From Centroscyllium fabricii (Eukaryota): 64,000 bases of DNA. Positions 1 to 64,000 of this stretch are shown piece by piece. Made by a program: the position numbers and the translations under genes. The DNA is taken from the NCBI GenBank assembly GCA_051313645.2, contig JBNRSN020000001.1:133238001-133302000 (forward strand), in the 5' to 3' direction. Positions within the stretch are counted from its first letter, which is position 1; each line of letters opens with the position of its first letter. The notes below the pieces were generated by a model that made no database searches, had not been told where the DNA came from, and saw only the letters and a list, made by a program, of their open reading frames with translations.

Positions 1-2789
1 GTGACTCACAGCTCACAAGTGAGCATCAGAAGATTGTGGAGACAGGGACAACAATGGAGAGTCCTCGTCGGAGGGCGCAGGACTCTGCCAGCTCGGCTCA
101 GCTGCATGTCGACCCTCTGCCTCTGGGTCCATCCATAAGATCAGCGGTGCTGGAACTCCAGGAACAGATGCAGGAGTCTGGCAGGTTTTGTCTCCAGGGT
201 CGATGCGAGTGTGGAGCGAATGGAGGAGTCCATTACGAACATAAGCAGAGCCTTTGTGGAGTCATTGGCGCATGATTGCATCACCATGGAAAGGATAGCA
301 ACCTCCATGGAGGTGATAAGTCACCAGAGAGCAGAAAACATGGTGAGTGTTCAGGATAGAATGACATCTCTGGAGGAGCGATGGTCATCTATTGAACAGA
401 GAAACCAGACTTTCATGGAAGTCCTTCTGAGTAGGACTGCCAGTGCAGATACGGGTCCCCATGGTCCCCCTGATGTGCAGCAAGGTGCTCTGAAGCCACT
501 TGCAAGCGCTGAGGGGGACCTGACCCACGAGAGGGAAGTTGGTGGCAGACCTCAAGGAAGTGGGGGCTCTTCTCCAAGCACTCACACTTCCATGCCACTG
601 CAGAGCCCTCGGTCAGAGCCCCACCAGAGTCCACACCCAACTGAGATCGGCGTCTCAACCCCTGCACAGCCGCAGGGGCAGCAGACTGTTAACAAGCCCT
701 CACAGGTTCGCAACCTCAGAGGACGCCTGCCAAAGGTGTCGAGATAGGAGCAGCAGGAAAGTGGGCAAGGGGCCTCCACATCTGCTGAAGCCACAGGGGA
801 AGCACCACGTAGGAGCACGCTTAAGAGAAAGGTGCTGCACAGATAGTCACAAGGGTAGTCACTTGGGTGAAATTTGATGTTTTATGTGAAAAAGCCATCA
901 GATTAATAATGTTAATAAAAAAAATCTGATGGCTACTGGTGTAGTTGTGGCTTTTGTCATTTCGCGAATGGAACTTTCACATTGAGGGCTTAGGATTACT
1001 TGCAATTGTCAGTATGGTGGTCAAATTGCGAGGAGTCAGCTGGTTCTTGGCCATTGTCGATGCTCAGGTAAGAAGATGCGAGGCAAAAGTCCTTGAGTGG
1101 CTAGGCTAGGCAAATCTGGCAAAGATGAGTGCGTTCCTTGCATCCCGGGCAGCTATGTTCTCGCGTACTGCTGCCACTGGTTGATGGGCCTCTGCAAGAT
1201 GTTCGTTTTTGCTTTCCTCCTCCTCCTCATCTGAAGAGGATATGTGAGGAGCCACTTGGTCCTCAGGAATCTGAAAGCCATGACGCTGTGCCATGTTGTG
1301 AAGTGCACAGCCAACCACGACGATTCTGGAGACCCTGGCTGCTGCATACTGCAGGGGTCCACCTGATCTATCCAGGCATCTGAAGCGCAACTTCAGCAAA
1401 CCGATGGTTTGCTCAATAATGGGTCTGGTGGAAATGTGGCTGAAGTTGTAGCACTCCTCAGCTTCGTTGGATGGCCTCCTCAACGGCCTCAGGGGATAGC
1501 CCTTGTCTCCAAGTAGCCATCTGTTAAGTTGGTCTGGCGGACTGAAGAGCAGAGGCACACGAGACTGGCGCAGTATGAAGGAGTCATGGCAACTGCCCGG
1601 GTACTTGGCGCAAACATGCAAAATTTCCTTCTTGTGGTTACACACCAGCTGCACATTGAGGGAGTGGAAGCCCTTGTGGTTGACAAAAATACCTCGATTG
1701 CGATGGGGTGCCATAAGGGCCACATGTATGCAGTCAACAACGCCCTGCACCCTTGGAAAGCCTGCCAGATCAGCTAATCCAACCGCCCGCGCCGTGACAC
1801 TTGCTTGATCCTTGGTGAAATGAATGTGATTGTGCGTGATGGCAAATGCGTTATGCATTTGTGTGCGGCCACCTGGGAGATGCCACTGATGTCTGCTGCT
1901 GATCCCTAGAAGGAGCCGGAGGCAAAAAAGTTGTGTGCGGTGGTGACTTTGGCGACCACCTGTAAGGGTTGTACACCTGGTCCTCTGGCCTGCAGTTATT
2001 GTTGCAGCATTGCGCAGATGTCACCCACAACTTCTCGCGAAAGTCAGAGCCGCCTTTGGCACTGCTGCTTAGACACGTTGAGGTAGCTGACCCTGCGTCT
2101 GTAGACCCTGTTTGGGGGGTATCTCCTGTGGCGATGGGCTTCCATGCACTAGCCCCTTCTGGCCTGTGCAGCTTCAGCTGGGTGAGCAGCAGCTTGGCGC
2201 TCCTGTTGGTGCTGCTGTTGTTCCTGGTTCTGCTGGTGCCGTGGCTGGTCTTTTTCCTCATCTAATGCCCAGAAGGGAAGGAAATAAATGGCTCCCATGC
2301 TTCTGGTACATGCCTCAGTTGAGGAAGCGCTGAGTGAAGGTGGCAAGAGGGGTTTCCCAGGAGGTCACACTGGAGATGGGTGTCACGCTCCAAACTTCCA
2401 CAGGTGTGGTTAAGCCTTCTAAAAGTTGCCCCAGACCTGAGATCACTAAGTCCTGCCACCTGCAAATGATGGCTGATCAAATCTCCTCTTTAATGTTTGA
2501 GCTGCAGCTGATGGTCAGCAATGCAGTTGTGCTCCCGCCAGGTTTCACCGTCATGTTTCAGAGACGGCGTGCTTCACGTGGGAAAAGGGTTAAAATCACA
2601 AAGGCCTTTCAAAATGGCATTATAGAGCCAATTTAGTGCTTATTAAGGGCCTTAACGGCCTCTTGGAGGCGAGACGGAGACGGGCCCACTAGACTCAAAT
2701 TATTTAAAATTGCTTGGAGGCGGGTTATGCAATTTTAACCTCCCACACGCCTCCAATCCCAACTCCATGGCCCAATGAAAATCCAGCCC
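1..2789. mobile_element. PIF/Harbinger transposon (left part outside window): Myb/SANT-partner 3' exon on +, transposase on -, convergent
   Basis: HARBI1-like ORF on -; ORF 211-747 homologous to partner ORFs at 43820-44230 and 50966-51538; terminus AAAATCCAGCCC ending at 2789. Confidence 0.85.
1106..2261 (-). pseudogene. Harbinger (HARBI1-like) DDE transposase, frameshifted
   Basis: [59 protein letters not shown] and LHNM motifs; N-terminal part lies in other frames. Confidence 0.9.
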
Positions 2790-3086
2790 AATGTTTGGGT
2801 GGAGTAAATAGGGCTTTTACTCGGTATCGGCTAAAAATACTTAACAATGACAAAAACATGTTGAACAGCATTTGTGACAAAAAGAAGACATTCCTAATTC
2901 CGAATTTATATATTTTAAACTTAGCTTAATTTTTTATAAATATAAAAATTAAATATGCATTTCCGAACCTTAGATCAATAATCTCATGCTGAGTACCATG
3001 TTGACAGCTTATTTTCTATTTCAATTACATTTACTAGTTATAATATAATTTTCTACCAGCTAATGTTTTATTTCCCTCATTCATAG

Positions 3087-3237
3087 ATATTCAATACTCC
3101 ACCAGACCCAAATGTTCCTCTTCCTCAACCTGAGCAGAGATCTGGATCTAGGCGAAGCAAGGCAACCTGCCTGTCCACAGGCCCAAGAAGACCCAGAGGC
3201 ATCTATAGCCCGACATTGTGTCTGGCAGATGCAGACA
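3087..3237 (+). CDS. ARHGAP42: ARHGAP42 coding exon (post-RhoGAP region, [50 protein letters not shown])
   Basis: Pyrimidine tract plus AG ending at 3086, GTAAGT donor at 3238. Translation resembles remembered vertebrate ARHGAP42 ([32 protein letters not shown]). Phase 1 end fits the next exon. Confidence 0.92.
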
Positions 3238-3496
3238 GTAAGTGCAACATACGGACACATTCTTAAAGATCGAAACTGAGCTGTATTATAAAACTGGCCC
3301 CATATGGATTCTGTTGCTGAAAACTGTAAACCACAGACTCAAAGCTATTCTGAATATCTACATTTGAAAGATGTGTTGGAAGAGGTTGCTGTTGGTATGG
3401 TAAGCAATAGATACCAGCTAATTTATAATTTTTCTCCACATCAACCGCCCCCCCCCCTTCAAGGTTATTTCCCTCCCATAATGCACCATTCTCCAA

Positions 3497-4367
3497 CAGG
3501 TTGAACACCATTAATCGGTTACCTGAAAAACCGGCAACTTCAAACGTCCGGCACAAATTGCCCCGACTGCCCTGCGCATGCACAAAATGGCTGCCGCGAT
3601 TGATGCTTCGGCGAGCGCATGCGCAGATCCTTCACAATGGCCGCCGCAAAGTTTTTAATGATCTGCGCATGCGCTGCCCAACAATCCCGGGCCGGGCCTT
3701 CCCGAGCCTCGCCTTGCCTTACCAAGCCGGGCCTCGCCTTACCGACCCTTCCCGAGCCAGGCCAGGGCTTCCCGAGCCGGGCCTCGCCTTCCCGAGCCGG
3801 GCCTCACCTTACCGAGCCTTCCCGAGCAGGGCTGGGCCGGGGCTTCCCAAGCTCACCTCGCCTTACCGAGCCGGGCCGGGCCGGGGCTTCCCAAGCCGGG
3901 CCCGGGCTTCGCCTTGCTGAGCCGGGCTGGGGCTTCCCGAGCCGGGCCAAGCCTTACCGAGCCTTCCCAAGCAGGGCCGGGCCGGGCTTCCCGAGCTCGC
4001 CTCGCCTTACCGAGCCGGGCCGGGGCTTCCCAAGCCGGGCCGGGGCTTACCGAGCCGGGCCTCGCCTCACCTTAACGAGCCGGGGCTTCCCGAGCCGGGC
4101 CTCGCCTCGCCTTAACAAGCCTTCCCGAGCCGGGACGGGCCATACCGAGCCGGACCGAGCCTCGTCTCGCCTTACTGGGCCTCCCCGAGCCGGGCCTTCC
4201 TGAACGATAAGCGCAAGCGCAGACCACTCAAAATGGCCACCGGCCATTCGCGGCAGCCATTTTGAATGGTCTGCGCATGCGCTCACCGAAGCTTCAACCG
4301 TTCAGGATTTTCACTTTCCCGGCATGGACCTGGTCCCGCCCGTGCCGGATTAACGGTGCTCAACCTG
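3497..4367. mobile_element. Tigger/pogo-like MITE with internal GC-rich minisatellite
   Basis: TIRs CAGGTTGAACACCATTAATCGG and CCGGATTAACGGTGCTCAACCTG; TA at right flank (left flank reads AA). Confidence 0.75.
3685..4200. repeat. Degenerate GC-rich minisatellite (CTTCCCGAGCCGGGCC / CTCGCCTTACCGAG units)
   Basis: Repeats directly visible; explains the repetitive ORFs 3501-4203. Confidence 0.9.
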
Positions 4368-4370
4368 TAT

Positions 4371-6524
4371 CAGTAATGGTAACCATGAAACTATTGGATT
4401 GTCGTAAAATCCCAGCTGGTTCACTGATGTCCTTTAGACAGGGCAATCTGCTGTCCTTTCCTGGTCTGGCCTATATGTGACTTCAGACCTGCAGCAATGT
4501 GGTTGACTCTTAACTGCCCTCCGAAATGGCCTAGCAAGCCACTCAGTTGTAACAAACTGCTATGAAAATAAGAATAAGAATAAAACCGGACAGACCACAT
4601 GGCATCAACCTCTGCATCTGATTTGGATATGACAGCGGCACACCCAAACCAGTCGACCCAGCAAAGTCTTCCTCACTAACATCTGGGGACTTGTGCCAAA
4701 ATTGGAAGAGCTGTCGCACAGACTAGTCAAGCAACAGGCTGACATAGTCATACTCACAGAATTATACCTTTCAGTCAATGTTCCAAACTCCTCTGTCACC
4801 ATCCCTGGATACACCCTTTCCCACCGGCAGGACAGACCCACCACAGGTTGCGGCAAAGTGATATACAGACGGGGGGGTGGGGGGGCGAGCCCTGGGAGTC
4901 CTCAACATTGACTGCGAACCCCATAAAGTCTGATTGGCTTCAGGTCCAGCATGGGCAAGGAAACCTGCTGATTACCACCTACTGCCCTCCCTCAGCCGAT
5001 GAATCCGTCATACTCCTCCATGTTGAACACCACTTGAAAGAAGCACCAAGGGTAGCAAGGGCACAGAATGTACTCTGACTGGAAACTTCAATGTCCATCG
5101 ACAAGAGTGGCTCAGAAGCACCAGTACTGATCGAGTCCTGAAGAACAAAGCTGCCAGACTGGATCTGCGGCAGGTGGTGAGAGAACCAACATGAGGGGAA
5201 AAACCTACTTGACCTTGTCCTCACCAATCTACCTGTTCCAAATGCTTGGTATGACAGCATTGGTAGCAGTGACCACCGCACAGTCCTTATGGAGACGAAG
5301 TCCCATCTTCACACAGAGGAAACCCTCTATCGTGTTGTGTGGCGCTACCACCATGCTAAATGGGATAGAGCCCCTCTGCCCTCCGGGAGACGCTACAGAG
5401 CAATTTGCACCCGCACGACTAGATTTCAGAACAGCTTCTTCCCCAGGGCTGTCAGCCTCCTGAACTCTAAAAAGAAACTCCGGTACCTGCACGCCTGATA
5501 ATGAACTTTACTGTATGCAATTTGCATGTAATTTATTTATTTTGTTTGCACTACTCTCGGGAGAGTCGAGTCTTCGTCTCGTTGTATTGTACTAGTACTC
5601 TGCAATGACAATAAAACTTGAATTGAATTGAATTGAATTGAAGATACAGTACAAATCTAGCAGCTCAAAATTGGGCATCCATGAAGCACTGTGGGCCTTC
5701 AGCAGTAGCAGAATTGTATTCCACCACAATCTGTAACTTTATGGCCTGGCATATCCCTCACACTACCACTACCATCAAGCCAGGTGACCAACCCTGCTTC
5801 AATGAGGAGTGTAGAAGAGCATGCCAGGAGCAGTGTACCTAAAAGTCAGGTGCCAACTGGGGAAGCTGCAACACAGGACTACATGCATGCTAAACAGCAG
5901 AAGCAGCGTGCTATAGACCGAGCTAAGCGATCCCACAATCAATTGATCAGATCAAAGCTCTGCAGTCCTGCCACATCTAGTCGTGAATGATGGTGGACAA
6001 TTAAGCAATGAACAGGAGGATGAGGCTCCATGAATATCCCCATCCTCAATGATGGCTGAGCCGAGCACATGAGTGCAAAAGACAAGGCCGAAGCATTTGG
6101 AACCATCTTCACTCAGAAGTGCCGAGTGAATGATCCATATCATCCTCCTCCTGAGGTCCCCACCATGACACAAGCCAGTCTTCAGCCAATTCGATTCACT
6201 CCACGTGATATCAAGAAATAGCTCAGCTTACTGGATACAGCAAAGGCTATGGTCTCCGACAACATCCCGGCTGCCGTGCTGAAGACTTGTGCTCCAGAAC
6301 TAGCTGTGCCTCTAGCCAAGCTGTTCCAGTACAGCTACAACACTGGCATCTACCCGACAATATGGAAAACTGCCCAGGTATCTCCTGTCCACAAAAAGCA
6401 GGACAAATCCAATTCGGCCAATTACCACCCCATCAGTTTACTCTCAATCAACAGAAAAGTGATGGAAGGTGTTGTCGACAGTGCTATCAAGTGGCACTTA
6501 CTCACGAATAACCTGTTCACAGAT
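4371..6524 (+). mobile_element. Decayed LINE (CR1-group, family A), 5' half: AP endonuclease and start of RT
   Basis: QQADIVILTE endonuclease motif, DNIPAAVLKTCAPELAVPLAKLF and NYHPISLLS RT motifs; many stops; continues at about 9801. Confidence 0.85.
5369..5642 (+). mobile_element. Rex1/Babar-like LINE 3' fragment with (TTGAA)n tail
   Basis: LPSGRRYRAICTRTTRFQNSFFPRAVSLLNS, AATAAA then TTGAA repeats; nearly identical copy at about 25325-25640. Confidence 0.8.
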
Positions 6525-7627
6525 TGACAAATGGAGAATATGTGAGTGGAATGGCAGTTAACATAAAAGGGAACCCAAAAATCTTCTACCGGCATGTAAA
6601 CAAGAGGTGGGGTGGGGCCTATTAGTGACAGAGAAAGTAATATATACTTAGAGGTGCAGGGCAAGGCTAGAATACTCAATGTGTAGTTTGTATCGGTGTT
6701 TACTAAGGAGGTGGATGCTGACAAAAAGGTAGTGGAAAAGGTAGAAGCAATGGAAGGAGTGAAAATTGATAGGTAGGATGTACGAGAAAGGCTGGTTATG
6801 CTTAGAGTGGATAAGTCGCCTGGTCCAGATGGCTTGCACCCTAGGTTGCTAAAGAAAAATTGGGGGAGGAGATAGCAGAAGGGTGTGCCATAATTTCCCA
6901 ATCTTCCCTAGATGCAGGGGAGGTGCCTGAGGATTGGAAAGTGGCAAAAGCGACACCATTGTTCAAGAAAGGGTATAAGGACAATCCTAGTAATTACAGG
7001 CTAGTCAGTTTAACATCAGTGGTGGGTAAAGTTTCAGGAACAATAATCAAGGAAAAAATTAACGGCCACTTGGAGTGGTTTAAGCTAATTAAGGAGAGCC
7101 AACACGGATTTGTAAAAGGCAGATCGTGTTTGACAATTGAATTTTTTGATGAAGTAACAGGGAGGATCGATGAAGGGAATGCAATGGATATTGTCTACAT
7201 GGATTTTCAGAAGGCATTTGACAACGTACCACATAGAAGGCTGGTTAACAAAATTGAGGCTCATGGAATAGGCGGGTCAGTGACAGCTTGGATAAGGAAT
7301 TGACTTAAGGAAAGAAAACAGCGAGTTGTGGTAAATGACTGCTGTTCAGATTGGAGGATGGTAGACAGTAGTGTTCCCCAAGGGTCAGTGCTGGGGCCAC
7401 TGCTTTTTTTGAGAGATATATATAACCTGGATATTGGAATACAGAGTAGAATTTCTAAATTTGCCGATGACACCAAACTTGGGGGTGGAACAAACAGTGA
7501 GAATGATACTAATCGACTGCAACAGGACATAGAAAGGCTAGCAGAATGGGCAGACAAGTGGCAGATGGAATTTAATACAGAGAAGTGTGAGGTGATGCAT
7601 TTTGACAGAAGGAACAGGGAGAGGCGA

Positions 7628-7856
7628 TGTAATGATATTGAGACTTCTGGTAGGAAGTCGGATGAACTCTGCTTATGAACTTCCAGTGACATCATTTCCT
7701 GTACATGTCACTTCCTGTGTAGTAGTATAAATTCTGCTGCTATTCAGTCTGAGATGATGCTTCCCTATGTAAATATGTTAAAACTCTCAACTCTGTAAAT
7801 AGCTGATTAAAGCTTTGCTTAAAGTATTTGATGTGTAAGTCGCTTTTGTCACATCA
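7628..7856 (+). mobile_element. Solo LTR
   Basis: TG...CA termini, 5-bp TSD GGCGA (7623-7627, 7857-7861), TATAAA and ATTAAA inside; CR1 resumes after it. Confidence 0.8.
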
Positions 7857-8008
7857 GGCGATATACACTTAATGGCACAGTTTTAAAGGGTGTGCAGGGA
7901 CAGAGGGACCTGGGAGTTAATGTGCATAGGTCTCTAAATGTGGCAGGACATATTGAGAGAGTGGTTAGCAAAGCATATGGGATCTTGGGCTTCATAAATA
8001 GAGGTATT

Positions 8009-8755
8009 GGCCCAGAAATTCGGGTCTCCACGGGTGAGTACACGCTTGGTACTCACCTGTAGGCCCAATGAAAGTGCCGGTTTCATGCTTGCACTGCGCA
8101 TGCGCGGAAAACCGGAACTTCCGTTCCCTTAAAGGAAGGGGTTCAGAGGTTGAACGCGTGTGCCAGAGAGACGGCGCGTGTGCCTGGAACTTACGTTTTT
8201 TTTGCAGGTTTCTCCAGGAGGGTAAGTCTCCAGGGAGTTACACTTTTAAAAAGCAGGCTTTTTACAAGATAAGTGGTGAATTAATTCAAATTAAAGCATT
8301 TTTTCCACAGGTTTATTATTTTTAAATACTTTAAAGAAAGATAAGTTTATTTTTAGCCCCATTAGAAAATGTAATTAATTTTTTCAAACATGTAAATAAT
8401 TGTTTAAAAGTTATTTCATGCAATTTATAGTTATTTAAAAAATGTGATTTAAAAAAAAAAATATTTGAAGTTTTAGTTATGTTTTGGGGCTTAGTATTTA
8501 TAGTTTTGACAGCTCTTCCTGTCAATTTTATGAATTGGCATTCCCTGCTACCATTGGCTCTCCATGGCCCACGTGATCCCAGGGGATGCTTCGAACTAAC
8601 TGCGTCCCTGGGATACGCAAGCACTGCACACGGCAGTTGGAGGAGGCCCAGGATCGGAATCCCACGCGGGCCCACAGCTCAACGGTCGGCGTGCAAGGTA
8701 AGTGCAGGTCGAAGGCTTGCACCCGCGGGTAGCCTCCGACCTGAATTTCTGGGCC
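8009..8755. mobile_element. PIF/Harbinger-type MITE
   Basis: TIR GGCCCAGAAATTC / GAATTTCTGGGCC, 3-bp TSD ATT; removing it restores CR1 NRGIEYKS. Confidence 0.88.
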
Positions 8756-9360
8756 ATTGAGTACAAAAGTAGAAAAGTTATGCTGAACCTTTTATAAAGC
8801 ACTGGTTAGGCCACAACTGGAGTATTGCATCCAGTTCTGGTTACCGCACTTTAGGAAGGATGTGAAGGCCCTTGAGAGGGTGCAGAGGAGATTTACCAGA
8901 ATGGTTCCAGGGATGGGGGAATCTTAGCTACAAGGACAGGCTGGAGAAGCTGGATTTGTTTTCATTAGAGCAAAGGAGGTTGAGGGGTGATTTGATAGAG
9001 GTGTACAAGATTGTGTCGGGTTTGGATAAGCTAGACGGAGAAAGGCTGTTCCCACTAGTTGATGGTACAAGGACGAGGGGACGCCGATTTAAGGTTTTGG
9101 GCAAGAGATACAGGGGGGATGTGAGGAAAAACTTTTTTAAGTAGCGAGTGGTGAAGACCTGGAACTCGCTGTCGACAGAAGAGGTGGAAGTGTAAAAACT
9201 CAATGTTTTCAAGGGGAGACTGGATAGGCACTTGAGGGAAATAAACCTGCAGGGCTACAGGGATAGTGCGGGGGAATGGGACTGACTGGATTGCTCTACA
9301 GAGAGCCGGCACGGAATCGATTGGCCGAATGGCCTCCTTCTGTGCTGTTATGACTCTAAG

Positions 9361-9798
9361 AATCATAGAATCATAGAAGATAGGAGCAGGAGTAGGCCAT
9401 TCAGCCCTTCGAGCCTGCTCCGCCATTCAATGAGATCATGGCTGATCTTTAGCAAGCTAGTACCCCGTCCCCGCCTTTTCTCCGTAACCTTTAATCCCTT
9501 TAGCTTGAAGAAATATATCCAATTCCCTCTTGAATATGTTTAATGAACTGGCCTCCACCGCCCTCTGTGGCAAGGAATTCCACAGGCCCACCACTCTCTG
9601 AGTGAAGAAATTCTTCCTCATGTCTGTCCTAAATGGTTTACCCCTTATTCTTAGACCGTGGCCCCTGGTTCTGGACTCCCCCGCCATTGGAAACATTCTC
9701 TCTGAATCTAACCTGTCCAGACCTTTCAGAATTTTATACGTCTCAATGAGATCGCCTCTCAATCTTCTAAACTCCAACGAGTACAAGCCCAGACTACA
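9361..9798 (-). mobile_element. CR1 LINE 3' fragment, tail-to-tail with the preceding CR1
   Basis: LGLYSLEFRRLRGDLIETYKI...FFTQRVVGLWNSLP on -; (TTCTATGA)n tail. Confidence 0.9.
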
Positions 9799-9800
9799 TA

Positions 9801-11252
9801 GTTCAATTTGGTTTCCACCAGGACCACTCGGTTCCACACCTCATTACAGCATTGGTCCAAACATGGACAAAAGAGCTGAATTCCAGATGTGAGGTGAGAG
9901 TGACTGCCCTTGACTTCAAGGCAGCATTTGACTGAGTGTAGCATCAAGGAGCCCTATTAAAATTGAAGTCAATAGGAATCATGAAGAAAACTCTCCACTG
10001 GCTGGAGTTGTACCTAGCGCAAAAGCAAATGGTTGTGGTTGTTGGAGGTCAATCATCCCCGCTCCAGGCCATCGCTGCAGGTATTCCTCAGGACAATGTC
10101 CTAGGCCCAACCATTTTCAGCTGCTTCATCAATGACCTTCCCCCCCATCATAAGGTCAGAAGTGGGGATATTTGCTGATGATTGCACAGGGTTCAGTTCC
10201 ACTCGCAGCTCCTCAGATAATGAAGCAGTCCATGCCTGCATGCAGCAACACCTGGACAACATTCGGGCTTGGACTAATAAATAACAGATAACATTCGCGC
10301 CACAAGAGTGGCAGGCAATGACCATCTCCAACAAGTAAGAGTCCAACCACCACCCCATGACATTCAACGGCATTACCATCGCCGAATCCCCCACCATCAA
10401 TATCCTCAAGGTCACCATTGACCAGAAACTTAACTGGACCAGCCACATAAATGCTGTGGCTACAAGAACAGATCAGAGGATGGGCATTCTGCAGTGAGTG
10501 TCTCACCTCTTGACTCCCCAAAGCCTTTCCACCATCTATAAGGCACAAGTCAGTAGTGTGTTGGAACACTATCCACTCGCTTGGATGGATGCAGCTCCAA
10601 CAACACTCAAGAAGCTCGACACCATCCAGGACAAAGCAGCCCGCTTGATTGCCACCGCATCCACCACACTAATCATTCGCTCCCTCACTGGCACACTGTG
10701 GCTGCCGTGTGTACCATCTACAAGATGCACTGCAGCAACTCACCAAGGCTTCTTCGGCAGCAAGTTCAAGTTTCAAGTTCAAGTTTACTTTATTTGTCAC
10801 ATACATCATTATACATCTACAAAGTGCAGTGAAATGCTTAATTGCAAGCTCCATGTCTGTGCTCTCCGGATAACAATAAATACAAATAATAATTTAACAA
10901 TTATAAGAAGAAAAGGCATTCAAGAAAAGGCAAGAAAAAGCACCTTCCAAACCTGCGGTCTCTACCGCCTAGAAGGACAAGGGCAGCAGGCGCACAGGAA
11001 CACCATTACTTGCAAGTTGCCCTCCAAGTTACACACCATCTTGGCCTGGAAATATATCGCCGTTCCTTTATTGTTGCTGTGTCAAAATCCTGGAGCTCCC
11101 GCCCTAACAGCACTGTGGGAGTACCTTAACCTCACGGACTGCAGTGGTTCAAGAAGGCAGCTCACCACCACCTTTTCAAGGGCAACTAGGGATGGGCAAT
11201 AAATGTTGGCATAGCCAGCAACGCCCACATCCAATGAACCAATTTATTTTTT
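9801..11252 (+). mobile_element. Family A LINE, 3' half (RT to 3' end), containing a short inverted LINE tail at about 10762-10935
   Basis: Sequence continues from 6524 (QFGF region), GIPQDNVLGP, FADD; 3' UTR shared with 11385-11772 and 30035-30912. Confidence 0.85.
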
Positions 11253-11384
11253 TAATTGGCTTTTGGCTTCGAATATTTATAGCATGTCAACAATCAATTT
11301 AAAAAGCTTGAATGATATAAAGACACATTTATGATGCCTGATCACTTCCTCTGAAATTGCTCAAAGCACTTTCTTTAAATTTGT

Positions 11385-11772
11385 TTTTATGAATGTAGGC
11401 ATCGCTGGCAACGCCAGCATTTATTGCCCATCCCTAGTTGCCCTCGAGAAGGTGATGGTGAACCGTCTTCTTGAACCGTTGCAGTCCGTGTGGTGAAGGT
11501 ACTCCCACGGTGCTGTTAGGTAGAGAGTTCCATGATTTTGACCCAGCGACGATGAAGGATCGGTGATATATTTATAAGTCAGGATGGTGTGTGACTTGGA
11601 GGGGAACTTGGAGGTGGTGGTGTTCCCACGCACCTGCTGCCCTTGTTCTTTTAGGTGGAAGAGGTCGCAAGTTTGGGAGATGCTGCTGAAGAAGTCTTGG
11701 CAAGTTGCTGCAGTGCATCTCGAAGATGGGACACACTGCAGCTACGGTATGCCGGTGGTGGAGGGAGTGAAT
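11385..11772 (-). mobile_element. Family A LINE 3' fragment
   Basis: Reverse complement of 10700-11240 (same ...FSRATRDGQ frame). Confidence 0.85.
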
Positions 11773-11873
11773 GTTTCATACATAATGAATTACTTTAAAT
11801 GCAGTGACGTTTTATTGGGCAAATATAACAGCCATTTTGCACACAGCAAGGACATGAAAACCGCAAGCAGTTA

Positions 11874-13181
11874 GGCTGTGATTTTGCTGGGCGGGTTTGG
11901 AGTGGGGTCAGCTGTTAAATTCGAAATGATTGACAGCAGGTTGGGAACCTCCCGCGAACCCACCTCCATGTAAGTTTCCAAGGTGTTGGGACTGCGATTT
12001 CAGAACAGACCTGACACCAAGTGGCGGGTGAGGCATTTAAGATTGTTAACTGCTTGTTAACTGCTATTTTGCCAGTCTTTTTCTATTTTCTCACATTTTT
12101 AACGGGGTTCCCGTCGCTCGGTGATCATGTCAGGTAAGTATTGCTGTGAATAGGTGATAGCTGCAAAAGTGGTATGAAAGCTGGCTGCCACATGATGCAC
12201 CAGATTATCACCACCACACCAGCACCATAAAGCATTCCTACAATGACCAAGCCGTTCCTTTCACACTCATCACCATTGTGGGGGATACCGTTATGTCTCA
12301 CCATTCACTGTAACTCACTAAGACACGTCCAAAGGTGAGCACAGATCTGTACAATAAGGCAAAGTGTTGAAAATAAAGATTTCAATGTTTGACAACACAT
12401 TAACAGAAAATTTACATGAACATTGCACAAGACTCCCAAGTGCCTACCCTTGTGTGGTGTTAATTGGAATGATTGGACTAGGATGAGTGTGAGGGGTGGC
12501 TCGTGAGATGGGGAAGTGATCATGTAGATAACGAGGAATGGGTGGAGGTGCAAGGCAAGTTGGTGTGAGTAAGGATATGTAGGAGTAGGGTATGGAAGGC
12601 AGAGTTATGGGGATGTGATGAGTGGCACAGCAGGGTGAGGTTGAGTGTGGCTTTGCAGAAACATTTCGTGATCTACTGAGATCATTGAAAGGTTGCACCA
12701 CTGCAGAAAGATCCTCCTGATGACATCCCTGCTTTTGCCCTCCTGTGCAATGTGCAACCAGGCTGCGTTGGTATCCTGGGGAGGTTTCTTCTGCCCCTGG
12801 AAGGGAAGAGAACCTCCCAGCATGCTGTGACTCCCTCCATCAGCATATGGAGGGAGTCATGCGAGAGCCTGGGTGCAGCCGTGCACCTTTGTGCAGTGTT
12901 TGTCAGTGTTCTGCAGCACCTCCATGCTGCAGAACACTGACAGCACAACTTTCAAAATGAATGTGGACCTGGCCTCTTTAAGGAAGCTGGCTGATGACGC
13001 GTCTTCAAATGATGTCATCAGACCCGCTTCCTTTTAATTGCCGGGAAGCCTGCAGGGCGGGTTTAACAAAGCCAATCAAAGGAAAATCGTTTTGACAGAG
13101 CAGCTGCAGCCGGGAGCGGGACCGGAACCTGGCACCCAGCTATCCCGCCAAGAACCCACCTCCGCTGGGAAAATCCAGTCC
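11874..13181 (-). mobile_element. Non-autonomous Harbinger derivative with decayed Myb/SANT exon
   Basis: Termini GGCTGTGATTTT / AAAATCCAGTCC; EVLFPSRGRR...AAWLHIAQE homologous to 53153-53404. Confidence 0.7.
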
Positions 13182-13263
13182 TTGATCTGTCTCAATGGTA
13201 TTGATATAAGGGAGGAATGTTAGTCAGGACCCAGGGACTACTGCCTGTTCTTTGAGTAGTACC

Positions 13264-16158
13264 ATGGGGCTGTACATTGTCAACGGTAGGTTCAGAGGGG
13301 ACTCCCTAGGAAAACCAACCTACTCTTCACTTCTTGGCACTAGCACCATAGACTATATGATTACGGATCTGGATCCTTCCTCTCTCAGAGCGTTCACAGT
13401 CAAACCGCTAACACCTCTGTCAGATCACAGCCAAATTACTGCGTATTTCAAAAGAGCGGAAACTACCTTCACAGAAACACTGCCCAGCAAGCTGCACAAA
13501 ACCAAAAAACCATACAGATGGGCCCAAGACAGCTCTGAAAGATACATAAAAGCAAGTAGCAGTCAATCGATTCAATTGCTCCTGGGCACCTTTCTAGAAA
13601 ACACATACACCCACAATAAAGAAGGCGTAAACCTGGCAGTGAACAACATTAACAATATTTTTGATAAATTGGCATCAATGTCAGACCTGAAACCCTCTTC
13701 CCAGAATAAGCCCTCCCAGAATAAGCCCAAGACGAGAAAACACGAAAAATGGTTTGATACGGACTGTCATAACATGAGGAAAAAACTCAGAAATATATCA
13801 AACCAAAAACATAGACAACCAACGAATGAGGAACTTCGCATTGCCTATTGTCAGGCACTAACACAATATAAACACACACTCAGAACGAAGAAAGAACAGT
13901 ATACTAAGAAAAAACTTAGTGACATTGAAGAATCTATTGATTCCAATAGTTTCTGGGAAAACTGGAACGCACTACACAAAAAGCAACAAGACGAACTGCC
14001 CATTCAAAATGGTGAAATATGGGAAAAACATTTTGTCCAATTGTACCAGAAACACACACTAAGCCCAGAGCAAGAACAATTATGTAAAAAATTGCACAAC
14101 CTCGAAATGATCATAAAGGATTACCAAAACCCCCTAGACTCCTTAATCACTGAAAGAGAGCTAGCCGAAAAACTTAGGGACCTGCGACCAAGAAAAGCAG
14201 GTGGCGCAGACGGCATACTAAACGAGATGCTAAAACACACAGATGATAAAATGAAACGGGCTATCCTACAACTCTTCAACCTGGTTCTGAGTGCCGGTTA
14301 CTTCCCTGAAGTCTGGAACAAAGGACTCATAACACCCATATTTAAAAGTGGAGACAAACTTGACCCAAACAATTACAGAGGCATCTGTGTGAGCAGCAAC
14401 CTGGGGAAGGTTTTCTGTAGTATCATTAACAAAAGACTCACAAGCTTTCTCACGGAGCACAATGTCCTGAGTAACAGCCAAATTGGATTCCTACCAAACT
14501 ATAGAACCTCTGACCATATTTTCACCCTCCACACCCTAATAGACAAACACGTCCACCAAAATAAAAGCAAAATTTTTGCCTGCTTTATAGATTTCCAAAA
14601 GGCTTTCGACTCTATTTGGCACGATGGTCTATTCCTAAAACTCATCGAAGGAGGGATAGGGGGAAAAACGTATGACGTAATTAAATCAATGTACACAGGA
14701 AACAAATGTGCAGTTAAAATCGGAGATAAACAAACAAAATACTTCCCACAGGGACGTGGCGTGGCACAGGGCTCCTCTATCTCACCAACTCTTTTTAACA
14801 TCTATATAAATGAACTGGCAAAAACACTGGAACAATCTACAGCACCGGGCCTCGACCTACATGACTCCGAGGTCAAATTCCTCCTGTATGCAGATGATCT
14901 AGTCCTACTGTCACCGACAGAGGAGGGTCTACAACAGAACCTCGATCGGTTAGAGTCATTCTGCCAGAATTGGGCATTGAAAATAAACCCCAAAAAATCC
15001 AAGGTTCTTGTATTCCAGCAAAGAACCAAACATCAGGGAACCAAAACAAACTACACACTAGGAGCAACACTCATTGAACAAACTACAAACTACACATACT
15101 TAGGGTTAAAAATCAGCTCCACGGGAAATTTTCACTTGGCCGTGAACGAACTGAAAGAGAAAGCGAGAAGGGCATTCTATGCCATTAAGAAGACAATCCA
15201 AATAGACATTCCACCGGGCATTTGGATCAAAATCTTTAACTCTGTAATTGAACCAATTGCACTTTATGGCAGCGAGGTGTGGGGTCTGCTATCACACCAA
15301 GATTTTGCAAAATGGGACAAACACCCAATTGAGACCCTGCATGCTGAGTTCTGTAAGAGTATCCTTCGGACTCAGAGGAAAACCACAAACAATGCATGCA
15401 GGGCAGAGTTAGGCCAATATCCACTACTATTTAAAATCCAAAAAAGAGCAATCAAATTCTGGAAACACCTAAAACTGAGCAACCCTCACAGTTACCACTA
15501 CAAAGCCCTGAAATGCCAAGAAGCGAACATAAAAAGAAGTCCCATCAACCAACTAGTCCTAGGACTTAGCGAAGTTACTAATAACACTACTGTTAACAAC
15601 CAACTTAGCGGAAAAACCACTAACACTATTGGTAACAACCAGCCCCTGGACAGTGACGCCCTAGCACTCAGAATCCGACCCAACACAATTATTACTCAAC
15701 AAAAAGAAAAATACCTGAACTACTGGACAGAAACGACAAAAACCCAAATCAAACTAGATTGCTACTTGGCCCTAAACAGACAGTACACCATGGCGGACTA
15801 CCTGTCCATGGTGAAAGATAGAAAACTGAGAAAAACGCTGACAATGTACAGACTTTGCGAGCACAGCCTAGCCATCGAAAAAGGCAGACACAGAAAGACT
15901 TGGCTGCCCAGAGAGGAAAGGCTGTGCTCCCACTGCAGTCAGGGAGTGGTGGAGACAGAGCTGCACTTCCTCACAACCTGCGAAAACTATCAGGGAATAA
16001 GGGGAAATTTCTTCCCAAAATTCGCAACAGCATGCCCTGAATTCAAAAATTTGACCGACCACCAGAAACTCCCATACCTACTAGGGGAACAGAAGGAATG
16101 TATAAAACTTGCGGCAAACTACGTCACAGCTTGCCATAAGCAGAGGGACAACCAGTGA
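13264..16158 (+). CDS. Non-LTR retrotransposon ORF2 (partial AP endonuclease, RT, C-terminal CCHC), RTE-X-like; uninterrupted but 5'-truncated
   Basis: STIDY and LSDH endonuclease motifs; NYRGI, FIDFQKAFD, QGSSISP, LYADD RT motifs; C-terminal CSHC...HFLTTC; no stops over about 2.9 kb. Clade assignment is tentative. Confidence 0.9.
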   Translation: MGLYIVNGRFRGDSLGKPTYSSLLGTSTIDYMITDLDPSSLRAFTVKPLTPLSDHSQITAYFKRAETTFTETLPSKLHKTKKPYRWAQDSSERYIKASSSQSIQLLLGTFLENTYTHNKEGVNLAVNNINNIFDKLASMSDLKPSSQNKPSQNKPKTRKHEKWFDTDCHNMRKKLRNISNQKHRQPTNEELRIAYCQALTQYKHTLRTKKEQYTKKKLSDIEESIDSNSFWENWNALHKKQQDELPIQNGEIWEKHFVQLYQKHTLSPEQEQLCKKLHNLEMIIKDYQNPLDSLITERELAEKLRDLRPRKAGGADGILNEMLKHTDDKMKRAILQLFNLVLSAGYFPEVWNKGLITPIFKSGDKLDPNNYRGICVSSNLGKVFCSIINKRLTSFLTEHNVLSNSQIGFLPNYRTSDHIFTLHTLIDKHVHQNKSKIFACFIDFQKAFDSIWHDGLFLKLIEGGIGGKTYDVIKSMYTGNKCAVKIGDKQTKYFPQGRGVAQGSSISPTLFNIYINELAKTLEQSTAPGLDLHDSEVKFLLYADDLVLLSPTEEGLQQNLDRLESFCQNWALKINPKKSKVLVFQQRTKHQGTKTNYTLGATLIEQTTNYTYLGLKISSTGNFHLAVNELKEKARRAFYAIKKTIQIDIPPGIWIKIFNSVIEPIALYGSEVWGLLSHQDFAKWDKHPIETLHAEFCKSILRTQRKTTNNACRAELGQYPLLFKIQKRAIKFWKHLKLSNPHSYHYKALKCQEANIKRSPINQLVLGLSEVTNNTTVNNQLSGKTTNTIGNNQPLDSDALALRIRPNTIITQQKEKYLNYWTETTKTQIKLDCYLALNRQYTMADYLSMVKDRKLRKTLTMYRLCEHSLAIEKGRHRKTWLPREERLCSHCSQGVVETELHFLTTCENYQGIRGNFFPKFATACPEFKNLTDHQKLPYLLGEQKECIKLAANYVTACHKQRDNQ

Positions 16159-16440
16159 ACATTGACATTGAAGCTAGGATGAGCATACAAGCTCTATATG
16201 CGGGTATAAACGTACATGTGTACGTAACTAATGTACGGGTGTCAATAATTCTACTAATGTATTATTCTATGTAGTACGTCTACGAATGTATTATTCTTAT
16301 GTATGTTAACCTAAGTCCAGTTAAATGTTATACTTATTTTGTTTGTATTGTTATTGATGTACCATTTTTGTAATGCTTTGGCAACAACGGTTGATACCAT
16401 TCATGCCAATAAAGCTATTTGAAAGTGAAAGTGAAAGTGA
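13266..16440 (+). mobile_element. Young RTE-X-like LINE copy with 3' UTR and (GAAAGT)n tail
   Basis: AATAAA at about 16408 then GAAAGT repeats; flanks rejoin as ...gagtagtaccatgg|gatctttaac..., an old SINE-like sequence. Confidence 0.85.
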
Positions 16441-17907
16441 TCTTTAACAATCACCTGAACCATCGGATGGGTCAAATGGGTATTGCTTTATTGTCTCAAT
16501 TGAAGACTTGAATACACCAATAATTCTAAGTGTGTCCATCTGGTGACTTGGCACTGTGGAATGTTTCGTAAGAAAAAATAAAATATTTCAAAATATGTGC
16601 TTTATATTGTTATGCAAACCACTTTGATATATTTGTGCAAAATGTGCTAAGGTGTTACGTAAATGCATTTTTCTCAGCAGACAAGCCTGTAAAATGGGTT
16701 GTCTTGGACAAAATGAGTGTTACCCCTCACTTCAAAAGCATCATAAATGTACCATATCCAGTACCTGTAGTAGAAATGTGGTGCAGAGAGACTTGAGCTG
16801 TCTTGGCAATCTATTTGAATTTGAGCCACTTGCTGGAAAACAACTTTCACCGAATAAATTTGACATCTATTCATACTTATGTCACAATGACTAGTTCCTG
16901 CTGTGTTCCTTTAAGGAGCAGTGGGATAACAAGGAAGGGTACACCCCAAAGTGATGTAATTGGGTATTAACTTTGTCCAAAGATAGTTTCTTAGGAGGTG
17001 CTGAGAAGGCACTTAATCCTGATATTCCTTCTAAATCAGAAAATCACAAAGGGTTACTTACCTGTGTTAGTATGATCCTCGGTCGTCTTAAGTATGTCAG
17101 GCAAAGTATACTGAGATAGATATGTGGAGCAGAGCTAGCCAGCATTGGTGGAGAAAGCTATTATTGATGACCTTTCCCAAATCAAGATTAAAACACTCCA
17201 ATGTTAAGAATTTAATAGCAGCGCACATGGGGGAAAATTGGCCAAGAATGTGTTGCTTTTATCTAGCTTGGAAATACGCTGCACAATCTCCATCATTTGG
17301 AGTAAGCTAACCCGGTAATTATTCTTTTAACAGACAAAATCGTAGTTTGGTGTCTGGAAATATTTTACTTTTTTACTGTACAAATTATTTCAGTGTTGAA
17401 ACTAGGTCGGAATAAATCACTTCCACAGATGACAACATCCAGCTTTTAGCTTGTGCCAATATTTTGTTGTCTGTCAGTACATTTTTATTTTGCTTTTCCA
17501 AATGGCTATTTCCTACAGTAAGTATAGTAGGTTCCATGGGAATATTTGTACTACTGAAAGACTATGATTAGATGCACACTTATTGTTGTATTAATGCCAA
17601 TCAAAGTTATACACAGTGGGCGTAAGTGTTAAGTTTGTCAAAAATGTTCAGGTGATGTGAAAAATGATATGCCCTCTTCACTAGATTGTAAAATCATTTA
17701 AAAGTTGTATGAGGATAATTTCAAATTCTTGAAAATAAAAGGTGTGGCAAAGTTCTTCAAATTACTTAGAAGAGATTCATGTGCCTCCATGCTAATCATA
17801 TATTTGTTAGTAAAAGTCACATATGTCAGTAGTATTACCTTTTTGTATATTCTGGAATGGAATTTGTCATACTGTACATACTCACACTTGTCATTCATAT
17901 TTTTTAG

Positions 17908-18300
17908 GTGACACTTTCAGCAGCAGCCCAGACAGTACACCAATGGGAAGCATAGAGTCTCTGTCCTCTCATTCATCAGAACTAAACAGTTCCTCTAAAA
18001 CCAGCTCCTCTCAACAGCATTTGAAAAGTGAGATAGGAGATAATGGAATACCATGGGTGTCAGCACCTGTATCATTGCCTGGACAAAAGGGCACACTCGT
18101 CTGGACCACAAGCCCAGAATCAAGTTCCAGTGAAGATACAGTTAAAACAGATGGTCAGTCAGATTCTCAGAGTCTGTTATCTGTTATTAACCCAGGAAAC
18201 ACATCCCAGCCATTCAGTCTGTGCAGTGAAGGACCTCATAAATATACTGGGCTTAAAAGATCAATAACGACTTCCCTAACTTCTCTCCCTACAACAGATG
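17908..18300 (+). CDS. ARHGAP42: ARHGAP42 Ser-rich coding exon (DTFSSSPDSTPMGSIESLSSHSSE...)
   Basis: tttttag acceptor, GTAGGT donor at 18301, 393 nt, phase 1-1. SSSPDSTPMGSIESLSSHSSE and WTTSPESSS match remembered ARHGAP42. Confidence 0.95.
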
Positions 18301-18387
18301 GTAGGTTCATAGGTAGTTTTTTAATGATTAAAATTGCTAATTGCAAAGTAAAAATAATATTAAGGGTTTTTGTTAAATTCTTTCCAG

Positions 18388-18550
18388 GTACTAATACCAG
18401 AACTTTTAGTAGTTCTGTTCAGAATCTTTCTTCAATGGATTTAAAAGATACACCTAAAACTGCATCCAACCCAGCACTTCCTCCAAAGATGACTGTTAGA
18501 CGAAGACTAGACTCATCAGCAAGCAATGGCTATCAGAAACCTGGATCAGT
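18388..18550 (+). CDS. ARHGAP42: ARHGAP42 coding exon (...NPALPPKMTVRRRLDSSASNGYQKPGS)
   Basis: tttccag acceptor, GTAAGT donor at 18551, phase 1-2. LPPKM...SNGYQ.PGS motif. Confidence 0.92.
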
Positions 18551-18786
18551 GTAAGTACTATTGTTGTGAAAAATCCTTTGCTGCAGCAGCTAACATGTCT
18601 AGTGCAAAGAATCAGTACTGATGCACACTTTGGCTATAATTTTAATTTGGAGGCAGTGGGGTACTGGAAAGCGGTCTGTTAAAACAGGAAGTGGGCGGGT
18701 TGGGTCGGGATTCTGTTTTTTAACTCTTTAACCTCCCAGCTGATTCCAACCCACTTGTTTGTTGGGGTTAAAATTCCCCCCTTTAT

Positions 18787-19676
18787 GGGGTAAATTTTCC
18801 CTCTGGTGTGGGGAATTGGCGGGTTTCCGGCGGGTCAGGTTTCCCACACGAATACTGAAGGGCCTGGGAGCCCCACGCAATTTTGGCTCAATTGGCCAAT
18901 TGATTCCTCGCATGTGGGAACCCTTGGCAATTGACTATTTCAAGTCTGAAAGTTGGCGGGACCGGGATGGTGCCGGCAGCTTAAAGACGAGAGCTCCGTT
19001 TCAATGAGAAATGCTGGAGAGCCCTTTCAATGGCAGCTGCTGGTCCGTTTCAATGAGAAGTGCTGGAGAGCCCTTTCAATGGCAGCTGCTGGTCCGTTTC
19101 AATGAGAAGTGCTGGAGAGCCCTTTCAATGGCAGCTGCTGGTCAGTTTCAATGACAGCGGCTGCAGAGCTATCTCTCAAACATTAAAAAGAGCTACAAGG
19201 TGAGTTTATAAAAAGCTATATTCTCACTGATATTGTACATCCTGGGGATACAGTTAGCCCTCTTTCAGGCTGCTGCCCGGGGACGACTTCTGGTACAGCT
19301 GATTGCATGTCATCCTTTGACTTGCAGCTGATAGTCAGCAAGCCAATTGTTTCCCCACCAGGTTTCACTGGCGAGGTTTCCAGCTGGCAGGTTATGGGTG
19401 GAGAACACCTGAAAATCGCAAAGGCCCCTTAAAATGGCAGCATACATGCCAATTAAGGGTGCTTAAGGAGCCAAACAACCATTCCCGCCGGTCGCGGGCA
19501 GGAAAGATTTGGGGCGGACAGGCACGGCCGCGGGAAATCATAAAGCGGCGGGGATCTGGCGGGGGTGGGGGGGCAGTCAGGACCCTTCCGTTTTGCGATT
19601 TATTTATTTTTTGTTTGTTTTTTTGTGCCCCGCCCCACCGGAAAATCCGCCTAACGGCTCAATGAAAATTTACTCC
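18787..19676. mobile_element. Harbinger MITE, deletion derivative of the family at 1-2789 / 46180-53659
   Basis: TIR GGGGTAAATTTT / AAAATTTACTCC, TSD TAT; left about 130 nt is the reverse complement of about 53530-53659. Confidence 0.82.
18996..19155. repeat. 49-bp tandem repeat, 3 copies plus partial
   Basis: CCGTTTCAATGAGAARTGCTGGAGAGCCCTTTCAATGGCAGCTGCTGGT at 18996, 19045, 19094. Confidence 0.95.
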
Positions 19677-20259
19677 TATGTCTTAGTTTACTATACATTT
19701 GGTGTTGATGCGGTGAGCTTTCTTGCACCATACTGGTGGGAATCGTGCAGTACAATGTTTCTAATGTAGTTTGGTGTCATTAACAAAATTGCTTGGAACA
19801 GATAATGGACCTCAGGTGATCAGAACATCACGAGATCAAACCTCCAGGAATGCCTCTAATCAGAGATGGCAACCCTACTCCACCAGTACATCAGGTACTG
19901 ATGAGCTGCCAACACCCTCCTACCTACCCCCAAGCAGCTGCAGCACATGGAGGAAGGGGGTCCCAGACCGGTGTCTGCAGGACATTAATCCCCCCTCCCC
20001 AATTTAGCTGGGATCTGCCAGGCAGTGCAGTCCTACAGCAGCCACCTTGTCCTGTGGAGGCTGCCAACGTAGCAGATCCCAGGATCAGGACATCTGTCCC
20101 TCGATGGAAAGGACCGTGGGTTGGCAATGAGTTCAGAAACCCAACAAACAGAAAATGAACTGAAATCACATCACGCTGGCAGGGCTCCAGAATTAGGCAT
20201 GATCCTAAATGAAGGCAGAAAAAAAAGAAGGAATGCTACAGGAGCTACAGCCAATCCTG

Positions 20260-20571
20260 GAATCATAGAATCCCTACAGTGCAGATAGAGGCCATTTCGG
20301 CCCATCGAGCCTGCACCGACACATATCCCACCCTATCCCCGTAACCCCACATATTCAATCCCCCTAACATAAGGGTCAATTTATCATGGCCAATCAACCT
20401 AACCCGCACATCTTTGGACTGTGGGAGGAAACCGGAGCACCCGGAGGAAACCCACGCAGACACGGGGAGAATGTGCAAACTTCACACAGATAGTCACCCG
20501 AGGCCGGATTTGAACCCGGGTCTCTAGCGCTGTGAGGCAACAGTGCTACCCACTATGCCACCGTGCCGCCC
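20260..20571 (-). mobile_element. HE1-type tRNA-derived V-SINE
   Basis: GGGCGGCACGGTGGCATAGTGG A box, GGTTCAAATCC B box, V-domain GTGGGTTTCCTCCGGGTGCTCCGGTTTCCTCCCACAGTCC, CR1-like tail. Confidence 0.9.
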
Positions 20572-20677
20572 TGTGTTTAACTCTTCCAGTTTACTGTACA
20601 TACAATAGCCATTTTGAAAGTAAGGACACCTGATACAAGTCCCTTAGGTGTCCCGAATCTACAGGTTTCACTGTATA

Positions 20678-21040
20678 TAACAACTTATATTTATATACCA
20701 CCTTTAACGTAGCAAAATATGCCAAGACACTTCAGAAGCGTTATGAAACAAAATTTGGCACCGAGCCAAATATTAGAACCAGTGACCAAAAGCTTGCTCA
20801 AAGAGGTAGGTTTTAAGGAGCAGCTTAACGGAGGAGAGATTTAGGAAGTAAATTCCAGAGTTCAGGACCAAGGCAGCTGATGGCACAGCTGCCAATGGTG
20901 GAGTGATGCAAAACTGGATGCGGAAGAGGCCAGAATTGGAGGAGTGCAAAGATCTTGATGGGATGTAGGGCTGGAGAAGGTTACAGAGTAAAGAGGGGCG
21001 AGGCTATGGAAGGATTTGAAAACAAGGATGAGAATTATTT
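20678..21040 (-). mobile_element. Old L2-like LINE 3' fragment
   Basis: Typical ...GGTATATAAATATAAGTTGTT 3' end on -; decayed. Confidence 0.5.
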
Positions 21041-21072
21041 AAGTTCTTTGATTTATTTGCAGTAAGTTACTA

Positions 21073-21423
21073 CAGGTACAGAATCCCTTATCCGAAACCC
21101 GTGGGACATGGACGGGTTTCGGTTTTGGGGATTTTTCGGTTTTCGGATGGTGCCCAGTGCGCATGCGCAGATCGCATGCGCATTGCCGTGTTGGCGGCCC
21201 AGTGCGCAGGTTGAAACGGTAGGTGATTTTGGGCTCGGGGAGAAATTGGACCCGTGGGTCCATTTTTTTTACATTGGTAAGCTCCACTTTCTTGTTAATT
21301 TTACTTTTATCACTGGATTATATTGAATTGGCTTTCAAAACGGGTCAGTTTTGGCGCAACTCGGGTTTTCGGTTTTCAGAGCTTTTCGGTTTTCGGATGT
21401 GTGGTTAATGGATTGTGTACCTG
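21073..21423. mobile_element. Tigger/pogo-like MITE
   Basis: TIR CAGGTACAGAATCC / GGATTGTGTACCTG, TA duplication on both sides. Confidence 0.82.
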
Positions 21424-21566
21424 TACTCTGGGGGAAAAAATGATAGGAATCAGAACTGACGTGTTCCAAGCTCAAAAATAGTCTGAATTAGCCAAGTCAG
21501 CTTGGCTTATTTTGTATCATTCTCACCTCTTGAGTCAGAAGGTTGTGGGTTTGAACCCCACTCTAA

Positions 21567-22331
21567 GGGGGGGACTTTGCCGGAAGGGCGGGAATCTGGC
21601 GGGGATTGGTCTGGGCGGCTTCCTGTCCCGCCTGCCCAAACAGCTGGGAAGGCCACACAATTTTAATTTAATTGAGTTGTTAAATCCACGCCGGCGGCAG
21701 CGGGTGGTAATTAACTCAATCGAGTCGGGCTCCAGTGGGTCTGCGAGGAGTTTGATTGACAGTTCCAGCACTGGTTGCTGACAGTTCCCATGGAAACACT
21801 GCACTGTGACATCACAGTCGAGTGGAACCAATGGGAAAGGTCAAGTGCTGGTGACTGACAGGTGGGCGGGCGGGCTCAGAATCCTTGACAGCTCGCACCG
21901 GCTGTGAGCAAATGTGCAAAGCTGAGATTTCTCAGTTGTTGCTCACAGCTGGTGCAGACAGCATGGAGTAACTTACTCCTCTAAGGTGCTGGAGGCATGC
22001 CAAGCATTTGGCAGCATGTCCTTCACACCTTGAAGGAGAAAGTAATAACCAGCGCTGTGCTCCCGCTGGGTTTCACCCAGCGGGGTTTAAGGTGACGGGG
22101 TTAGGGCGGGAAACAGCTCAAAATGGCTGAGGGCCCTTAAAATGGCATTAAACATGCCAATTAAGGGCCCTTAACGAGGTGACAACCCATCCCCGCCGGC
22201 CAGCGGCGGGAAGGTTTCGGGGCGGGGAACCAGGGCGGGGGAAAATGATAAAGCGACGGGGCTATGGCGAGGGCGGGTCGCGAGCCGCCGAAAACCCCGC
22301 CTCACGGGGACATGAAAATCCCCCCCCCCCC
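21567..22331. mobile_element. Harbinger-type MITE inserted in an old tRNA-derived SINE
   Basis: GGGGGGACTTT / AAAATCCCCC termini; subterminal blocks shared with 2540-2660 and 19350-19560; SINE head GAGTCAGAAGGTTGTGGGTTTGAACCCCACT resumes afterwards. Confidence 0.72.
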
Positions 22332-23407
22332 CAAGACTTGAACACATAATTTAGGCAGATTTTTCCTATCACTCGAAAGCACCAAAAACAACTGGTCATC
22401 CATCGCATTTGCTGTTTGTGGGATCTTGCAGGGCACGCATTAGCTGTAATATTTACCTATGAAACAACAGTGACTGCACTTCAAAAAGCAAATCACTGAT
22501 TATGAAGAAATTTAGGAAATCCTGTGGACATGATATGCCATTAAATAAATTCAACTTTTATATTTCCAGCATTTTCTGTTTTTATTTTGCATTTAATTGT
22601 TAGGTACCTAATTCACAAATTTATCACAATTTGGTTACCATGGGTCTGTATTTTTTGTTAAATGTACCCATATGCAGAGGAACAAATTGCCCCTCTGCAT
22701 CCCATTTTGTGTATCCCATGGAAGTATACTCTCCAAAATGGTAGGTGACTCCATGAAGTGACTGGCAAAGCAGTATTTCGCACCTCTTGAAAATAAAAAT
22801 AAGCAGATACTGGCCTCGGTCTTCCAAAACCAGCTGATTGTACATTTGTCCAAAATAAAATTAAGAAAAAATCATGAACCACAGAGGACAAAAATTTTGA
22901 ACAATCCACTGGTCCGTCTAATCCACACCAGTGACACGGCTTACAGGAGTGGCCTCCACAGATTCCTCATCAATTCCTTAAGTTAGCACTTATTCTAACC
23001 AAGAGACACATTCTGGGTGAGGGGCTGAAGAGGTGTGGTGGGCAGGTGGGGGTTGCGCAGTGAGAGGGAACAAGTGAAGGCAGGGACTAGCAGGGTTCTA
23101 TGCGAGGTGAAAATATAAAGACGTCTCCTAGGTAGATGTATTTTTATTTTAAAAAGCGAGATAGGGAATTACAGAAAATACTCTTCTGCCCAAGCTTTTT
23201 TTTTCTTCAGATTATTCTGTTTATTAGACTGGAATGAATATTATTGGTCCTCATATTTTAAGGAACATGTCTAGTTTTAATCGTTTTTATGGACTTTAAT
23301 GCATTAGCATTATATAAAAAGGGTGAATTCTGATGAACTTAGTGATATCAAAAGACCATCCTTTCCAATCATCTTGATTTGTTGAAACATTTCCCCCTTT
23401 CCCCCAG

Positions 23408-23470
23408 GGTTGCATCCAGAGCTCAGTTGTTTGAAAATATTGGTACTCCTAAACAAAATTCCCCCAGACG
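23408..23470 (+). CDS. ARHGAP42: ARHGAP42 63-nt coding exon (VASRAQLFENIGTPKQNSPR)
   Basis: Long pyrimidine tract plus cag, GTAAGA donor at 23471, phase 2-2. Matches remembered VAAKAQLFENVGSPK. Too short to appear in the ORF track. Confidence 0.9.
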
Positions 23471-24846
23471 GTAAGAACCTTATTTTGTGTTCCAAGTCCT
23501 TATTTCTATCACATTTGTTAACAGTTGTACTTTGAATCAGAGAATTAAGTTATTGTTGCCATTTACAGTACGTCTTTTGAAACAGTAAATGGTTCTCATG
23601 AGTATCTGGGTACCATCCCTGTGAACAATTAAAGACCTGTTGGGTGTCATTCTCTCAAGTTCTAATGGTGTAATTGAGATTCTCTTACTTGTATGCTAGA
23701 TGTCATAAACAATAGTCAATCATGTGATTCCTTATTAAAATACTTGTAGGCACAACATTGGTGGTGCATTTATAGGGAGGTCTGAGGCTATGCGTTACTG
23801 AAAAAGTTTGAATTTAACTTTGAAGTTGATGCTATTTAGTTATTTTCAAGCAATTTTACACTTCACAATTAAGAGATTTTTTAATTTAGTCCCATAACAA
23901 CCACTCTGCTACTGTTTCTGTGTAATGCTGGCTCGCTCCCTCCCCACCCCTTTTCAATTAATGCTGGTACTCTCCCTCCCCAACACTAAAGCACATCTTG
24001 CACTTTCAGCTCCGTTCCTTCTGTCCTTCAATTTCGTCAACCCCCCCATCCTTCTCCCAATCTGTTACCTTTATCAGTCACATCTTCACCTTGTTAAAGG
24101 CCTTTACCTCGCTCCATCAGAGTAGGGTTTTTCACTAAGCAATTAGGACAAATGCTTTAATAGGCCTCTACAGATGCAAGACATAGGTGCTCGCTATTTA
24201 AGTGTTCTCATCTTTCAATTGGGTCAGAGACAACTCCAGGGCACAATGACAGCTGGAAGTCCTGCACTTCCAGCAATTTCAGACACACTGGGGGAAAAAT
24301 TCAGTTGCTTTGCACTTCCTGTTAGTGCCTTAAGAGGGCACTAATGGGGCGCAAAGCAACCAGCGCCCGGGTGCAGCGATATCTGCGCCTCTTGCGAAAT
24401 TGACCGAACATTTTGCGGCGGCGCTAAACAACACCACCCCGATCTCCTGCGCTCGCCGATCTTGACGTCATTCGAGCATGCAACGCCCTTGTGACGTCCC
24501 GGAACAGAAATTGAGTGGCGCCCCCATCCTTTCCACCTGGCACAACCAACGACAGGTAGACTGGAACGCTTCCCAGTCACTGTGGGGCTGGGGGGGCGCT
24601 ATTTAAAGGGGGCCTCTTCCTGGCTTTTTCTGTGGTAGACATTTTTGCACCACTCGTTCTGAGAGAGAGAAAGAGGGACTTCTGCATTGAGTCAACGCTG
24701 TGTGAAGTAGTTTTGGCTTCTGACCATAACTTTGCAGGTACTTTGGTTTTTGACCTTCATAACTTTGATTGCCAAGAGACATTGGGGGCATCATCCTGCG
24801 CCAGCAGAATCGGAGGCCGCAGAGACGCAGAGAGAGAGTGGCAATC

Positions 24847-26221
24847 ATGGCCAGATGGAGGACGGCAAACAGGCCTCTGTACAGGCGACCTTATCCTCCC
24901 AGGATATTTAGCCAACAATTCTCATACATTAATATGTCTGAGGAGCAGTGTTTGCAAAAGCTGCGCTTCAGCAAGGAGGTGGTCACTGAGCTCTGCCACC
25001 TGCTGCAGCCTCAACTGAGGAGCAGGACGTCTCTGTCGGTGGCAGTGAAGATCACAGTGGCTCTGGACTTTTATGCCACTGGCTCATTTCAATCAGCTAC
25101 TGGGGACATCGCTAATATCTTCCAGTTCGCGGTCCATTGCTGCATCCGTCAAGTCACAAATGCCCTCTATAAAAGGAGCCAAGAGTATATCTCTTTCCCC
25201 ATGACCCCGGCCAAGCAGCATCAATGCGCAATGGGCTTTGCGAGGATAGTGGGCTTCCCCATGGTAGAGGGCGCCATTGACTGCTCGCATGTGGCTTTGC
25301 GTGCTCTGCATGAGAATGCAGAGGTCTATGAACATTATAAAAGACCCCACACACCCCAGCCACAGTCTGTTCGCCCCTCTGCCCTCCGGGAGACGCTACA
25401 GAGCAATTTGCACCCGCACGACTAGATTTCAGAACAGCTTCTTCCCCAGGGCTGTCAGCCTCCTGAACTCTAAAAAGAAACTCCGGTACCTGCACGCCTG
25501 ATAATGAACTTTACTGTATGCAATTTATTTATGTAATTTATTTCTTTTGTCTACACTACTCTCGGGAGAGTCGAGTCTTCGTCTCGTTGTATTGTACTAG
25601 TACTCTGCAATGACAATAAAACTTGAATTGAATTGAATTGCAGAGGATTTCTGCAACCGAAAGGGGTTCCATTCCTTAAACGTGCAGTTGGTCTGTGACC
25701 ACAGACAGCTGATACTCGCTGTCAATGCCCACTATTCTGATAGCAGCCACGATGCATTCATCCTGCGCCAGACTACTGTGGCACCGCATCACCCAGGTGG
25801 TTGGCTTCTCGGCGACAAGGGATATCCACTGTGTACCTGGCTGATGACACCGCTCCGTACGCCCAACTCCCCTGCTGAGCTGCGGTACGATGAGCGCCTT
25901 CTCGCTACCAGGAACATCGTTGAGCACACAATCGGCGTGCTCAAGCAACAGTTCTGCTGTCTGGACCACTCGGGAGGAGCCCTGCAGTACTCGCCTGAGC
26001 GATTCTCCCTCTTCGTTGTTGTGTGCTGCATGCTGCATAACCTGGCAATCCTCAGGACCCAGCCAATGCCACCAGGCCTTAGAGCACCACCAGAGGAGGA
26101 GGAGGAAGAGGAGCAGGAAGAGGAGGAGAATGATTATCAGCTGCACCAAGGTGGGAGGGAGGCTCACAATGTAGAAACTGGAAGAGCCGTACGTCAACGT
26201 CTGAAAGCAAGCCGCATCTAG
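24847..26221 (+). pseudogene. Harbinger transposase interrupted by a Rex1-like fragment
   Basis: [57 protein letters not shown] motifs. Confidence 0.9.
25325..25640 (+). mobile_element. Rex1/Babar-like LINE 3' fragment
   Basis: IIKDPTHPSHSLFAPLPSGRRYR; (TTGAA)n tail; TGCAGAGG-like target duplication on both sides. Confidence 0.85.
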
Positions 26222-26325
26222 GCCCATGCTGAGGAAATGGCTTCTGCCATTGAAAACAACATGAATGAAACCAACCCGCAACCCCTAGGCCAGCCAAGGC
26301 AGAAATGTACATTTTGAATACAAAA

Positions 26326-26771
26326 TGTGAGCTATAGGGGTGGTCTGTGGTAAAGCCACCACACCTGAAGCTAATCTTCCCCTTTAGCTCAGCACTTAAA
26401 AAGGGAGCTGGAGCAGTCCTGAGGATCTCTTTATGGGAGAGTTGGAAGCTTGTCGAGCCTGTGGACAGAGCCAGAACCCAGGACCTCAGCCAGCAGCTAT
26501 TCGATGACCAAACTACCAAGAGAAGGCCTGAGGGCCCGGAGTAGAAGGTAAAGTAAACCCCGAGCTTATGACTTTGGGCGGACGGGTATAAAGGACTTAT
26601 TGATTCGAACCTCGAGAGAGGACGAAGGACTCTATCAGACGGGGGAATTGGGCCCCGATGTTTAAATAAACCACAGCCAAGCGCTGTTTCCAGTAGACAA
26701 ACGTGTGTTGTGCTTATGTCCTCCAACCCCGTGACGTTATTCCCCCTCGGACTCGGGAACGGGGTGTCACA
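26326..26771 (+). repeat. 5' LTR
   Basis: TGTGA...TCACA, TATAAA and AATAAA inside; highly similar to 28999-29502. Confidence 0.92.
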
Positions 26772-26773
26772 TA

Positions 26774-26790
26774 TGGTGGAGAATGCGGGC
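26774..26790 (+). promoter_or_regulatory. Primer-binding site, tRNA-Ala
   Basis: TGGTGGAGAATGCGGGC two bases after the LTR, complementary to the 3' end of vertebrate tRNA-Ala(AGC). Confidence 0.85.
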
Positions 26791-26906
26791 GATTGCTACT
26801 TGAAGGCAGAGATCAGTTTGTGACTCGGAGGACTGAGCACGCAGAGGGTAAGGGGACAACGCCCTGAAGGGAAAAAAATTTCGAGGGGAAAACCCTCGGC
26901 AGAGCC

Positions 26907-28385
26907 ATGGAGGCCCTGGTACAACAACTGAGCTATGCCAGTATGGCCCTACACGAACGGACCCAGAGAATTCTGGAAGAGCAGTGCCGGGGCTATGAGC
27001 AACTGAGACAAGCCCTTCTCGACCGACTGAACGCCTCCAATGCTCCACAGACGGTCCGCACCCATCAACCCGATGTACCAACCGTCGGGCACTTCATGCC
27101 CAAAATGACCAATGGGGATGATATAGAGGCCTATCTTCAGGCTTTTGAGAGGATGGCCAAAAGAGAAAAGTAGCCTCCGGAACAATGGGCTGGGCTGCTG
27201 GCACCATTTCTCATTGGACCCGTCCAACGGGCATACCTGGACCTGGACAGTGACGCGGCGGCTGACTATGGGAAGCTGACCACGGAAATACTTAAACGGT
27301 ACAATCTGAGTCCGCCGATCCAGGCCCAAAGGTTCCATGAGTGGGAGTTCCGACCCAGTGAATCGCCACGGAGTCAAACGTATGAGTTAATGCGGGTTGC
27401 AGCGGGGTGGCTCCAACCCAATCATTTGACGGTGACCCAGGTAGTGCAGCAGCTGGTTGTCGACCGGTATTTACGGGCCCTACCCTACAAAATGAAAGAA
27501 GTGGCGAGCCAGGCTAATCCCCAAACATCAGATCAACTCATCGCGCTAGTAGAACGGCACCAGGTCACTAGCGCCCTCCTGAAACCCAGCAGGTCAGAAA
27601 GGTCCCCGCAGTACCCGGAGAGCGGGAGGCCGGGAAGGGCTAGGGCACCGGGTCACCCAGACGAGGGCCGTCAGAGAGAGGTAACCCAGGTCCGAAAACC
27701 AAGCCGTTTTCCGATCCTTTGGGATTCCCGGCGTTGTGGGGAGTTTGGTCATATATCCTGGCACTGTCCTCGCACAGATGAGCCCATGCCGACGGAGGGT
27801 TCCCCAGACACGGGCTGCAGATGGACCTGCAATCTGCTGATGTCCAGCGGGGGACATGAAGAATATGGCCCCCTCATGGCCGCCATCCACGTCAACGGCA
27901 AGCCGGCCCAAGTGATGATCGACACCGGAAGCACAGTCTCCCTGGTACAACCACACCTCGTAGAAGGGGGTCCAGGACAAACCTTCGGAACCCTTAGGGT
28001 TTTGTGTATCCATGGGGATACCAAGGAGTACCCCACAGAAGAGGTAGTCATATCCTCTGACCGAGGAACTTGTAAAATGCGAGTGGGGCTAGTTCCAAAT
28101 TTACCAGTCCCTTTCCCCCTTGGCCGAGATTGCCGACTACATGCGGACCTCTGGAAGGTTGAGGCGTCGGTCCCCAGAGGTAACTTTGTGAAGACGGATG
28201 AAAATGCCATGGAATGTTGCGAAGCTCCTCCAATGAATGGAGATAGAGATCAGATCAAACTCTCCTCTCTCCAGCAGGACAATGGAATCAGCTTGGACGA
28301 ACACTTAACAGACGAGGAAAGGGCAAAAAGGAAAGCAGAAAGGCGTAGAGCCAAAAAAAAGCGTCGAGAGAGAGAAGAAAATTAG
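26907..28385 (+). pseudogene. Gag (SCAN-like) - protease ORF with one stop at about 27171 and a foreign C-terminal extension
   Basis: DDIEAYLQAFER, WLQP, CGEFGHISWHC, MIDTGS motifs. Confidence 0.85.
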
Positions 28386-28998
28386 GAAAAGGAAAAAGCA
28401 ATGAAGAGAACCAACTGTTAAAATACAGAACACTACGGAGGGTACAGAAGGAGGCTTGCAGGACAAGATAAAGGAGATCTGGCCGGTGGTACGGGAACAC
28501 ATGACACAGGCCCAGAATGAGCAACAGCGCGTGTACAACCGCGGGAGTTCCAGACAGGGAACCGTGTGCTAATATTGGTGCCCACGGTTGAGAACAAGTT
28601 CTTGGCCTCCTGGCAGGGCCCCTATGAGGTGATCGAGAAGGTGGGACCGGTCAATTACAAAATAAACCAGCCTGGAAGATGCAAGCCCACCCAAATTTAC
28701 CATGTCAATTTGTTGAAGAAATGGTATGACCGGAAGACGTTGTACAGCATCCTTCCTCTGCCCAACGATGTCCAGAGTTTCCTCAGGGAAGTCGTGCTCC
28801 TGGGACCTGACCTGTATGGCACACAACCGAGAAACTAATTCCAGGATTACAAGGTGGTTCCTGAGCTTGCAACCGTATACATTTACTGTCGTACACAGGT
28901 CGGGTACCCACCACGGGAATGCTGACACCCTCTCCAGATGTGACACCCTTTGGTCTGTCTGCGCTCCTCCCCGAAGGACGGAGCTGAGGGGGGGGATA

Positions 28999-29502
28999 TG
29001 TGAGCTATGGGGGCGGTCTGTGGTGGATGGACGATATGTGGCCACTAGATGGAGACAAAGTCCCCATCTCTCTCTGCCCAAGTTAGGTAAAGCCACCACA
29101 CCTGAAGCTAATCTTCCCCTTTAGCTCAGCACTTAAAAAGGGAGCTGGAGCAGTCCTGATGGGCTCTTTATGGGAGAGTTGGAAGCTTGTCGAGCCTGTG
29201 GACAGAGCCCAGGACCCCAACCAGCAGCTATTCAACAACCAAACTACCAAGAGAAGGCCTGAGGGCCCGGAGTAGAGGGTAAAGTAAACCCCGAGCTTAT
29301 GACTTTGGGCGGACGGGTATAAAGGACTTATTGATTCGAACCTTGAGAGAGGACGAAGGACTCTATCAGACGGGGGAATTGAGCCCCGATGTTTAAATAA
29401 ACCACAGCCAAGCGCTGTTTCCAGTAGACAAACGTGTGTTGTGCTTATGTCCTCCAACCCCGTGACGTCATTCCCCCTCGGACTCGGGAACGGGGTGTCA
29501 CA
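28999..29502 (+). repeat. 3' LTR preceded by polypurine tract GAGGGGGGGGA
   Basis: TGTGA...TCACA; PPT immediately upstream. Confidence 0.92.
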
Positions 29503-30034
29503 TAAAATGTATTTATTTTACAAACTCTGTGTGTCATTTCCTCATGACAAATTAATAGAAAGAAACACAAAGAAACAGTCATTAACATTACTAGTTCTCA
29601 CAACCTGGAGATAATGTCCAAAACACTGAACAAAGGTTTGACCACGATCCTCGGCCTTCAATAAAAAAATCAACATTTTCCACACCTTCGAGGGTGATCA
29701 TCTTCCCTTGCGCACTTCCCCCCCCGCCCCTTCCCACCCTACTACTCCTCCGTAATGAGACCCTAGTGGCTGCAGCAAGGCTGGTGGAAGGCTGCTGATT
29801 ATCCGTACCTGAGGCTGCAGATGCCCTTGAAAGACGGCCTTGACCAGCTCTGGGTCTGGAGGGCCCGGTTGCAGACTGCACCAACTCTGTCTGTCCCACA
29901 GGCGGTGGCAAGTGCAGTGGAGAAGTGACAGTGGTGGCAGCAGGAATGCTGTCATCTTGAGAGAGGACAGCAACTCCCTGCTCGACCGACACACTGGCAC
30001 TCCCACAGGGCAGCACTTCAGCATCCGGAGCAAT

Positions 30035-30912
30035 CATTCGAGACTCGTCAGATACTGACACAGTCCGTGTCCATATGCAGCAAGACCTGGACAACATTCA
30101 GACTTGGGCTGACAAGTGGCAAGTAACATTCGCACCACACAAGTGCCAGGCAATGACCATCTCCAACAAGCGAGACTCTAATCATCTCCCCTTGACATTC
30201 AATGGCATTATCATCGCTGAATCCCCCACTATCAACATCCTGGGGGTTACCATTGATCGTAAACTGAACTGGACCAGCCATATAAATACTGTGGCTACAA
30301 GAGCAGGCCAGAGGCTGGGAATTCTGCGGCGAGTGTCTCACCTCCTGACTCCCCAAAGCCTTTCCACCATCTACAAGACACAAGTCAGGAGTGTGATGGA
30401 ATACTCTCCACTTGCCTGGATCCAACAACATTCAAGAAGCTCGACACCATTCAGGATAAAGCAGGCCGCTTGATTGGCAGTCCATTCACCATCTTCAACA
30501 TTCACTTCCTCCACCACCGGCGCACTGTGGCTGCAGTGTGTACCATCTACAAGATGCACTGCAGCAAGTCGCCAAAGCTCCTTCAACAGCACCTTCCAAA
30601 CCCGCGACCTCTACCACTTAGAAGGACAAGGGCAGCAGACGCATGGGAACAGCACCACCTACAAGTTCCCCTCCAAGCCACACACCATCCTGACTTGGAC
30701 CTGTGTCGCCGCTCCTTCACTGTCACTGGGCCAAAATCCTGGAACTCCCTTCCTAACAACATTGTGGGTGTACCTACACCATATGGACTGCAGCGGTTCA
30801 AGAAGGTGGCTCACCACCATCTTCTCAAGGGCAATTAGTGATGGGCACTAAATGCAGGCCTAGCCAGCCAGCGACGCCCACATCCCATCAATGAATAATT
30901 AAAAAAAAAAAA
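30035..30912 (+). mobile_element. Family A LINE 3' fragment with poly(A)
   Basis: MQQDLDNIQTWADKWQVTFAPHKC; homologous to 10200-11240; A-tail at 30901-30913; AATC junction duplication. Confidence 0.88.
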
Positions 30913-31690
30913 ATCTGCTAGAGCACAGGTTGCTGGCCTGCTGTGGCGTAGTGAGAGCCCCAGGGAAATGCGTCCGAACCAGCAAGAATGGCAGCAGTCA
31001 GTGCTCGCGTGGCCTCAATCTGAGTCTGCATGAGAGCAGTCTGAGATGGGTTCATGGCAGCCAGTGACTGAATTGCAGCACTAAACCTTTGCGTGGCAGC
31101 TGCCTGCGCTGCAGCGAAGTGCTCTACACTCCTTGCCAGTGATTCATTGCATTCGGACACCCTTCCCGCTGCACCCATGAGCTCAGTGTGCATGTCCACT
31201 GCCTGGGTGTTCATGTCAGCGATGAGCCACTCCTCCTCTGCGTCCAGTGCAGTAGGACTCTCTGACATACTCTCCCTCCGGGGAGAAGGCCCCCGAGCTT
31301 CCCTACCCCCATCGCGTTGCTGCAGCCCGCTGGGTCCTGGAGCTTCACCCTCATTAGACGCCTCCCCCCTGCTCCCCTCCAGGGAAGGCGTGTTCTCAGT
31401 GTGGGCATGGGCTTCCTCGGGAGAGGGTGGCGTTGAAGCTGAGGCTTCATCTTCCTCCTCACCTGCAGCTTCACACACACTGGTATCTTGAGGGCCCGTC
31501 TCCTCAGCTGGTGAATCACCATCTAAAAGCAGGGAGGTACAAGAGTGGCTTTAGCGTGAGGACAGGGGGCAGTAAGGGAGGCATGAGTGCAGCGATTTAG
31601 TAAGTTGGATTGAAAGTGTCAAAGGCTGGTGTTGTGAGGGACAAGTGGAATGAGAGAGGATTGTGATGAACCTTTTGGTGTGGTTCACAC

Positions 31691-31937
31691 TGTGCGGTTA
31701 TTGTATATAGTTCTGTTTAATGTGTTTGTATATATCTTGTTATATATCTGTTAATGTCTTTACCTTTCTGTAAGGACCTGTACCGGCTGACCCTGCCTCT
31801 GGGTGCTAGTATAAAGGAGAATGCTCTGCCCACTTATCTCTCATTCCAGGCAGGCTCATCGGGGACACGGTTCAGTTCCTTGTTAATAAAAGCCACTTAT
31901 TAAGAAACTCGCTGCCGTCTTAATTTGAGGCATCTCA
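31691..31937 (+). mobile_element. Probable solo LTR
   Basis: TG...CA, TATAAA, AATAAAAGCC, same layout as 54780-55069; no clean TSD. Confidence 0.55.
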
Positions 31938-32150
31938 AAGACAAAAAGGCACACCATTGCTGTCCAGAACGGAGTCGGCGTCTCCAGTGGCGACGGGACC
32001 GATCACCCAGCTTGCCACAGTCCTCTGGACGCGCACCTCAAGATCGTTGAGGAGTTCCAGCTGAGGCCGCCCTCCACCCGTCCGTTGTTGCTGTCTCCTA
32101 TTATGATATACTTGGCCTGCAAGAAAAAGGACGGCGTCTGAGTAAATATA

Positions 32151-32256
32151 CAGCCATGGTCTTGCCTGATGTGCCTCCCATAGGCGAATAGCCCTTACTG
32201 TGTGCAGCCATGGTCTTGCCTGATGTGCCTCCCATAGGTGAATAGCCCTTACTGTA
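32151..32256. repeat. 54-bp tandem duplication in a Harbinger partner intron
   Basis: CAGCCATGGTCTTGCCTGATGTGCCTCCCATAGGYGAATAGCCCTTACTGT at 32151 and 32205. Confidence 0.92.
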
Positions 32257-33074
32257 TACAAAGTGTGGAATGTGCGTGTGTGTTTCATGAGAGGGCCATA
32301 GGTGTTGGATGAGTGTTGGGCATTGGGGTTTTAAGACCCTCTGGGCACAGAGTGAGGTTGAGATGGAGGGATGGAGAGGTATTGAAAAAAAGCCACTCAC
32401 CCTGATGACTCGAGTGAGGTCGTTGAACTTTTTTCTACATAGTATATGGGTCCTGGGCACCATGCTCCTGGAGGAGATGTGCTGAGCCACCTCCCTCCAT
32501 ACTCTTCTGTACTCGCGCAGCAAAGGCCTCCTGCCACTCTCTGAGTAAAGTATTGATCTTCTGTGCTCCACCGCGCCAACCAGGCCCTCCAAGGCCCACT
32601 TGCCGAAGCGCTGTGCTCACTCCCTGGCCCCCTCCATAGTCGTTGGCTGCAAGATTTAGCCATAGGTCTCTCCAGGCCGAGATTCAAGGCTTCAATGAGC
32701 AGGGTGTGGCTGGAGAGCAAGATCGACCCTCCCCTTTAAGAACTGGCCAGCGCCAGTGTGTCTGTGTTCCATCGCTAACTGACAGTACCTGCGCGGCGCA
32801 CACGCTCTGAGTTAGCGCCTCGCTCCTCGGCCCTTGCGCCTTAAGAGAGGGGTGTAGTGCCTGATTTAGCGCTCCAATCAACTCCAGGGGCGATAAAAGC
32901 CAAGTTTGCAGTCTGAGGCGATAATTAGCGCCAGGCGCTAAACTTTGCGCACAGCCGATAATCACACCCCAAACGGGGCGATACTGAATTACACCCCGCC
33001 CCCCCCCGGTCTTTAAATTGACTAAAGTCAGCTACTAACTGACTCTTCGGTTACACTCCAGTCAATTAATAGGA

Positions 33075-33476
33075 CATAGAAACATAGAAGATAGGAGCAG
33101 GAGTAGGCCATTCGGCCCTTCGAGCCTGCTCCGCCATTCAATGAGATCATGGCTGATCATCCAAACTCAGTACCCTGTCCCTGCCTTGTCCCCATATCCC
33201 TCGATCGCTATCGAGCCTGCACCGACACATATCCCAACCTATCCCCGTAACCCCACATATTCAATCCCCCTAACACTAAGGGTCAATTTATCATGGCCAA
33301 TCAACCTAACCAGCACATTTTTGGACTGTGGGAGGAAACCGGAGCACCCGGAGGAAGCCCACGCAGACACTGGGAGAATGTGCAAACTCCACACAGATAG
33401 TACCCGAGGCTGGATTTGAACCCGGGTCTCCAGTGCTGTAAGGCAACAGTGCTAACCACTATGCCACCGTGCCGTC
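33075..33476 (-). mobile_element. HE1-type SINE with extended CR1-derived tail
   Basis: Same head and V-domain as 20260-20571; tail ends (TTCTATGT)n. Confidence 0.9.
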
Positions 33477-34470
33477 CACCTGAGCAAACAAGTGTGTTTG
33501 ATCCCATATGTAATTTTTTCATTGCTGACAACTAACAGAAGCATTGTTCGCTAGATAAGTAAGTTGACAGATATCCAATCTTACAAAGAAAGTGACAAAT
33601 TACCACTCAGGTGGATATACCAAATTTGTTGGAGTGAACTCCTGAAATTCTGGGACAAAATTATATCATTTTAATTTGAAGCTCACCTTTGCTTACAGCT
33701 TGCTCATGTGACATGGCCAACTCACAAATAGGATTTGCCCAATGTTGATGAGCTCTGCATTTCAACTCACTGATATTAGGATTGCTGTTTATAACCGATG
33801 CAGAGGTGAATACTGTATTAATTATATAATGCTGTCAGCGTAGGGAAAATGTTAGTGTTAATGTTGATCCAAACTGAGGCTAATTAAGTATATAGAGACT
33901 GATTTTTACTTTTTTGAATGAGAACAAAGGCACTTAAAAAATCAAAGCCTTTGACATGGACTGTGTTTGGAATGCTCTTGAATACCTATGCAGTATAGTC
34001 ATTAGTTGGTTACTTAAACAGTTTTGTAAAATAATCAGCTGACTGTTTTTGGGAAGTAAAACCTGCAGCTCCCATGGCCTCATGATTTGGCTGCATTTGT
34101 GGGACAAATAAGAGGTAATAAAGCATCGCCATCAGTTTAAGTGAGTTGCAGTATTTGAAGGATATCACTGATCATCCATCTTCCCACATCTCTGAGGAAC
34201 AGTGAAGCAATCACAATCCAACTCAAAGCTTCACTAACAGTTTTTGCATAGTGTGCAGCAGATGATGCATGCTAAACCCATCAGTGAGATAGGAGCGAGA
34301 CCGTAATTGCAGTTAATAAATTGGCATTCGAATAATTTAAATTTGTAAAAAGGAATTGTGGCAGTATTCTCAAATAGATATCTTGTTAAGAATGTAATGT
34401 AAGGAAATAATGTACTTACTAGTAATTGTACTACAAGTGTTTTATGATGAATGTTATTTTTTTGAAACAG

Positions 34471-34550
34471 CCAAGCCAAAGCTATGTATGCTTGTAAAGC
34501 AGAGCACAGCCACGAGCTTTCTTTCCCACAGGGGGCAATGTTCACTAATG
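34471..34550 (+). CDS. ARHGAP42: ARHGAP42 SH3-domain first exon ([26 protein letters not shown])
   Basis: aaacag acceptor, GTGAGT donor at 34551. GRAF-family SH3 start; the [11 protein letters not shown] variant points to ARHGAP42 rather than ARHGAP26/10. Confidence 0.95.
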
Positions 34551-35882
34551 GTGAGTTTTAAGATTATTTATAAAAGAATTCTTGTTGTAAAATCCAAATC
34601 AAAATACTGGTTAACATTAACTGTTCAAATATGAATTCATTGTTAGACAGTGCCTGTATCTATTTGGAATACATAAGAACATAAGATGGGTTATATATTC
34701 AGATTTATAAATCGTCCCTTACTCATTTAATCACCACATACAATTAAGAATTTGTATCATTCCATCAAGAGTGGGGCTGAAGTAATTGAGTTGGAATTTC
34801 ATCTTCATAAACTATCTTGATCAAGTGACCTTCTCTGCTGTATGCAAGGTCTTGATCTAGGCCAGTCTCTTTTACTGTTGCTGTCGGTTTTCTCTGTTGC
34901 CCTGCACATTGGAAAAAGTACATTTTCAGCATTTATTGGTTGCTTGGTTCTATTTACTCAGCCTAGTTTTTTAATGCTCTGAAAACAATCTAGTAGTAAA
35001 GGTTTGCAAGTTTATCAACTTCTGGTAAAGATTTATAAAGTTTTAGAAATACTGAGTCATCAGTGCTACTTTAACCCAGCAGATGCTTGCGGCATTCCTG
35101 CATTGATTCACCAACTTAGTTGGTTCAGTCTTAGTTAACCGCTCTTTGACTTCCTGTCAATTACAGCTTCCAGTTCAAACTCCTCATTCTAAACTCTCCA
35201 GTGCCTGATATATGCAACCTGTTTCTGCTGTCATTTATTTTCATAATGAATTTTCAAATGTGTACCCTGTTCTAAATTCTACACCAGAGCATGACACAGC
35301 CATTTCAATCAATGTAATGCTGTGTTGAGTGCAAGTATGTCCAAGCTGAATTCCTCCAGCCATAGCAAAACCTTGGATTCCAGTTCTGTACTGAAAGATT
35401 TTACCAGCTCTAGATCAGATAGGGAATCTAATGTAAGCTCTCAGCCAATGTTCTGAAAAGCATTTTCTAGTCAATCAGTATTTTATGCCAGTTTGCATAG
35501 TGTTGATGTTCTCCAGCATTCGTCACAAATCCATGCAGGCATATGCACAGCAACCAGTCCAAGGTTGGCTCCATTGTACCAGTGACCAAAGTGCCTTTCA
35601 CCTTCATCTTGAAGTAGAGAACTTGGGCTCTGCTCAGGTATTGTTCCAGGTAGGTACCAACACAGAAGCACAACAAGAGGAAGGGATGCTCTACCACTAC
35701 ATACTCCCATCAAACATATCGGCTTCCATTGACTACTTGAACAGCAAAACATTAACTGAAAGATTTTTTGAGAGTTATTCAATGCTGTGTCCTCATCTAT
35801 TGCACGGACAGCAAATCCATGATTTTATTTACATTAACGTAGTTCCCAAAAGCACAGATATTCAGGTTGATCGAGGTCCTCA

Positions 35883-38800
35883 GGGAAAATTCAGTTGGTT
35901 AGCGCATCCGGGGGCGCGAACGAGACGCTAGTGACTTACCACCCGCAAAATCAAATTGGCAGTTTGCGGCGGCGCTAAACACTACCGCCATGAGATCTCC
36001 TGCGCCCGGAGATCATGACATCATCCAAGCGTGTCGCGCCCGGACTGGAAATTGATTCTCATCCCCTGCTTCAGCGTCTACCGCTAGGAACGACAGGTAG
36101 AGGAGAACAGTTTGCAGTCGGCTGGGAGCTTGGGGAGCGCTATTTAAAGATGTGTTCTTCTGTTTTTTCCTGTCGGCAATCAATTCTGCATACGCAGTTC
36201 GAGAGAGGGAGCGAGGCGTCTGGAGACATTTAACAGTTTCCTACTTGAAGGAGTTTTGGTCATCCGCAAGAATCATCAGGTTTCCATTTCTGTAACCTTT
36301 AGTCCTACCACATTTAGAAGAGTTAATGGGGGCTGTACTGGCACGGGGCCTCGCCCTCCAGCTTCATCGTTGGAGGCAGAGAGAGAGAGTGAAAAACGTG
36401 GCCAGAGGGAGGAGGGCCAACAGGGCTTTGCACAGGAGACCTTGCCCTCCCTGGGTATTCTGGGAGCAATTCTCATATATCAATCTGTCCGAGGAACAGT
36501 GTTTTAGAAGGCTCTGCTTCAACAAGGAGGTGGTCACAGAGCTCTGCCACCTCCTGCAGCTAGACCTCCAGCCTCAGCTCAGGCCCAGGACATCAGTGGC
36601 AGTGGCTCTCAATTTCTACGCCAGCGGCTCCTTCCAGGCTTCAACTGGGGATATTGCGAACATCTCCCAGTTTGCTGTTCATTGCTGCATCTGGGAGGTC
36701 ACAAATGCTCTCTACAAAAGGAGAAAGGAGTACATCTCATTTCCCATGACCTGAGACAAACAGCGTGTATGCGCATATCGCTTCACTAGGATAGCGGGCT
36801 TTCCCATGGTTCAGGGCGCCATTGACTGCACGCACGTGGCATTGCGGACACCGCATGAAAATGCAGAGATTTTCTGCAACCGCAAAGGCTACCACTCACT
36901 GAACATGCAGTTGGTGTGCGGCTATAGATAGCACATCCTTGCCGTCAATGTCCGCCACCCTGGCAGCAGCCACGATTCATTCATCCTGAACCAGGCTGGT
37001 GTCCCAGAACTGTTCCAGCCACCACATCAACCTCATGCCTGGCTCCTCGGGGACAAGGGTTAGCCACTCTGCACCTGGCTGATGACACCGCTCTATAACC
37101 CCAATACACCGGCTGAACTCATGTACAATGAGAGCCATATCGCCAGTAGGAACCTCATTGAACAGACGATCGGCGTGCTGAAGCAACGGTTCCGGTGTCT
37201 TGACCACTCTGGAAGGGCTCTGCAGTACTCCCCTGATGGAGTATCGATTTGCATTGTTGTGTGCTGCATGCTTCACAACCTCGCCATTTTGAGGACCCAG
37301 CCATTGCCACTAGGGATTGATGGACCATATCAGGAGGAGGAGGAAGAGGAGGAGGATCAACAACATGGGAGGGAGGTGCTCAATGTGGCTTCTGCAAGGA
37401 CCGTTTGTGAACGCCTCATAACACAGCGCTTCCAATAAATGACAGAAAAGATGGCATTTGGGATCAACAGCCACATCATTACAGCCAGCTTACAGCCCCT
37501 ATGACTGGCCAAAGTTCTATTGAGAAACATGAGGAAATTTGTAACCTTTAAATAAATATTTTTATTCTTAACAACTGTGTCTTATTAAGCACAACCAATA
37601 ACCAGCACAACAATTTATTAACAAAGACAACTGGTTCTTCGCATATCGAAATAATTCTTAAAATCAAAAATATATTTACAAACACATCCATCTTTGGTAC
37701 AAACACTCACTCCATTTAGTCAAAAGTTTTTAGTTAGTCGGCCTTCTTCAGTGATCTCCCTCCCTTTCGAACTCCCCTCCCCCCCCCCCCCCCCCCTCCA
37801 TAATGTGGCCCCAGTGGCTGCAGCAAGGTTGGCAGAAGGCTGCTGAATCTCGGAGCCAGAGATTGCAGATGGCCTTGCAGGACACCCTCGACCAGCTCTG
37901 GGCTTGGAGAGCCCGGCTGCAGACTGCATCAACTCTGCATGGGTGGCAGCAGCCTGGGCTGGCTGGGTTACAGGCTGTGGCAAGTGCAGTGGTGGAGTGG
38001 CAATGGTAGGAACAGGAATGCTGTCATCCTAAGAGAAGACAGCACCTTCTTGCTTGACCAACACACTGCTAATCCCCCGGGGCAGAACCTCAACATCCGG
38101 AACAATCTGCTCAAGCATAGATTGCTGGCCTGCTGTTGCACCGTCAGATCCCCGGTGGACTGTGTTCGCCCCAGCTACGATGGCATCAATCTGAGACTGC
38201 ATCAGAACCATTGCATTGCCTCAGCCTGGGCTGCAATAGATGCTGCCATCTCACCCATTACACGGGGTCTGGGTCTTCACGGTCTCTGCAACGAGGCAAG
38301 GATGGGATCGAGGGTTTGCACACAGTCCGTGCTGGCGGCGGACTCCTCTATGTTCCTAGCCAGTGCATCCATGCTCTTGGGCACCCATGCCATTGCACCC
38401 ATGAGCTCATTATGCATGCTCATTGCTTGAGTATTCATCGCCGCAATATCGAGGTCCTCATCAGGGTCCTGTGCAGCAGAACTTGTGCATGCACTCACCC
38501 TCCGGGGAGAAGGCCCCCGAGCTTCCCTTTCCCCATGGCGTTGCTGCAGCCTGCTAGGTCCCGGAGCTTCACCCACATCAGAGCTAAACCCTCTGCTCCC
38601 CTCCAGTGACCACGTGGCCCCAGTATCTTATGTGTCGCCCTCAGGAGACACAGGCAGTGAGGCTTCGGCTTGGTGTTCCTGACCCTCTCCCGCTGGGAGG
38701 CTGAGCGACAGGCTGTTCAGATGGTGGCTCACTATCGGAAAGCAGGAAGGCACAAGAGTGGCTTTAACGTGAGGGGAGGGGGGCGAGAAGGGAGCAAAGA

Positions 38801-39747
38801 ATGGAGACCGTATACTTAGGTGGAAAGTGGGAAAGGCTCGTGTTGTGAGGGGGAATGACAGAGAGAGAGAGATGATTAACATATCGTTGCTGTCCCCAAG
38901 GAGGTCGAGCTCTCCGACTGCCACAAGAAAAGGACAGCATGTGAGTGAGTGTGCAGCCATGTGTTTGGCAGATGTGCCTACCATAGTTGAATAGCCATTA
39001 ATGGCTGCAAGGTGTGAGATGTGGATGTGACTTTTAGTAGATGGGCATAGTTGTTGGGTGAGTCTTGGGGATTTGTCAGTTTATACCGTCTGTGCACAGT
39101 GTGAGGTTGAGATGGTGGGATGTAGAGTTATTTCAAACATCCACTCACCCTGACCACCCGAGTGAGGTTGTTGAACTTCTTGCGACACTGGGCATGAGTC
39201 CTTTGGACCAGGCATCTGGAGGAGATGTAATGGGCCACCTCCCTCCACACCCTTGTGAACTCCCGGGGCAATGGCTTCCTGCCAATGTCTGGGAACAGCA
39301 CTGCCCATCGGCGTTCCACTGCCACAACCAGAGCTTCAAATGCCTGGTTGCTAAACTAGTGAGTGCTCTCCCTCTGCTTCTGAGCACCCATGATATTCGT
39401 GGTTCAGGATTTGCACCTCCTTGCAGGCCTAGGTCAAATGCAGCAATGATCAGGGTGAGGCTATGCAGCATGATTGAACCTCCCCTTTAAGAACTGGCAG
39501 GCGCCAGTCTGTCTGAGTACAAGGTAATTGACAGCGCCGGAACTTGAGTAGCGCTCTGAGGTAGCGCCTCATTCCTCGTTGTTAGCGCCCTAAGAGACGT
39601 GTGTAGCACTTGATTTAGCGCTCCAATCACCTTTAGGGGTGCTGGAGACGAATTTCACAGTTGCCAGCGATAATTTGTGCCAGGCACTAAATTTTGCACT
39701 CAGCTGATGTTAGCACCCCAAAATGATTGATATTGAATTTTTCCCCC
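35883..39747. mobile_element. Full-length PIF/Harbinger transposon (family 2), decayed
   Basis: TIR GGGAAAATTCA / TGAATTTTTCCC, TSD TCA; transposase + (36326-37438, stops) and Myb/SANT partner - (about 37780-39390; VWREVAHYISSR...QCRKKFNNL). Confidence 0.92.
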
Positions 39748-40681
39748 TCAGAGTCTGGAACTCTTTCATCTGAGAACAATTCAAGGTAGTTACCCTCCCT
39801 CAGATTATTCAGGTAGCACTGCATAGTTGATCTCAAAAACCAACATACATGTGTGGAATTTCACTTTGAGGCATATATATCATAAGCACAAAAAGGAAAG
39901 ACAGAACTGGTATTTAAAAAGCTCTTTTTATATTCCTGGGGCAACCAATGGGTTACTTTTGAAATGCTGTCACTTTTTTATGTAGGCAAACGTGTGCACT
40001 GCAAAACTTCACAAACTGCAAGTGAATAAATGACCAGATTTGTTGGTGTTGGTTGAGGAAGGAATGTTCCCTGCTCTTCTTTCACTTGTGCCTGGGATCA
40101 TAGGATTACATAGGATATACGGCACAGAAACAGGCCATTCAGACCAACCAGTCCATTCTGGCGTTTATGCTCCACTCGAGCCTCCTCCCATCTTTCCTCA
40201 TCTAACACTGTCAGCATAACTCTCTATCCAGTTCTCCCTCATATGCTTATCTAGACTCCCCTTAAATGCATCCATACTATTTGCCTCAACTAATCCCTGT
40301 GGTAGCGAGTTCCACATTCTCACCACTATCTGAGTAAAGAAGTTTCTTCTGAATTCCCTATTTGATTTGTTGGTGACTATCTTATATTTATGGCCTCTAG
40401 TTATGCTCTTCCCCATAAGTGGAGACATTCTCTCTGTATCTACTCAATCAAAACCTTTCATAATTTAAAAAACCTCAATTAGGTCACCCCTCAGCCGCCT
40501 TTATTCAAGCAAAAAGAGACCCAGCCTGTTCATCCTTTCCTGATAGATATACCCTCGCATTTCTGGTATCATCCTTGTAAATCTTCTCTATATGCTCTCC
40601 AGAGCCCCTCTTTATAATATGGCGACCAGAATTGTACGCAGTAGTCAACGTGTGATCTAACCAAGGTTCGATACAAGTTTA

Positions 40682-40949
40682 AGAAGTCACACAACACCAG
40701 GTTATAGTCCAACAGTTTTATTTTAAATCACAAGCTTTCGGAGCGCTGCTCCTTCGTCAGGCGAAAGAGAAGTTGATTTAAAGAACGCACATATGGAAGG
40801 GCGTTCTTTAAATCAACTTCTCTTTCACCTGACGAAGGAGCAGCGCTCTGAAAGCTTGTGATTTAAAATAAAACTGTTGGACTATAACCTGGTGTTGTGT
40901 GACTTCTTGCATTTGTCCACCCTAGTCCAACACCGGCACCTCCACATCA
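40682..40949. mobile_element. Penelope-like element terminal (pLTR) fold-back insertion, 108-bp arms
   Basis: Inverted repeat 40681-40788 / 40801-40908 plus about 40-nt tail; 14-bp TSD TCGATACAAGTTTA. Confidence 0.88.
40825..40861 (+). ncRNA. Minimal type I hammerhead ribozyme (mirror copy on - at 40728-40764)
   Basis: TCAC-CTGACGA-AGGAGCAGCGCTCT-GAAAGCTT-GTGA: stem I, CUGANGA core, stem II, GAAA, palindromic AAGCTT. Confidence 0.75.
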
Positions 40950-42496
40950 TCGATACAAGTTTAGCATAACTTCCCTACATTTCAATTCTATCCCTCTAGA
41001 AATAAACCCTAGTGCCTGGTTTGCTTGTATTATGACCGTGTTAACCTGTGTTGCTACTTTTAGTGATTTGTGTATTTGTACTCGGAGATCCCTTTGTTCC
41101 TCTACCCCACCCAGACTCAGGACCTCCCTATTCTTCCTACCAAAATATAGTACCTACATTTATCTGTGTAGAACTTAATTTGCCGTTTATATGCCCATTC
41201 TGCAAGTTTATTAATGTCTTCCTGTAATTTGTTGCAGTCCTCCTCAGTATTGACTATCCCCCCCCCCAATTTGGTGTCATCTGCAGAAACCCTAACCACA
41301 TTTTAAAAAGTACTTGGATGTGCACTTGGGATGCTGTAACCTGCAGGGCTACGGACCAAGAGCTGGGAAGTGGGATTAGGCAGGATAGCTCTTTGTTGGC
41401 CGGCGCAGACATGATGGGACAACGTGGCCTCCTTCCGTGCAGTAACTTTCTATGCTTCTATAATCTTGACCCACAGCCTACTGACTCAGGTGAAAGTGCT
41501 ACCAACTGAGCCACATACTGCTGTTCAGCGTAACTTTGGTACCGGATGGGGGCGATTTTGCCAGCGCTCGGGTCGGGTTTGGAGTTGAGACTGCTGGCAA
41601 AATCAAAAAGATTGGCAGCTGGTCCCGAAGCCACTTCCAACCCACCTCCAATGAATCTTCCCAGGAGTTGGGTCCCCGATTTGCGCTGGGACCCAACTTC
41701 TAGTGGCGGGAAGAGGATTATAGCCACTTAACTGCTTGTTAACAGGTAGTTAACAAGCAATTAAAAGGCTTTTTCCAATTTTAACACCTCTACTGCGGGC
41801 TTTCCATGTCTGGAAACCCCGCCAGGGTAAGTGTGGCGTGCTGTGGGTCTACTGTAATGTTTGTGTAAAGATGACAGCTGCAGAAATGGTGTGAATGATC
41901 CAATGGGATACTGGTGAATTACAGAAGTAAGAAAATGTTGGGAAAGTCATTTTTAATGAGTTTAGGATTTTCTGTACGAGACGAGCTTTGAAGTGTTTGT
42001 GTGGACTCACCTCATTGGGAGAACCTCTCTCACCGCTGACAGATTGCTTCTGTAACCTCACCTGCAGTTGCCATCTGTTTTAGCCTAAGGAGAGAGTTAC
42101 TGGAGAGTCTGGGTGTAAGGGCTCACCTTTGTACAGTGTTTGCAGCACCTCAAATGCTTTCAAACAATGAAAAAATCATCTGGCAAAAAGAAATGGTAGT
42201 GGGCCCTTTAAGAAAACCAGCAGATGACGCTTCATCAACTGATGTCATTGACACCGGCTTTCTCTAAATTGGCTGGTAGGCCCACAGGGCGGGATTAACA
42301 AGGCCAATTGACGCAAAATAGCGTCTGTGCATCGGACGTTGCTGGGGGCGGGACTAGAACCCGAAAGGCAGCAGTTCAAGGGTTATAGGGAGAAGGCAGG
42401 GACAGGGTACTAAATTTGGATGATCAGCCATGATCTCATTGAATGACGGAGCAGGCTCGAGGGGCCGAATAGCCTACTCCTGCTCCTATCTTCTAT

Positions 42497-43518
42497 AATG
42501 TGGAGGTGCCGGTGTTGGACTGGGGTGGACAAATGCAAGAAGTCACACAACACCAGATTATAGTCCAACGGTTTTATTTTAAATCACAAGCTTTCGGAGC
42601 TTCTGCCCCTTCATCAGGTGAAAGAGAGTCTGACTTAAAGTACGCACATGTGTGATGAAGAGAGAAATCTGATATCTCCCACATCTCACCTCCGTAGAGC
42701 TAGACACAGAAAGGCTTATTAACATATTTTAAGTGTTACATTTAAACATAGCATATATAGAGAGAGATAACAATGTGGTCTCTCCAGTTGTTTCACATCA
42801 CACCTCAGCTGAGGGACATCAAAGCAGTCAAAGATTTTCCAACATATCAAAGGTTGCAGTCACAAAGGGTCAAATGTTAGTCTGCTTTAAATCCCACATC
42901 ATGATTTTTTAAAAACCAGGATTTTTCTTACTTAAAATCGCAGAACAAGCCAAAGATGGTTCGAGTCTGGATGACTCTACGTCAGGCGGGGTCACATGTA
43001 GCGTGACATAAACCCAATATCACGGCCTCAACCGTGATATTGGGTTTATGTCACGCTACATGTGACCCCGCCTGACGTAGAGTCATCCAGACTCGAACCA
43101 TCTTTGGCTTGTTCTGCGATTTTAAGTAAGAAAAATCCTGGTTTTTAAAAAATCATGATGTGGGATTTAAAGCAGACTAACATTTGACCCTTTGTGACTG
43201 CAACCTTTGATATGTTGGAAAATCTTTGACTGCTTTGATGTCCCTCTGCTGAGGTGTGATGTGAAACAACTGGAGAGACCACATTGTTATCTCTCTCTAT
43301 ATATGCTATGTTTAAATGTAACACTTAAAATATGTTAATAAGCCTTTCTGTGTCTAGCTCTACGGAGGTGAGATGTGGGAGATATCAGATTTCTCTCTTC
43401 ATCACACATGTGCGTTCTTTAAGTCAGACTCTCTTTCACCTGATGAAGGGGCAGAAGCTCCGAAAGCTTGTGATTTAAAATAAAATCGTTGGACTATAAT
43501 CTGGTGTTGTGTGACTTC
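42497..43518. mobile_element. Penelope-like element fold-back insertion, 487-bp near-perfect palindrome
   Basis: Arms 42539-43025 / 43032-43518, loop CCTCAA; GLNRDIGFMSRYM* (PLE ORF C-terminus) at 43024-43065; flanking duplication CTATCTTCTAT. Confidence 0.92.
43436..43473 (+). ncRNA. Minimal type I hammerhead ribozyme (mirror copy on - at 42584-42621)
   Basis: TCAC-CTGATGA-AGGGGCAGAAGCTCC-GAAAGCTT-GTGA with intact core. Confidence 0.78.
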
Positions 43519-45473
43519 CTATCTTCTATGGCTTGGCAACAGTCTGCTGCTCCTTCGGCTATGCAAGGGTTGAGACGCCAATCTCAGTTGGGTGGGGACT
43601 CTGATGGGGCTCTGACCGAGGGCTCTGCAATGGAATGGTCATGTGAGTGCTTGGAGAGGAGCCCCCACATCCTTGTTGTATGCCACCAACATCCATCTCA
43701 TGGATCAGCCCCACTTCAGAGCTAGCAAGTGGCTGGACAGCACCTTGCTGCACCGCAGGGGGGCCGTGAGGACCTGTTTCTGCACTGGAAGTCCTACTCC
43801 AGCAGACTTGCATGAAGGTCTAGTTTGTTTGCTCAATAGCTGACCATCGCTCCTCAAGAGATGTCAGTCTATTCTGAACAATTACCAAGTTTTCCATACC
43901 CTGGCAACTAAGCTCCTCCATGGACATAGCCATCCTCTCCTCTACGGTAGCCAGCCTTACCATGGAGGTAGCCATCCTTTCCAAGGAGGTTGCCACCCTT
44001 TCCATGGTGATGCGTTCATGTGCCAACGCCTCCACAAAGGCTCTGCTCATTTTAGCGATGGACTCCTCCATTTGCTCCATGCTCGCAGCGACCCTGGAGC
44101 CAAAACCTGCCAGAGACTCCTGCACCTGTTCCTGGAGTTCCAGCACTGCTCTGCTGGATGGACCCGGAGCACAGGGTGGACGTGCAGCTAAGCCGAGCTG
44201 GGAGCATCCTCTTCCCTGTGATGAGGACACTCCACTGCTGTCCCTGTCTCCACCATCTGCTGATGCTCACTTGTGAGCTGTGATACACCAGGTGGCAACT
44301 CTACTCTATGTCCCGAAGGTCCCACCGAGGTGAGTGTCTGCGCTGGTGCAGGGTGTGCTTAATTCTGCTGACGGAGCGCCCTCAGAGGTTGCAGCTTCCT
44401 CTGAGGAGTCTGGAAGCTCAGGCTCTTCCTCCTGGACAGTGGGGATGGGGGCTCTTGATGGTCCTGTGGGGGAGTAAAGGAAAGAGTTAGAGATGTGAGG
44501 TAAAGGTTGCATGTACATTGAATTGTGCAAATGATAATGATTCTGATGCTCTAACAGATTGATTTATCAGTCACTCATGCAATGTCAATGAGAGAGATGC
44601 CAAACTATTTTGTCACCAGCTTGCTGTGATGCACCCGCCTGTCCATCCCCCCACTTGGGAATCCTCCTCGATCCCGGCAATTTCCAGGGCCGCCTCCTCC
44701 GAGGTGGTGAGCTGGGCTACTGAGGGTGGCCTTCCTCCTCGCTCTTTCTCTCTTATTGTGGGCTCTTTTTCCTGCAATGATGGAGACAAGTGGAGTTTGA
44801 GTGTGAATGAAGGAGTGAGTGTAGAGAATCCATAGCATTGATGCTTAGAAGGCGACAAAGAGCCCTCCCTGTGTGTTGTAAGTTATTGTCATTGTGTCAC
44901 AGTGATAGGGAGTGTGAGGGCTGCATGGTCAAATAATTAAGTGAATGTGACCATAGAGAGAGAGGGAATTGGTAAGGGTGCAGGGATGTCAGTGTCAAGT
45001 GGGATGTGGAGGAAGAGGTTGACAAAGAAGAGTGCTCCCTCACTCTCTCTCCCCGCCTACCTTCGTCCAGCAGCTGCTCCGGTTTTTTCTCTCCACCTCA
45101 GTGGATCGACAGCACCGACCCACTCTTGCCGCGCGCCACCAGCCCGCTCCACCTAACCCGACTGCCGCCCCATCGCCTGATTGACACGCCGCCTCCTCCA
45201 ATCCTTGCCGTGCCGCCCGGTCCCGCTGGCCAATCCGTACCCGCCTCGAAGGCGGGATCCACCCACCTGTGCCCGTGGCCTCAATCATTGAGCGGGCAAG
45301 CGGTTTTGTCGTGCCCTGGACTGTCCCTGGATTCGGTCTCTGGGTGTCAGTGTCCCTGAACCTCACAAAGCGATTGAACCCGGCGCTCAAACACTCCCAG
45401 CTGCCTGGAGGAGCAGGAATCCCAGCGCCTCTCAAAGGGTCCCAACCCGAAACGTCGACTCCACACCTCTCTA

Positions 45474-45768
45474 CCCCGATGCTGCCCGGCCTGCCGAGCA
45501 CCCCCTTGATGCTGCCCGGCCCGCCGAGCCCCTCCCCCTCCCCCGATGCTGCCCGGCCTTCCCCCCCCCCCCCCCGATGCTGCTCTGCACCCCCCCTCAC
45601 CCGATGCTGCCCGACCCCCTCCCCCGATGCTGCCCCCTCGATGCTGCCCGCCCCCCCCAGCCCCCATGCTGCCCGCCCGCCCCCCCTGCCCCAGATGCTG
45701 CCCGCCCCCCCCCCCCCCGATGCTGCCCGGCCGCCCCGCCCCCGATGCTGCCCGGCCTGCCGAGCCCC
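45474..45768. repeat. C-rich minisatellite (CCCCGATGCTGCCCG units)
   Basis: About a dozen visible GATGCTGCCC units separated by C runs; lies in a GC-rich unclassified repeat 45040-46175. Confidence 0.88.
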
Positions 45769-47493
45769 AATGGTTCCCCTCTGCTGCAGTTGCAGTGAAG
45801 TGAGTTGGGAAACGCGCCCTCACTTCACTGCTGGTTGGAGCTGCAGCGAGACGCTGAGGTGTTGCGGCGCCAAGTGGCGGCCAGCCAGCCGGAACGACCT
45901 ATGTTTTCCCCAGCACGGGCAGGGGACGGGGCGCAGGGCGGAGCGCGAGAAAACTGCCGGGCTGTGATAGGTCGAGCTTGGGCGGGGCAGTGTTGAAAAC
46001 TCATTGGCCGAGGCGCGCCCGGCCCCTGCGCCAATCTGCAACCGCCTGCAGGGCGGGATCCACCCACCCGTTCCCATAGCCTCGATCACTTGACCGGTCA
46101 GGCAAGTAAGATTTTGATTTACTTGCCCGGCGCCGCAATGTACTTGCCCCTGGCAAGCGGTTTTGTCGCGCCCTGTGGCGCAGGGTCAGCTACCTCAACA
46201 TGACTGAGCGGCAGTGCCAAAGGCGGCTCCGACTTTCGCGACAGGTAGTGACTGACATCTGCGCAATGCTGCAGCAAGTCCTGGAGCCCAGAGCAGCAGG
46301 TGGACACCCCTTGCCAGTGGCGATCAAAGTCACCACTGCACGCAACTTTTTTGCCTCAGGCTCATTCCAGGGATCATCAGCAGACATCAGTGGCATTTCC
46401 CAGTCGGCCACACACACTTGCATCACGTAGGTAACCGATGTCCTCTTTGCCCTCGCACCCTCTTTGCCCTCGTGCACAATCATATCCATTTCACCAGCGA
46501 TCGCGCAAGTGTGAGGGAGCGAGCGATTGGATTAGCTCGTCTGGCACGCTTTCCAAGGGTGCAGGGCATCATTGACTGCACACATATGGCCCTTAGGGCA
46601 TCCCATCGCAATCCAGGTGTTTTTGTCAACCACAAGGGCTTTCACTCCCTCAATGTTCCGCTGGTGTGTGACCACAACAAGGAGATTTTGCATGTTTGTG
46701 CCAAGTACCCTGGCAGTTGCCATGACTCCTTCATCCTGCGCCAGTCTACTGTGCCTCTGCTCTTCAGTCTGCCAGACAAACTTCAGGGATGGCTACTTGG
46801 AGACAAGGGCTATCGCCTGAGGACTTGGCTAATGACGCCACTCAGGAAGCCAGCCAACGAGGCTGAGGAGCGCGACAACTCCAGCCACATTTCCACCAGA
46901 TGCGTTATGGAGCACACCATCGGCTTGCTGAATATGCGATTCAGATGCCTCGATAGATCAGGTGGAGCCCTCCAGTAGTCAGCAGCCAGGGTCTCCAAAA
47001 TGGTCATGGTTTACTGTGCACTTCACAACATGGCACAGCGTCATGGCTTGCAGATTGCTGAGGAAAAGTGCATCCTCGCATACCCTCCTCAGATGATGAC
47101 GAGGAGGAGGAAAACGAGGAGCCTGCAGAACGCCATCAACTAGTGCCAGCATTACGCGAGAACATTGCTGCCTGGGATGCAAGGAACGCAATCATCCTGG
47201 GCAGATTTACTTAGCCTACTCAATCCAAGACTATAGACTCGCAGCTTCTTAAATAAGCATCAGCAATGGTCAGGACCATGCGGATTCCTAGCTATTTCTC
47301 CAACATCCTGACAATTGCAAGTACTCATGTAGGGGGTCACCTTGTGGGGGTCAGATTTGCCTCTGACTTCCTTGAGCTGGTCGAGATTGTCCGCTACCCC
47401 TGAGGCTGGAGACACTGCACCTAGGTGCAGCTTTGCGATACACAAAATACAATGGCCAACAGGTTGACCGTTAGAAAACTGCTTTAGCACCAA

Positions 47494-47885
47494 GGGCGGC
47501 ACGGTGGCACAGTGGTTAGCACTGTTGTCTCACAGCACTGGAGACCCGGGTTCAAATCCAGCCTCGGGTACTATCTGTGTGGAGTTTGCACATTCTCCCC
47601 GTGTCTGCGTGGGTTTCCTCCGGGTGCTCCGGTTTCCTCCCACAGTCCAAAGATGTGCGGGTTAGGTTGATTGGCCAGGATAAATTGACCTTTAGTGTTA
47701 GGGGGATTAAATATGTGGGGTTACGGGGATAGGGTGGGATATGTGTCGAATCAGGGATATGGGGAGAAGGCAGGGACAGGGTACTGAGTTTGGATGATCA
47801 ACCATGATCTCATTGAATGGCGGAGCAGGCTCGAAGGGCCGAATGGCCTACTCCTGCTCCTAGTTTCTATGTTTCTATGTTTCTA
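47494..47885 (+). mobile_element. HE1-type SINE with CR1-derived tail
   Basis: A/B boxes, V-domain, (TTTCTATG)n end. Confidence 0.9.
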
Positions 47886-47967
47886 AAACCACCACCAAAT
47901 TTTATGACCGAGAGAAATTCATGAGATGTTATCCTGCACGAATAAACTTTATATAACAAAATACAAT

Positions 47968-48975
47968 GGGAGAAAAATTCGTGAGCGCATGATTTGGGGT
48001 GCTAAAATGGGCGCAACGCTAAAATTAGCGTCTGAGCTTCTGAAATTGGGTTTTGCGCCGGCCTTGCAGATTTTAGCGCTAAATCTAGCGTTGCACGGGT
48101 GCAAACGCCCAACTTCGTGGCACTAATTGCCGATAGTGGGCGCTGCAGTGCTTCAGCAACTCCTTGCTTTCTCATGAACTCTGGAGCCGGACAGGTCTTA
48201 AAGGGGATAGGGGAAACAATGCACGATGTGTCGGCACCCCTCCCTCACCATCTCCCCGATCTCGCCCGATGCCCCCTCATCATCTCCCCGATCTTGCCCG
48301 ATCCCCCTCAGCATCTGCCCGATCTCGGGCCGCCCGACCCCCCTCAGCATCTGCCCGATCTCGGGCCGCCTGACCCCCCTCAGCATCTGCCCGATCTCGG
48401 GCTGCCCGATCTCGGGCCGCCTGACCCCCCTCAGCATCTGCCCGATCTCGGGCTGCCCGACCACCCTCAGCATCTGCCCGATCTCGGGCCGCCTGACCCC
48501 CCTCAGCATCTGCCCGATCTCGGGCTGCCCGATCTCGGGCCGCCTGACCACCCTCATCATCTGCCCGATCTCGGGCCGCCCGACCCCCCTCAGCATCTGC
48601 CCGATCTCGGGCTGACCCCCCTCCCTCAGCATCTGGCCGATGAGGCTACCGAGGAAAGGGAGGGTCGCCCTTTGAGCAGCGCTGCAGCGGCCACTCAGAC
48701 CCTCAGCAGTGCTTGCCAAAGCTGGCACTGGCAGAGCTGCGCCAGGGCGACTGGCGCAAAGGCTAATTTCAGGCACAGCCCGGCGGGCGGGCGTTGCACC
48801 CGGATATGTACGATGATTGCCGATCACAAATTAGCACGTGCTAACATTTAGCAGCGGCGCTGGTCGGGTGGCGAATTTAGTGCCCGACGCTAAAATTTTT
48901 GCGCTCGGCGCAAAGCCCTCCTGCGTCCATTTTCTGGCGCTAATCGGCCGGCGCTAAGGCGCCAATTTTTCGCCC
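47968..48975. mobile_element. Harbinger-type MITE carrying a minisatellite
   Basis: GGGAGAAAAATT / AATTTTTCGCCC termini; TAGCGC-rich subterminal motifs as in family 2. Confidence 0.7.
48245..48640. repeat. Minisatellite, 36-bp unit CAGCATCTGCCCGATCTCGGGCCGCCTGACCCCCCT with 15-bp sub-repeat
   Basis: Directly visible; explains the PDLGPPDPPQHL ORF. Confidence 0.93.
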
Positions 48976-49462
48976 ATAAACTGAGAATGGGGAAATAAAC
49001 AGTACATCGAGGGAAAAATCTCAATTAAACATCACTCCCCTTATCTGGTCCCACCCCTACTACCAAGCTAGATTTGACTATGGGAGCTCAGGGACTGATG
49101 CTGAACAGGCCAAAAGTTCTGTCAATGCAGTTTTGACTTTGCACTTTGCTGCTTCTTGTCCCCGAGGGTCTCCCACTGTCATGTGGTCGCTCTCCCTCAG
49201 CAACTGCGCAATACCTGTGGCTGATCCAGCTCTCTGTGTTGTGCTGCTCTCACAGAGTTCTGTCTTGCACTCCGCCCTTTCAAACTTCTCCTAGGGACTT
49301 CGGGCTTCATTTTCAGGTCCTCCTAGCAGCTGGTACTGCTTGTCCGGCTGCCCAGATGTTTTGCAGAGTTCTACTTGCGCTCTGCCTTCTGTTGTTCAGA
49401 ATCTCCTGTCTCTGCCTTACTTTGTCATGGAGAATTCTGATGGCTGCATACCCCTTATCTTA

Positions 49463-50235
49463 AGGCCCTGTCACACCTTGACGTTTTAGCCAGCGTATGC
49501 AAATTTGGCTAAAACGCTGGCGTTCGCTGAACTATCGATGTTTTTTTCAGTTTTGGGCGTATAATAGCGTATTCATAACGAGTTGGACGTATGCATAACG
49601 TATTAGTAACGTACACAGAACATATCGATAACTTACAGATAACTTATACCAACGAATGCTTAGCGTGTTGTCGGCGTTCACAACTTATGCCCAACGATAG
49701 TCTAACTTATGCATAGCGCGCGGCAGCGTATCGCCGACGTTTTAGATAAATTTTGATACGTCGGCATACGCTAGCTAAATCGTCAAGGTGTGACGGGCAT
49801 AAGTTCTGTGGTCGTCCGGAAGACGTCACATACGTCAATATGCGTTGGAGATACGTTACACATAGGTTCAAAGCACGTTACTCATAGGTTAGAAATAAGT
49901 TCCGGGTACGCTGGACATTATCTCGACGTATTTTGACTTATGACTAACTTACAAGTAACGTGTGTCGACGTGTGTCAACGATCGCCTAACGTGCCTATAA
50001 CTTATGGCCAGCGTATGCGGAACGTGTGAGTCATACGCTGGATACGTCGAGAAATTTTGTGCATGCTCAAAATTTCTCGACTTACTCGGAGTACAACGAC
50101 GTATGCAACTTATGGCCAGCGTATGCCAGCGTGCTCTTAACGTATACAAAACTTACCCATAACGTATCCGACGTAAACCAGCGTTTTCGCCAAATTTGCA
50201 TACGCTGGCTAAAACGTCAAGGTGTGACAGGGCCT
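49463..50235. mobile_element. Young PIF/Harbinger MITE with long TIRs
   Basis: About 58-bp TIR AGGCCCTGTCACACCTTGACGTTTTAGCCAGCGTATGCAAATTTGGC with one mismatch, TSD TTA. Confidence 0.92.
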
Positions 50236-50879
50236 TTACCAACAAATCCATCAAAGTTGTGGCCGAATTTTGGCGGGCTTGCAGAGGCGGCTAGGGCCAT
50301 TAATTTCAACGAGTTACCACATGCTGCTCCCCTCCCTTAATGGCCCTGTCATTTAGGGTGCTTTGTTCTATGGGAGACAACTGTCCAGTCCACATGTTTC
50401 ATTGTTGTGAAGTTTTAAAGTTTCAGTGATGGGAAAAGTTCAAGTTACTGGTTTCTACCTTCATGGCCGAGTTAAAGAGGGGTGTTTAGTTATGCATCAC
50501 CTTCATGCGTTAGGATGTTACCAAGAACGATTCATCTCCGGCTCTTTTCTGCTTGCAAATGGATTGTGATCCTGTGTGTGTGTCTGCTTTCAGGTAAGTG
50601 ACATTCCATGCCCTTTGACCTTGACCATGGGCCTCTTGTCTGTTTTCAAGCCTGCAGCGTTTTGCTGGAAGTCCTTCTCTTTACGCATGGTTCCATCATT
50701 TCCTCACTGTGAGGGGTGAGGGAATTTTGAGCATCCTACATAAGCCCTCAATGTGAAAGCCCCATTTGCAAAATGACACACGCCACATCAGCAACAGGTG
50801 CCATCATTATTTTATGCGCAGCTAACAACTGACGGCTTCCTTAAAAGATACAGAACATTTCACCCAAGTGACTACCCTT

Positions 50880-53404
50880 GTGATTAATAGTGCTTTAGTT
50901 TCCTCTTACGTGATCTCCTACATAGTGGTGCTCCTGTGGCTTCAGCAGATGTGGAGGCCCCTTGCTCACTTTCCTGCTGCTTCTGTCTCGACCACTCTCG
51001 GTTGGCGCGCCTGTGAGGGCTCACCAGCAGTCTGCTGCTCCTGCGGCTGTGCAGAGGGTGAGACGCCTATCTCAGTTGGGTGTGGACTCCGGTGGGGCTC
51101 TGACTGAGGGCTCTGCGGTGGCATGGAAGTGTGAGTGCTTGGAGAGGAGCCCCCACTTCCTTGAGGTGTGCCACCAACCTCCCTCATATGGGTCAGGTCC
51201 CCCTCAGTGCCTGCAAGTGGCTGGAGAGCACCTTGCTGCACATCAGGGGGGCCATGGGGACTCGTATATGCAATGACAGTCCTACTCAGAAGGACTTCCA
51301 TGAAGGTCTGGTTTCTGTGTTCAATAGATGCCCATCGCTCCTCAAGAGATGTCATTCTATTCTGAACACTCACCATGTTTTCCATTCCCTGGCGACTTAG
51401 CTCTTGCATGGCCGTACCCATCCTTTTGTCTACTGTCGCCATCCTTTCCACGGAGGTTGTCATCCTTTCCATGGTAATGCGTTCATGCGCCTGTGACTCC
51501 ACAAAGGCTTTGCTGATGTTCGCTATGGACTCCTCCATTCACTCCACACTCGCAGAGTTCAGAAGAATGAGAGGCAATCTTATTGAAACATATAAGATTG
51601 TGAGAGGGCTTGATCGGGTGGATGCGGTGAGGATGTTCCCAATGGTGGGTGAAACTAGGACTAGGGGGCATGATCTTAAAATAAGGGGCTGCCATTTCAA
51701 AACTGAGATGAGGAGAAACTTCTTCACTCAGAGGGTGGTGGGGCTGTGGAATTTGCTGCCCCAGAGAGCTGTGGAAGCTACTACATTGAATAAATTTAAA
51801 AGAGCGATAGACAGTTTCCTGGAAGTAAAGGGAATTAGGGGTTATGATGAGCGGGCAGGTAAGTGGACGTGAGGCTAGATTCAGATCGGCCATGTGATCT
51901 CCTGGACCAGTTTTCGATCGCCTAGATGGGTCGGAGAGGAATTTCCCAGATTTTTTCTCCCAAATTAGCCACTGGGTTTTTTATCTGGTTTTTCGCCTCT
52001 CCCGGGCGATCACATGGGTTTGGGCGGGATGGAGAGTAAAAATAAAATTGAGGTGAGGATAAGATCAGCCATGATCTTGTTGAATGGCGGAGCGGGCTCG
52101 AAAGGCCGATTGGCCTACTCCTGCTCCTATTTCTTATGTTCTTATGTTCTTATCTGTTCCTGGAGTTCCATCACCTCTGATTTTTTGGATGGACCCAGAG
52201 GCAGAGGGTCGACATGCAGTTGAGCTGAGCTAGCAGAGTCCTGCACCCTCCGACTAGGGCTCTCCACTGATATCTCTGTCTCCACAATGTGCTGCGGCTC
52301 ACTTGTGAGCTGTGGTACACCAGGTGACAACACTACTATGTCCTGAAGGTCCCACCGAGGTGCGAGTGTCTGTGCTAGTGCTGAGTGCGCTGAATTCTTC
52401 TGACGCTGCGCCCTCAGAGGCTGGAGCTTCCTCTGAGGAGTCTGTCTGCTCAGCCTCTTCCTCCTCCACGGTGGGGACGGGGGCTCTCGATAGTCCTGTG
52501 GGGGAGTAAAGGAAAGAGTTAGAGATGTGATGGCAAGGTTGCATGTACATAACATTTTGTTGATGATCATAAGTCCATATGATGTAGCCTCAGAATCATT
52601 ATCTGTGAGTCATGCGATGTCAATGAGAGAGATGTAAAACGACTCTGCCACCAGCTTGCGAGGATGCCCGTCTCTCCTTCCCCAACTTCCGCCACCTCTG
52701 CATCCCCGACTATCTGGAGGACTAATTCCTCCCAGTTGGTGAGGTGCGCGATGGAGGGTGGACCTGCTCCTGTCCTTGCTTTCTCCCATTTATTGTTAGC
52801 TCTCTTTTCCTGCAATAAGGGAGACATGTGGAGGTTGAGTGAGAATGAAGGAGTGAGTGCAGCGAGTGAATAGCATAGATAGTTGGAGGGAGACAAAGAT
52901 GGAGTGAGGTTGCAAGACCAAGGGCCCTCCCTGTGCGCTGTCAGTTGTGGATCAAGCATCAGAGTGATAGGGAGTGTGAGGGCAGCATAGTGGAATAGTT
53001 ATGTGAATGTGAGCATAGAGAGAGAGGGAATGGGTAAGGGTGCTTGGATGTGAGTGTGAAGTGGGATGTGGAGGAAGAGATTAGTGAAGCTAAGTGCTGG
53101 TGAGGAATGGCGATGGGGATCAGATTGAGGGTGATGGAAAATTCATACTTACTTTTGCAGGTCGATGTAGGTCATGGAATCTCTTCCTGCACCGTATCCA
53201 AGAGCGTACTGTGAGGCCCATGGAGTTCACCTCCTCAGCCACCTCCAGCCAAGCAGCCTTGGTCTGAGAGGGAGGTCTCTTCCTCCCTGAGGAAGGGAAG
53301 AGAACCTCCATGTGGGCCCTAGCCCCCTCTAGCAATGCCTGTAATGATGCCTCGTCAAATTTTGGTGAGGGTCTGGCCGCAGCTGCTGCAGGCTCATGTG
53401 CCAT
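50880..53404 (-). pseudogene. Three-exon Harbinger Myb/SANT partner gene (53404-53153, 52809-52652, 52495-about 50880)
   Basis: PKFDEASLQALLE...AAWLEVAEEVNS...RSWIRCRKRFHDL Myb/SANT-like domain; GT-AG boundaries; exon 3 broken by a CR1 fragment. Confidence 0.85.
51555..52151 (+). mobile_element. CR1 LINE 3' fragment
   Basis: EFRRMRGNLIETYKI...; (TTCTTATG)n tail; same family as 58065-60600. Confidence 0.9.
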
Positions 53405-53659
53405 CCTCTGGGACGTGATGAGAAGCCTGCAAAGTAAGGGAGGCTTGCTGTCTGCCTTAAAAGCACCAACCACGATGACATCATATTGTGCGACTTTCTG
53501 ACTGGAAATAGTCGATTGGCAAGGGCTCCCGCACGCGGGGAATTAATTGGCCAATTGAGCCAAAATTGCGAGGGGGTCCCAGGCCCTTGAACATTCGGGT
53601 CAGAAATCTGACCCGCCCGAAAGCCGCCAATTCCCCGCACCTGTGGGAAAATTTACCCC

Positions 53660-54050
53660 ATGAATCGAAATTTGGGTAAAGCTAACTTTAACGGGTTGAG
53701 ACAGAGACTGAAGACAGGAACTGTTATCGGGTAAAACTACAGATGAACAGTGGGAGGTGTTCAAAAAAGAATTTAGCTTACTAGAGGAAGGCACAAGAGC
53801 TCTACTTACCATATAAAACCGCAATGGTCAACAAAAGATGTGAGAGATAGCATAACACTAAAGGAAAGAATGTACAAAAGTGCAAAGAATAGTTAGATCC
53901 TGGGCACTGGGAGAGCTATAAAGAACAGCCAATGAAGACAAAGATAGTAAGAGCTGCAAAAAGGAATATGAAAAGAAACTTGCAAGGGATATCAAGATTA
54001 ACACACACTTTTTTATTAGAAGAAAAAAGATAGTCAAGAGAATCGTCGGC
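53660..54050 (+). mobile_element. Old CR1 ORF2 fragment
   Basis: Decayed homology to 58290-58690. Confidence 0.55.
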
Positions 54051-55150
54051 CGTCTCAATTTGTCTGCTCCCCTCACTGACTCTAACCAACTGCCTCTGAA
54101 CTTGTAGCACTCAATTCTCTCAGATCTAACCATAACCTTGTCATTAAACCTTCTGATAAGGGTGGTGCTGTTGTTGTTTGGCGAACTCACCTCTACCTTG
54201 TGGAAGCTTAACGCCAACTCGCTGACACCTCCTCCTACCTCCCCCGGAGCATGACCCAACCACCCATCCTCAAGCCATCATTTCCAAGACTGTCACTGAC
54301 CTTATCACCTCTGGGATCTTTCCTCCATGGCCTCTAACCTCATAGTCCCCCAACCCTGCACAGCCCGCTTCTACCTCCTTCCCAAGATCCACAAGCAAGA
54401 CTCCTCTGGTGGACCCATCATTTCAGCCTGCTCTAGCTTCAGGGAACTGGGTTCTTCCAATCTCGACTCTCTTTTTCTCCCTTTGTCCAGTCTCTTTCTA
54501 CCTACAACCGCGACTCTCCCGATGCCCTGCGTCACTTTCACAGTTCTCACTTTCCTGGCCCCAACTGTCTCCTTCTCACCATGGACATCCAATTCCTCTA
54601 CACCTCCATCCCCCGCCAGGATGGCCTGAGGGCTCTCTGCTTCTCCCTTGAATGGAGGCCCAAACATTCCCCATCCACCACCACCCTCCTCCACCTGGCA
54701 GAACTTGATCTCACATTGAACAACTTCTCCTTTGACTCCACTCACTTTCTCCAAATAAAAGGTGTTGCTATGGGAACCCTGTGGTAACCCTTGTATATAG
54801 TTGTTTACCACTGTATTATTGTGCCAATAATGGGCTGTGCAGATGTAAGGCACAGCCCTGTATACTGTGTAATACTGTTGGGAGCCAGGTCAGCCACACC
54901 TCTAACTCCTCCCCCAGGTGAGGCCCTTTATAGGTGGAAACTGACCGAGGCTCCTCATTCCTGTACAGAAGTTCGTTCCGGAGGGTAGCTCCGTTCTTAG
55001 CGATTAAAAGCCTTTAGTTTCGGTAACTACTCGTCGACTCTTTTAATCTGAGGTATTGACGATACGTCAAACCCGTATGGGTCCTAGCTATGCTGCCTGA
55101 CCTGCTGAGTATTTCCAGCATTTTTTGTTTTATTTCAGATTTCCAGGATC
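54050..55150 (+). mobile_element. Penelope-like (Poseidon-type) RT fragment
   Basis: IKPSDKGGAVVVW, ARFYLLPKIHK, MDIQFLYTSIP, QIKGVAMGT motifs. Confidence 0.85.
54780..55069 (+). mobile_element. Solo LTR inserted in Penelope-like RT
   Basis: TG...CA, TSD AACCC; removal restores GVAMGT-RMGPSY. Confidence 0.85.
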
Positions 55151-56029
55151 CACAGTATTTTGCTTTCGTATGGGTAAATCTATTTCTTAGTAAATTGGGT
55201 GGTGGACTATGTCTCTAAGTTGTTTACTGACAGGAGGAGATTCACCATGGAAACTGAGCTTGCCTCCACTTGAGCAGTGTTCTCATGACTAACAGTACAT
55301 AAAGGATACCTCTCAAAGCTAATTGTGCCAGAAAAATTTGCAAGCTTTCATTAAGCATTATTGTTTGTCTTGATGGCTCAAGATGGCTGGTGCTGTTTTA
55401 CTCAAGCTGGCTAAAAGATACAGGATGCCACTGCTGCACTACCGGTAAGAAAACCACTACCAGTACTGCACTAGCAGTAAGCAAAGGTGAAATGAAGAAA
55501 GACTAGAGCTCTTTGTTCAATCTCCACATACAGAGCATCTACCCAGCTTATGCCTCTTTCATTTTAAAATATGCTTAATTACCATGTATATTTACCATGT
55601 ATATCCATGTCTTACTGTAATTTTGTGGTTTTTCTTCCGCGTCTTCTAATGGAGCTAAGCATAAAGTTCACCAAAGGCTTTATATATAGCAGAGTGACAG
55701 TAGTTCATTTGGTTCCTCGTGCAGGTGCATAGGTGTTCCCTAGGTTATTTCCCTTCCTCCGCTAAGAAATAACACTAACTTAATTTAGTATCTTCCTCCT
55801 GTGGCATTATACAGGGGAAGTCAAGACCAAGTGCAGTTTTCAGGTTAAGCAGGATTAGAGGGTGAGAGGTGAGGTGATGATTGAACCCAAGAGAGAGTGG
55901 GGAAGGGGGTGCAGATAGGTAGGAGAGGAGGACGATATGGACAGGAGATGAGGACGAAGGGGATGAGGATGGTGGGAGCAAAGACAGGATTGTGAAGGCA
56001 ACGATAAAAAAGAGCCCGATACAGAATAT

Positions 56030-57968
56030 TCTGAAATAACAACAAAAAATGCTGGAAATACTCAGCAGGTCAGGCAGCATCGTGGAGAGAGAAACCGAGT
56101 TAATGCTTCAGGTTGATGACCCTTCGTCAGAACTGGAAAAGGTTAGAGAAGTAACAGACTTTTAAGCAAGTGCAGGGCAGGGAAAGGAAAGAACAAAGGA
56201 AAAACCTATGATAGGCTGGAAGGCAGGAGAGATTAAAAGACAAAAGGGATGATGGTGCAAGGCAAAAGGAGATGGTAATAGGACAAGTTAAGAAACAGAA
56301 GATGACTCTAGATAAGGTGTAAATGGCAATGACACAATCATCAACAGCTGCCATGTGAGAAGAAAAAAAAGAAAAAGAAAAAAAATGAAGAGATATAGGA
56401 GCCAAGGTTATGATCTGAAATTGTTGAACTCGACGTTGAGTCCAGAAGGCTGTAAAGTGCCTAATCGAAAGATGAGGTGCTGTTCCTTGAGCTTACGTTG
56501 AGCTTCATTGAAATAGTGTAAGAGGCTGAGGACAGAGCGATCAGAGTGGGAGTGGAGCAGAGAATTAAAGTGACAGGCAACCGGAAGCTCTGGGTCACGC
56601 TTACAGAGTGAATGGAGGTCTTCCATAAAGCGGTCACCCAATCTGCATTTGGTCTCCCCCATGTTGAGACTGCATCATGAACAGTGAGTACAGTATACTA
56701 AATTGCAAGAAGCACAAGCAAACCGCTGTTTCACCTGGAAGGAGTGTTTGGGGCCCTGGACAGTGGGAAGGGAGGAGGTAAAAGGGCAGGTGATGCATCT
56801 CCTGCGCTTGCATGGGAAGATGCCATGGTAAGGGGAAGGGGTGTTGGATGTCATAGAGGAGTGAACCAGGGTGTCGCGGAGGGAGAGGTCCCTTCAGAAT
56901 GCTGAAGTGGGATGGGGGGGTGGAAGGGGAAGGTGTGTTTGGTGGTGGGATTGCGATGGCGGAAGATGATCCGTTGAATGTGGAGGCTGGTGGGGTGAAA
57001 GGTGAGGATAAAGGGAACCTGATCGGGATTCTGGGAGGGAGGGGAAGGGTTGAGAGCAGAAGTGTGGGAAATGGAACGGATATGGTCGACGGCCATGTCA
57101 ACCACAGTAGAAGAAACATGAAGACATATTGGAAGCACTGGTATGGAAGGTGGCACCATCAGAACAGACGTAGCGGAGACAGAGAAACTGGGAGAATGGA
57201 ATAGAGTCCTTACAGGAAGCGGGATGGGAGGAAGTGTAGTCCAGGTAACTATGGGAGTCTGGGGTTATAGTGGATGTTTGTCGATAGCCTATCCCCAGAA
57301 ATGGAAACAGAGAAGTCAAGGAAGGGAAGGGAATAGTCGGGGATGAATCCTGTGAAGGTGAGGGAAAGGTGGAAATTGGAGGCAAAGTGCATGGCATTTT
57401 CTAGTTCAGGGCGAGAGCAGGAAACGGCACCATACAGTCATCAAAGTACTGGAAAAGAGGTGAGGGAGGGGATCCGAGTAGGACTGGAACAAAAAATGTT
57501 CCACATATCCCACGAAAAGGCAGGCATAGCTAGGGCCCATGTGGGTTCCCATAGCAACGCCTTTAATTTGGAGGAAGAGAGTGGAGTCAAAGAAGCAGTT
57601 GTTCAATGTGAGAACAAGTTCAGCCAGGTGGAGGAGGGTGGTGGTGGATGGAAATTGTTTGAGCCTCTGTTGAAGGAAGAAGCGGAGCGCCCTCAGGCTG
57701 TCCTGGTGGGGGATGGAGATGTCAAAGCACTGGATGACTATAGTGAAAAGGAGACGGTTGGAGTCAGGTAATTGGAAACTGTTAAAGTGGCGGAGGACGA
57801 CGGAAGAGTCTCGAATGTAGGTGGGAAGAGACTGGACAAGGGGAGAAAAAATACAATCGAGGTAGGAAGAAATCAGTTCCATGGGGCAAGAACAGGCTGA
57901 AACGATGGGTCTACCAGGGCAGCCTTGTTTGTGGATCTTGGGAAGGAGGTAGAAGCGGGGTTGGGTGG
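56030..57968 (-). mobile_element. Penelope-like element, RT plus GIY-YIG endonuclease and 3' end (continues at 60751-61250)
   Basis: QIKGVAMGTHMGPSYA, GETKCRLGDRF, PVACHFNS, EQHLIFRLGTLQPSGLN; degenerate hammerhead at about 56099-56133. Confidence 0.9.
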
Positions 57969-60750
57969 TGATGTGCCATTAATAACTCCCAAAAGACTAA
58001 GAGTTAAACTTATAACAAGTAGGCTTTTATTAACAAAAGAATACGAGCGGAGGGCAGGGCTGCCTTGAGGAGGAGTTCATTGAGTGTATTAGGGACGAGT
58101 TTCTTGAGGGGGCAAGCAATCTTAGATCTGGTCCTGTGTAACGAGACAGGATTAATTAAAAATGTCCTAGTAAAGGATCCCCTTGGAATGATTGACCATA
58201 ACATGGTTGAATTCCATATTCAATTAGAGGGTGAGAAGGTTAGATCTCAAACAAGCGTGCTAAGCTTGAATAAAGGAGACTATGAAGGTATGAGAGAGGA
58301 ATTGATTAGAGTGGATTGGGAAAACAGATTAAAGGGTAAGACGATACACGATCAATGGTGTACATTTAAGGAGTTACTTTACAACTTCCAAAAAATATAT
58401 ATTCCACTGAGAAGAAAAGGGTGTAAAAGAAAAGACAGCCATCCGTGGCTAAGCAAAGAAATTAAGGATAGCATGCGACAAAAAACAAGGGCATATAAGG
58501 TAGCCAAATCTAGTGGGAGGATAGAGGATTGGGAAAACTTTAAAAGACAGCAAAAAACAACAAAAAGATTGTTTAAGAAAGGGAAGATAGATTCTGAAAG
58601 TAAATTAGCAAAAAATCTAAAAACAGATAGTAAGAGTTTCTACAGTTATATAAAAAGAAAAAGGGTAACTAAAGTAAATGTTGGTCCCTTAGATGATGAG
58701 ACTGGGAAATTAATGGTGGGAAATATGGAGATGGCAAAAACATTGAATGAATATTTTGTATCAGTTTTTACAGTAGCGGACACTAAAAATATCCCAACAC
58801 TGGACAAACGGAACTATACGGGGGGGAGGAGCTAAACACGATCAAAATCACTAAGGAAGTGGTACTCGGTAAAATAATGGGGCTCAAGGCGGATAAATCA
58901 CCTGGACCAGATGGCTTACATCCTAGGGACTTGAGGGAAGTGGCGGTAGGGATTGTGGATGCATTGGTAATAATTTTCCAAAACTCCCTGGACTCAGCAA
59001 AGGTCCCAGCAGACTGGAAAACTGCTAATGTAACACCCTTATTTAAAAAGGGCAGTAGACAGAAGGCTGGAAACTATAGACCGATTAACCTAACATCTGT
59101 CGTGGGTAAAATTTTGGAGTCCATTATTAAGGAGACAGTAACAGGACATTTGGATAAACATAATTTAATAGGACAAAGTCAGCATGGTTTTATGACGGGG
59201 AAGTCTTGTTTGACAAATTTGTTGGAGTTCTTTGAGGAAGTAACGTATAGGGTGGATAAAGGGGAACCAGTGGACGTAGTGTATTTAGACTTTCAAAAGG
59301 CATTTGACAAGGTGCCACACAAAAGATTATTGCTTAAAATAAAAAATCACAGAATTGGGGGTAATATTCTGGTATGGATAGAGGATTGGCTATCTAACAG
59401 AAGGCAGAGAGTTGGGATAAATGGTTCATTCTCAGACTGGCAATCGGTAACTAGTGGTGTTCCGCAGGGGTCAGTGCTGGGACCCCAACTCTTTACAATC
59501 TATATTAACGATTTGGAGGAGGGGACCGAGTGTAACATATCAAAGTTTGCAGATGATACTAAGATGGGAGGGAAAGTAGTGAGGGAGGAGGACATAAAAA
59601 ACCTGCAAGGGAACATAGACAGGCTAAGTAAGTGGGCAGAGGTTTGGCAGATGGAATACAATACTGGAAAGTGTGAGGTTATGCACTTTGGCAGGAAAAA
59701 CCGTAGAGCAAGTTATTATCTTAATGGCAAGAAACTGGAAAGTACTGTAGTATAAAGGGATCTAGGGGTCCTGGTGCACGAAACTCAAAAGGTTAGTATG
59801 CAGGTGCAGCAAGTGATTAAGAAGGCCAATGGAATGTTGGCTTTCATTGCTGGGGGGTTAGAATATAAAAATAGGAAGGTATTGCTTCAGTTGTACAAGG
59901 TATTGGTGAGACCACACCTGGAATACTGCGTACAGTTTTGGTGTCCATACTTAAGAAAGGACATACTCGCTCTCGAGTCAGTACAAAGAAGGTTCACTCG
60001 GTTAATCCCAGGGATGAGGGGTTGGACATATGAGGAGAGGTTGAGTAGATTGGGACTCTACTCATTGGAGTTCAGAAGAATGAGGGGCAATCTTATTGAA
60101 ACATATAAGATTGTGAAGGGGTTGGATCGGGTGGACGCGGGGAGGATGTTCCCAATGATGGGTGAAACTAGAAGTAGGGAGCATAATCTTAGAATAAGGG
60201 GCTGCTCTTTCAAAACTGAGATGAGGAGAAACTACTTCAGTAGGTCCATGGAACATGCTGCCCAAAAAAGCTGTAGAAGTTACATCATTACATAAATTTA
60301 AAACAGGAATAGACAGCTTCCCAGAAGTAAAAGGGATTAAGGGTTACGGGGAGCGGGCAGGAATTTGGATATGTGTCTAGGTTCAGATCGGTCATGGCCC
60401 TGTGGGTAGTGGAGGGGGCCCAGGGATCGTGTAGCCTGATCCTGCTCCTATTTCGTGTGTCTAATTCTGTTACATTAAGAGATGGTTCTGTGATAGTAGA
60501 TCGGTGGTTAGGATCAGATCAGCCATGATCTTATTGAATGGCGGAGCAGGCTTGAGGGGCCGATTGGCCTACTCCTGCTCCTATTTCTTATGTTCTTATG
60601 AGCATGCCTCTGCTGGTAGACCGATCCTTAAAGCCAGTGGGACTGGAGGTCAATCACCTTTATACCTGGGCTTCGGGGTGGAGCCAGGGGCGGATCCAGC
60701 TGAGGCATGCCCAGACATGTTCTGTATAGGCAGATTAGTGGTTTACCACA
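57969..60750 (-). mobile_element. Solo LTR split by a CR1 insertion (pieces 57969-58065 and 60601-60750)
   Basis: TG...CA ends, TSD GGTGG (57964-57968, 60751-60755), TATAAA and AATAAAAGCC on -. Confidence 0.78.
58065..60600 (+). mobile_element. CR1 LINE ORF2, 5'-truncated, lightly decayed
   Basis: ILDLVL, DHNMV, KSPGPDG, DFQKAFD, VPQGSVLGP, FADDTK in three ORF segments; (TTCTTATG)n tail. Confidence 0.93.
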
Positions 60751-61250
60751 GGTGGTCAATGAGGTTGACAGCCATGGAGGGAAGATCTCTAGAGGAGATG
60801 AGGTCAGTGACAGTCTTGGAAACAATGCCTTGATGTTTGACAGTGGGGTCATGGTCCAGGGGGAGGTAGGAAGAGGTGTCAGAGTTGGCGTTCAGCCTCC
60901 GCACAGTAGAGGTCGGTTTGCCAAACAACAACAGCACCACCCTTGTCAGCAGGTTTAATGACAAATGTTAGCGTCGGATCGGAGAGAACGGAGAGCTGCA
61001 TGTTCAGAGGGAGGTAGGTTGGAGTGAGTGAGGGGAGCAGCAAAATTGAGATGGCCGATGTCACGCCTTGTTCGCAATGAAAAGACCTAGAGAGAGTAAG
61101 AGGCGAGAGGGAGGGCTCCAGGTAGAAAGAGAATTCTGAAAGAGCGGGGTGGGGGGGGGGGGGGGGGGTGCGGTGGGGGGAGACTCCTGGCCAAAGAATT
61201 GGGCATAGACAAGAAGCTGTTGATGATTCTGCCATTGCCATTTACACCTC
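60751..61250 (-). mobile_element. Penelope-like element, upstream RT portion
   Basis: VIKPADKGGAVVVW and SYLPLDHDPT motifs. Confidence 0.85.
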
Positions 61251-61280
61251 ATCTAGAGTCATCTTTTGTTTAGACTCATA

Positions 61281-61971
61281 GGGGGTAAAAAGGAGTCGTG
61301 CGCCCCTTGGGGTGGTAACTTCGCCGGGGCGCTACTTTTAGCGCCCCCACGACCGAAATTGAGTTGTAGCGCCCCAAGAGGAAAGTGGGCCGCTACTGGA
61401 AACGCCCCACCTCCCTCTTGGGGTGCTGCAAGGGAATATCGTGGCGCTATGTACCGCAGTATCGCAGGCCTTCCCCTTCTTAAAGGGGAGGGGCCTTGCG
61501 CAGCTTGACCTGGGGCCCAGCTGGGCCACCAGGGATCGGAGTGCCGGCAAAAGAGACCGGCACTCGAAGTGCCGGGCTCATGGAGCACATCCGGCACTTC
61601 ACGGGTGGGGGGCAGGTCAGGAGGCCGCGTTGGGGGGGGAGCAGAGGCAGGTGCTGGCAGGTGGCCAGCAACAAAAATGGCCGCCTGGCACCTTGCGTTT
61701 AAATAGCGCCATCAGGTATGCCCCCCCGCCCGACCCCGTTGGACATAGCGTCCGGCGGTAAGTCGGGGTGCTACCGAAGACCGTGGCCAGGGTGCTGCGC
61801 ACGGCGATGACGTTATCGCCAGCAGCACCGCGAGACGCTAATGGTTACTGCTGCTGCTAACCTGCCGCTGAATTTCGCAGGAGGCGTTGGCGGTGCAGCG
61901 CCTGGGCGCTAGTTGCTTTTGCACCCCGTTAGTGCCCTAACTGGAGGAGCAAAGCAACCGAATTTTTCCCC
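61281..61971. mobile_element. Harbinger family 2 MITE
   Basis: Right end GCAAAGCAACCGAATTTTTCCCC is the reverse complement of 24290-24312. Confidence 0.72.
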
Positions 61972-61972
61972 T

Positions 61973-63066
61973 ACAGAGTCATAACGGCACAGAAGGAGGC
62001 CATTCGGCCCATTGAGTCTATGCCGGCTCTCTGTCCAGTCAGTCCCATTCCCCTGCTCCAACCCCGTAGCATTGCAAGTTTATTTCCCTCAAGTGCCTAT
62101 CTAGTCTCCCCTTGAAAACATTGAGTGTCTCGCTTCCACCACTTCCATCAGCAACGAGTTCCAGGTCCTCACCATTTGCTGCGTAAAAGAGTTTCTCCTC
62201 ACATCCCCCCTGAACCTCTTGCCCAAAACCTTAAATCTGTGTCCCCTAGTCCTTGTACCATCAACTAGTGGGAACAGCCTATCCAAACCCATCATAATCT
62301 TGTACACCTCTATCAAATTGTATATTGTGCTCTACATAAAGTTAAAGAAAGGTTCTTGGACTACACTTTCATTCGGTGAGATTCTCGCTGGAGCCTCACC
62401 CACCAACAAAGTGGAATTGTTAGTTACCCCTTATAAGCTCATGACAATTTAGTAAAAGAATTTTATATCAGTTGATTGCTATGATTAGTCAACACCTCCA
62501 TTATCGTTGTATCAGGAGATTAAACTGGAGTATTACATGGGCGGCACGGTGGCATAGTGGTTAGCACTGTTGCCTCACAGCACTAGAGACCCGGGTTCAA
62601 ATCCAGCCTCGGGTACTATCTGTGGAGTTTGCACATTCTCCCCGTTTCTGCGTGGGTTTCCTCCGGGTGCTCCGGTTTCCTCCCACAGTCCAAAGATGTG
62701 CGGGTTAGGTTGATTGGTCAGGATAAATTGACCCTTAGTGTTAGGGGGATTAAATATGTGGGGTTACGGGGATACGGTGAGATGTGTGTCGGTGCAGGCT
62801 CGAGAGGGATATGGGGAGAGGGCAGGGGCGGGGTACTGGGTTTGGATGATCAGCCATGATCTCATCGAATGGCGGAGCAGGCTCGAAGGGCCGAATGGCC
62901 TACTCCTGCTCCTATCTTCTATGTTTCTATGTTTCAAATCACCCCTCAACCTCCTTTGCTCTAATGAAAACAAATCCAGCTTCTCCAACCTGTCCTTGTA
63001 GCTAAGATCCCCCATCCCCAGAACTATTCTGGTAAATCTCCTCTGCACCCTCGCAAGGGCCTTCAC
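61973..63066 (-). mobile_element. CR1 family B 3' fragment split by a composite insertion at 62319-62934
   Basis: Reverse complement of 8863-9357; CAAAT duplicated at the break. Confidence 0.85.
62539..62934 (+). mobile_element. HE1-type SINE with CR1-derived tail
   Basis: A/B boxes, V-domain, TTCTATGT repeats. Confidence 0.9.
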
Positions 63067-64000
63067 AACGAGGACAAATATGTCTTCAACACAACCCGTC
63101 TCTGTATCCTCGGCTGCGTAGTGAAAAATGGGGTAATTGGACTGGACCCTGACTGATTACGCCCCCTGAAGGAACTGCCCCTGCCACACAATTCACAATT
63201 CAAAAGGCTTTATTGGCATGAATTGTATCAACCGTTGTTGCCAAAGCAGTGCAACATACATAAGAATATTACATTAGTAGAACATTTTAACATACATAAG
63301 AATAATACATTAGTAGACGTACTACATAGAATAATACATTAGTAGACTTATTGACAACCGTACATTAGTTACGCACACATGTACATTTATACCCGCATAT
63401 AGAGCTTGTATGCTCATCCTAGCTTCAATGTCAATGGTCACTGGTTGTCCCTCTGCTTATGGCAAGCTGTGACGTAGTTTGCCGCAAGTTTTATACATTC
63501 CCTCTGTTCCCCTAGTAGGTATGGGAGTTTCTGGTGGTCGGTCAAATTTTTGAATTCAGGGCATGCTGTTGCAAATTTTGGGAAGAAATTTCCCCTTATT
63601 CCCTGATAATTTTCGCAAGTTGTGAGGAAGTGCAGCTCTGTCTCCACCACTCCCTGACTGCAGTGGGAGCACAGCCTTTCCTCTCTGGGCAGCCAAGTCT
63701 TTCTGTGTCTGCCTTTTTCGATGGCTAGGCTGTGCTCGCAAAGTCTGTACATTGTCAGAGTTTTTCTCAGTTTGCTATCTTTCACCATGGACAGGTAGTC
63801 CGCCATACAATCCCAAAGCCTTAAAAAGGTGCCTGGGATTTTTTTCGTATTATGCTCAATGGGTGCCCAATTACTCCGATAAGGCCCGACCCCTCATTAA
63901 ATCGACGTCCTTCCCACTATCAGCTGAAGCTCGGGTGGCCTTCACCAGTATTAAACAGGATATTGAAAAGGCTGCAATGTGTGCAGTGGACAAAAGCATC
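63067..64000 (+). mobile_element. Ty3/Gypsy pol fragment (RT thumb/connection), interrupted by a LINE
   Basis: ILGCVVKNGVIGLDP...ELPLPH|NPKALKRCLGFFSYYAQWVPNYSDKARPL. Confidence 0.8.
63193..63806 (-). mobile_element. RTE-X-like LINE 3' fragment, near-identical to 15790-16430
   Basis: 122-aa ORF differs from the long copy at two residues; TSD ACAAT. Confidence 0.92.

Follow-up and report, generated by a model that had tools for sequence, protein, structure and literature searches.

A probable host mRNA capture in a Gmr1-type LTR retrotransposon of the shark Centroscyllium fabricii

The window analysed here, a stretch of 64,000 nt (G000:C1:133,238,001-133,302,000), carries an LTR element in which a foreign, A-rich segment had been predicted to sit in frame behind gag and protease, at the position of the integrase core. 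The question raised by this locus is where that segment came from: a captured, intronless host mRNA, a normal protease-integrase linker or another transposon. Genome searches covered the 7.2-Gb assembly.

The element and its foreign segment

The element occupies positions 26326-29502 of the window and its features lie on the forward strand. The 5' LTR (TG...CA, 26326-26771) is 446 nt long, about 64 nt short of the usual 511, and is adjoined by a primer-binding-site-like stretch (26774-26790) that is common to the family. It is followed by gag, with a SCAN capsid domain, and protease (26907-28170), with a stop at 27171-27173 and a DTG motif at 27921; in the frame 27174-28385 Pfam SCAN was matched with E 2.7e-12, and the aspartyl-protease (RVP) match was weak (E 0.0076, under the curated Pfam cut-off) with the DTG motif present. 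Beyond the foreign segment lies the C-terminal part of the integrase (28457-28805; Integrase_p58_C, E 4.9e-14; SH3_Tf2-1, E 2.1e-8), and then a join (28806-28816) where about 1.24 kb, containing the reverse transcriptase (RT) and most of RNase H, has been lost between 11-nt repeats. This join is out of frame, with a stop at 28836-28838, ~160 nt upstream of the 3' LTR. The end of RNase H and the polypurine tract (28986-28996) make up 28817-28998, and the 3' LTR (28999-29502) differs from the 5' LTR at 20 of 432 aligned sites (K2P 0.048). The flanks read AAAA and TAAA, a 4-bp target duplication with one mismatch. On either side of the element (24769-26221 and 30900-32700) there are transposase-like and opposite-strand frames, possibly of a DNA transposon acting as its host, which is presumably of the PIF/Harbinger type; a diverged copy of this surrounding transposon, without the LTR element, is found at about 36370-39750, ~11 kb downstream.

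Paired TG...CA LTRs, a primer site, a purine tract and a short target duplication are all present. A full-length sibling carries, in this order, the Pfam domains Integrase_H2C2, rve, Integrase_p58_C, RVT_1 and RT_RNaseH, and of the series PR-IN-RT-RH the window copy retains just the integrase C-terminus and the RNase H end. As far as the available text of 10.1101/2025.03.03.638093 goes, a SCAN-type capsid in gag followed by protease, and the order PR-IN-RT-RH, are features of Gmr1-like elements. From its SCAN gag and the domain order of the sibling the element would be classed as a Gmr1-type LTR retrotransposon, the RT domains seen being Ty3-type by Pfam only.

The frame 27174-28385 runs from SCAN through the protease motif into the foreign peptide without an intervening stop, and the foreign segment is 41% A compared with 25% in gag-protease, as the original prediction had it. 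The foreign stretch is therefore real, although its limits had to be redrawn to 28171-28456 from the predicted 28175-28435, and element sequence restarts at 28457 and not near 28440. A DNA search of the genome with the segment returned nine element places and three short pieces on contig C1044, 7 and 28 kb apart. These belong to a parent gene on a contig other than that of the window, with the exons concerned at G000:C1044:335.60-335.71 Mb, the pieces having AG/GT ends, introns of about 64, 7, 28 and 11 kb, and the remainder of the gene continuing to 335.84 Mb. Exon 1 was located by walking 64 kb upstream, a degenerate exon-1 pattern having matched nothing. The spliced exons, their AG/GT ends and the multi-exon parent on C1044 bear out the expectation of a captured, intronless host mRNA.

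Exon by exon, the segment consists of the last 9 nt of host exon 1, which form the 5' switch point (28171-28179; donor at G000:C1044:335600177), exon 2 (95 nt, 28180-28274), exon 3 (87 nt, 28275-28361), which contains the basic helix, exon 4 (28362-28412), and what remains of the captured half of exon 5 together with the 3' switch point (28413-28456), where two letters of the 5-nt overlap are changed. A one-base loss near 28365, private to the window copy, leads to the stop at 28383-28385, and 43 bases at the exon 4/5 join, including the end of exon 4, are missing in this copy only. In its intact form the capture covers about 330 nt of spliced mRNA, from the last 9 nt of exon 1 through exons 2, 3 and 4 to half-way into exon 5, and corresponds to residues 18-127 of the homologue. 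Since the gag frame is interrupted upstream, at 27171-27173, translation beginning at the gag start cannot yield a Gag-protease-host protein in the window copy.

The captured peptide shares 81% identity with the shark protein zgc:123010, whose domains are TPR, RRM and CCCH; zgc:123010 is the database name of this homologue, and the likeness to TTC31-type proteins suggested in the original prediction is tentative. Sharks and a chimaera supplied the best protein matches. At G000:C763:318126-358968 lies a paralogue of the parent, with TPR and C-terminal matches at 42-62% identity. Seven differences from the present host gene are common to all copies of the segment, and at four amino acid positions every readable copy agrees with the Heptranchias protein, so it is the host gene that changed and the copies that keep the older state. 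For the same reason, the seven shared differences were not taken as proof of one origin.

The two other sources posed at the outset did not hold. Mapping to host exons and the match to a cellular protein rule out another transposon. A normal linker between protease and integrase is ruled out by the siblings (about 95% identity), full-length ones included, which lack the segment and have at the capture site a linker of their own and a complete integrase, followed by RT and RNase H. An assembly artefact is also unlikely, as read-derived contigs from two runs of one study, which may be of the source sample, bridge the exon 2/3 join in DNA, the pieces at the 5' junction and the 43-nt deletion falling just under the 31-letter rule.

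The siblings also confirm the placing of the segment at the integrase core, as the host piece (about 330 nt) stands in for about 1.18 kb of integrase, making this a replacement and not an insertion. Neither a poly(A) tract nor a separate target duplication accompanies the captured piece. At the 5' junction six of seven letters of the element match those of the host, and either sequence encodes Pro-Arg; at the 3' junction, in other copies, five letters coincide exactly and each sequence encodes Gly. Both joins are thus in frame, and reading across them is kept in three copies, those on C822 (with one stop inside), C113 and C1377.

Spread and decay of the nine copies

A search of the genome with the 5'-junction pattern found nine places, against none in the control. 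All nine chimeras also share the 3' junction and the loss of RT and RNase H (about 1.24 kb, between two 11-nt repeats), and they are dispersed on nine contigs with differing flanks, so the expected further LTR copies with both junctions exist, eight besides that in the window. Among the five chimeras that keep both LTR ends, the 4-bp target duplications are perfect in three, where they differ from one another, and carry one mismatch in the other two. Segmental duplication is ruled out by the differing flanks and target duplications, and the predicted capture and amplification by a non-autonomous element agrees with these nine dispersed copies. One of them, L018 (G000:C446:25.75 Mb), is inserted in a 49-bp tandem repeat array.

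The RT-loss join occurs at ten places, the nine chimeras and one LTR-only remnant, which does not order the capture relative to the RT loss; no intermediate with only one of these two lesions was found in the genome. The remnant, L117 (G000:C822:216.88 Mb), is about 1.36 kb long, with two LTRs, 63 nt of the integrase end and the RT-loss join, and this miniature is likely to descend from the chimeric lineage.

LTR pairs of the chimeras differ by K2P 0.048-0.105 (five pairs), against 0.032-0.098 in siblings (nine pairs). A tree of 21 copies, from which the sibling on C667 was omitted for short coverage, is star-like with end branches of 0.025-0.047. The chimeras do not form one clade in it (two changes), one origin appearing in 18% of bootstrap trees, and just one column of the alignment separates chimeras from siblings. 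The tree is therefore compatible with a single chimeric clade without showing one, and it is the shared junctions that argue for a common origin. Both the origin and the dispersal of the chimera are likely to fall within the burst of the family itself. The copies on C1044 and C1488 group together (96/95) and have a gag stop and a frame slip in common; as proof of copying from a dead intermediate this pair was set aside, there being only three private shared columns.

All copies are broken. The frame is open from the gag start in none of the nine chimeras; within the insert, slippage or a nested insertion destroys it in six of the nine, and a stop interrupts it in a seventh. Private changes in the insert comprise 15 silent and 40 replacement changes (N/S 0.85), and those in gag-protease 91 silent and 189 replacement changes, with 14 stops (N/S 0.79), so on private changes the decay looks near neutral. 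Because pairwise pN/pS is lower in the insert (0.45-0.63) than in gag-protease (0.72-0.89), there may be weak constraint on the insert. An intact frame and purifying selection at a single conserved locus mark a domesticated gag-derived gene; here 0/9 frames are open and N/S is 0.79-0.85. The data consequently give no support to the part of the original prediction that envisaged a functional capsid fusion bearing a nuclear signal.

Further captures in the family and their reading frames

The family was surveyed with a protease-end pattern, which matched 54 places, all nine chimeras included; the fetched loci of these 54 matches represent 52 elements, about 18 of which could be read only partway owing to nested insertions or short loci. 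Host RNA is carried by 12 of the 52 elements read, from four independent captures, in this census that is blind to captures beginning upstream of the protease end. All but the nine-copy capture were seen in one copy each.

The ZNF438 sibling (L098:4425-4690; G000:C723:73.82 Mb) is a single copy in which RT is kept and the host piece is in frame at both ends. Its piece starts with the 3' half of exon C, continues through A and B and closes with the 5' half of C; the exons meet at GT/AG splice ends, the non-colinear junction lying exactly between a downstream donor and an upstream acceptor. With about 9 nt of terminal overlap it amounts to a single lap around a circle of some 265 nt, whereas shark ZNF438 homologous proteins run colinearly A-B-C. 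Only one occurrence of the exon C 3' half was found in 100 kb of the parent locus, which included 20 kb upstream of A. The piece is likely to be one full lap of a circular RNA, judging from the order of its exons, and a stop after one lap would fit cutting of the template by RNase H at the entry point. This capture exits the element within about 8 nt of the exit site of the nine-copy capture.

The UPF3 sibling (L144:2641-3926; G000:C845:22.84 Mb) is likewise a single copy, in which integrase and RT have given way to spliced mRNA of the UPF3 family, about 1 kb long and starting in the 5' UTR; the parent exons are at C1266:36.125-36.148 Mb, and a repeat was later inserted inside. In the SLTM sibling (L143:2600-4005; G000:C778:81.40 Mb) the capture also replaces integrase and RT. 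It includes the RRM, skips about 200 codons internally with the frame kept, and is interrupted by a LINE fragment of very recent insertion; the genome search did not find the parent locus of SLTM, its matches being dominated by this nested LINE. The SLTM and UPF3 captures re-enter the element at one identical site near the RNase H end.

All four captured pieces are sense-strand, A-rich (35-43% A) and purine-rich (62-71%), the element ORF having 26% A and 53% purine, and three of the four parent genes encode RNA-binding proteins. Two further family members, L132 and L133 (G000:C723:54.94 Mb and 55.82 Mb), lie in opposite orientation with the same internal protease-end duplication and the same LTR gap, which suggests local duplication or a shared parent.

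Across the four captures all seven coding-to-coding junctions are in frame. The eighth junction, in the UPF3 5' UTR, is in frame as the copy reads and out of frame relative to today's host UTR. Plain internal deletions are in frame in 4/12 cases, which differs from the captures with a Fisher p of 0.0065; scoring the UPF3 5' junction as a miss raises it to 0.025. The chance share of in-frame exon-element overlaps is 0.37-0.44, so 7/7 has p of about 0.001-0.003. As the bias was noticed post hoc in four events, with the two SLTM junctions read at the protein level only, it is treated as a lead, of which a filter for translated RNA would be the simplest cause if the bias is real. A literature search on a frame filter, in-frame capture or retrotransposon-RNA decay, with subscription papers mostly outside its scope, gave nothing on a frame filter or on the present family.

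Origin of the chimera and comparison with known systems

Taken together, it is very probable that a Gmr1-type LTR element acquired a spliced host mRNA in place of its integrase core by template switching and was then, likely by its relatives, copied to at least nine sites, all now decayed and probably functionless. Short matching stretches at both ends, the spliced exons and the model set out in the available text of PMC5131818 point to packaging, switching and help in trans. Host mRNA would have been packaged together with element RNA, the reverse transcriptase would have jumped to it and back at the short overlaps in one round, and the chimeric product would have integrated with both LTRs; having neither RT nor the integrase core, the chimera would then have been mobilised in trans by intact relatives. 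That three further independent captures in the family share the same anatomy counts for such mRNA capture, but a purely random switch does not predict seven out of seven in-frame junctions, and this counts against capture in its plain form.

Entry at the DNA level, in which a break in one genomic element was repaired with an mRNA-derived cDNA or a retrocopy of older date and the element was afterwards amplified, would also produce short junction overlaps, as these arise in DNA repair, and the star tree cannot order the events. It is nevertheless highly improbable, as no free retrocopy of the parent gene was found in the genome searches, all four captures are sense and replace pol sequence, two of them exit within about 8 nt and two re-enter at one site, and the full lap of the ZNF438 circle fits reverse transcription inside a particle. 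It is scarcely more credible that the Gag-protease-host fusion was useful to the element, for example through a basic nuclear-targeting helix, or to the host, and that this drove the nine-copy spread. The in-frame joins at both ends, the share of the chimera among the family (9 of about 52 elements read) and the pairwise pN/pS of the insert would agree with such a role, but no copy is open from the gag start, seven have lost the frame or gained a stop within the insert, private changes are near neutral, and the chimera, without RT and integrase core, depends on helpers. A protein search also gave no fused protein among 103 candidates, which is weak evidence.

A filter for open frames, by which only RNAs translated to near their 3' end would escape decay or be packaged efficiently enough to spread and become fixed, the host peptide itself being irrelevant, is possible but on balance improbable. 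It would account for the contrast between junctions and plain deletions, for the internal jump in the SLTM piece that also keeps the frame, and for the out-of-frame RT loss of the nine-copy lineage, where the resulting stop comes no more than about 160 nt upstream of the 3' LTR. The pattern was, however, recognised in retrospect and in four events, the UPF3 5' junction loses its frame when read against the present host UTR, the SLTM frames come from protein alignment and not from parent DNA, and some of the control deletions may be DNA events that followed insertion; three of the four captures are moreover single copies, in which a second round of copying is unseen. A wider proposal, that linear and circular host RNAs enter this single-polyprotein Gmr1 family at fixed switch sites and persist only in frame, so that the family acts as a frame-filtered exon shuffler yielding capsid-host fusions and possibly a source of SCAN-domain genes, is speculative and rather unlikely.

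With capture by template switching as the preferred reading, LTR-mediated gene copying is extended to a cartilaginous fish, with an unusually complete record that includes the parent exons, the donor family, both switch points and nine copies, in which four amino acid positions still show how the host gene formerly read. Capture appears frequent in this family, about a quarter of the copies read carrying host RNA, and from the ZNF438 sibling it can be seen how a circular RNA would return to the genome as DNA. If the in-frame bias is upheld in a larger census, it would indicate a translation filter on retrotransposon RNA and a route to capsid-host fusion genes.

The mechanism of LTR-mediated retrocopying has already been published for animals (Tan et al. 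2016, PMC5131818), and a literature search on LTR retrocopies in sharks, with most subscription papers outside its scope, gave only unrelated work. The present case fits the four features given in section 10 of PMC5131818. In common with those retrocopies, a partial spliced mRNA of a multi-exon parent replaces the internal ORF, there are short overlaps at both switch points (6/7 and 5 letters here), both LTRs are kept with recurrent switch sites, and secondary copying proceeds as a non-autonomous element, here to nine copies. It differs in that 'in-frame' there refers to the parent protein and here to a fusion with the element polyprotein at both ends, and in that one small family has four captures with one lineage at nine copies. 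Maize Bs1, as outlined in the same source, carries pieces of three genes, one of them out of frame, and is possibly functional, whereas the shark element has one gene piece and all copies are broken.

The crocodilian ERV captures of KIT-ligand and nectin3, to the extent covered by the available text of PMC4299795, are similar in that host mRNA is present in a vertebrate LTR element in several copies. Those elements are, however, retroviruses, in which the host ORFs are complete or nearly so and evolve under purifying selection, and the shark element is Ty3-type, with an N-terminal host fragment and near-neutral decay. The ZNF438 sibling resembles mouse circRFWD2, in which a back-splice exon junction is fixed in DNA in association with an LTR (Dong et al. 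2016, PMC4897178). Whereas the mechanism is left open in that account, as far as its available text extends, the single ZNF438 copy displays both switch points, with an overlap of about 9 nt, in a recognisable element.
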